Positions 1 through 64,000 are shown, counted from the stretch's first letter. The stretch: DNA of 64,000 nt from Nitrosopumilaceae archaeon (GCA_965207375.1 CBDBMG010000002.1:512001-576000); one strand, 5' to 3'. Program-made: numbers and translations. Notes: generated by a model not told the origin, from the letters alone.

Positions 1-2129
1 TTAGATATTCATGAATATCTTTAGTTCTGAAAGGAGTATTTTAATTCTGTATGCTGTAAAAGATTCTACTGAATTCTGCATTTATGTTGTTTGTTAGTAT
101 AAATACAGCATAAATTATGATAAGACATATTGCAAAAAATCAGGCAATTTTTGTGTGACTAGCTACTTGCAGGCCTGGTCACATATTATAAGATGATGGC
201 TGTCTTTGTTCTTAGTAATTATTGGCATCACTAAAGGATATAGCTATACCATAAAAAGAAAATACGTAGAAACACAATACATAGCTAAGGCAATTGATTT
301 AACTTTTTGTGTGTTTTATTAGGATTTTTACAAGATTCTGCTAGATTGCAATTTGAACCATTGTTATGATCATATGTATTATTACTTTTCTGTCTCTCTT
401 TTAAATGCAAACAGCTGCAGGTAGCTACTTGATTTGTAAATATTTATGAAGCCATCAGTAACTGTCAATGTGATTATGTAATTATACAATAAGTGCTGCA
501 TGTGATATTTTGTAATTGTTGTTCCCAGCAAACTGTTCAAATGAAATGTTAGCTCACCTATTCAGGTATGTTCAAGGCTTTAGGCCACCTTTTAAACACT
601 TTAGTAAAACTGTATTTTTAGGGAATATAGGGATTAAAATTATGGAGCAAGTTCAAAGTGCATATACGTAGCTAGAGTTATATCTAGCTATTCATGAAAT
701 GTAATTATGCATGATAGCTGTTAGAATGGGTCGCTTTAGAATTTATTTTCATGCTCAAAATGAATCCTTGAGCTCGATCTCTACTGTAGCAATATTTATA
801 TACATTAGGACTGTGTGATAATAGAAAAGGTTACAATAAGTTAGATAATTATAAGTTGTGTTAAATTATCTCGATAAACAATATTATCTCGATAATGGTG
901 TCAACATGAACTTGCATTAGGTAGCTAACTGGACACCTCTACAGTAGCTATATGTTATTAGCCATTATCGTTATAATACTTTCTTATTGACTTAATGATA
1001 ATCATAGCATTGTTATTTTCAAGGCAAAACTGAAATGTGTGATTTGATCTGCCAGGTCCAGTGACATTCGAGATTTGAGACTTTGCAAACTCAGCTGAGT
1101 GTAGCTATCTGTCATGGCTTATGTACATTTGCAGATTGCAGAGCATGACATTGAAATACCGAAATTCCACTTTAAAAAGTAATACCGGTATTGTCATAGT
1201 AGCTACATAGCTATGATCAGTACATTTGCATTTTCATGTACGTATTTACATTACAGGTTTAAGACCCTTACCTGCCTTATGATTCATAATCTCAGTAAAC
1301 TATGGAAATTCACTGTCTAGTTTTTAAGTGAGTTGTAGTGGTAGTTATGATCAATGTTCCATAATTTATTATACATTTTCCTTCAGGGTTTACTGGTAAT
1401 AAAGCAGTTAGGCCAGGCAAAGTTGATTTGCAGTTTATCATCACCGCCTGCATCACTCCAAGCACTACCACCTCAAGTTTCATTGTGATAAGTTTACTCC
1501 AATAATTTTTGATTGATTTTCTAATCATCACATATTTTTGAGTGACTTTTGATAATTTTGTTCAAAAAGTGGATGTTTTGGTAAAAATTAATGACCTCCC
1601 ACCTGCATGCTTTTTTAAAAAGCCTTGATGATAAACTACAAATCAACTTTGCCTGGTCTTATGTAAAATTAGTCATCTGTAATTTTTCAGTTAACTATAC
1701 GCATTATTTTTTATTATTAAATACAGGAAAAAAGCACAGCCTGTGAATCCTGATCAAATACATAAATTAGTATAAATTACAATCATACATGAAAATTTTC
1801 CAGTGTTCATCCAATAAGGATTTAAATGAGGTAGCGTTTGACATGCCCCCTCACTGGTAACTTGTACTGAATTTATTAAATCTAATTTTACAATTGGATC
1901 AGTAATGCATTATTAAAATGGTTACGTCACTTATGTGTTGACCTCGTAAGTGGCTTGACCAGTCCCACATAGGAAAGTAGATGGGATATGGTACAACGGA
2001 GTCAAGGATGTCCATGGTGCACGTTGTAAATACAGTAGCTATTAGCTAATTGTAAATATATGGCTACATACTACATACCTAATGCAGACAGTTAATGTAC
2101 ACTAACTACATGTAGCTACTATGTATGTG

Positions 2130-3441
2130 CTACCAACCACAATTGGTGCAACGGATTTTCATTTCGATAACAGGAGGACTATACCATTTGTCCAAAAGTA
2201 CAAATCCAGAATGTACTCCAAAGTTGTGGTTGAGGTTGACACAATAGCATGAACTGTACATCCACCTGGTGCTTTACTACCATGTGCATTGGATGCACAA
2301 TTACCACTCTATATATCATTATCTTTATCATATGTACTGAACATTTGTCCATTTGATTTAGTGATAAAAGGATCAGTTGAAGTAATTCCAGTAAATCCGG
2401 ATATGTTTAGTCGATAATTGTCAGTTGCTGGTCCCACTGTAAAATTGTTATAGTGAAGGTAGCTAAGAGTTAGTCCAATTTGTGAAGGTAAAATCAATAC
2501 GTAGTTCCTATGTTCCTTTGATAGTTATATAATGCAGTGATCTCAGACCACACCAGAATTCTGAATGGAGATTCCCAAATACTCTTTTATAATTAACCAA
2601 GTTCTGTGAAAATTTTCATTGCCATGTAACTTTCTCCCCTTTGAATAGGCCTCAGTCAATTATGCTCAAAAATTTGCCTAAAGTGCTTTTGAAAATTTCC
2701 CAAAAAATTCCCCTATTATGCTCAGACTCCTTCCTATTATGCTCGATTATGCTAATGGTAGTTAATGTATAATAACAGCTGTTACCTATGTAGCTATGTA
2801 TATAAACACAATTATAGCTCTATTAACTATGTATACAGCTTTGAGCTATGTATAGCTATAGGTTAGTTGAATTCACTATGTATACAAACTATGTACTGAT
2901 TCACTGCTGTCAGTGGCTTAACTCACTACTACTACATAATCACCATCACTGACTCGCGTTAGGAACAATGACGCTGTTTGGAACAGCTGCTGCTGTGACA
3001 CTGGCACGCCATCTTGCAACAATTTACTGAAAATTACGATTTATTCCAGGATATTATCCCAAAATGCTGGCATAAAAGGTGAGCCTATTATGCCTTAAAT
3101 TATGCCGGCATATTTGACGGAGGCCTACCTTTGAATAACTAACCATCCTCCACCATCTGTGAAAGCATCACAATATCCTTGAATTATAGGTCCTTTAAAG
3201 CAAAAGTCAATAATGTTATAGACACCTGAATAAGTATTGTAGCTATGTGCTGAAGTGAGAAACATTTTTCACTGCAATATCACAGTAGCTCTCTATAATA
3301 GAACCATCAACCTTAGCACCATAGACTAGTCCAGGGGAATATATAGCTAGCACAGAAATTTGTCAGGGCATTGCTAATTTACTCCATTCAATTTGATGCT
3401 GTATAAATACACAGAAGCCCAAAATTGCCAATTTTTATCAT
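2130..3441 (-). pseudogene. Fibrinogen-related domain (FReD/ficolin-like) pseudogene interrupted by a MITE
   Basis: Minus-strand translation gives FReD motifs: AFTDGGGWLVIQR, ENFHRTW, EFWCGLRSLHYIT, NYRLNISGFTG...NGQMFSTYDKDND and C-terminal IEMKIR. It has frameshifts, a stop at ~2309 and a MITE inserted at the IQR codons. Confidence 0.88.
2646..3127. mobile_element. Non-autonomous hAT-type MITE
   Basis: ~20-bp TIRs TAGGCCTC(A/C)GTCAA(T/A)TATGC. Perfect 8-bp TSD CCTTTGAA at 2638-2645 and 3128-3135. Confidence 0.92.
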
Positions 3442-5215
3442 AGCATCAGCTTTATTGCCTGGGCCTGCATTTATATTGACTGCCTAATGCAATAATATTA
3501 TGGAGATATAAACCTACTAGAAGTTTGAGTGGTGTACCCTCAGTGTATTGTTATACACCTAATGTAACATTGCTATACGTAGTATAGGTATTAGATCCTA
3601 TAGCAATATACAGGTACGTACATGCATCGCTAAAATGTACGTATGTGCTACATAACTTAACATACGTAGTTGAATACTTAGTAAAATTACACATACAAAG
3701 CTAATATTAGTGGTTCCTATAATATAGCCGGCATCATACTTTAGTTTGTCAGTGGGTATACTTTCTATACTGTTCCATATTTGCTTATCTACAACACAGA
3801 TATGATTGCATACCTTCATACTATTGCATAGCTATACATACACAGCTACATGTACCGTATACCAATAGCACAAAATTTTCAATTTTTAACATTTTGGGAT
3901 GGATTTCAGCTAGACCATGCATCAACAGTTTCATTTGCAAAGCAAGTATTTTAAATAATGACCATCCATCAATTTTTCTCTTGTCAAATATTTGAAGATG
4001 CATGCAGTATCTGTCAAAAGTTCTGTCTATCAAATTTTGTTCTATACCATATCAGATAAACCAGACACTTAATAACATTGGTTATTTAAGCTGATAGCTA
4101 ATAGCTCCATAGCTCCATAATATAGCTAGCTATGTAGTTAACACTTACGTACATACTATAGTTAATTGAATACCATGGACTGCCTTTATATATGTATACA
4201 GTATGTAATTTAAATAATGAAATAGCTACATAGGATTTTTACACTTATTACTGAAAAATTATAAATTATATAGCTACATATGTATTTATTTAATTGGTCA
4301 TTGAATTCCCTATTTTTAAATTATAATATACACATATAATTATGCAATTGAATGTACAGTATAGGCATGCGTCGGATAATTTTGGATATAAAAAGAATCA
4401 AGAATATTGGAATAATAGGGCTAATTTAAAGCATACTATGTACATCAGTGATATAAAACTTCCAATCTGGTGTAAAATACACAAGCCTTACCTTTAGACA
4501 CTCTAGTATCCTCTGATAATCAATATAGCTACAAGGGTGGCCAAATAAGCAAGGCAGTACACACAAGTGTAGTGGGATGCTTGTATGAAAGAATTTAGTG
4601 AACCTTCCCATAGTTAGTCCTTATGGTCAGTGGTTTATAGAGACCTACAATAACTCTTTCTACAAGCTATGCCATGTTATCACTTTCAAATATGTACCAT
4701 GCATGTGGTGGTCAGATCAACTACCGTATACGACAAAACAATCGAGGGGGAAAACTTTTGCGGTTAGCTATAGAGCAAATATGGAAATCGATGGGAAAAC
4801 TTTCACGGTAGAAGCTTCTTGTAATAATAAATGCCTAGTCTAGAGTAAGCCACTGATATTCAACCACCATGAATGTTCGGCCACCCATACAGCTTTATCA
4901 CTCTGTACAATTCTTTTAGTTTTGATTTCAAAAGAAGCCTTGGGACTATGGCATGCCACGGTACTTTTCATTTCACGTTACTCAAAAAGGCGTGGCTGCC
5001 ACGACCCATCAAAATGATGTCGGAAAGGCATCTTTTTTGGTCAAAAATATTTATTTTCAGATTGCTCTCGCCATCTCGTAAAAGAAAATCGTGCACATTA
5101 CCTAGGCCACACAACTGTTAGAGTAGATCTCAAGGATTTATCAGCCCAAAGTTTAGTATGTATTTCTTGTTTGTCTTCTCGTTATAGCCAGGTAAGTCTA
5201 ACCTATACAGCCTAT

Positions 5216-5651
5216 TAGGCCTGAGCCAATTATGCTTTTAGAATTACCTATTATGCTTTTGAGCATAATTCCCAAAACAAGCCTATTATGCTTAAAATTA
5301 TACTCTGGAATTCTCAGTGATAATGTGAAATTTAATAGGCTAAATTAATATTTTATATGAAGAAGATTCATGTTGGTTTTTTTGCACTCATTATCATCAG
5401 ATATACATTTACATTATGACTCCTATAATGTATTTTGTTGAATTCATTACTTTTAATCATTGTATTCATCACATACCTAATTTGATAAAAATTACTGTAG
5501 ATTCACTCAAAATTTCAGTAGTCACTTTCAACATTCATGCCTTTGTGGCATGCCTTGCACAAAAAGTTTACCTATTATGCTGGCATTATGCTCGATGCTT
5601 TTACCATCCTATTATGCTCTAAATTATGCTGGCATAATTGGCTCAGGCCTA
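5216..5651. mobile_element. Non-autonomous hAT-type MITE (same TATTATGC-rich family)
   Basis: Perfect TIR TAGGCCTGAGCCAATTATGC. 8-bp TSD CAGCCTAT at 5208-5215 and 5652-5659. Confidence 0.93.
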
Positions 5652-6699
5652 CAGCCTATCAAAATTCGGACAATTCTGTTTCAAAGAAAACTCAACACCT
5701 AGCGGTTTCCGCAAAAGCTATCTAGGGTAATGACTTATTCTGCAGTGTATTTTCTTTGTACAGCAGCTTTTATTAGGAAACACTGTCCAAGGATCAAGGT
5801 TATTTTAACCATAGTAGCTTACTGAGCTGTATCATAATGATATAGCTAAATACGTACGCACTCATACTTTATTCCGAGCTTTATTCACATAATTTTGATC
5901 ATGATTAGGCCTCTCTTTCTTCCTGCTGGCCGGAAGAGTTTCGACATAAAGGAACGCAGCAGTAATTCCCTCGCCAGGCCTTTTCCTTTGGCTTTGGTAG
6001 GGAAACAGTTTTCGCAACCGAGGGCCTGGCGGCAATGGTTTCGTCAGAAAACAACCCTACACAATGTAAAAAACTCCGTTAAAGTAGCCAATAATTTAGC
6101 TCTGCAAAACCCACTACTGTACCTGATTGCTGCTGTTCGCTATCGTCATCGTGTGCCGAGGAATACAACAAACTACTCCTGACTTCCATTAGCGCCTGTA
6201 CTCGAAAATATTAAAGTCCCCCAATAGGGCCTCCATTTTTATTTTGTGACGTCATTGCGGATAAAGCTTATTATATGTTATCTAGGCTTGTGGTAAGTTT
6301 GATTACATTAAATATATGTGGTGTGAGTTTACTATGTTTATGGCTACAGTTACCAGTCTAGTGTATTATTAATTGCTTTTATAGAAACCTGTTACAGCTG
6401 CCGTATTGCATATGGCTTTATGTTAGTTTAGTGCTTTATATACACTGTATATAATCATATACGCTGTATTTATAGCATAGATATTTATGGTTGTAGCAAC
6501 AACATTCATTGTAGCTCCACTTAGAATGCAGACCATGTAGTGTAAATAGTTTGTTTTTTCCTGTGATTCAGTAAGTATGAACTGCGACCTATGGCTTAAT
6601 ATGACAAAACTAATCCGCTAGGTGATAGATTCGTTATGACTGTACTTGGTTGTAGGTCATCGTTGCTAGTAATAATTTATAATTTAATATATTGTGTAG

Positions 6700-8821
6700 G
6701 AAGTGTTCCCATTGATAAGATACCTAAAATACCCAAGTTCAGTGCTATTAACAATAGTGATGACACATCAAGACGATTACAGAGACACAATTCACAAGAC
6801 AACAGTGACACAGGGTGTAGCGCTGGTGTTGCAGCAAAATCAAAGAGTTCCAAATCAAGGCAACAACCACACAAGTCAAAAGACTTCTCATAAATTCAGT
6901 TATACTCCTATCAGGCCTAAGAACACAACCAAATCTAAAGGCCAAGTATTAACATCGGCAAACAAGAAGCTTCCATCTCCTGTCAGCGACAGCTCACAGC
7001 AACAACAAAATGAACACAGAAGAACAACTAACACTGTCAAGCCAACATCAGCAAGCTCTTCATTTAGCAGCAATGTTTCAAGCAGTGATATAATAAGTGT
7101 AGTAGACAACTCATCTACTTTGGATGCAACCACTAACAATGTCAAGAATGTACCATCACTGACCTCTTTACCCAGTAAAGTTTCAAGCAATGATAGAATA
7201 AGTACAGTAGATAGACCAGCTTATTTGGATGTAACCACTTTTACCCTTTCACTTGATCCTTCAAATTTTTCAGATACAGACACAGATGCTTCAGCATCTA
7301 GTGCAGGTGATAACAGAAGGTTAGGAAGTGGTGTTATTTGAGCTGTGGTAATTAAGATATAATATTTGTTATGCAGGTTGGCAAACTTGGGTGACCAGCC
7401 ATCCCCAGTGAGCTGTCACAGTGTGGAGGTAGCAGTTGGTTGTCAGGATGTCATCCAGTCATCTGTAGCAGTTCAGTGTAGTATGGAGGATGATGTATGT
7501 ATCAGCATGTACTGTGTATTCATAACAACACAAGTTTATAATTTGTTTAATAATCTTATTAATGTTAAACTGAAACTTTTAAGGATGGCTGCACTTATTT
7601 GGAAATGCTAATTGCAATGGAGTCAGTTGGTCAGTGAAGCCATTCAATGCTTACCTCTTTGGAATGTTGCTTAGCCTGTGGCCCTGTGGTTTAATATCTA
7701 TTGTGTGTGTGCACTCCTAAGGTGGTCACCTCAGTGGTCTACACCAGTAATCTAATAATAGTAGCCTGCAGCTGTTGTTTGTCAGGTGATGTTAGCTGCA
7801 CAAGTCGATACATTTTTGTTTGTGTAGGAGCTGGAGAAAACGGTAGTGTTATGCCATGAGCAGCTGGATAAACTCAAGAAGACATCTGCTGGTATAACAG
7901 AGAGGGAGAGCCGTAATAACGAGCTGCTTCTAGAGAATACCAAATTGAAGAAATTACTCCATAAGGTACAGATTGAAATGAGACAGTTGAAAAAGGTACA
8001 ATCAACTACTTTGTGTTGTTATGTTAGGTAACACTTTGTATATTGTTGATCAGGTCATTAGCACTGTAAAACATGATGCTGCAAAACAAGATGCTGCTAC
8101 ACAGGTTGATCCTGACATAGACAGGATTACAGTTCAGGTATAAGCATTATATCAGAAGTAATTTCAGTTGCCATTACTGCAGGATGAGGTGCAGCAGCCA
8201 GTAGTACAAACTGACAGACAGACAGATTCTCCTAAATCTTCAAGAAGCTTGCACAAGCGATCATCCTCCACCATTGGTGAGGATCCAACTTATGAGCCAT
8301 CCAAGAAGAAGAGGAAAAGGAAGAAAATAAAACTATCTTCACCAACTGAAGCTAAAGAGAAAACAGAAGCAGCAGCTAGTCCAGAGAATTCACATGTTGA
8401 TGCAATTACTGCATCTCCTCCGGAGAGTGAAGAGCCTGTTGACATAGAGGTTATTGAGAATGAATACCATGTTACAAAATTAGTGGAGGATGCAGGTGAA
8501 ACAGCAAATAAAGAAAATGACAGTACACTTCTAGCTGTTGATGGTGATAATGCCTCTGGTTCACTGGATGTATCTGCTTTGATGGAGGGTGCAGTTTTGG
8601 ATAGTAACAATTCTAATAATGCAGTCACTGACAGTACTGCTGCTACTTCACCAGTTGCAAATGATTGCACTAAAGCCTCACCCACTAATGGTATTAGCGT
8701 AGCTACACCCACCTGTTCAGCCAATCAGAATACAGTAACAAGTAACAATGCAGTAGCTGAAAGTCTACCACCTTTTAGTGCAATTCCATCTGATTGTGCA
8801 ACTACTGTTATACAGCTCTAA
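6700..8821 (+). pseudogene. Multi-exon low-complexity Ser/Thr-rich protein with coiled coil and basic NLS; probably frameshifted or truncated
   Basis: GT-AG bounded coding blocks at ~6700-7319, 7377-7494, 7829-7995, 8054-8137 and ~8170-8821. Coiled-coil exon (ELLLENTKLKKLLHKVQIEMRQLKK), KKKRKRKKIK motif and an apparent frame switch near 6885. Confidence 0.55.
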
Positions 8822-8844
8822 TACATACACACAGTAATATGTTA

Positions 8845-9047
8845 CCGTATAGCAGGTTAATTTCGAGGATTAAAATTTTCGAGGTTGAGCAGTTTTGTAA
8901 TAATTCGCGGATTTAATTTCGTGGAAACCATACTGCATATACATTATAATATTTATATTAAAATATTCGAGGTTTAATTTTCGAGGTGTGTCAAAAATCC
9001 ACGAAAACAGCGAAATATAATTCCCTCGAAAATTTCCGGCTATACGG
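8845..9047. mobile_element. Tc1/mariner-pogo-type MITE
   Basis: Termini CCGTATAGC...GCTATACGG flanked by TA on both sides; internal TTTCGAGG repeats. Confidence 0.85.
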
Positions 9048-9229
9048 TAGTGCTATCTTATGGGGTATAGAGATTGACAACATTACTTTCTCTAATTAAA
9101 CATACATTGTATATTGAATCACAAGTCTTTACCATTCGCCTACGGACAATGGAAACAACACATATACACAATTAAGGATTCTAATTAGTAAATTATTAGA
9201 TGGTTAACTACGTAAGTATCTATTATGCA

Positions 9230-10350
9230 GTTTAAGTAACAAAGAAGTCACTGATTACAATGGCTATGTACGTATCTTCTGACTTGTAAGTAAGCATCAA
9301 TACCATAGTCACCAGTTGCATCTGGAGAATCTATCAAGTAACCACCTACCAAAGTATTCAACTCAGCATATTGCTGTGAACTCAAAGGATTATTGGTATC
9401 AATATTTGGCAAATCAAGCAACTCAGAATGTAAGAAATACTCGGAAGGTTTGGATAATCAATTGGCGTTTCCAAATAAAATGCCACATGTATACAATTGT
9501 ATTGGCGTCTTGTTGTTTTCAGACGTTAAGGCATGATTATTCCATCCAGTCATGAAAATTCGTTTATCTTTTGCAATGAAGACAGAATAGATCCAATTCT
9601 GAAGCTGGATCAAGAATTCCATTATCTTCCAAATGATAAAATATTTGATAAAACACTGAAAGTACACATCTGTATGTGTCTCTCCACAAACGTTCTACTC
9701 TTTGGTTATGGACAGATGAGCCAGTTATCATAGGATTCCCATGAATCAGCATATATTCAGCAACCTAAATATGCACAGTATATTTAACATAAAAAGAAGC
9801 AATTGCAAGTTAATTGTTCACAAAAGGCAATACAATAGTGACAATTATAGTGATCAAAAACTTCAGCTAAATAGCTAGCTATGTAAGCTAAATCTATAGT
9901 TAGATGGACTAGGTAGCTATGTAGCTAAATACATGCTCTTATATAGCTATCTACCTTGATATTATCACCCCCCTTATCATTTCTGACACGATCTGGAAGG
10001 CCATAATCTCTGACTGCACCCTCAAACAAATGAAACACTGTTTCACTCCTGTTGTTATTCGAACAACACAAATACACAATAAATCGAGAGAAACTGTCTA
10101 TCCCACTATGCACTACCAGCCTCCACCTACACAGAACAATTATTATAGTGACTTTTAAAAACCTTGTTCTATGTAGCTACCTTATTAATTTGTGGTTCCC
10201 ATCTATATGCCATAGGGCATTTGGGTAAATAACTGAGTACACCCTTCTTCTAATGGGAGATGCCCATCGTAAAGCTGAATTTATTGGATCTACTTCAGAT
10301 AAACATTCACGTAATCTAATGGTGGACACATGGATATGTATTTTCATATC
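9230..10350 (-). pseudogene. Integrase-core (RNase H-fold DDE, rve/rva_4-like) transposase pseudogene, 5'-truncated, three exons
   Basis: Spliced motifs RRRVYSV..PNALWHIDGNHKLIR | W..VVHSGIDSFSRFIVYL..SNNNRSETV...YGLPDRVRNDKGGDN | ITGSSVHNQRVERLWRD. Frameshifts follow in the last exon. Confidence 0.85.
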
Positions 10351-10467
10351 AGAGTCAATTAAGGAGGTGTTTACCATGGTAGAATTTTCTGAAAGAGGAA
10401 CCATTCATCGTCCTTTAGAAGAACAGACCTATGTGTTTTTTAAAGAATTTTTAGAGGAATGTGAAGG
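10351..10467 (+). pseudogene. Isolated exon fragment resembling a HECT-type (G2E3-like) ubiquitin ligase
   Basis: ESIKEVFTMVEFSERGTIHRPLEEQTYVFFKEFLEECEG followed by a GT donor. It resembles the FSExG..R..EE....F..FL..CE segment of G2E3-like HECT domains, but is short and judged by eye. Confidence 0.4.
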
Positions 10468-10938
10468 TATATAGCTACCTATCATTTGTACATGCATGTC
10501 ATTTTATAGGCATTCCAATGCATGCACGTGACTTAAAGGGAACCACAGGGCAACAAATCTCATGTTCCTTTTTGCACCAGGGCAACATCATGATGCATGT
10601 ACTTGGGGCAATATCATGATGTTGCCTGGGAAGGTGGTATGCCTTTTGTTTGATCTTGTACAACTGTTGTTTGATCTAAGCTAAAGGTTCCCACTCTTAT
10701 TTGTAGGTAATAATTTCTGCATTTGTTTTATACAGAGACTTGTTGTAGGTTTGAATAAACATCAGTTTTATGATGCAACAATACGACATTGCAATCTTGA
10801 GCTGATGTTTGGCCATGCATGATTTAGTGTTGCATAACAGTGATTTGCCTGATATGTATACCCTCGTCCTTTGAAATTTGGGTGTACACTCATGTCCATG
10901 TTATAATTAATAAATGTACGTATACCACTAACAAATAT

Positions 10939-11856
10939 TTAATCCACTTCATAACTTGAATTGTTTATAATTATATTACTACACAGATAAGAAAGAAGAG
11001 GCTGGCTGTAGCTATACTCTGGAAGACATTCTGGTGTTTTTTTCTGGTGCTGAAAGGGTACCGCCTTATGGGTTTGGTGATACATCTCCTTCACTTGTGT
11101 TCTTTTTCTGCCTGGTAGTTTCTTTGCTTTTGTTGTTTGAGTTTCTTCTATCTCATGCAATGGCAAAAGGGAATGATCATCAATTGTATCTTTCCCTGGA
11201 GAAAGGGAATCGTCACTAGTTACTTCTTTCCCTGAAGAAAGGGAATCGTCGTTAGTTACTTCTTTCCCTGGAGAAAGGGAATCGTCATTAGCCACTTCTT
11301 TCCCTGTAGAAAGGGAATCGTCATTAGCCACTTTTTTCCCTGTAGAAAGGGAATCATCATTAGCCACTTCTTTCCCTGAAAAAAGGGAATCGTCTACTTC
11401 TTTCCCTGGAGAAAGGGAATCGTCATTAGCCACTTCTTTCCCTGTAGAAAGGGAATCATCATTAGTCACTTTTTTCCCTGTAGAAAGGGAATCATCATTA
11501 GCCACTTCTTTCCCTGAAGAAAGGGAATCGTCTACTTCTTTCCCTGGAGAAAGGGAATTGTCTACTTCTTTCCCTGGAGAAAGGAAATCGTCATTAGTCA
11601 CTTCTTTCCCTGGAGAAAGGGAATCGTCTACTTCTTTCCCTGGAGAAAGGGAATCATCATTGGTTACTTCTTTTCCCGGAGAAACGGAATCGTCATTAGT
11701 TGCATCTTTCCCTTGCAACAGTGGCTGATCATTAGTTACTTTGTCCCCTTGTATCACCAAAAGAGGCTCGTCATCAACGGTTTTTTCCTTTTGTGTCACT
11801 GACAGGGAGCTGTGAGCAGGTTTAGAACTTTTTTGCTGTAAATCTGGTTTGAATTC
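10939..11856 (-). CDS. Exon encoding an acidic repeat protein with ~15 DDSLS(P/S/T)GKEV(T/A)N units
   Basis: Open 312-codon frame with a TTTTACAG acceptor near 11857. The 36-bp and 30-bp tandem units (~11195-11710) keep the frame. Confidence 0.6.
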   Translation of the reverse strand, partial: EFKPDLQQKSSKPAHSSLSVTQKEKTVDDEPLLVIQGDKVTNDQPLLQGKDATNDDSVSPGKEVTNDDSLSPGKEVDDSLSPGKEVTNDDFLSPGKEVDNSLSPGKEVDDSLSSGKEVANDDSLSTGKKVTNDDSLSTGKEVANDDSLSPGKEVDDSLFSGKEVANDDSLSTGKKVANDDSLSTGKEVANDDSLSPGKEVTNDDSLSSGKEVTSDDSLSPGKDTIDDHSLLPLHEIEETQTTKAKKLPGRKRTQVKEMYHQTHKAVPFQHQKKTPECLPEYSYSQPLLSYLCSNIIINNSSYEVD

Positions 11857-13522
11857 TGTAAAATACACATATTTCATTGTAAAACTGATTTAAACTACAA
11901 AAATAGCGATTTCAGTACATACAGCATAACAATTATAGCTACGAGTGGAACTGAACATTACATATATATTATTTTTAAAAGTATGTAGCTAGTGTGTGTA
12001 AAACCTGTAGAATTGCAGGATGGGTGGAATATAAACATGCAAAATGTACGTAGCTTATTTCGTGCATTTGTGATAGACTATGAAATCGAGTGTGAATATT
12101 TGTACATATATGTAGGTCTCAGTTTATGCATATTGATATATGTATAGTGTCCAACTCTTAGTATACATACTCTCTCAAAGCTGCACTTGTCATAAATGTG
12201 TAGCTATAGTGAAAATAGATGTTTTAATATCTTTGTATGCTTGCCTTATGAACACATAGTACTGAAATCTGATTGCCCTACGTATACATACATAGGTAAA
12301 ATTAATTGTATATGAAATGATTATAGCCATTGGGTTTAGTGTACAGTATGCAATATGGCATTGCATCATGCCATAGCTATTTGCTTTAGTATGTACAGTG
12401 TATATTCAGAACTAACGTGTGTGTACAAATAATGGATCGTGGATGTGATAAAGTGCCTATAGCATATCTGGAAACTTATTTCTATATATGTTTACCTACA
12501 AAGACCACTATGAGTTGTGCTTCCTTCTATAGCATTCAGCTGATACCTCATAAGCATTTAATAACTCATGGATGGAAAGGACTTTAAATTTGTGTCACCT
12601 GCAATAGTACTCTGCTAGTCAACCCACTTGAAAGCTCTTCACATTATTTTAATGACATTTCACTCGGCCTTACAATGTTCAGTTTAAAACATACTTCCTC
12701 CTTAAAGTTCAGGCTCTGACATGTTGCTTTTCAAACCTTCAGTGGAGCCAAGCAACATAGCTATGTCTGCTCTTCATACTTTTGCTATCATTATTATTTA
12801 TGATAACTTTATCTAACAAGCTAAACAGTATTTATTCAGCAAAAACACACTCGGGGTATCAGCTCAACACAAATGTACTACAGGAAAACAATATTATGCA
12901 TGCTGCATAGTTAGTCATATCAAATTTTGTGAAGTAGCCAAAATATCCTACAGTAGTAATTCAAAAAATTGCTAGATACGAGTGACTTTTCCATAAAAGT
13001 ATTCTGTCCCAGTGAAGGAGTTAGACAGACATCACCATGTGTTATTTAAAATGATGAATGTGCGTAGGAGGAAATGATGAATCTATGCAAGTATGGAGAA
13101 GCAAACCAGATGCAGTGCTTAATGTTTGTAATTTTTATAATTACACCACTTTGGTTGCTTCTTGTTGCATGAATTCTATAGAATACACTGCTAGAGATGA
13201 GCCAGACGATGGTTTAAAGGCTACGATTCACACTGGTAGTACTCCAGAAAAGTTTAGTTATTATCCTTGTCCTCAACTTTGCTATAATTCCAGGATGCTA
13301 TTACAAAACCTTGTCTTCACAAAAATACAAGAACACACTGTAAGTTTTCTAGCAGACATATTTACGAGGTTAGGCTTGATCTGCAATTTTCTGGAGCTTA
13401 TAGCTACATTTAACCTGCTATGCAGCATGCTTGTAAGTCTAGTAGTTTGGCAATTATACCTATGTAATAGAGGTGCAACAATACATGATTTGGGTGTATT
13501 GATATATTGCCGCTTTTGTATC

Positions 13523-13945
13523 TAGGGATCCACCTATTTTGCCTTTAATTTCACCTATTTTTCTTTCCAGCAATTCTTTTAAATTTCACCTATTATGCTC
13601 AAAATTTTGCTCACTCAAAAACACTGATTCAGAACTTTATTATCTTACTTATAAAGCATATAACTAACCTTAACTATGTAAGAAAGAACCATCTGCACAT
13701 CGTCAAGGATACATGAAGTTTTGATTGTGGGTTTAATATATTCTAATTAACCCCATTACTAAAGTGAACTACTGTTATTTCAGCCCAAGAAGCTAAGATA
13801 TTTGCTTGCTTTATTGTTTTAGTGCATTAGCATTATGATTTTGTTGCATAAAGTTCATTTTGCTCCTGCTATGCTGGCATTTTGCTTTTTGCTTTTGCCT
13901 TCCTATTATGCCCCAAATTTTACCGGCAAAATCGATGCATCCCTA
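13523..13945. mobile_element. Non-autonomous hAT-type MITE
   Basis: TIR TAGGGAT(C/G)CA..ATTTTGCC. Perfect 8-bp TSD TTTGTATC at 13515-13522 and 13946-13953. Confidence 0.9.
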
Positions 13946-15353
13946 TTTGTATCACAATGCAGCGATATATTGTACGCACGATACGGTAAAGTGTGATTTA
14001 GCTGATTTTTACAGATGAACAAAACTTTTTCCCTAAATTACAACTTTCTATAAGCTCCAAATACGTAGTTGCAGAGTTGTAAAACTGGCACCCACAATGT
14101 ACTATACGTATAGGTATACAGTCTGAATGTCGATACACTGCAATACATCGATATATCACGATATTCGATATATCGATACAACTTAAATTTGTATCGATAC
14201 AGTATCACCGCCTAATGTATTACGATATGGTGATATATCAATGTATTGTTGCATCTCTACTGTAATACTTAACATGACTGGCCTATTTAGTATCAACCGC
14301 ATTTTAATAATTTTGTAAGACTTACTATTTATCATATTATCTTCAATTCTTGTATTGAAAACATCAAGATAGAGTAATAGTGCTTTTGCCTTTCCATTTC
14401 GAAATTGGAAGGCACAGTTATTCTCTCCAACATTCCTTTCATTTGTTTTGTTGATCTGTCTGATTTTTGATGTCAACTTCTCTTTTTCAAAGGGCATATT
14501 AAAAGGGATATCTTCAAATCGAATTGCTATCGCTAGCCTGTCTTCCCTTTTTCTTTTTATTACCAATTTGATGAAATGGCTGCACTAAAATGGAAAAATT
14601 CAATGTACAATATTTAAATATGAGCGCATTGTCAGTAATTTATTATGTAACTCATTAAATTTTGTTACTACGTATGGAGTTTTCAACAGACCAAATATTT
14701 AAATATTTAAACACATACATAAGTACACCCCCTGTACTGTATAGCACTAAACTTTGACAATGCCAAATTTTGGCAAATTTACCTCCATAGAAGTTTTGGA
14801 GGGTAAAACTTTGATGATACAAGCATCGCATGAGTCATGACTGTTACTATTAAAAATTGAAATTTGACAATGGGATAGTAATTTGCCAAAGGTTGGCATC
14901 ACCAAAGTTACAGTGTATTCGCAGCTGTTCAGTACTTTCAATGTTTTGGCCAAAGTGATGATGTTCAACTCAAAAGCGCTTTTGCTATTCCTGGCAACCA
15001 ATGAGACCAGCAATGTAATTTTGTGGTTGTTATGTACACTGTAAATACCTACAAGGCCTGTTGCAAAATCATTCACATTTTCAGAAAGTTGTCATATCCT
15101 TGCATGAAGAAACTGCCTTAGAGGAAAGCTTATACCTGTGTGGACTGTATTACAATGTGTGGCTGGGTATATAGCAGCAGCTTTCATTCCTTACACGCAC
15201 GTAGGCTGCATGCTTACATGGGTACAGACTAGTGCAGACAGACACGTTTTGATAGATGGATAGATAGATACCATTAGATAGATAAATAGATAGGTAAACA
15301 CATACTTTTCTGGAAACAATTTCGTATACGCCTGGTTTAACAACCTCAAATAA

Positions 15354-18300
15354 TTAAAAGTGATTTGCATTTCTGCATATACGTACCTGGTCTAAATCCA
15401 AATCTGCACAGCATTCAAGCAGAGCAGTACCAAACTGATCAAAAATGTTTTTCTCTACAGAAACTATTGGCTCTTTCATGATGACATTTTCTTCTTCTGC
15501 AATAAGACTCGTCAAAACTGTATCAAGCATATGTTGTACAACCAATTTCTTCAGTTTTCCTGAATGCGGTTCATCCAATCCATGTTCAAGCATCTATAAA
15601 ATGAATTTGTGATGTATGTAATACATTATTAAGTACGGTAGTACTTAATAGTAGGGATTGACACGAAAAAATATGGCATCCCACTTTTATGTGCCTCCAT
15701 AACACGCCTCACAATATATTTTACTTGAAAAAGCCGACTTAAATCCATTGGTAACACTATAATAACACTGTACCTTTGTAAAACGTTGTGAAAATCCTAA
15801 CAATGTGATCTGTAGAGGTTTTCAAAAATTTTCAGATCCTCCCTTATTTTGTCTGACTGCCTGCCGTGCCATAAGATCCACTAGCGCTAGGAGTATGGCT
15901 CTAGATTTTTCACACAATAAAGACTATCGTGTCCAATTTACTAAACTGTTGTTCCGATGAAGATTTATCCACTGCGCCATGGAGTTTCTTTTCATCCTTC
16001 ACTATCTTTCTTTTCTTTCTGTATTCATTAAAGGATGTGAGAAAATCACGAAACAAGGTGTTTATCGACATGTTGTACATACAACTTTACGTCACAAAAC
16101 AGCCACTTGCACACAATTTTTGATGTTTTTCGAATATAATACAGCTGTTTACCATGTTAACACTCTTGTTAACAAGCGCCTGTATTAGGTAGGCACCTGT
16201 AACAATTTAGTCACCTGGAAAACAAGACAAACTACGTATAAATTAAGTATGCTATAAAAGCACACAAACTAAAATTTAAAAATTCAAAAAATGAGTTGTG
16301 ATCAATCTTTCACTACTGCAAAAAGTAAGGAAACAAGGAATAAGATTTGGCACAAGAGAACACTAAAGTTTAATCCCTACTTTGGCTCACAATTTCAGTA
16401 GGTCAGTAGGTATGATCAAGTCAAAAGTAGGGGTAAAATTTTAGTGTTCTCTTGTGCCAAAATCTTATTCCTTGTTTCCTTACTTTTTGTAGCTGTGAAA
16501 GATTGATCCCTACTTACTTTTTAAACTTTTAATTATTCTAGTTAATATACAAAGGAGTGAATCTATGAACAACCTTAATTGTGATTTTTCATTATCTACA
16601 CTCATATCCACATGAAGCCATACTTTAAAGAAACTTTCAGAGATTAGAGATCTAGATAACTAATGAAACAAATTCTTGTCATCACTATATAGGTTGTACA
16701 AAGTAGATATACTCAGTCATAGACCGCTTGTTAATAGTTTCCCTAGCAAAATAAGTAGATTAGAAAAACTGCTTGTTTGGTAGCTATACAATATTAAAGT
16801 GATTTTGTTAATTATTATTTCAACTGCATCAAAACCATTTCAAAGAAAGTAGTGCTGCATTATTCTATTACCCATTGGGAGCGGAAAACATTAATTAACA
16901 TTTTTTGCATACAAGTTAAGTTATTTCACAGACATATTTGTGTGATATCCTTGCTGTTAACATTTGTCCCCAGCTTTGCCTACAGGAATATGGTATTCAT
17001 GCTTGGGATATAACTATAGCTTTCTACATCAAACCGAATACGAAATATAATCAAAGCTGGAGGGAGTGCCACAACAGTAAAATGAGGATAGTTACACAAT
17101 ATAGAGGCTTCTTATAATGACAAAGTATCTTGTGATATCTGTATAAATTCCCCAAGTATGTGCAAGCTTATATAGACACATGTTTTATGCTTAGTTACAA
17201 GACTTATTACCTTGTATGTAAAGTATAGTAGAATGGAACATCCTGTTACAACCTGAGGATTCGATATTCCTACAACATCGAACAGCATGGGATTAATCAA
17301 TTCTAATATCTCCGCACGGCCACCATCAATGAGGTCTTTCTCAATTCGAACTACAGCTCCTGCCATACTTGAAGCAGCTTCCAAACGATCTGGTAATTGC
17401 TGAAAAGCTGCAGCTTGATCTACGTTACTTGGACCAAATTTTGGGTTCTTAAAAGGAATCAGCAGTGCTCGTGATGAAATTCTGCATGTGTACATGTATA
17501 TAAAGTAATAGTACGTATGTACGTACATGAGTTGTATGCACATATGCAATAATCTATGTACATACCTTTCATTTTTTCCAAAAGTGAAATTACTGCTGTA
17601 TATTGGGCATATTAAAGGAAGTAGACTTCCACACATTACAATTGCGGATATTGTTCCATTGTAAAAAGAAACAACTACTTCATTTAAATCAACAGGAAAG
17701 CTAGGGTCATCAATTCCAAACGGCAAGCTAGAAATTGCTGCACGCTGTAAACAAAATGCCTTGCTGCACTTCATGTAATGATTTTTTGTGTTATCAGCAC
17801 CAAATAAACATAATTGACATGGATTTACCTGTTGAAACAGGTCCAGTTGCCATAACCTGGGGACAAAATTGGAACAATTTCAAGATTTCCTGATAATGAA
17901 TGCTCATACCTCCAGCACCCATCATCAGGATGCAACTCAAATAATTGTGGGCTAAACAAGTTTCTAATGTGTCCAGTAATTCTGGAAAGATTTGATTGGA
18001 AGTTGATACTTTGATATCAAATGTTATTTCTTCAAAAGATAATTCTTTTGAATTGCCTCCAAGCGATATAGAATTCTTCAGCCAGACATAATTGTGAGAG
18101 CTTGTATCCAGACCATCTTTGTTAAAAGCAATATCTTTTGAAAACACCCAAATATTTCCACATTTTTGCTTTCCCAAAAACAGGACTCCTATTTTTGGTT
18201 CACGATTAGGGTGGCTCTTATGAAATTTACATTTTTTCCAGCTTATGTATTGTGCAAGTTCTTTATCACTGAAAGAACATACTAGGCCACCACTTCCAAA

Positions 18301-18628
18301 GGTAGAATTGATCTGGGTTATGAAATCTACCTTTTTATGTACTGCTGATGTTGTAAAGTAACAAATTCTACAAATAGGGATGATGCATACCAAACCTAAC
18401 TTCATATATATAACTTTACCTTTTCTGTTGGTCAAATTGACGATTGACTGAGCATACAAATCCAGTCTTAGATCCAGCTTTTACAAAGTCTAATAATTCC
18501 AATCCAAAATCAGACTTTGGGAAGTATGAACCTCCCTTGGATATCCCAAAGGAAAACTCCATGTCACAATACTGGTATGGGTTATCAGAATCATCAGAAT
18601 TCTCTGTAAAACTTGAGTCTCCAGACAT
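15354..18628 (-). pseudogene. Intron-containing P-loop ATPase resembling phage/MGE DUF927/Cch-like AAA+ helicases; frameshift just after Walker A
   Basis: Exon 18628-~18420 splices in frame to 18367. Motifs: LGKQKCGNIWVF, Walker A GPVSTGKS, (frameshift) LFGADN..YMKCSKAFC, Walker B LPFGIDD, IYSSNF and spliced RISSRALLIPF (Arg finger-like). A further putative exon lies at 15593-15354. Confidence 0.65.
15650..16381. mobile_element. Non-autonomous TIR element in an intron of the ATPase gene
   Basis: Termini AGTAGGGATT...AATCCCTACT. An inverted copy of its ~90-bp subterminal region follows at ~16425-16512. Confidence 0.55.
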
Positions 18629-19069
18629 TGTAAAGCAGCAGAAGCACCAAGATACTTAACTTAGCTCACACTGCTACACTTTATATAAGAACCCACTCTT
18701 TTGATAAGAATGTGTTAATAATTAAAATAATTTTATGTAGATTAGTGGTGGTAGACTATAAATTGTAGTCTATGATGCAATCAGCAACACTTAAAAGCCT
18801 TCTTCAAAGATATTCTATTGCTGTTATGAAATCTACAGGTCATAGCTAACAACTTATAGATTACTTATCCTATCATCACATTAATGTACCTGATATGCAC
18901 AAAGTAGGCTTTTCTGTGGATCTTGTGTAATCACCAGTGAACAAATCCTTATATGATAGCTACCACCATGTGCTTTAAAGGTCACTTTTATGAGGAAGGT
19001 CCATATGTATCTGTTGAGTAGCTCAGGAAGAATGCTGGTAGTATTGGTTATTATATTGCTGCTTGGTTG

Positions 19070-22010
19070 TCAAGGGACACTTGGCACTAAGATACCAAAA
19101 TCATGGTCCACAAGAATTTCTGAAGTACTGAAGAAATATGATCTTACATGTAAGCAGTATTATATAATTCAGCAAAATTACATAATATGGAATAGGCAAT
19201 GAGATCCATCATCATGGGGAAATTTCACTGGTATCAAGAAGGACAGAATTGGAAGGTCCTCCACAACCGGAAGACATCCTATACCCATCTATTATAATTT
19301 GGAGTCCTTTTGAGGAGCACAATTTGGAAAGTATAGTTAAATGCCCTCTCTGTCAAAGTAGCTTGATTACTCATGACAAATATTGGGCAGATGGTACTCA
19401 TTCTTTTCAACCTAGAACATTACATTCATTTGATCACTTAGTTTTGTTGGTGAGCTGAGTTTATCAATGTATCAGTAAGCAAATATTGCTAGCACACGAC
19501 GAACGGTTTCTTCAGACTCTAGCAAAGTCAATAAATGTTCCATTTGTTTTACTCCACAAGACAGTATATACTAAAGAATTTATCAATAAGGTTGTAGTAC
19601 TTTGTAATAATGGATTAAATTTTTTCAAGGTTGAATCCATGAGCATAGAAGAACATTGGAATTATCATAGTATTTTAGAGCAAAAGTATTGGCAAGAGTT
19701 AAAGGAATACAAATCTCATTATCCCATGGAAGAACTCCAAACTATATCTTTTCCTACATTTACAATAGATGGAGGACCATTGTGTAGCATTCCAAGCAAT
19801 GATGCCATTGCTCAATGTTTCTTGAAAGACTTTATGGAGAAGGAAAGGTATTACATATCAGAAATGGTACACTTAACAAGCGATATATGGATCAACTGTG
19901 ATCATACTTTTAAAGTACGTAGCATCGAATATCGGATATTTGAGAGAATATAAAAAGTGGATTCGACAGTATAGCGAAGTATTCTTTGTCTTGAATAATG
20001 AAGGAAAAGTTATAAGTTGGCAGTTTACTAATGGAACATCTTTTGCTGAAATACAAATGTTGCTGACAAATTTAAAATATCGCTTTGAAACCCTAGGTGC
20101 TAAAGTACAAAAAGTAACTGTTGATAATTGTTGTCAGTGGAGAAATAAAATACAAGTTATATTTGGAAATAGCACGAGTGAGTGTATGTTTAGATGTATT
20201 TCATGCTGTGCAAAGAATTTCAAGAGCACTGCCAAAGAAACATCAATTATTTCATAAATGCATTGATGACTTAAAATTTGTTTTTAGAACTAGTGGAGAC
20301 TTGGGTATAAAGAGATGCAAGTCAACACCCTCACCAGACAAAATGCTCAGTAATATGGACCAATTTGTTGAAAAATGGAAAGACATCACTCATTCAGAAG
20401 TACCCTTGTTGAATGGTGGAGCACTAAATGAAATTGAAAAACTTAAAGTTCATATCACTCATTCAGGAAAGGATGTCTATCTAACATTGAAGTGGGATGT
20501 GGAACTAACTGAAATGAAGCTTTACACAGGCACATCAATTCCTTTTTCTACCAGAGCAGAATCAGTATGCTTCTAGCTTATGCACTTATGACAGTGCTTA
20601 TATATTCTCACAATTCTGCTCAACAAATTAAACCGAAAAGAGTTATAAAACCAATCAACACTATCATTGCTGAAGAGGCAAAACGTTCATATTTATCTTC
20701 ATTGTCAGAGAGGGTAACGACCATCATAGAACATTTTGGAATAATGCCCAAAGATTTATCAGATTTAAAAGATGATAGAGTATTCTATGACAAGCCTTCA
20801 GAAGAATGTGAAGGAGGCATTTTTGACCTAGATACAGCAACTATGCTGCTTTCAAATGCTGTACAGCAAAGTATGGTAGTTAACCAGATGAAATATTGCA
20901 AGCAGCTCCAAATATATTTAGTGATGCAAAAGGAGATTGAAAAATTAATTACTTCACCGAAGGATACACATGCTCCAAATGATCAGTTCCTAAATAATCT
21001 ACTTGAATCCAACAATCTACAACTGATTCCAGTTCCAGGAGATGGTAACTGTTGTTTTACTGCTGTAGGTAAGGGATTACAATGCATACTTGAAGAAAAT
21101 GGTGCATACAAATCAAGTCTTCTGGAACATGTGAACTCAATTGGTTTACAAATTGGTGATCTGCAACACACATCTTTGCAACTTCGAAAACTGACCATTG
21201 AGGAGTGGACTAGTTCTAACAAGAGTTTTTATGAAAAATTTCTTATCAGTCACCAAAATATTGATGATGCCACAGAAAAATTTTCTGAATCTGGATATTT
21301 TCAAAATGATCTTGGCGACTTAATGATATTAGCACTATGCAATGTGCTACATCTACCTATTATTATTTTTTCAAATATACCCAACCAGCCAGTTATTCCC
21401 ATATTGCCCAGAGAGACACGCTTTGACTCGTTGCTTTTTGTAGCATACAATCACATAGGTGCAGGCCACTATGATGCTGCAGTTACAAAGAAAAGGACGT
21501 TATCACAACCCAGGAACGATAGCTACTGCAAATGTGGTGTTAATGGAGATAAGCCCAGTTGTTGTAACAATGAAGGCTACCATACTGTGTTTTAAGAAAG
21601 GCATTGGATGTTCACAGTTGTGTAAGTGCAAAAACTGCTCAAACACATTTGGCAGAAGATCTTTATTGGGTAAAAGGAACTGAGTTATGCACACACAGCA
21701 GTATACTCTCCCAAGTAGCAAATTATTTGCTGAAGAGCAATCTGAGAAAATAAAGTATGGTCCATGGACACTTTTGGAAAACATAATTCTGGCTCATGTT
21801 CTTCAGAATTTCAGTGAGAATTTAGAAGATATGACAACAGAACACATACTACAAGGTTTCAATGAAATTATTACTTTTAACAAAATGTCACATTGCACTA
21901 TACAAATACCTGACTATATAATGATTGCAAGTCATAAAACTCCCTTGCAAATAAATGGTAAACTCCAATCACTATCATTACAAAATGAACAACACAAGAA
22001 TGACAAGTAG
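19070..22010 (+). pseudogene. KDZ/Zisupton-like DDE transposase fused to an OTU cysteine protease and a CXC/CRC-like cysteine cluster; decayed
   Basis: Motifs reassembled across frameshifts: VKCPLC, LAHD, WINCDHTFKV/ASNIG, VLNNEGKVISW, VTVDNCC, CLDVFHAVQRI, GCGTN*NEALHRHIN. OTU: VPGDGNCCF...GHYD. C-terminal CKCG..C...C.KKG.GCSQLCKCKNCSN. In-frame intron at 19150-19195; TGA stops at likely CGA codons (19456, ~20510). Confidence 0.75.
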
Positions 22011-23389
22011 CTAACAGCTGGAATTAATAATGTATTTACTTTAAGTTTTGAATATGCACTCTAGATCTATGTTTCTGTATATGTATGTATGTGTATGTAT
22101 GTAACTACAGGCATCACAATAATTATGCAATGTAACTCTTTTTTGGCTGTAAATGCACATGCAAATGCTTACAACTACAGAATACAGGGTAAAAACAAGC
22201 CAGCTATATACGTACCTAATCAGCATCAATTACACAACATAATTTCGTATTTTAGAAATTGGGCTGGGCAGAGCAAATTATTACTAATCGTACTTCAAAT
22301 GATTTACTAATACCCGGTTAAGTTTTGCTTCTGTGGTGTGGTTGTGTAACTCAGGATGTTTATCAGATAAGGTGCCTAGGTCTTTATAGGATGTAACAGT
22401 ATTTATTAACACATGGTTTAAATGGTACGAGTCATATAATGATGACGAGGACCAAGGCGCATAAGTTTATACTTACTGATGTTGAAGTGCAATGCCAATG
22501 GATGGAGTTCAAGTCTTTTAGAAGGCTACAGTAGATCATCATCACTGTTTCTAATTACTTTAAATTTTAGTTTCATCTGTAAATGCATAGCTACCTACGT
22601 ACATGAGACTTGATATGACTTAAGTAGCTAGATCATTCACATGTATGATGAAAAGAGAACCCAAAACATTGATCCCTGAGGGACACTACAAATAACTTTT
22701 CTATTTAAAAGAAAATTGCTTATCTAACTGGCTAACAAGTTTACCATGGATGCCAAATTTGGCTATAGGCTGCATACTAAACGCTGATTAGCTACGTACG
22801 TATATGTGTACATCGGTAGTAATATACGTAACTAACACACTCCAGACCAATAAAAGACATATAGCTAGCTATATTACATAGTGTCATACATACATACGTA
22901 CATGCTCCTCTATGCTTGGTTTGCTAGCTATAGACAGTCTAATGATGCAACTTTGAAAGGCAGGATAGAAGGACAAAGTACATACGTACATAGCTGTATA
23001 TTTCTCCTGTGCATTCAAATTACTGTTTTAGTTTGCTCTCAGCAATAACTTGCATAGACAAAAGGGTTAGCCGACAAAAGGATTGGCAGAACTTATACAA
23101 GTAAAGAAGTTGACATTGTGCTGCGTACATCTAAAAAGCCAGGCAGTCTAGTTTGTAATTACCAATTATTTTTTCTATTAATTAACAATCAAATCTTTGA
23201 ATTAGTGGTTACTATGGAGTTTTTTCAACAATGAGCAATGTAACAAATACTCAGAATCCTCTCAACTGTTTGTTTCTTACAAATTATTTCAGCTAACACT
23301 CCAGCATTTTAAAAGCAGCCATACCCTTTGTTAAAGTTGAAGCACTTTGCTGTTCTTGCTAACATATGAAGCCCGGTTTCACTGGAAAA

Positions 23390-24497
23390 TTAGAACCATT
23401 AGAACCAGGAAAACCATGAGAACCAGTGGAACCATTAGAACCATTAGAACCAGGAGAACCAGGAGAACTATTAGAACCAATGGAACCATTAGAATCAGTT
23501 GAACCACTAGAACCAGTGGAACCATTAGAACCATTAGAACCATTAGAACCAGTGGAACCATTAGAACCATTAGAACCAATGGAACCATTAGAACCAGTGG
23601 AACCACCAGAACCAGTTGAACCATTAGAACCAATGGAACCATTAGAACCAATGGAACCACCAGAACCAGTTGAACCATTAGAACCAATGGAACCATTAGA
23701 ACCAGTGGAACCAGGAGAACCATTAGAACCAGTGGAACCACCAGAACCAGTGGAAACATTAGAACCAGTGGAACCATTAGAACCATTAGAACCAATGGAA
23801 CCATTAGAACCAGTGGAACCAACAGAACCAGGAGAACCATTAGAACCAATGGAACCATTAGAACCAATGGAACCACCAGAACCAGTTGAACCATTAGAAC
23901 CAATGGAACCATTAGAACCAATGGAACCAGGAGAACCAGTAGAACCAGTGGAACCACCAGAACCAGTGGAACCATTAGAACCAGTGTAACCATTAGAACC
24001 ATTAGAACCAATGGAACCAATGGAACCATTAGAACCAATGGAACCATTAGAACCAGTTGAACCATTAGAACCAGTTGAATCATTAGAACCAATGGAACCA
24101 TTAGAACCAGTGGAACCACCAGAACCAGTTGAACCATTAGAACCAATGGAACCAGGAGAACCATTAGAACCAGTGGAACCACCAGAACCAGTGGAACCAT
24201 TAGAACCAGTGTAACCATTAGAACCATTAGAACCAATGGAACCATTAGAACCAGTGGAACCAACAGAACCAGGAGAACCATTAGAACCAATGGAACCATT
24301 AGAACCAATGGAACCATTAGAACCAATGGAACCATTAGAACCAGTAGAACCACCAGAACCAGTGGAACCATTAGAACCAGTTGAACCATTACAACCAATG
24401 GAACCATTAGAACCAGTGGAACCAACAGAACCAGGAGAACCATTAGAACCAATGGGAACCAGTGGAACCACCAGAACCAGGAGAACCATTAGAACCA
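23390..24497. repeat. ~1.1 kb tandem array of 9-bp units GAACCANNN; open as (Gly-Ser-X)n on the minus strand
   Basis: About 120 units with NNN = TTA/GTG/ATG/GGA/CCA/GTT/ACA/GTA and higher-order blocks. Two minus frames are open; the plus EPx frame has two TAA stops. Confidence 0.95.
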
Positions 24498-25200
24498 ATC
24501 ACTACCAGCAACTTGAGTAATGAAATATCTATTATAATGCCATGAAACGTCAAATGATGCCATGATTCATACCATGAAGCTTTTATTTCATTAGTAGTTC
24601 ATGGATACAATGATATATAGGTTCTTCAGCTATAAAAATCACATGAATTTAAATTTCATGGTTTTGGGAGATACCATGAATTTTTTTTCAATGCATTCTA
24701 CAAATTTCATAGGAGTTTCATGGGTCTGCTGACTATAATCATGATTCTTAAGCTTATCAATTATATATCCAGCTATTTACATTTTGGTGGTGAGAAAGTT
24801 GCTAACTGGTGGTAATCATTTTTGATGTGGTTAGGATGATTATTAATTATCATGCATAGCTACTTGCCCTTTCACTGCAAGGTCTCCATTTTAGTATGCA
24901 ACTGTGTCTAGCTATAGCTGTAGTAACATGTGTTATGCATGCAATAGCTTACGTAGCTACACTAATGTTGATAGTGGAGCCACATTTTAGTCTTTTTCTC
25001 TGGCTGAAGCACTGACAAATAGCTAAACTGGCCGAGAGTGAGAAAAGTAGATAGCTATGTAATAGTTGTCAATTAAGCTACGTATGTAGCTATATATATA
25101 GCTAGCAACTTGGTGAAAGGGATCTGCATTGTGCATTGCCATTAGGAAAGTATTGCTCTAAAATGGAATTTAGCATGTCCTCGATTGTCTCCGTCATAAA

Positions 25201-25238
<38 letters not shown>

Positions 25239-28200
25239 TTAGATGTATAGCTACATTACTACTTAGCTAGCTACCTATGTTTAATAGCCATGCTGGGATT
25301 GCTTGCTGGTCATGCATATACATGCATTGTCCAGCTTATACCTTACTTCTTGCCTTATTTAAATGTATTGTAACACACATGCATACTGAACTATTGTGTA
25401 CAGCTACATTACTTATAATGCACCCATGTACACATAGCTACTCAGTTATAGATATACGTACCTTGCCAAGAAAATACTTCAAATATCATTAACTTTTATC
25501 AATAGCAATAAATTCGTATAATAGCTATTACGTTTTTATACAACAACTATCTACGTACCTTTATAGCTAATGATCAAATCTTGTAGTTTATGCAAGCTAT
25601 CAATGACCACCTGACCCATGCATCATCTAGCTGCATGACATAATCAGTAAACCTATGTTTGTGGAAAATTCTAGTATACACATGCATGGATGCCTGACAC
25701 ATGCTAGCTACATAGCCATATGCATGAAACCATTCATCTTCTTATTAGCTACGTATATGTATACATGCATACGTAGCTACCACTAATTTCTGTGTACTTG
25801 TGTAAAGTGGTCCCACAAGAGATTATACTTATCTCAGTTAAAACCGAGTTACACAAGTTACTATAGTGGGTAGTTTATACGTAGCTACATAGCTACATAA
25901 TTGCACCGCTGCTAGCTGGTCCCACAAGAAACTGTTGATCTCAGTTAAAACTCTCTGTACACAAATTTTAAAGTTTGCTAAAGAGTCCCACAGGAAACCT
26001 TCAGACTCAGTTAAAACCAACTTCAGCAGTGAATTCTGCAGCTAGCTAGCTACATACGTACGTATGTAATTATTATGAAAATGGTCATACATATAACTAT
26101 AACCTTAGGACTAGATTACAATGTACAGTTAAACATACCTTTGCTATGCATACTTGCACTTTCATAGGTACGTAATAGCAAGTGTGTATATACAGTGGTT
26201 AAACTTCACTCAATAAACAGCAAAAATCTGATGAATTCAAAAGTTCCACATACGTATATAGCTAGCTACGTAATGCTAAAGATGTGCACATGTATTAGAT
26301 ATGTACGTATGTAGCTATATAGTATATAGCCAGTGCTAATAATTATTGTCATAGTAGGCACAACAAAATTCTCACTATCACTCAAGACATGTAGCTGTAC
26401 AGCTAAACAACTGCATCGGTAGCTAGTTGTCAGGGTTGCTACAACAAGCATGAACCTTAACCCAGACATGGTAATTGATTAAGCAAATAGCTAGCTACGT
26501 ATGTTGATTGTTGTTTATAATAAACCTTCATGAGATTTCATGGATTCACTGACTATAGATGTAATTATATACGTATGTTATACCAAGATCAGTGCTATAC
26601 ATATGTAGCTACCTAGCTACGTATATTATACAACTATACGTATGTAGCTAATATACTTTCACTACTTACATATAGCTGAATTGTATTCATTACTTATACT
26701 CTCAGAAAAAATACATGTACACTTTCTGATGATTAGTCGGGAATAGTGCTTTCAAGTTCCACCCATTAAATATGTAAATCTGTTTGATGCATAACTATCA
26801 ATAAATTATCAAAATGGTAGCTATATAGCTAGATATATACCATCTGCTACAGACTGGACAGATTGGCATCACACCACTTATATAATTAGTATGGACATAC
26901 TAATCTGGTATAAATAGTCTGCAATATACATGGGTGCACAGAAGTTCCCCGTGCAATGAGACGGCTATTCTTTGGACTAGCTACACATTATAGCTATGCT
27001 TTATTTAATTTATTATTAAAAAATTGTGGAAAGTATCAGAATACTCCATTGTCCCAATGGAGCTTCCGTAGCTTTACCTTTGTCATAGACAATACAGACT
27101 ATGTGGCATGAAACTTTTGATGAATTGGGGGCAAGGAAAATTTTCAAGTTTTGACGAATTATAGCTATCAGCTTTACATGCAAACAGCTATTGGTAAAAA
27201 AACTTTGGATGGTACGAATAGCAAAGAATTTCTCAAATCATCAATATTTCTCCTGACAAAAGTTTGCACCGTCAGTAGCTAGTTATGTACATATAGATGA
27301 AATAATTATAAGTTCACCTTAGTGTACTGTGGTTAAGTTATTAAATTTATATGTATAGCTTTAGCTATGTATCACTGTAGAAATAGTTACTATAGATGTT
27401 TTGATTAGCTAGCTAGCTATGTATTTATTACTAATTAGTTGTGTATAGCTTTGCATTACCTACAAATCCTATATTTATTAAGGCTTGCAAACACACAGTT
27501 TATAAACATAAAATTAATCCATGTGTATATATGTGGTAGCTGTGTGTGTGCGTGCGTGTGTGTGTGTGTGCGCGTGTGTGTGTGTAGAACTATATGCTAC
27601 GTATATGTACTTTCGTTGCTTCTTAAGATGTGACATGGATGTTTGTGTGCTCAGAGTGTGGCAAGGGCTATTCTCGCAACTGCCGCCTTCAAAAACATCT
27701 TGAAAAAGAGCATCATGTCACCACCACTGTTAAACGAAGCAGGCGATTCAAGTGTCCCATGTGCACCGAGACATCTTTCTTTATGTTTCTGGAAATGAAA
27801 AGGCATTGTGAAGAAGAACATCAAAATAATCTAGGTACATATGTATAATATCATAACATGAAATTACTTCAATTACATTATTAGGTACTAAAGTGCACCA
27901 TTTTGAAACATTTGCAGAGTTCACAAGGTGGAAAGATGATATGGAAGAAAAAGACCATGTATACTACACAAAACAGAAGGAGTACAAACTTTCTGAGGGT
28001 ATAATGCATGCATCACAAATACCCTCATGACAGTGCCTTTACAGGTGATGTAACCAAGCGTCTATACTATGTGTGTTGCTGAGATGGTAACTACCGACCA
28101 TGCACAAAACAACGACAGACTGGAAAAAAACGTCCCCATCAGAAAGATACGAGGAAGCTCAATGACACTTGCATCTCTAGAATTTATGTGGACTACTACG

Positions 28201-29222
28201 ATGATGGTCATGTGACAGTAACACACATTACAGCACATACAAATCACCAACTAGGGCATCATGAGGATATGTATCTGCCCCTCCCTAAGAGCATAAAAGA
28301 TGAGATAGCAATTAAACTCAGTAATGGAATTCCTGCAGAGAGGATAACGGAAGGTACACAGTCCCTATTCAAGATACAGCAAAGGCTTACATGCCAGCTT
28401 GTGTGCACGTAATATTGTTCATATGTATGTACGCTATATATATACATATAGGGATCATACCTCCTAGTTAATGACCTTAAATTTTCAGCAATGATAAAGC
28501 AATGCCTTATCTACTAATGCTGCAAATTTTGACTCAGTAGACCTTTTCTAACAAAAGTTATAAATACTGAAGTGGCAAATTTGGAAGTGTGAACTGGGCT
28601 CTAGGCTGGCTTTCGCTTGGACAGTCACATATACCAACACAAACAAGACAACTGAAACATCCATAACTACCTGTAATACATCACTGCTCAAAGAACTCGG
28701 GCTAGTATGCATGTACCTGTATGCAACTATGCATTAGAGCTGTGCAACTTGACCAGTTATAACTGACCAAACTGGTTAACTAACCTCTAATATTTTCACT
28801 CAAAATGTATCTATAATAGCGATGATGTCACACCTGTTCACCCTTTGTATATAACCACTTGGTACCCCCATTATAGGATAATCTATGTACTACAAATTTT
28901 ATTTAAGTGCTAGGTGCAGCATAAAAATCTCATCCATTTTAGTTAACTGGATAACCAGCAATTATTTGTTCAGTAACCGGTTTTGATCTTCTGTCCAGTT
29001 TCACATGCTCTAGTGTGTATAGATGCATACATGCATGCACAAGCTAGAAACACACATACATACATACATATCTACATACTTGTGTGCGTACGTACAGCCA
29101 CATACACACACATAAATATGTAAATGCATACACATTGTCAAAATTTGAAAGGTAAACCAAATTTTATGCCGGTCAAGGTATCCAGTATATAAGCTAGCTA
29201 ATATAATTCCAGTGTACGGTAT

Positions 29223-29417
29223 CAGAGCTTGAAATAAGGATTAGAAATAAATTGGTCACCCATTAATTAAAGGTATAGTAATATTATTATAGACTATCAA
29301 TGGCTTCCCCATAGGAAATGTACAGTAAATTTGTCCTAGCAATCAGATTTTGCTTGGCCGAAATGGCAATATATTGGTTGGAAAGTCGCCAATGGCCGAC
29401 TGTTATTTCAAGCTCTG
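29223..29417. mobile_element. MITE with CAGAGCTTGAAATAA TIRs
   Basis: 15-bp TIR; flanks CGGTAT/CAGTAT (imperfect 6-bp duplication). Internal sequence is shared with 31750-31937. Confidence 0.8.
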
Positions 29418-30438
29418 CAGTATACTCAATGTGTAACAGTAGCCCTGGACAACTAACAAAATACATACATTGTATGGTATTGTGCACCCTCACACTATGG
29501 AATCTCACATATTGCATATACTGTAGATATAAGGGAAAAGGTTGGACACCGAGCAAACCGCTTGGAATTTGGTGCAGCTGTCAGACGCAAGCATATGGTC
29601 ACAAAAAGGATATAACCAACAAACGAGTATTGGTAAAGGATATGACAGTAATCTGCAACAAGGAGGATGCTGTGTCTGTTGACATGTTCATTCAAGAATT
29701 ATGTGGGGAACCTTATAATCTGATTTTGTTGTACAAGCGGCAACATGAAACTGATAAGCAGTGCCCCTCATTAACAGAGGATATATTTTTTTGGCCATAC
29801 AGACTGATTTTCAGCGACAGTTGTATGAACAGTATGCACACAAGGTGGTATGCATTGATGCTACAAATGGTACCAATGCATACCGATTTAAGTTGATTAC
29901 TATCATGATTGCTGATGACTATGGACAAGGTAAACACTATGGCATTGTTATAAACGTTGCAAATTTAACGTGTAGGATACCCATTGGCATGGTGCATTAG
30001 CAGCCAAGAAACAACTGAAGTTGTACAACTGCTTTTTAAGGCTATTAAGGAACGCTCTCCTGATGTTGAAATTCATACTTTGATGACAGATGATGGTAAG
30101 CATGCAGTATAGTAGTGATCTGTACATGACTATGATAATTGCTTTAAAGATGACATTTGGTATAACGGAGGAAAAGCAGTGTTTGGAAGTAAGATACACC
30201 ATCTTCTATGCCACTGGCATGTTGACAGGTATATACGTACACAACACAGTATCAGAGAACTTCGCACAAAATATATGCTATTGTTCACTTGCACAAAGGA
30301 TGGAGTAGATATCCTAAACTAACAGTTCAAATTTATTGGTATAATGTATGCTTAGCATAACTGTAGAAAATTTATGGGGAATTTTTCATTTACGTAAGTA
30401 TATTTATCAACAGTACACTTCCAAAAACAAAGGTCATA

Positions 30439-30689
30439 TGTGACCCAGCATGAGAAAACAGGGCTTATGTGCACATAAAATTTGACCACGTTTTTTGATT
30501 TCAAACTTAAATAACTTTACAAGTAAACATAGGAGTCTAATAAAATTTACACCATTTATACAGCTTTTCATAGTAAATCTTATGCAGCTTATAGATTTCT
30601 AAAATCATAAATGATATAGGAGATACGCACTGTAATGTGAATAAGTGTATTTTGTGTACATAAGCCCGGTTTTCTCATGCTGGGTCACA
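30439..30689. mobile_element. MITE with ~40-bp TIRs TGTGACCCAGCATGAGAAAAC..., TA-flanked
   Basis: Near-perfect inverted ends. Related TGTGACC-type ends occur at ~170-185 and ~40620-40840. Confidence 0.9.
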
Positions 30690-31749
30690 TATACGTATAC
30701 ATTAGTGAAGTGGTGTACACATCTGACAAACATTTTATGTGCTAACTCCATGTAACATGGTAGCTACAACAGTGCACACACACAAAGTAAGCCTTCCCAA
30801 TACACCATTAATTTAGTTAGGTAGACAGGAGCAATATGACAGTAGCAGCAGCACCACATACAAAAATATTACTTACATACATCAATCAGGTCCATAGTAT
30901 GTTACATTTCCCCATTGTGTGCATGGCATCAACAGATCATGGAAAAACCACCTAAGGAGTGTTGCAAAGGAGAATCAATTGAGTATCTACCTGACATTAT
31001 GTATACTACTTCATGAAGTAGATACGTCTCTGTTCACTTTACGTATGACACAGTTTACCAACTATTGGAGCAGCAAAGAGCCTAATTTTATCAAATATTT
31101 TAACACTTATTACAAAGAAAGAGCTGGTCAGTACGTATTTAAGTGACTTAATTACTATTTTAATTTTGTGGTGATTAGAAAAATGGGCAAGATGCTATCG
31201 CCACTTTTCCCATGCAGACACTGATACCAACATGTACTTAGAAAGGTATACCTATACATTTACATTAAGCTCATATCAATGTATAGACTACATACATGCT
31301 TTCACAGCTTTCATGCTAAGCTAAAGACAAATTACCTGAATGGTAAAGTTAATAGAAGAGTAGATTTTTTAATTGATGCACTGCTGAGAATAAGAAGATT
31401 GCTTTTAAGGTAGCACAGAAACAAAGAATGGGAATTGTCAATCGACAGGAGATTAAGGAATCGTACCGGCATCAGAAAGGGTTGCAAATTAAACCCGAAG
31501 ATGAGACAGTGTGTAATGACCTACTGTATTTATCCCTATAGAAACCTGGGAATTTATTTCTACTCAGTTGATTAGCCACAAGTTATAGTAGGCTGTACTC
31601 TATAAGCTATTGTAAGATTTCATCACCTGACCGGTAGTACCCCCTGGACTTCACAGGGATAAATACAGCACTCCTCATGCAGTAGTATAATCATACAATA
31701 TGTTTCAGAATATTGGATGACAATCATTGGACTGTTAAGAGTACCTCTG

Positions 31750-31937
31750 CAGTGCTCAAAATAATGGTTGGAAGTTGGTCGGTCATTCAATCAAAATAGG
31801 AACATTATTATGGACTATCATTGGCTTCCCCATTGGAAATGTACAGTAAAATTTATCCTATCAAATTGGACTTTGCTCGGTCATATGCTGAAGTGGGTCA
31901 GAAAATGACCTGTGACAGACCACTATTTTGAGCTCTG
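31750..31937. mobile_element. MITE inserted in a MULE transposase exon, 5-bp TSD
   Basis: TIR CAG(T/A)GCTCAAAATA(A/G)TGG; TSD CTCTG. Removal restores the frame HWTVKSTSGLVTDGY. Confidence 0.88.
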
Positions 31938-32905
31938 CTCTGGACTTGTCACCGATGGGTATACTGTTAGCAGAAAATCTGTTACCTGCTCTGAGTGTAT
32001 CACTAGTCAAGATCGGTGCATATATCCCGAGTGTAGAATTCTGTGTCGTCACATGTATAGTTGTGACGACACTTGCTATGACTATGGAAATGGGCATATA
32101 TGCAAACATATCCACCGTGTACACTCTTTACAATACCATCAACAGCAAGGATCTGATGATGCCCAGGATCACAGTGTATTATCCTCCTACTGAAGAACCT
32201 ACAGAAGATACCACAACTAGTCATGGTAAGCATCTGATATACAATGACATTGATCAACTGTGTATCAATACATTTAAGATAATAACTTGCATCTAGCAAC
32301 TACTCATATACTTATGAATGAACTATGCATGTTACTCACAAATGACGAAGTGAAGCCATGCTTGGAGAATGTTAACTCATTACTGACTAATGCCATCTTG
32401 AAGTGCAAGACAGCAATTGAACATGCTGAGAAGTCAACCTCCAGGTTATTAACCTGGATTTGATAAAAGGGTCAATAAATGGCTATCTGTTTGTGATGTC
32501 TTTGTGGTAAAGTCCCGCCAGTATGTCATCAGGAATAATAAGCTCTATACATTTCCGTTGCTAATAGTGAATTGTTCGCTCGAAGAGATACCTCTAAAGG
32601 TACAGTAAATCTACTACAACTATGGCGCTATACATAGTAAGCAAATTACCAATTTGTTTTAATTTTACCGTTCACACTAAAACTGATTTAACCTCACCAT
32701 TCTTGGTTTATCGATATATATTTCATTAAAACATACTTACTATATCGCTCCAGAAGCACTTTTCTTCCTTTAAAACAATATAGTACGAGTTTTGGTGAAG
32801 ACGCCATTTTTGTGAACATAAGCAATTGGTTACGTTTATCCACGCATGGCATGCATAATTAAAATAGTGACGTAGAAACATATGTCAAAAATGCTTTGAT
32901 CTTAA

Positions 32906-35900
32906 ATGGCTTCATTTTTGCTAGCTCAACTGCCAGGTAAATGTGAATGTACTATAGTGTGGTGGTTCTACTGTAATTATTATCATACGTATATACATAG
33001 GCTGGGTGCTTCAATAGTAGTAGCAGCAGGAACTGTTTTGCCTATGTTTGCAAGGAATTACTATAACCCACTCTGTTTCATCCAGTACCCTCATTCTGAT
33101 GTACCCCCGGTTCATTGGGAACAAGTACGACCACATACATCCACCATTAGTGTATTATATATTATCATCTCTGTTGAAATGTAGGTTTCACTGAGCTTTA
33201 CAGGCAATAGAGCTATCATTGGATCAGCCATATACACCAACAATCTTGACTTGTGTTCCTGGTATTCATTTGATCCACCATATTTTTACACAAACAGAAG
33301 CAATGTGCTACGGTGGCCTTTTGTTTCTTATGGCCAAGGGTACAAAATTATTGTAAATTATGCAGTAGATTATTGTTATTTTACATAGAGATGTAGTCAA
33401 CTTTAACATTAACTCTGGTCATAGCGAGCAGAACTCCTCAAAGCAAGTATTGGCTGTCCAGACACCAGCTTCTGATTTTACTGTCAATACAAAAGCTGTG
33501 CGGTAGCTCATTATGAATAATTATTTTATATTGTAACACATTGTTTTAGATTGCAGCTTATCCTGGAGAAATGATTCAGGTTTCCGTATCTCCTTATGAT
33601 GAACAAGATTATTTAACATCAGGAAACTTTCGAATTTCAGCAAATTTAGACAATAAGGTAGTTAAAAGAGATATATAATTAAACTGTAATTTCAAAAGTC
33701 ACATTTTCAGAATGCATTACTTGCTTTCAATCCCACTGCACAAACTATTAACCCTGCTGATTTAACATTTTCAGTGAAGTATAGAATGAAGAATGCTGTG
33801 GAAATTACTGATAAAATGTTGAAGAAAAATTACACTATTAAGCTGTCCACACTGAATACTCAATCTGTTGTTGTAAGTGTACTAATAATGAAAGCATATG
33901 TGACTATCCAACCAAAAAGGTAGCCTAACTTACACTCCTAAATTGCAATTCACTGCTTTATAAATTTGCTGGGAAAGACAAAGCTACAGAGTCCATATAA
34001 CAACAGAGCTAGTAGAGTAGACAGCACTCTATCATTGTTAAATGAGTTAACAATAAAAAGATTTAGCAAAATTGGAGGTGTAAACTGGGCTATTAGTCAC
34101 ATATCTCATATTACCATAAATGACAAAACTTTTGAGGAAGAAAATTTTCATAGTTTTCGCAGATTTTTAATAAACCATGACAGTTTTCCCTACTACGTAA
34201 TTTCAATACATGAAAGCTGCTTTTTTGTTCTTATTTAGCAAAACTGTGAAAGCTTTCCCTACGTACATTATGAGCAAACCCAATAAACCACAAAAGTTTT
34301 CCCTACTAATTTCAATACATGAAAGCTACTTTTGTTCTTATTTAGCAAAGCTGTGAAAGCTTTCTCTACGTACATTATGAGCAAACCCAATAAATCGCAA
34401 AATTTTTCTTCCTTGAAAGTTTATCTTTTACATTATCAAAGGTGTACCTCTGATATGTATGTATAGCTAGTACAAGATGATATGAAGCAGTTCAACCTTA
34501 CAATAAAGCCCTGTCCACCTGGCCATGTATTACACACCACTGAGAGCAAAGATAAGTATGAGTGTAGATGTGACGACACTGATGTGAATATTGTCAAATG
34601 TATACCAAATGAAAACAAGATAACATTAGAGGTGGGTATGTGTACACTACTATATGATTGTAGAATTTTGAGGACCAAGTATTTGTGATTTGCTAAATTA
34701 CCCCAAAAGGTACGTAAATATTTTAGGTTTTGTGAATTTAGGCTTTTTAGTATCACATGTAATGAACTTGATCATGAGGATAGATCATAGACTTTATATA
34801 AATATAAAGTGTTGTGATATGTAGGTAAATGTCTTGGCATGTAAAAGATATTATTATGTACGTGAACTATGTAACTATATAGCTAGCTAATAGCTAAATT
34901 TAGTATTAGTGTAAGAGATCATGGCACAAGCCTTATCATATAACGGGTTATCTTCATGAGGTGTGAATTTTCACAAATTTCACGAATGGCCTAAGGAGTC
35001 GTAAAATTTATGCTGAGCTGTTTCTAAAGTTTGATTGTGGGTTTTAGTCGGCACGTGGAATGTAAGCCATGCAGAGCAATGATTAAGTCGATTTTGGGAG
35101 CATGCTAAAGAGAATATCTCCTTATGGATGTTATGAATTTGGGCATAGATAGTATATATACCTCTGTGTCTGGTGGTAGCCAGTAAGCTGGCTCAGGGCG
35201 GTAGAGTTAACTCGCAGAAAAGAGATGGGGAACTACACTCCAGAATTCCAGGTGAAGGTTGCAAGGTCCTACATGTACACATGATGCCCAAATCGTGAAC
35301 TGTGAAGATTGCAATCACAGTAGCTCATTGCTTGATCTTTGCAAAATTTTGGTTACATAAGCTCAGGAGCCTTATAAATACTGTACAAATAGCTAGTTTG
35401 TACAGCATTTATGAGGCCACCTTTAATAATAGTTATAATTAACTCTACTTATGTAGCTACCTTTACTTTGCATGAAATTTTCAAGAATAATATTTTGATG
35501 GGTGCTCCAATAATCACAAATCACAAAACTTGTGTTCTCCTCAAAATAATTATATAATAATTATTGTATTATACATACATTCTGCAGGCAGGTCTTTGGG
35601 CTCATTATGTAAACAATGGTTCGGTGAATAGCATACTGGAGTATTATCATTGTCCACCTGGCTACTGCCAATGCAGACATTTGGATAAGACTTTAGAAAA
35701 ATGCAGTAGTGTCTATTCTTACAGTGATGAAAATTTTCAGTGTGTTTGTGACAGGAAAGGTACATACATCATGCATCTAGATGTAAACCTGTTACCCTGT
35801 ATAACAGGATTTTTGTGTGGGAAATGTCGAGATGATAAAGGAATAAGTGTTCTACTAAATAACTGCAAGTCCTGTGGCGCAGCAAATTTACTACTGATAC

Positions 35901-38900
35901 TAGCACTAGGTACATATGTACATATCTAGCTATACTTTAGAAAATGGTATGTTGGCAATGCTTTGAAGTTTAATCAAAATAGAAAATAGCAGTTTCTAGA
36001 CTTTGATAGAAGTATCTTAGTACTAAGATGCTTATTGGCTGACTACACACTATGTGCTATCTTTTCAATTAACATCAAAGCATTTTACAACCTCTTTTGA
36101 AATAAAACTGTCTTAAATCGCTGATACTATTACTACTACTACTGAAACAGCTTGAAAGCATCAGCTACTACTGCCTAGCTCGCTGATGCTTCTTGGTTGT
36201 CGATTTTATCAGCCATTATTGATTTACATGATATATTTGCATGATGCCAGCTAGGCATCCCCTTCAACTCTGACTTGAATTAACATATCAATGCCATACT
36301 GGTACAAATTTCTAACCTATTCATGTAGCTGCACTGTTGCTTGTACACTGAGAACTGTATTGTGCTTATAATTATTATAACGTCAAATTGCACATGAAGG
36401 TCATCAGTAGTGAGTGTATACATGCATGCATTTCACCTAGTTATTAAAGAAAATGCATACTGTACAATTATGGCATAACTTTTGAGCGGGAAAACTTTTG
36501 TGTTCTATGTATAAATGAGCATTTGTGGAAACTTTCATGGTAGAAGATGGCATTAAGAATCAAGCATAAGATGCTGAACCAAGCATGCCGTTTTTGCTTT
36601 GTATAAACATTATGCTTTGTATACATATTTTGTATATGCATGTGCTTATCAGGGTTGAAACCGGGTCACAAGTATTGATCCAGATGATCTGCTGACTCAT
36701 TGGCTTATATCTGTGACCTCAATGATGACCCAGATTAAAACAATTGCAGAACAACATAACTATTATACAGATTAACTTATACCATGAATTGTAGCATTAA
36801 TAAATCAATACTCTCTAATATAACAGTCACCAGCATTATTAGTGACTAATATATTAGAGAGTATTACAAACCAAGATTTTTGGAGTCACATGACCTGGAG
36901 AGAAAGTGACCCATCTGTCCCAAATATGTGGATTAACCTGACCCAGATTCACATTGTAGTAATACCGTGATATTTTTTGGAGACAATAACCGTATTGTGA
37001 AATATATAGTATTATTATGATATCGATATTACCAAGGTATTGACTGAGAAACTGCTGCATTTCATAGTTTATGAAATGAAGATGATGCAGGATGGAGCCT
37101 ATGGCTTCAGTGGTTGCTGGTTAACTATTTGCTATTTGTTAGTCTCGTGTGGTCAGACTCTTCTTCGCACAGGACATTTATCGCTTGCAGTATAAGCATC
37201 CACGCTTATACTATAAGCAATAAACACCCTGTGCTGAAATAGGGGGTATTAAGTACTTTATGATATTATGTTGATCAATACCGCCAAGCCCTAGTACGAT
37301 TACATATATTTTGATGAGGTATTGTTTTACAAATATACCAGTCCTAATTTTTATTAGAATCACTATCTAGTAGGGTTGGGCAATATTATTGCCACCACGC
37401 AAAATTAGGGTGTGAAAAATTAATATTGCAAGGATTTTTACATATCAATAATATCGCATAGGCAATATTTTATGTCTGATGGCTTAAACAGCAATCATCA
37501 CTACATGCTAGCTAGTTAATGAACAACAATTTTCATAGCTTTTACTAAGTACAGATATCGCCATATTCTTCTAATGTGGTAAGTATTCCGCTGCAACAAT
37601 CGCATTGTCTCTTGTTGCAATTATCGTAAGGAATATTTTCAGTATTGCCCAACCCTACTCTCTAGTACTCTCTCAGAAGACAAATGCATGGCCAGCCACA
37701 AATAATATCAAAATACTTATAAATTCATTAAATCATAATGTCAGTATTGAAAAATTCATGACAGTATCCTAAAATGATATTGCAGTATTACTGAAATTAG
37801 GTATATTGCAGAGCTCTAAGTAAAATGATGAATGTAGTCAGTCACCGTCTTGTGTTGAAACCGATGAAGCCATGAAGGTGGTGGAAATGAATAAAAGTTG
37901 GGGGACTACTGGATTATTAAAATAAATCAAGTCCAATCGACTGCTCTATTAAGGTAGTGACTGTTATATTAGAATATTTCAAGCATATATTGGAGGAGCT
38001 CTGCCCCTACATTTCAAAGTTGGGGGCTCTAGCCCCCACCTTCCACCGCCACTGGAGCCATAATATTTATACTGATGAGTATAGAGTTGCAAATGAAAGT
38101 GAGGGCAATTTGATGAAATCATAATGTTGAATTGTTGATAGCTAAAATTAATTAACATTGTAAAAATTGTTATATGACAGTCAGAATTTAACAAGATTCA
38201 CAGCTGTAAAAACCTCTGTGTTATAAGACCCATGTAATTATTTTAAAGAATGATCCTAATACTCGATCTTATTTTCATGCCATTGAAGAAGGCACAAGTT
38301 CTTTATAGATAGCACTAATGATTTGATTGATTCTTCTGTATTTGGCTAAGGCGCTTATAATCTGAACATCTATAAGCGGCTGGCACATAAATTGTTTTGC
38401 ATGGCTACGCAACACTTCAGGTAATAATACAAATTGTAGCTATATGTTCTAGGGAGAGGAAGAAGAGGAGCTTTAAAGTAGCTAATAATTTACTGCCATG
38501 ATTTTAAAACGGGTAGAATATTTGTAGTAAAATTTGTAATTTAGTAAAAATTGTGTTAGCTTTCCCACTCGAAAGTTTTGCTGTATACGGTAGTAAAAAT
38601 GTGTGATATATTCATGAAGTAGCTACTGCGTGTGTTTAACAAACACAATTTTTTTGAAAGCTGCTGTACACAAATTTATAATAGCTGCATATGTAGTATT
38701 TGGAAATTCTTTTCTATGACTCAGTCTGATCAAGGCTCACTGTTAGAGTTATTCACCCAATAATTAAATAAATATGATTGAACTGTATAACGATTATCAA
38801 CTATCAACTACTTACAGTAGATATGCATGTCATATAGTTATACATTATGTTTCAAATATTAGTGGTGGCAGAAACATTTCTCATAATAACAATTCTGATT

Positions 38901-41900
38901 CTCACAATTACAATACCACTTTGGCTTTTTCCATTGCTATTTTACCTACAGGTACGTATACATACATTGCTATTCTGTAACAGCTACATGGTAATACATG
39001 TAATCACAGGTTGTTCCAATTGTTGCACAAGATTTTCCAGCACCATTTGGTGTAGCACAAGCCTATGTGAGTTATAACAGTTCAAATCACATGGTTAAAA
39101 TATCACATTATCCATGGTGTGCAGTTGCAGTACATTAGTAGTGCTGCAAGTCTTTACTTCCCATATGACTTCTGTCTGTACTCTGGAATGACTGCAGCGG
39201 TCTCCTACAGCTTCAGATATATTCCATTCCTAATATCTATTATTATATCTACAATATTATACACAGCAAACAGGTATATATAACAATGTACTGTGCAATG
39301 ATCTGTTGCTTACATGCATACGCATGTACTGCATTTAGAAAATGTGGATTTGGTAAAAACTTGCGGTTGTCATGGAATGGACTGTGGCTTCTGTTGTTAC
39401 TACTGTACACAGATGTTGTGAACACATCGGTATCCATTCTAAATTGTCCAATACTTAGTGACTCAAGTGGAAAGAAAACTTCAGTATGACATCATATCTG
39501 ACCGGATTTTGGAGAATGGTTTTAAATCACATATGTAGCTAATTTGGTGTATTTCTAAGCATATTTCAATGTGTGCACATGTATTTCTGTATTTATAGAA
39601 TATTTCTTTAATCCTTCTGATGGTTTCAGCTATAAACTCTGCATATTAAGACCTATGAGTGATTTGGAACTGTTTTCCAAACTCTGGTCACATTTACATA
39701 ATTATTTTGTTGGTTTGTACATGGGCGAGATCAAAGAAAAACTGCACTTTATTTTCCATACTACAGCAAGTGTGCTGTATGGAAAATACAGTACAGTGGT
39801 TGGCAAATACAGCACGATGGGAAGTCCAGAGGTGTCAAGAATCTAATTAAGGGAGGGATTACCACAGACCACGTAAACAACACATCAGTAAACAACAGTA
39901 ATGTAGTCCTCAATGTTGGTTGATAATTTAGTAGCCTTTTGGCTGCACTATTCTATTCAATGCACTTACTGAACCCTGAAGGAAGCCAGTAGACATGGCT
40001 TTGCCACCCGCACGATATGATTGGCGAAAGATTTTTGCGAATCGATTTTTAGTAAGATGTAATGGCCCAGGATCTTGAGGTGATAATTCTTACCATTCTT
40101 ACCTGATTTAACAACAAATAAGCTAACAAATAAGAGCAAATCGATGCCACTCGACCCCACACCTCATGCTGTATTTTCTCGTACAACATTCATACCGGTG
40201 CTTTAACTAGTATGTACTGAAGTGTGCTAGTGCTTTTTATATTAACTTATGCAGAAGTGGTATGTTGATGGTACAGTGGAGTGCTATGTCAAAGAACATT
40301 TGCCACTGGCAAGCTTTGCCATTTTAGTGTTACTATTTTGTGTGCTAGTAATTTTGTTTATGGCAGCTGTTGTAAAGCGAAAGATAAAGGTCTGTAGTGC
40401 ACAATAGCTAGTTTCTTTGTTAATATTATTCTTCCATGTGTTAACAGAGGCACTGGGCATTTTCATTGTCAAACATCTTAAGAGCCCCATTTACTGATAA
40501 CCTGTATTGGTGGGCACCAGTTGATCTCCTAAGAAGACTATTATTTGTATTTCTAATAGTGATACTACCTGGAAATCTTGTGAGTTGTGAATATGATTGC
40601 TTGTGAGTAATATACATAATATGTAGCCAGGCCAGCGAAGTCAACCACGTCAGAGCACAAATTGCACTTAATTAAATATTCATGAACATCTTCAGTATCT
40701 TCATTCTGTAAGCTTTATAAGATCCTCCATTAAACTCTGCATTTGTGGTAAAAATTGTAGCTTGAAGAGCAGTTTACGTATTTCAATTTTGCATTAATAT
40801 ATATGTATACATTGTTGATTTTTGCAGGCCTGGTCACATATGTACATGTCTGCAGCTGCATTAGCCCTATAGCTACAGTATACGTACTTATGTAGCTGAA
40901 TATGATTACATATGTATAATTCACTGCAGGCTCCAGTGCTTCTACTGACTATGGTATATGTGGCAGTATTTGCATACCTTAAACCTTACCGTTCATTTTA
41001 TATTAATGTACTGGAAGTGTTCACACTAGTCGACATTATGCTTCAGCTGATAATAGCATCAACTCAACAGCTTAAGGTACGCCTGCTAGTTATAGATAGG
41101 CATGTCTAAAGTAACATACAGCAGTAAAGTTTAGTGGGGGAATAGCTTAGTTTTTCTGTGTTTGAGGAGGAAAAAAATTCGGAAATGGATGGATAATAAT
41201 TATTGAGTCAGAAGGTACTTAAATATTTTGTTGTTTTGTTTCGTTGTTGTAGTTTTTGCTTGCTTTTGTGTTGTATCTTATGTATGTAATTAGTTAGTTG
41301 TGTTTTGTGTATGTATTTTGTGTAATATAAGTAGTTACTATTTTTGTTATATATTTGTATGTATGTGCAGGGCTCCACTGAAAATCAGTTTTACTGAGTG
41401 GACTCCCTGTAAAAATATTACAATTACAATTATAATTAAAAGTGAAGTTTGGATGGTTTTTGTTTGGTGAATCGTAGATGATTCACCAAATTTGCCACCA
41501 AATTTTTTAAAATTTTTATTTTTTATTTTTTTGCCACCAAACTTTCCTGTTAGCTAAATGGTAGCTATTTATTGTTACGTATATTGCCATTTATAGGATC
41601 CAATATTAAGAACTGAAGGCGATTTCAAGAATTTGACAGATGATTGTGGAAAATTCAAAGACCTCAGTGAACATGCTACAATTCTAGTGCCGTTTTACTA
41701 CCTGCCACTGTTAATACTCATCCTACTGATTGTGAAACTGATAAGTACTCAAGTTTATGCAAATTTAATAAATTGGTTAGTCAACATGCATACATGTGTA
41801 CTTGACTGAGTCTGTGAAACACATAGGCGTATCTAGGAGGAAGTGTTTGGAGGGGCAAAGGGGGGGCAAGCCACTACTGAATAAATACAGTGTGCAAAGG

Positions 41901-44900
41901 GCATGTACATCCCCCTGGACAACTATAGCAACAATTTACATAACTATAGCTATATGATTATTCATTGCAAATACTGCTAGCTATATGCAACTACGTATAA
42001 GACTATAGCTAAGAGTAACAAAGCTGTAATTTACGAGGTGCCTGTTCAGCAAATACATCAATAATTTTCTCTATGTCTGGCATGATGTCTCTCTCAATAT
42101 TAAGAAGAGCTAAAGCAGTGAGCCTTTCTTGACCCATTGTGCTACGCAAGTAGCTTTTAAGGCGTCTTAAGCAGGAAAATGACCGCTCAGCTGAGCATGA
42201 TGTAATTGGTATTGTCCAAAAAATTTTCATCAGTTTGCATAACTCTGGAAGCACACTCTGCACTCCTCTGTCTTCTGCCATAAGTTTTCTTCGTTTGCAT
42301 AGTATTTTGTATCCTTTGTCATCTTCTCCTTGGACTGTGACACCACTTTGTTCTTTTTCCTTTTGTTTCATTAAATTAGTGTAAACTCTCAGTTCTGCTT
42401 TAAGATTGTCTTTATCTAAGTCATAAAACTCTGAAACTTGTTCAAGGGCTGTTTGTGATACACTAGAAATATTGTCAGCTAACAGCACTGTTTCAATATT
42501 CTGAACAATCATCATATCATTTTCACTAAATCGTTCTTTAAGTTGACTTATTATTACATCTAAAAGTGGGTAAAAACTTGCCACTTGATAGTAATGCTCA
42601 ACATTTCTGTATACTGGCTGTATCTCACCTCCTCCTAATCTTGAAGGTACTCTTCTCTGCCTTGGCAAGTGCGGAGGTTCTAATTCTAACTTCCTTGAAA
42701 TTTCTATAGCTTCTTTCCAGTACTTCTGGAATTCTGTGTCTGATCTCATTTCTGTTAAACTTTCTTGCACTGCACTAATTTTGCTGCGTGCTGCACATAT
42801 AGACAAATCAATATATTGCAAGTATTTAGAAAGTATCTTTGTAGTGTTGAAAACCTCATCCAGTATTACAAGGTTGAAGACAAAATCAAATGTGCAGATG
42901 GAATTCAATAAAGACTGTGCTTGAGCTCCAGATGATGGATCTTCATCAGTTATCTTTTGCAAAGATGTTATTACATCCTCAAGTCTTTTCTTTATTACTT
43001 TCAATGCCTCTGCTCGGCATGCCCAACGTGTATCCGAGAGACTCTTCAGAGTGAGTGATTTACATCCTGATTGCTTCTGTATCTCTTGAAACACAGCATG
43101 TCTTTTTGCTGATGCCTCCATAAAATTGTGCAATTCAGATATGGTACCAAAGGTATTTCTAGCTGCTATAACTGCTTTAGCAGCATCTACCAGCACTAAA
43201 TTAAGGATATGACCATTGCAATGTACATAAATTGCCCTTGGATTATCTCTCTTAATCCTTGCAGCCACCCCTTTGTACATGCCTCTCATATTAGCAGCTC
43301 CATCATAGCATTGAGCAACAATGTCATCAATATTAAGATCAAGTGTCATTAAAACTGTCTGTACAAGGTGATATAGTGATTCACCATCTGTTTGAGTGGC
43401 ACGAAAAAAGCCAATAAACCTCTCATTCACAACAAATTGAGGATTCATATATCGTAAAACTACTGCAGCCTGCTCATGTCTAGAAATATCTAAGGATTCA
43501 TCCAAAATCAAGGCAAACATTCTGGCATCCTTAATTTGATTGATTGTACTGTCCCTGATGTTCTCTCCTATGACATTCAGCAAGTCATTTTGAATACCAG
43601 GACTGGTATATGTTACATTTTTTTCTTTGTTAGCAAAAAAACGGCTTATTAAAGGGTTATTTTTAGCTTGAAACATTAAAAGTTCCAAAAAATTTCCTTT
43701 GTTTAGTGATTCTTCATTCTCACGGTGACCCCTTAATGAAATACCTTGTCTACCAATGAAAACAAGTGTTTCGACGATGTTCTTAAGATATTGTCTGTTT
43801 TCATCAACCACTTTTTTTTGTTGCTGGTTTATTAGACTCACCACATTCCTTTCAGGGTTGTGTTGTATTTGCTTACCAACTTCCCAGGCAAGAATTGCAC
43901 TTTTGTGTGCAACAGAACACTGATGTGCACGGAACTTCTCCAAGGCACTTTTCCAGTTTTGAAAACCATTAGATACAAAGGCTTCCTGATGATGACCTTT
44001 TGTGCCAAACACACGGCAAGGGAAGCAAAATGCTTTATTAATACTTGGGCTGTATTCCAACCATTTGAACTGAGTATACCACTGAGCACAAAAATGACGA
44101 CTATGACAATCAACAGGATACTGACACCTTGGTTGAAATGGACCGTGTCCTTCATGAAATATAGTAGCTGCAGCATCAACACCATTTGCAGGATCTCGTG
44201 AAGTAATTAACTGGTTGTTGCTGGAAGCAGTACTAGTGGTCTACATTACACGTGTTTAAATTTTAGATATTAATTGTAGCTAGCTATAGCTTACTCTGTC
44301 ATTGGTGGCAAGCTCACTACCCAGCTCTTAAGGTTGGTCTTCAATAGCGATATCGCTATCACTATCGCTAATTTCAAGATCAAAACTTGAGCTTGCCTCA
44401 TCAGTTGCTAATTCATTGCTGCTAGTAGAATTTTCTGTTGAGTCAGCGTTGCTTCCTTCCCTGTCTTCAACTAATTTTCGTTTCGCTACAAAATACTTAT
44501 CTAAGCCACTTGAACGCTTTGACATAGCATGTGCATTATTTGGAATTAGCATTATAATCGATTGTGGTTTTCACTTTTAGTGCTTGTTGTCTACTATCTA
44601 AAAAGGTGAATATTATATATAATTATTGTATGAGGTATATACAATAATATTTGTATTGTGTGTATGAACAGTGTGGTGAGTCTCTGCTTCTACTAGCTAG
44701 CTACCTGTTTTCTTGTGGCTGGATCATTAAAAATTTTAGGAGGGGCAAGAAAAGACTTAGGAGGGGCTTTGCCCCTCTTTGCCCCCCCTCAAATACGCCT
44801 ATGGTGAAACAGGTCTTATTTCATCCAATAAACCATACCTTCCCTTGCAAATAAGCAAAATTCGCAACATTTATACATTTTATGCCAAGTTTCTGTAGTG

Positions 44901-45258
44901 CCAAATTAATATTGCTGCATACATAGCTGTAGCTTACCCACAGAGTGAGCTAGGAGTTATAAAATTGGATGTGCATATAAGACCTATTTTGCAGACCCGA
45001 TGCTGTTATCATTGCTATAAGCTATAGTTGCATGTGTAGCTTGCTAATGTACAAGCAAGTAACCACTTGTTTAATTGCAGGTATTATAAAAATAAAAATA
45101 TGGCTGTGGATTATAGTGTTAATACTCAGCTGATAACTGCTGCAGAGCCTATAATGTCATCGTACATGGAATTTGATGAAAATGATAAAAAATTTAAGAT
45201 TATCTCTGGAAACTCTGTTGGCTCAGGAAGCAGGGGAAGAGTATCCCATGATTTTTAA
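32906..45258 (+). CDS. Sponge-type cysteine-rich multipass membrane protein (PMP-like extracellular region plus multi-TM domain); ~18 exons, 5' part not found
   Basis: Approximate GT-AG exons: 33001-33124, 33185-33339, 33389-33502, 33550-33657, 33711-33872, 34470-34631, 35590-35759, 35809-35909, 38862-38951, 39010-39066, 39124-39273, 39338-39483, 40255-40389, 40448-40579, 40930-41075, 41597-41776, 45081-45258. Motifs FTGNRAIIGSAIY, PCPPGH, CPPGYC, CDRKG|FLCGKC, LLFYLQV, WYVDGTVECY, YWWAPVDLLRR, KPYRSFYINVLE. Confidence 0.8.
34113..34435. mobile_element. MITE with an internal ~110-bp tandem duplication
   Basis: AATTTCAATACATGAAAGCT...GAGCAAACCCAATAAA occurs twice (~34199-34410). A related single-unit copy lies in opposite orientation at ~47436-47612. 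Confidence 0.65.
37371..37657. mobile_element. hAT-type MITE
   Basis: TIR TAGGGTTGGGCAATA; TSD CTATCTAG/CTCTCTAG (1 mismatch). Confidence 0.85.
41225..41438 (+). mobile_element. 3' end of a non-LTR retrotransposon (CR1/L2-like) or SINE
   Basis: T/G-rich 3'UTR, stem-loop CAGGG..CCAC...GTGG..CCCTG, then a (TTACAA)n-type tail. Confidence 0.55.
41822..44803 (-). mobile_element. Full-length hAT DNA transposon in the last intron of the membrane-protein gene
   Basis: 11-bp TIR CATAGGCGTAT; perfect 8-bp TSD GTGAAACA (41814-41821, 44804-44811); GAGGGGC subterminal repeats; internal transposase. Confidence 0.96.
42009..44525 (-). CDS. hAT transposase (ZMYM1/P52rIPK-like: TTF-type Zn finger, DUF4371, hAT dimerisation); exons 44525-44295 and 44240-42009
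   Basis: WLEYS..AFCFPC, FALILDES (D), CYDGA (D), VHCNGH (CxxH), DTRW, SAERSFS (E), LRSTMGQERL. Exon 2 is fully open; the predicted exon 1 has an in-frame TAA at 44330-44328. Confidence 0.93.
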
Positions 45259-45500
45259 TACGTATACATCTAAAAAACTAATGTGTAGTTATGTGTAACA
45301 GTGTAGTCGATAAATAGTGTATTAAATTAAATAAATCATGTATGTGCAAACCACAGTAGTAGTTAAACTCTCTAATAGAATTCACACCAATTAGGCTTGT
45401 GGCAATTACGTATGCTTGGGCATAATGGGCCTTAAAAAGCATTGAGCATAATGCTCGCATAATAGGCAAAATTTCTAGCACACACCGCCATGCAGCATAC

Positions 45501-46331
<831 letters not shown>

Positions 46332-48360
46332 CAGCATACTCAAGTCATTAATGTATACCATCCACAAATAATGTGCTGTACTTTCGTATAACTGCTAGGC
46401 TGAATTCAACAACTTTTACAATTCTTCTAAGATGATAGATGAAGCGTCACTAAAATTTGTATTGTAGCTACATACCTCTTTTATACAAGAAATTTCATAC
46501 TTTAGAGGAACTAGGAAGATTGAAGGCATTTATAAACAACTAAGATTTGCAATTAGGAGAAGGAAATGTTGAATTTTCATTGAGCATAATTGGAGCATGA
46601 TGGGTAGAATTCTTGGAGCATTGCTTCAATGCATAATAGGCAATTTTGAAACCATAATAGGCGCAAGCCTAACACCAATGAACATGTTATAAAGTAGACA
46701 AACTCAAGATCCTGCATGATCAAATATAATTAATGTAGTAAGCATTAAAAGCAGTGAAGCATACAATTCCAGTATGATGGGAAAGATTTAAGTTGCATGT
46801 ACAATGATGAAATAGTACTACATCAAGGTATTATAATAGTTAATGTTAGCCAGGCCAAAAGCCTTTGAAATTGTCCATATCCTAGTAGGCATCCAGTTTC
46901 CACTTGTATATGTACGTATAAACACGTGTGCATTTAGTAGCTACTATTTGCTGATATAACAACATAAGCTACGTAGTATATAAATTAATTCATTTCACTG
47001 GTAACCAGGGGTAGCTGAACCCACACACATGTACAGCTGTGGGGGCACATTCTTACATACACTCTGTAGTGACATACTGCTAGCTATACAGCCCTGCATA
47101 TAGGAATGTGTATGGAGGCATGAGGGAATTAAAACTTTCGAGATTCATCAAAATTCTGTGAAAACCATGAAACTTTTATCGTTTACAGCATACATACGTA
47201 TATAGCTAGCTCCTATTTATTACTACCGTTTGCATCCTATAGCTATTTTGTATGAATTTTGAAAGTCATTTCAGTTACATGCTACATAACCATTTAGTTT
47301 TTGACAGTGTGTCAATTCCAAGCCACATTCATCCACTCATCTAATGATTCTTAATAAATTAGTACGACATATACGTACCTGATGAGGTGTAAACGCGCTA
47401 AAATGTTTAACACATTAATGCCATGCTTTACCACCTACCGTCAATGATAAAAACTTTCATGGTTTATTGGCTTCACTCAGGAAAACTTTCACAGTTTTGC
47501 TAAAATAAGAACAGAAATAGCTTTTGCGTATTGAAATTAGTAGGGAAAACTTTTGCAGTTTATCAAAAATCTGCAAAAGTTTTCTCCCTTGAAAGTTTCA
47601 TCGTTTATGATATTCAAGTACGTATTTTGACAATTTTGGAAGTCAGGCTGACAAGTGTGCATAATTGCCTTAACATTAGCCAACTTCCATTCTAGATATC
47701 TAGCGGAAATTCTTTATCACTACCCAAAGAACAACAACAGTATAATGCTAGAATTACAATTCTTTACATTACTGTATAGCGCAAAAATTTGACGGAAAAA
47801 ACTTTGACGAATGAATCATAAACAAAAGCTTGACAAGTAAAACTTTCATGAATTGATTGTGGGTTTCAAAGGAGAAACATTAAGAGATAAGGTTTGTAGA
47901 GAAAAATCTTGATGAATTGCTAGCCATTCATCAAATTCGTTGCTTATTAAACTATCATTTGATCTTATAATATTCACCTAATTGTTGTTTCGAATGCCTG
48001 TATCCCATTTTGATCATGTGACATCGATTTTATAAAATCTATGTAGAAATTCTAATAGCTACGTATGCTGATATAGCACCTCTGTATATAGCTAAGTCAT
48101 TAAGATTTTTCACTTCCTGCACTGATAACTATACAAACTGTGGAAGAATGCTTAAAACTTGGATAGTTACGTATTATGAATACATCTATAGTTACCACAT
48201 CATGCACATAATTATACTGTATACACACATTTGCCATCTGGCTGTAACAACAATAATATTTTTTTATCAAATAGTATAGCTAATGGTTTTTCAACAGGAA
48301 CTAGTTACCTAGTACTAGCTAAATCTGATGTCTTTACTTGCACAGTATATGTAAATAGTG

Positions 48361-51300
48361 TCATATAGCATCATCACATTGTGGTTGATTAATGACACCA
48401 TAATCACCTTCACCAGCTGATCTAGCATTACCAGCAATAAGAGGTAAATAAGGTAAAGGGGATGTACGTCTTTGATCATTAGTAGGATCAAAATAATTAG
48501 GATCATTGCATTGTGGCTGGTTAATTATACCATATTTGCCTTCACCAGTTAGTTTAGCGTGGTTTTGATTACCAGTAGTGTCAAAATTAGGATCATTATC
48601 ACATTGTGGCTGATTAATGACACCATATTTAACTTCACCTGCATTATTGGCAATGAGAGGTAAACAAAACTCTGCAGTGTGGCTTTGATCAATGGCAGTG
48701 TCAAAATTAGGATCATTACCACATTGCGGCTGATTGATGACACCATATTTACCTTCATTAACAGTGGTGTTAAAATTAGGATCATTATCACATTGTGGCT
48801 GATTAATGACACCATATTTACCTTCACCTGCATTATTGGTAATGAGAGGTAAACAAAACTCTGCACTGTGGCTTTGATCAACAGCAGTGTCAAAATTAGG
48901 ATCATTATCACACTGTGGCTGATTAATGACACCATATTCACTTTCACCAGTTTGCTTGGCAGTAGGAGGTAAATAAGGTGAATGTACAACTGTTTTTGTC
49001 TCATGGCTTTGATCAACAATGGTATGATACTGTAAATTATCTTCTACATACCCCGATGTAGCGGTTGTTATATTGTGATGTAGCTCGCCTGACTCATCAT
49101 GTACATAATCATAGTCATACTTCTGTGATAACTGATGAGCTCTTATATCAGAATCTGTTACAGTGGTATTGAAAGTTACTGCTCCATCTTCTATACTTAC
49201 TGTAACACCATATGATGGATTTATGTCCATTTCTACAGTTTCTTTCAATTCTGAATGCTGAATACACTCATTAAGTTGTATATTGTTATATTTATCTTCA
49301 GTTGTTTTGCTATAGGGCATAGTAGGAACAGATCGAGAGTTAGTTGCGGTATACAAATACTTTGTAGCCTCTTCTTTAGCAACACCATGACTTTTATTAG
49401 TAACATTTGTGTTTAGTTTGGTAGGTATTTCATCATACACATGAAATGCTTCCTTTTTAAGAGACCTTCTCGTATACAGTATCACAATACACAACACTAC
49501 AATGATCATTATTATCAGTACTATAACTCCTCCCACAGCTCCACCAATAATACCACTACTGCTTGAACTGCTACCATTGTTATCTAATAAGACATGAAAA
49601 TTGTTACATAGTAAAAGGCACCAAATTTAACTATACATATGTATCTCTGTGCAGTTAAGTATGTTATAAGTATGATGGATCCTTAAACTTCCCACGGCTT
49701 CTCAGAATAGTCTGGTTTAATTTTGAACTAGACTATCCATGAACAGAAATGGTAATCATCATCTCACATGCCGATCTCCTACTGTTTTGCTGTAGAATGG
49801 TTCCATGGTTCCTGATTAAACAGAAACATAAACGATCATGCTGATAACGCCTCTGTTTTGGCTAGATAATGGTTCCATGAATCAAATAGGGGTGTGTGAT
49901 AATAGAAAATCATATATCACCACAATTAATTTTATCATGGTAGTTCCATTTAAAATAAGGTTGGAAAATGTCATACCTTGATAAGTTGTGTTTATATAAT
50001 CTTGATAAGCAATACTACGTGTATGTATATCTTGCTAACATATCAACATGAACACAATGGATACCTTAATTTGAATAGTCAGGTTAAAAGTACCTCTCAA
50101 GTTAAATCTTGTAACAGGCAACTGGTTACAAGTACAAATTAACACCTTCTATATAAGTAGGTTGGAGAAATGATTAAGCGTTAACCTCCATGTTTGTACA
50201 TATAAGATAGGGCGTATGGATTCAGTGGAATGTAATGGTGGACTGGAACGGTGGACTGGAATGGTGAAATGGTAGTTTAATTGTTAATTTGTTATGACGG
50301 TCTGGTGATAATTCAGCAGTAGCTACCTACATGTCCTGCTGGGTCGATTACTGTTTTGTGTGTACTACTGTAGCTACAAATGAACACACATGACCTAACT
50401 ATATAGCACAAAACTATTCCTCAAATTGTTGCCTCAAATTAATACACAAATATTTTGAGGACTTAGCTTTTGAACATTCAGTACTATAATTTGCTCTTCC
50501 TATCTCCTTGTAATTATAAATTTTAACACTGTTGGTATGTGTAAAATACTCCCGGTAGTCATCACATGGGCTGTTTTTCTTAGCCACACAACTCACTATC
50601 ATGAGTCTTGATCTTATTTGTTTATAAATAGGCTATCATATAATAATCTTTTTAGTTCTTCTACATCATGAAATCTATTGTACAAAAAGTTATTCACAAA
50701 ACAATATTTTTGGTGCCTGACCTAGCTTCTGAGAAGGGCTGTTGTATGACAGTAGAATATGCATATAATGACTCCTTATAAAAGAATTGAGTATGAAAAT
50801 GATGCCCTGTGCTAGAAAATCTTGCCTATTACATATGTCAGTATTATGCTTAATGCTTTTTAAGTGGTAGCTACCTAGCTAATTTATGCCAAAAATTATA
50901 CCACCATAATCAGTGCAAACTTATACTCCAATCCATCACTCCATTCTACTGAATCCAGACATCCCAAAAGACATGACTTCCTGACCACCTCTAAGCCACA
51001 AAAATTAATTAAGAAAATAGCACAGCCACACGAAATCAATTAAGAAATAATATTCTAATGTAGTATCATAATGCACATGCATCATTATCATGATAGTACT
51101 TTCTATTGTAATAATTGATATTATCACACAGCTCTAGCTGCTCTACAAACATGATCAGGAAATAATGGCAATGCTGCAAAGGTGAAGATCAAGAGTGATA
51201 TGAAAGGAACAGAACCACAAACATTGCAACAGTGTACCTAAAGGCTAAAATGAGAGCAAAAGAGAAAAGAATTTGAATGAGAGAGAGATATGCAAAAGAG

Positions 51301-63954: not shown

Positions 63955-64000
63955 GTTTGGCTAATTTATTTATTATAGTGCACACATGTATTGTACTGTT

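Follow-up and report, generated by a model that had tools for sequence, protein, structure and literature searches.

Eukaryotic transposons that encode their own helicase include AcademH as well as the Helitrons and Helentrons, which combine an HUH nuclease with an SF1 helicase, and bacterial DDE transposases are paired with AAA+ proteins in MuA-MuB, Tn7 TnsB-TnsC, and IS21 IstA-IstB. We know of no DDE transposase/AAA+ ATPase pair described for a eukaryotic DNA transposon. The Mutator superfamily, to which a survey table assigns target site duplications (TSDs) of 8 to 11 bp, includes the Rehavkus group, recorded there with a minisatellite before the 3′ terminal inverted repeat (TIR) (PMC6446971); as far as the main text of that survey of Mutator-like elements (MULEs) goes, the words helicase, ATPase, and OTU do not occur in it. 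OTU proteases are mentioned for DNA transposons elsewhere, as carried by Helentrons (PMC6431247) and as an OTU-like cysteine protease fused to the Ginger1 transposase (PMC2836005).

Rehavkus is the closest described group to the transposon family reported here. The region from 14.2 to 24.5 kb of the window (the whole stretch of 64,000 nucleotides that was analyzed) is very probably an old copy, now inactive, of a cut-and-paste DNA transposon family that has two genes and comes from a marine invertebrate host, probably a sponge. The window is animal host DNA within a bacterial assembly, its source being probably a marine animal; the five assemblies compared, a small and related sample, all represent host contamination in bacterial MAGs, possibly all from sponges. 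The region is also rich in other repeats, with a hAT element nearby. Features are listed in Table 1.

Table 1. Features of the transposon copy, numbered from the first nucleotide of the window
Feature	Position	Strand	Remarks
ORF X	14183..14584	-	Conserved, downstream of the ATPase
ATPase gene	18628-15354	-	Divergent from the transposase
Last recognised ATPase exon	15354..15593	-	36% identity over 72 aa to C4:886261-886476
ATPase intron 3	15594..17210	-	Donor GT at 17210 shared with paralogue
ATPase exon 3	17211..17481	-	Carries candidate arginine-finger motif
SSR, candidate arginine finger	17463-17480	-	ATPase exon 3
ATPase intron 2	17565-17482	-	GT-AG, position shared with paralogue
ATPase exon 2	17566..18367	-	N-terminal domain, Walker A, frameshift, Walker B, sensor SSN
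Sensor SSN	17586-17600	-	ATPase exon 2
Walker B FGIDD	17706-17720	-	ATPase exon 2
Walker A GPVSTGKS	17821-17844	-	ATPase exon 2
ATPase intron 1	18419-18368	-	GT-AG, position shared with paralogue
ATPase exon 1	18420..18628	-	ATG 18626-18628
Divergent intergenic region	18629..19185	.	Presumed bidirectional promoter, from gene orientation
Transposase-OTU-CXC	19186..22010	+	Intronless, four frame breaks, no in-frame start codon
DHTFK	19897-19914	+	Transposase motif
VDNCC	20120-20134	+	Transposase motif
DVFH	20190-20204	+	Transposase motif
NEALH	20513-20527	+	Transposase motif
Candidate catalytic residues	D 19900, D 20123, E 20516	+	Transposase
OTU domain	about 21035-21475	+	Cys box GDGNCCF 21038-21058, His box GAGHYD 21458-21475
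CXC cluster	about 21588-21647	+	Motif 21621-21638
Minisatellite	23391..24497	+	18/54-bp unit, about 61 copies (TRF)

A sequence-only reading of this DNA had described two divergent, decayed, intron-containing genes about 450 bp apart. Their divergence holds, as do all eight motifs (four in the ATPase, four in the transposase) at the places then given, and the spacing is about 0.5 to 0.6 kb between the ATPase start codon and the transposase frame (open from 19186, with homology from 19285). Its limits of 15354 to 22010 took in both genes and left outside ORF X and the minisatellite, the latter belonging to the element's architecture.

Both genes are indeed decayed, with one break in the ATPase and four in the transposase, while introns, three in number, GT-AG, and conserved, are confined to the ATPase, whose single break is a frameshift. 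Aligned to its paralogue on contig C4 of the same genome, the ATPase break is an 11-base deletion with frameshift just past Walker A (~17813), a site at which the paralogue and the relatives are uninterrupted and which contigs of runs X1 and X2 span without gaps. The last recognised exon corresponds to a segment lying directly 3′ of the paralogue's exon 3. Intron 3, ~100 bp in the paralogue, owes its larger size here to insertions of high-copy repeats (about 15626-16709); word depth in them is 100- to 1000-fold higher than in the flanks, and their ORF pieces (15629-15796 and 15910-16086) match dozens of places on C2 to C4. For the transposase, tblastn with an intact 878-aa relative (P0151) covered residues 2 to 872 with five segments that abut one another (frames 3, 1, 2, 1, and 2), so that the gene is read as intronless with four frame breaks, at about 19920, 20178, 20465, and 21587.

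Complete family members measure 12 to 19 kb and consist of two genes between inverted repeats that start 5′-GGYT and contain minisatellite arrays of kilobase length with 9- or 18-bp units; the transposase is about 880 to 1070 aa long and the second gene carries introns. In this genome, a 13.6-kb element (G000:C4:876494-890064) encloses both genes within a perfect 8-bp TSD, GTTTGACC, its TIRs being 98% identical over 116 unique bp and including ~1.4 kb of minisatellite. A second, of 19.4 kb (G061:C30:96616-116010), has a perfect 8-bp TSD, CCAAGTGC, and TIRs of >4 kb; its ATPase and an intact transposase of 916 aa stand head-to-head. The third, of 11.8 kb (G063:C18:274895-286717), has a perfect 8-bp TSD, ACAATTAT, and in it the ATPase lies upstream of a transposase frame that is open over 1074 aa. 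A non-autonomous copy of 4,241 bp that shares these ends is flanked by CTACAACT/CTACAATT, which brings the tally to three perfect 8-bp TSDs and one matching at 7 of 8 positions, with TIRs from 1.5 to >4 kb. Long TIRs and a TSD within 8 to 11 bp, the combination by which the Mutator superfamily is recognized, are thus both present. Termini and TSDs, which the earlier reading had proposed to define, were obtained for these elements from three assemblies; for the window copy, searches for a terminal motif, a TIR partner, and a TSD gave nothing. The window minisatellite recurs within the TIRs of the C4 element, oriented alike with respect to the transposase, and, judged by this sequence match, is the subterminal array on the transposase side.

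The window copy lacks defined ends and lies among abundant other repeats, including the hAT element, as would be expected if two unrelated elements or genes had come to sit side by side in a repeat-rich region. Such a chance neighborhood is contradicted by the TIR and TSD evidence and is barely credible, given that three TSD-flanked elements enclose both genes and that six of eight loci are paired; in 2.14 Mb of host DNA, each of the two ATPase loci lies ≤6 kb from one of three transposase loci (rough P < 1e-3). The data hence support the earlier proposal that a large DNA transposon of animals has these two genes as its core and carries its own phage/plasmid-type helicase-like ATPase, both genes being contained in TIR/TSD-bounded elements.

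The recurrence of the pair, also singled out as a check, was seen at six of the eight distinct transposase loci in the five assemblies, with an ATPase within 6 kb, the other two loci being fragments. Assembly G061 has a single ATPase locus in 20.3 Mb, 866 bp from the intact transposase. The head-to-head layout, with gaps of about 0.7 to 0.9 kb, is found also at G061:C30 and G064:C99, and gene order overall is head-to-head at three loci, tandem at two, and convergent at one. The pairing is maintained in at least four further assemblies among transposases only 26 to 40% identical to each other. Pairwise identities of ATPases and transposases are nevertheless uncorrelated across loci (Spearman −0.21, 10 pairs), the window and C4 copies sharing 67% in the ATPase versus 37% in the transposase. 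Because identities are uncorrelated and gene order varies, the pair is not strictly coinherited and the ATPase cassette seems to have been reassorted; on these sequence comparisons it appears to have been exchanged between element lineages. Paralogous ATPases occur away from window-type transposases, as neighbors of a KDZ gene, of a Harbinger-type transposase (2.3 kb distant), and of a retroelement.

These observations bear on whether the ATPase might be a captured host or foreign gene, dispensable for mobility, as in Pack-MULEs. Gene capture is noted for Mutator-like elements in PMC6431247, and the introns present in the ATPase and absent from the transposase, the variable gene order with uncorrelated divergence, and the paralogues without a window-type transposase all fit a passenger. 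We consider this quite improbable, since the pairing is kept across such divergent transposases, the only ATPase copy of G061 sits inside an element, both ATPase-less transposase loci are fragments, and the Walker motifs are conserved under a low dN/dS. The latter was estimated at about 0.1 to 0.2 between the window gene and its C4 paralogue (pN 0.25, pS 0.74 over 545 codons), which indicates, as far as substitution patterns tell, that the ATPase evolves under purifying selection. All 35 aligned ATPase sequences have the Walker A lysine, and the Walker B DD is almost as constant among them; in the C4 copy Walker A reads GKI instead of GK[ST].

The transposase had been assigned to KDZ (Kyakuja-Dileera-Zisupton), an assignment that was not supported. 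The order of its motifs (D..FK, D..CC, D.FH, NE..H) resembles KDZ/CMC-type cores. KDZ transposons, too, are DDE elements of eukaryotes that are large and have cysteine clusters. This genome has a true CxC5-KDZ gene that, between inverted arrays, stands head-to-head with an ATPase-PHD gene paralogous to the present one. The 8-bp TSD would also suit Zisupton, going by PMC12730594. However, none of 39 family members matched Pfam KDZ (PF18758) even at E up to 1, and hhalign of the 39 members against nine KDZ proteins gave a probability of 0.2%, with only 21 columns of the CXC region matched and no similarity in the core; the KDZ gene at C3:443 kb, which served as the positive control for Pfam, scored 35.9 bits. 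The best solved match to the family fold was the IS256/Mutator-type transposase ISCth4 (6xg8, 6xgx; E 2e-7, target TM-score 0.55 over about 436 columns), with Mu and the P element far weaker, a ranking that covers solved structures, no KDZ structure having been solved for direct comparison. Weak Pfam transposase matches were limited to Transposase_mut (2/39, best E 0.0036) and DDE_Tnp_ISL3 (3/39), with the Mutator-type cut-offs unreached. The KDZ/Zisupton label is not supported by the Pfam, hhalign, and fold results, and membership in that superfamily is very improbable. Canonical KDZ loci had no adjoining ATPase in 10 of 11 cases (three assemblies).

After ISCth4, the fold matches of the transposase were OTUD3 (E 1.7e-5, target TM-score 0.81) and OTUD1, consistent with an OTU domain, with Cys and His boxes present, that is predicted to be a cysteine protease. 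The previously noted OTU and CXC domains were borne out: window scores fall just under the Pfam cut-offs (OTU, 21.0 versus 23.3 bits; Tesmin-CXC, 23.3 versus 23.5), and intact relatives match at E up to 1 (OTU, 22/39; MSL2-CXC, 25/39). The first gene is an intronless transposase with a DDE core that is nearest in fold to the IS256/Mutator type, fused to an OTU domain and a CXC zinc cluster.

The second gene is, by structure modeling, a DUF927/Cch-type AAA+ (SF3/MCM-like) helicase-like ATPase without a primase domain, in agreement with the likeness first suggested for it. The model, of the family homologue P0109 rather than the window protein (pLDDT 84.4), matched SCCmec Cch (5dgk) with E 1.6e-8 over 436 columns in Foldseek, followed by MPXV E5, NrS-1, SaPI5 primase-helicase, and JCV large T, and matched phage DUF927/Toprim primase-helicases with E 2e-12 and a query TM-score of 0.59. 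Profile searches of the PDB returned SaPI Rep (8tch, E 0.013) and Cch (5dgk, E 0.028) as the top two, and look-alikes in the Atlas belong to DUF927 clusters. In sequence, the similarity is marginal (Pfam, 20 to 22 bits; PDB, E 0.01 to 0.03): the Pfam DUF927 cut-off (PF06048, 22.6 bits) was not reached by four of eight homologues with sub-threshold scores (12.7 to 21.9 bits) or by a third paralogue (16.6 bits), and the window ATPase pieces matched no Pfam family. Some homologues carry a C-terminal PHD finger. With Cch, SaPI Rep/primase-helicases, and phage DUF927 proteins the ATPase shares its whole-length fold (N-terminal domain, AAA+ core, and C-terminal helices), the Walker A, Walker B, and sensor motifs, and encoding by a mobile element next to the recombinase or transposase; unlike them, it resides in a eukaryote, has spliceosomal introns, lacks a primase domain or partner, and adjoins a DDE transposase instead of a serine/tyrosine recombinase.

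With phage, poxvirus, polyomavirus, and staphylococcal-island helicases as its nearest folds, the ATPase could be viewed as the remnant of a viral replication module in an integrated episome or virus relic, a viral derivation having been entertained earlier. Such an origin is highly improbable: the complete elements consist of two genes and repeats, with no capsid, polymerase, or primase and no room for further genes; two scans of viral contigs with narrow search patterns recovered no relatives; and TIRs with 8-bp TSDs mark DDE transposition.

Rehavkus and other MULEs, as relatives of bacterial IS256, share with the present family the IS256/Mutator-type DDE core (by fold), long TIRs, cut-and-paste transposition, and TSDs of 8 to 9 bp, although the family falls below the Pfam Mutator models. 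Of the Rehavkus criteria (PHD finger, 9-bp TSD, single ORF, and minisatellite), only the minisatellite just inside the end is common to both. In the present family TSDs measure 8 bp, OTU and CXC domains stand in the transposase in place of a PHD finger, minisatellites of up to 3 kb occupy both TIRs, and there is a second gene, the DUF927-type ATPase. Helitrons/Helentrons and AcademH likewise provide their own helicase, of SF1/SF2 rather than AAA+ SF3/MCM-like type and fused to the nuclease or transposase, with Helitrons using rolling-circle rather than DDE chemistry. Ginger1 (PMC2836005) similarly has an OTU domain in a DNA-transposon protein. Ginger elements use a retroviral-integrase-like DDE enzyme and are not known to have a helicase gene. 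No description of a DUF927-type ATPase paired with a transposase-OTU-CXC was found in the literature searched, and the pairing had not been recognized as described in the sequence-only reading either.

By this reading of a two-gene transposon, the transposase would bind the repeat-rich ends and cut and paste the element, and the ATPase would be an element-encoded accessory rather than a passenger. Its role, which we infer from homology, falls just short of an even chance of being that of an initiator/replicative ring helicase by analogy with Cch, SaPI Rep, and E1/large-T proteins. The ATPase would then load onto the element, its candidate binding sites being the iteron-like arrays, and the host replisome would copy excised or gapped element DNA, raising copy number. 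Less probably, by analogy with bacterial pairs in which a DDE transposase adjoins an oligomeric ATPase, the ATPase could instead be a MuB/TnsC/IstB-like ATP-dependent regulator steering target capture or transpososome assembly, an unlikely role. Those proteins lack a Cch-like N-terminal domain and fall into other clades of AAA+ ATPases. Other DNA or chromatin remodeling takes up the remaining probability. A more far-reaching and doubtful version of the helicase role would have the transposon encode an origin-binding replicative helicase akin to Cch, SaPI Rep, and E1, which, together with the terminal arrays and the host replisome, would copy the excised form before reinsertion; the helicase cassette would be a portable module of unrelated DDE transposases (the Mutator-like family and a KDZ lineage). 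If true, the element family would be a transposon/episome hybrid.

ORF X, finally, was not matched by anything in the elements from other hosts. By tblastn, its sole other full match in the genome is at C4:883587-883844 (46% identity over 87 aa), likewise downstream of the paralogous ATPase and on the same strand, and ORF X may be a 3′ exon of the ATPase or a small third gene.

The ATPase and transposase genes form a real, recurrent pairing and belong to a single mobile element. Counted over the distinct transposase loci of five assemblies (leaving out the C4a segmental duplicate and a partial copy inside a terminal inverted repeat [TIR]), an ATPase was present within 6 kb of the transposase at six of eight, and the recurrence of the pair, a check proposed in the sequence-only reading, was borne out. 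The two unpaired loci comprised one decayed copy and one fragment, and the ATPase of one assembly, G064, was missed by the profile search and detected by tblastn with family proteins only. In another, G061, the one ATPase locus found in 20.3 Mb is situated inside the element. Eleven small transposase matches (C2:380696; C3:67197, 71968, 240187, 349523, 606726, 641514, and 685677; C4:15242, 361200, and 643984), each obtained with 1 of 105 queries, were left out and taken as probable matches to non-transposase parts, a reverse-transcriptase domain being present in one of the queries; one match to an ATPase query (P0142), on the plus strand inside the transposase, was also left out.

The proposal that the two genes are the core of one large animal DNA transposon held in three places, where both lie inside a single element with TIRs and 8-bp target-site duplications (TSDs): on contig C4 of the assembly under study (G000), in G061, and in G063. 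The inverted repeats of the C4 element consist of minisatellite plus 116 unique bases with 98% identity, with ends reading GGTTGTTTC..., and the TIRs of the G061 element include a 3-kb array of 9-bp units. The latter element has the same layout as the window, its ATPase being head-to-head with an intact 916-aa transposase, and the G063 element has a 1074-aa open transposase frame with the ATPase upstream, providing two intact natural transposase frames for experiment. All element termini start with 5'-GGYT. Non-autonomous relatives with the same termini (~70 bp), an 8-bp TSD matching at 7 of 8 positions, and a body almost wholly of 9-bp-unit minisatellite were also found, as a short copy on C3 (see the table) and at C2:16755-19435.

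The C4 element is contained in C4b, one of two near-identical duplicated segments of that contig. The other, C4a, is an inverted segmental duplicate with 98.7% identity from which 9,421 bp are missing, among them the ATPase and the element's right end. Insertion of this block into C4b was considered and rejected, as it has no TSD or TIR; because of this, and because the difference cleanly takes out the element's right end together with 1.7 kb of flank, we read it as a deletion in C4a.

Coordinates, termini, and gene arrangement of the ATPase-transposase loci and related copies
Feature	Location	Strand	Length	ATPase-transposase distance	Arrangement	Termini, basis, or comment
ATPase gene, window	ATG 18626-18628 to at least 15354	-				Alignment with paralogue C4:886240-887999
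Transposase gene, window	19186-22010	+				Intronless
Transposase indel sites versus runs X1-X5	Window 19915, 20176, 20455, 21586					Contigs of other runs
Pair, window	Window			0.5 kb	Head-to-head	
G000 element (C4b)	C4:876494-890064		13,571 bp	5.3 kb	Tandem (same strand)	Inverted repeats, perfect 8-bp duplication GTTTGACC
G061 element	C30:96616-116010		19,395 bp	0.87 kb	Head-to-head	TSD CCAAGTGC; TIRs >4 kb
Pair, G062	C18			0.55 kb	Convergent	
G063 element	C18:274895-286717		11,823 bp	3.4 kb	Tandem	TSD ACAATTAT
Pair, G064	C99			0.8 kb	Head-to-head	
Non-autonomous copy, G000	C3:391982-396222		4,241 bp			TSD CTACAACT/CTACAATT, 7/8 matching
Third ATPase paralogue with CxC5-KDZ gene (L009)	G000:C3:429634-443818, outside the window			~0.8-0.9 kb	Head-to-head	

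Of the four contigs of the assembly, C1 (2.16 Mb) has an ORF density of 0.73 to 0.91, as in a bacterium, and C2 to C4 (2.14 Mb together) have densities of 0.06 to 0.35. The window corresponds to C3:512001-576000. Outside the pair it carries exons for immunoglobulin, fibronectin-III, and CUB domains as well as a hAT transposase, and with the low ORF density these identify it as DNA of an animal host that was binned with a bacterial genome. A sponge is the probable host, given that a KDZ protein on the window's contig has 88% identity with a Dysidea avara protein and that one related locus comes from a MAG labelled as a poecilosclerid sponge symbiont. The ATPase was absent from all 60 relatives of the bacterium searched (0/60), as expected of a gene that belongs to the host. 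The assembly is rated 99.95% complete and 0.06% contaminated despite its ~2.14 Mb of animal host DNA, and megabases of host DNA are likewise found in G061 to G064; assemblies filed as bacterial genomes can therefore contain host sequence on this scale. Two duplications were also observed, one inverted and within one contig (C4:135242-181332 versus C4:862667-929942, ~46 to 68 kb, ~98.7% identity) and one between contigs (C3:198507-255794 versus C4:1-54047, 99.7% identity), which may represent haplotigs or a fold-back assembly join.

The two genes appear not to share one history. Pairwise identities of the ATPases and of the transposases were uncorrelated (Spearman -0.21; 10 pairs, five loci), and gene order varies between copies. 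The two ATPases of G000 are 67% identical versus 37% for their transposases, which are as distant as those of different hosts. A third ATPase paralogue of this assembly, at locus L009, has a PHD finger, is closest to an Amphimedon protein, and is accompanied by a genuine CxC5-KDZ gene of five exons (PF18758, 35.9 bits); the pair is flanked by tandem arrays in inverted orientation (425036-427928 and 444461-445234) that are identical over their outer 150 bp, and no TSD of 4 to 10 bp was found there at offsets 0 to 25. At L020 (G063:C17:526001-542000, positions 7011-11920) an open THAP-HTH-DDE_Tnp_4 (PIF/Harbinger-type) transposase was seen 2.3 kb from a paralogue whose open frame is 391 aa long; it may be a third kind of partner or a chance neighbour. 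Another paralogue was found near a retroelement and a minisatellite. An ATPase beside a canonical KDZ gene was seen at 1 of 11 loci in three assemblies. From the uncorrelated identities, the variable gene order, and the paralogues in other settings, we read the ATPase as a portable accessory cassette reassorted among elements, and not as part of one indivisible unit.

All the motifs named in the sequence-only reading were found at the window locus. Its description of both genes as intron-containing applies to the ATPase, which has three introns with GT-AG ends at positions common to the C4 paralogue in the alignment, and fails for the transposase. Intron 3 of the ATPase measures 1.6 kb and is swollen by high-copy repeats. 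The repeat inserted there (window 15626-16709) is of very high copy number, with dozens of copies on C2 to C4 and a word depth 100 to 1000x that of its flanks in four sequencing runs, and contains an inverted-repeat pair at 16271-16537. In the same alignment, the ATPase frame is shifted by an 11-base deletion directly after Walker A, a site that contigs of runs X1 (2,611 bases) and X2 (510 bases) span gap-free; both runs may stem from the sample that yielded the assembly.

The window transposase is divided into five abutting pieces in frames 3, 1, 2, 1, and 2, covering residues 2 to 872 of an intact relative of 878 aa. The frame breaks are unlikely to stem from assembly noise: in two pairs of duplicated, near-identical segments most differences are substitutions (19 versus 5 gaps, and 72 versus 13). 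Contigs of runs X3 and X5, from another study, have short indels at or beside the last three breaks, all of lengths not divisible by three; at the first break an indel occurs in part of the depth only in all four runs, and at the third all four runs are unlike the window. The breaks are therefore polymorphic in part, and the population may include an open transposase allele. As for the termini of the window copy, no TIR partner was present among the longest 25 of 122 inverted pairs, the terminal motif had no match at up to three mismatches, and nothing beyond minisatellite was recognisable by eye. ORF X, a conserved ORF downstream of the window ATPase (14183-14584, -), showed no link to the C-terminal parts of distant ATPase homologues and had no match in other hosts' elements. 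Within the family, the window copy is a dead member.

The transposase had been taken for a KDZ/Zisupton-type enzyme, an assignment that comparison with its relatives did not support. A total of 105 longer relatives (E <=0.001) were recovered, many of them single open frames of 850 to 930 aa. Among the 39 full-length members, Pfam detected MSL2-CXC in 25, OTU in 22, and KDZ in none, with weak matches to DUF6729 (3/39), Transposase_mut (2/39), and ISL3 (3/39), and a profile-profile comparison against nine CxC5-KDZ proteins gave no similarity in the core. The closest match of the transposase model (pLDDT 80.4) was the IS256-family ISCth4 transposase (E 2e-7), followed by OTU domains. The lack of KDZ likeness and the ISCth4 match suggest a transposase that is Mutator-like in how it works, its family membership being putative at the sequence level, and we would replace the KDZ label by Mutator-like, with Rehavkus nearby. 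Rehavkus, the closest described group, is a relative of the MULEs according to PMC6446971; its elements have one ORF, a PHD finger, and a 9-bp TSD, and a minisatellite precedes their 3' TIR. The transposase alignment had no relatives in viral contigs.

Pfam gave no match in the window ATPase pieces, and a window piece used as query found no homologue among longer proteins. A HMMER scan of 1.84 billion representatives recovered 390 relatives (E <=0.001), mostly exon-sized fragments, the named ones being uncharacterised proteins of Patiria miniata, Amphimedon queenslandica, and Ptychodera flava; the Amphimedon member has a C-terminal PHD finger. A narrow ATPase alignment (A4) had no matches in genome or viral contigs. 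Sub-threshold Pfam matches to DUF927 occurred in four of eight homologues, and in the PDB the family profile ranked the SaPI Rep helicase (8tch) and Cch (5dgk) at the top, both weakly. Modelled with AlphaFold (pLDDT 84.4), the Ptychodera member matched Cch over its whole length (E 1.6e-8), then other replicative helicases of viruses and islands, and matched phage DUF927/Toprim primase-helicases at E 2e-12; the animal proteins differ from these phage proteins in lacking a primase domain. The picture from the protein atlas agrees with the DUF927-type structure matches. Across the 35 aligned family sequences the lysine of Walker A never varies, and the aspartates of Walker B are nearly invariant. 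When the window copy is compared with the C4 paralogue over 545 codons, synonymous change is saturated (pS 0.74) and non-synonymous change low (pN 0.25); the protein therefore evolved under purifying selection over most of its history.

Overall, the analysis shows TIRs with 8-bp TSDs, a DDE core like that of IS256/Mutator enzymes, the folds of an OTU domain and of a Cch-type ATPase, conserved nucleotide-binding residues, and purifying selection. The transposase would bind the repeat-rich ends and move the element by cut-and-paste. The ATPase resembles over its whole length proteins that initiate and drive replication in excised islands, plasmids, and small DNA viruses; the main alternative to a replication role is that it serves as a regulatory ATPase like MuB, TnsC, or IstB. 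As a replication helicase, the ATPase would recruit the host replisome, which would be needed because the element has no primase or polymerase; papillomavirus E1 and polyomavirus large T recruit the host replisome. Both ends hold arrays of 9- or 18-bp units, which are candidate binding sites of an iteron-like kind.

In eukaryotic cut-and-paste transposons, copy gain is thought to be only indirect, through donor-site repair or movement during replication, and those known to carry a helicase rely on a different chemistry or a different helicase class. Our search of the open-licence literature, including PMC12730594, PMC6431247, PMC6446971, and a preprint on DDE transposons, found no description of a DDE transposon with a DUF927/Cch-type helicase gene. 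The family may already exist in Repbase under a MuDR or Rehavkus name, and MULE or Rehavkus families with a second ORF could be present there or in the supplementary tables of PMC6446971. A DDE transposon with an initiator-type helicase of the prokaryotic mobilome would suggest a new route to copy gain or target control in animals. If true, it would also tie animal transposons to the replication modules of phages and to staphylococcal islands, and the uncharacterised animal proteins annotated in Amphimedon, Patiria, and Ptychodera would gain a function open to testing. What the helicase-like ATPase does is, in our assessment, the interesting question.

Three other features of the window deserve mention. 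An open 743-aa frame of a hAT-type transposase at 42009-44240 (-), with DUF4371, a hAT dimerisation domain, and a C17orf113-like zinc finger, looks intact. Exons for fibronectin-III and several immunoglobulin domains at 53582-60839 (-) evidently belong to a host cell-surface gene. Finally, a 316-aa open frame at 10939-11889, for which Pfam gave no match, has inside it a 36/72-bp tandem repeat of ~15 copies (11189-11713).
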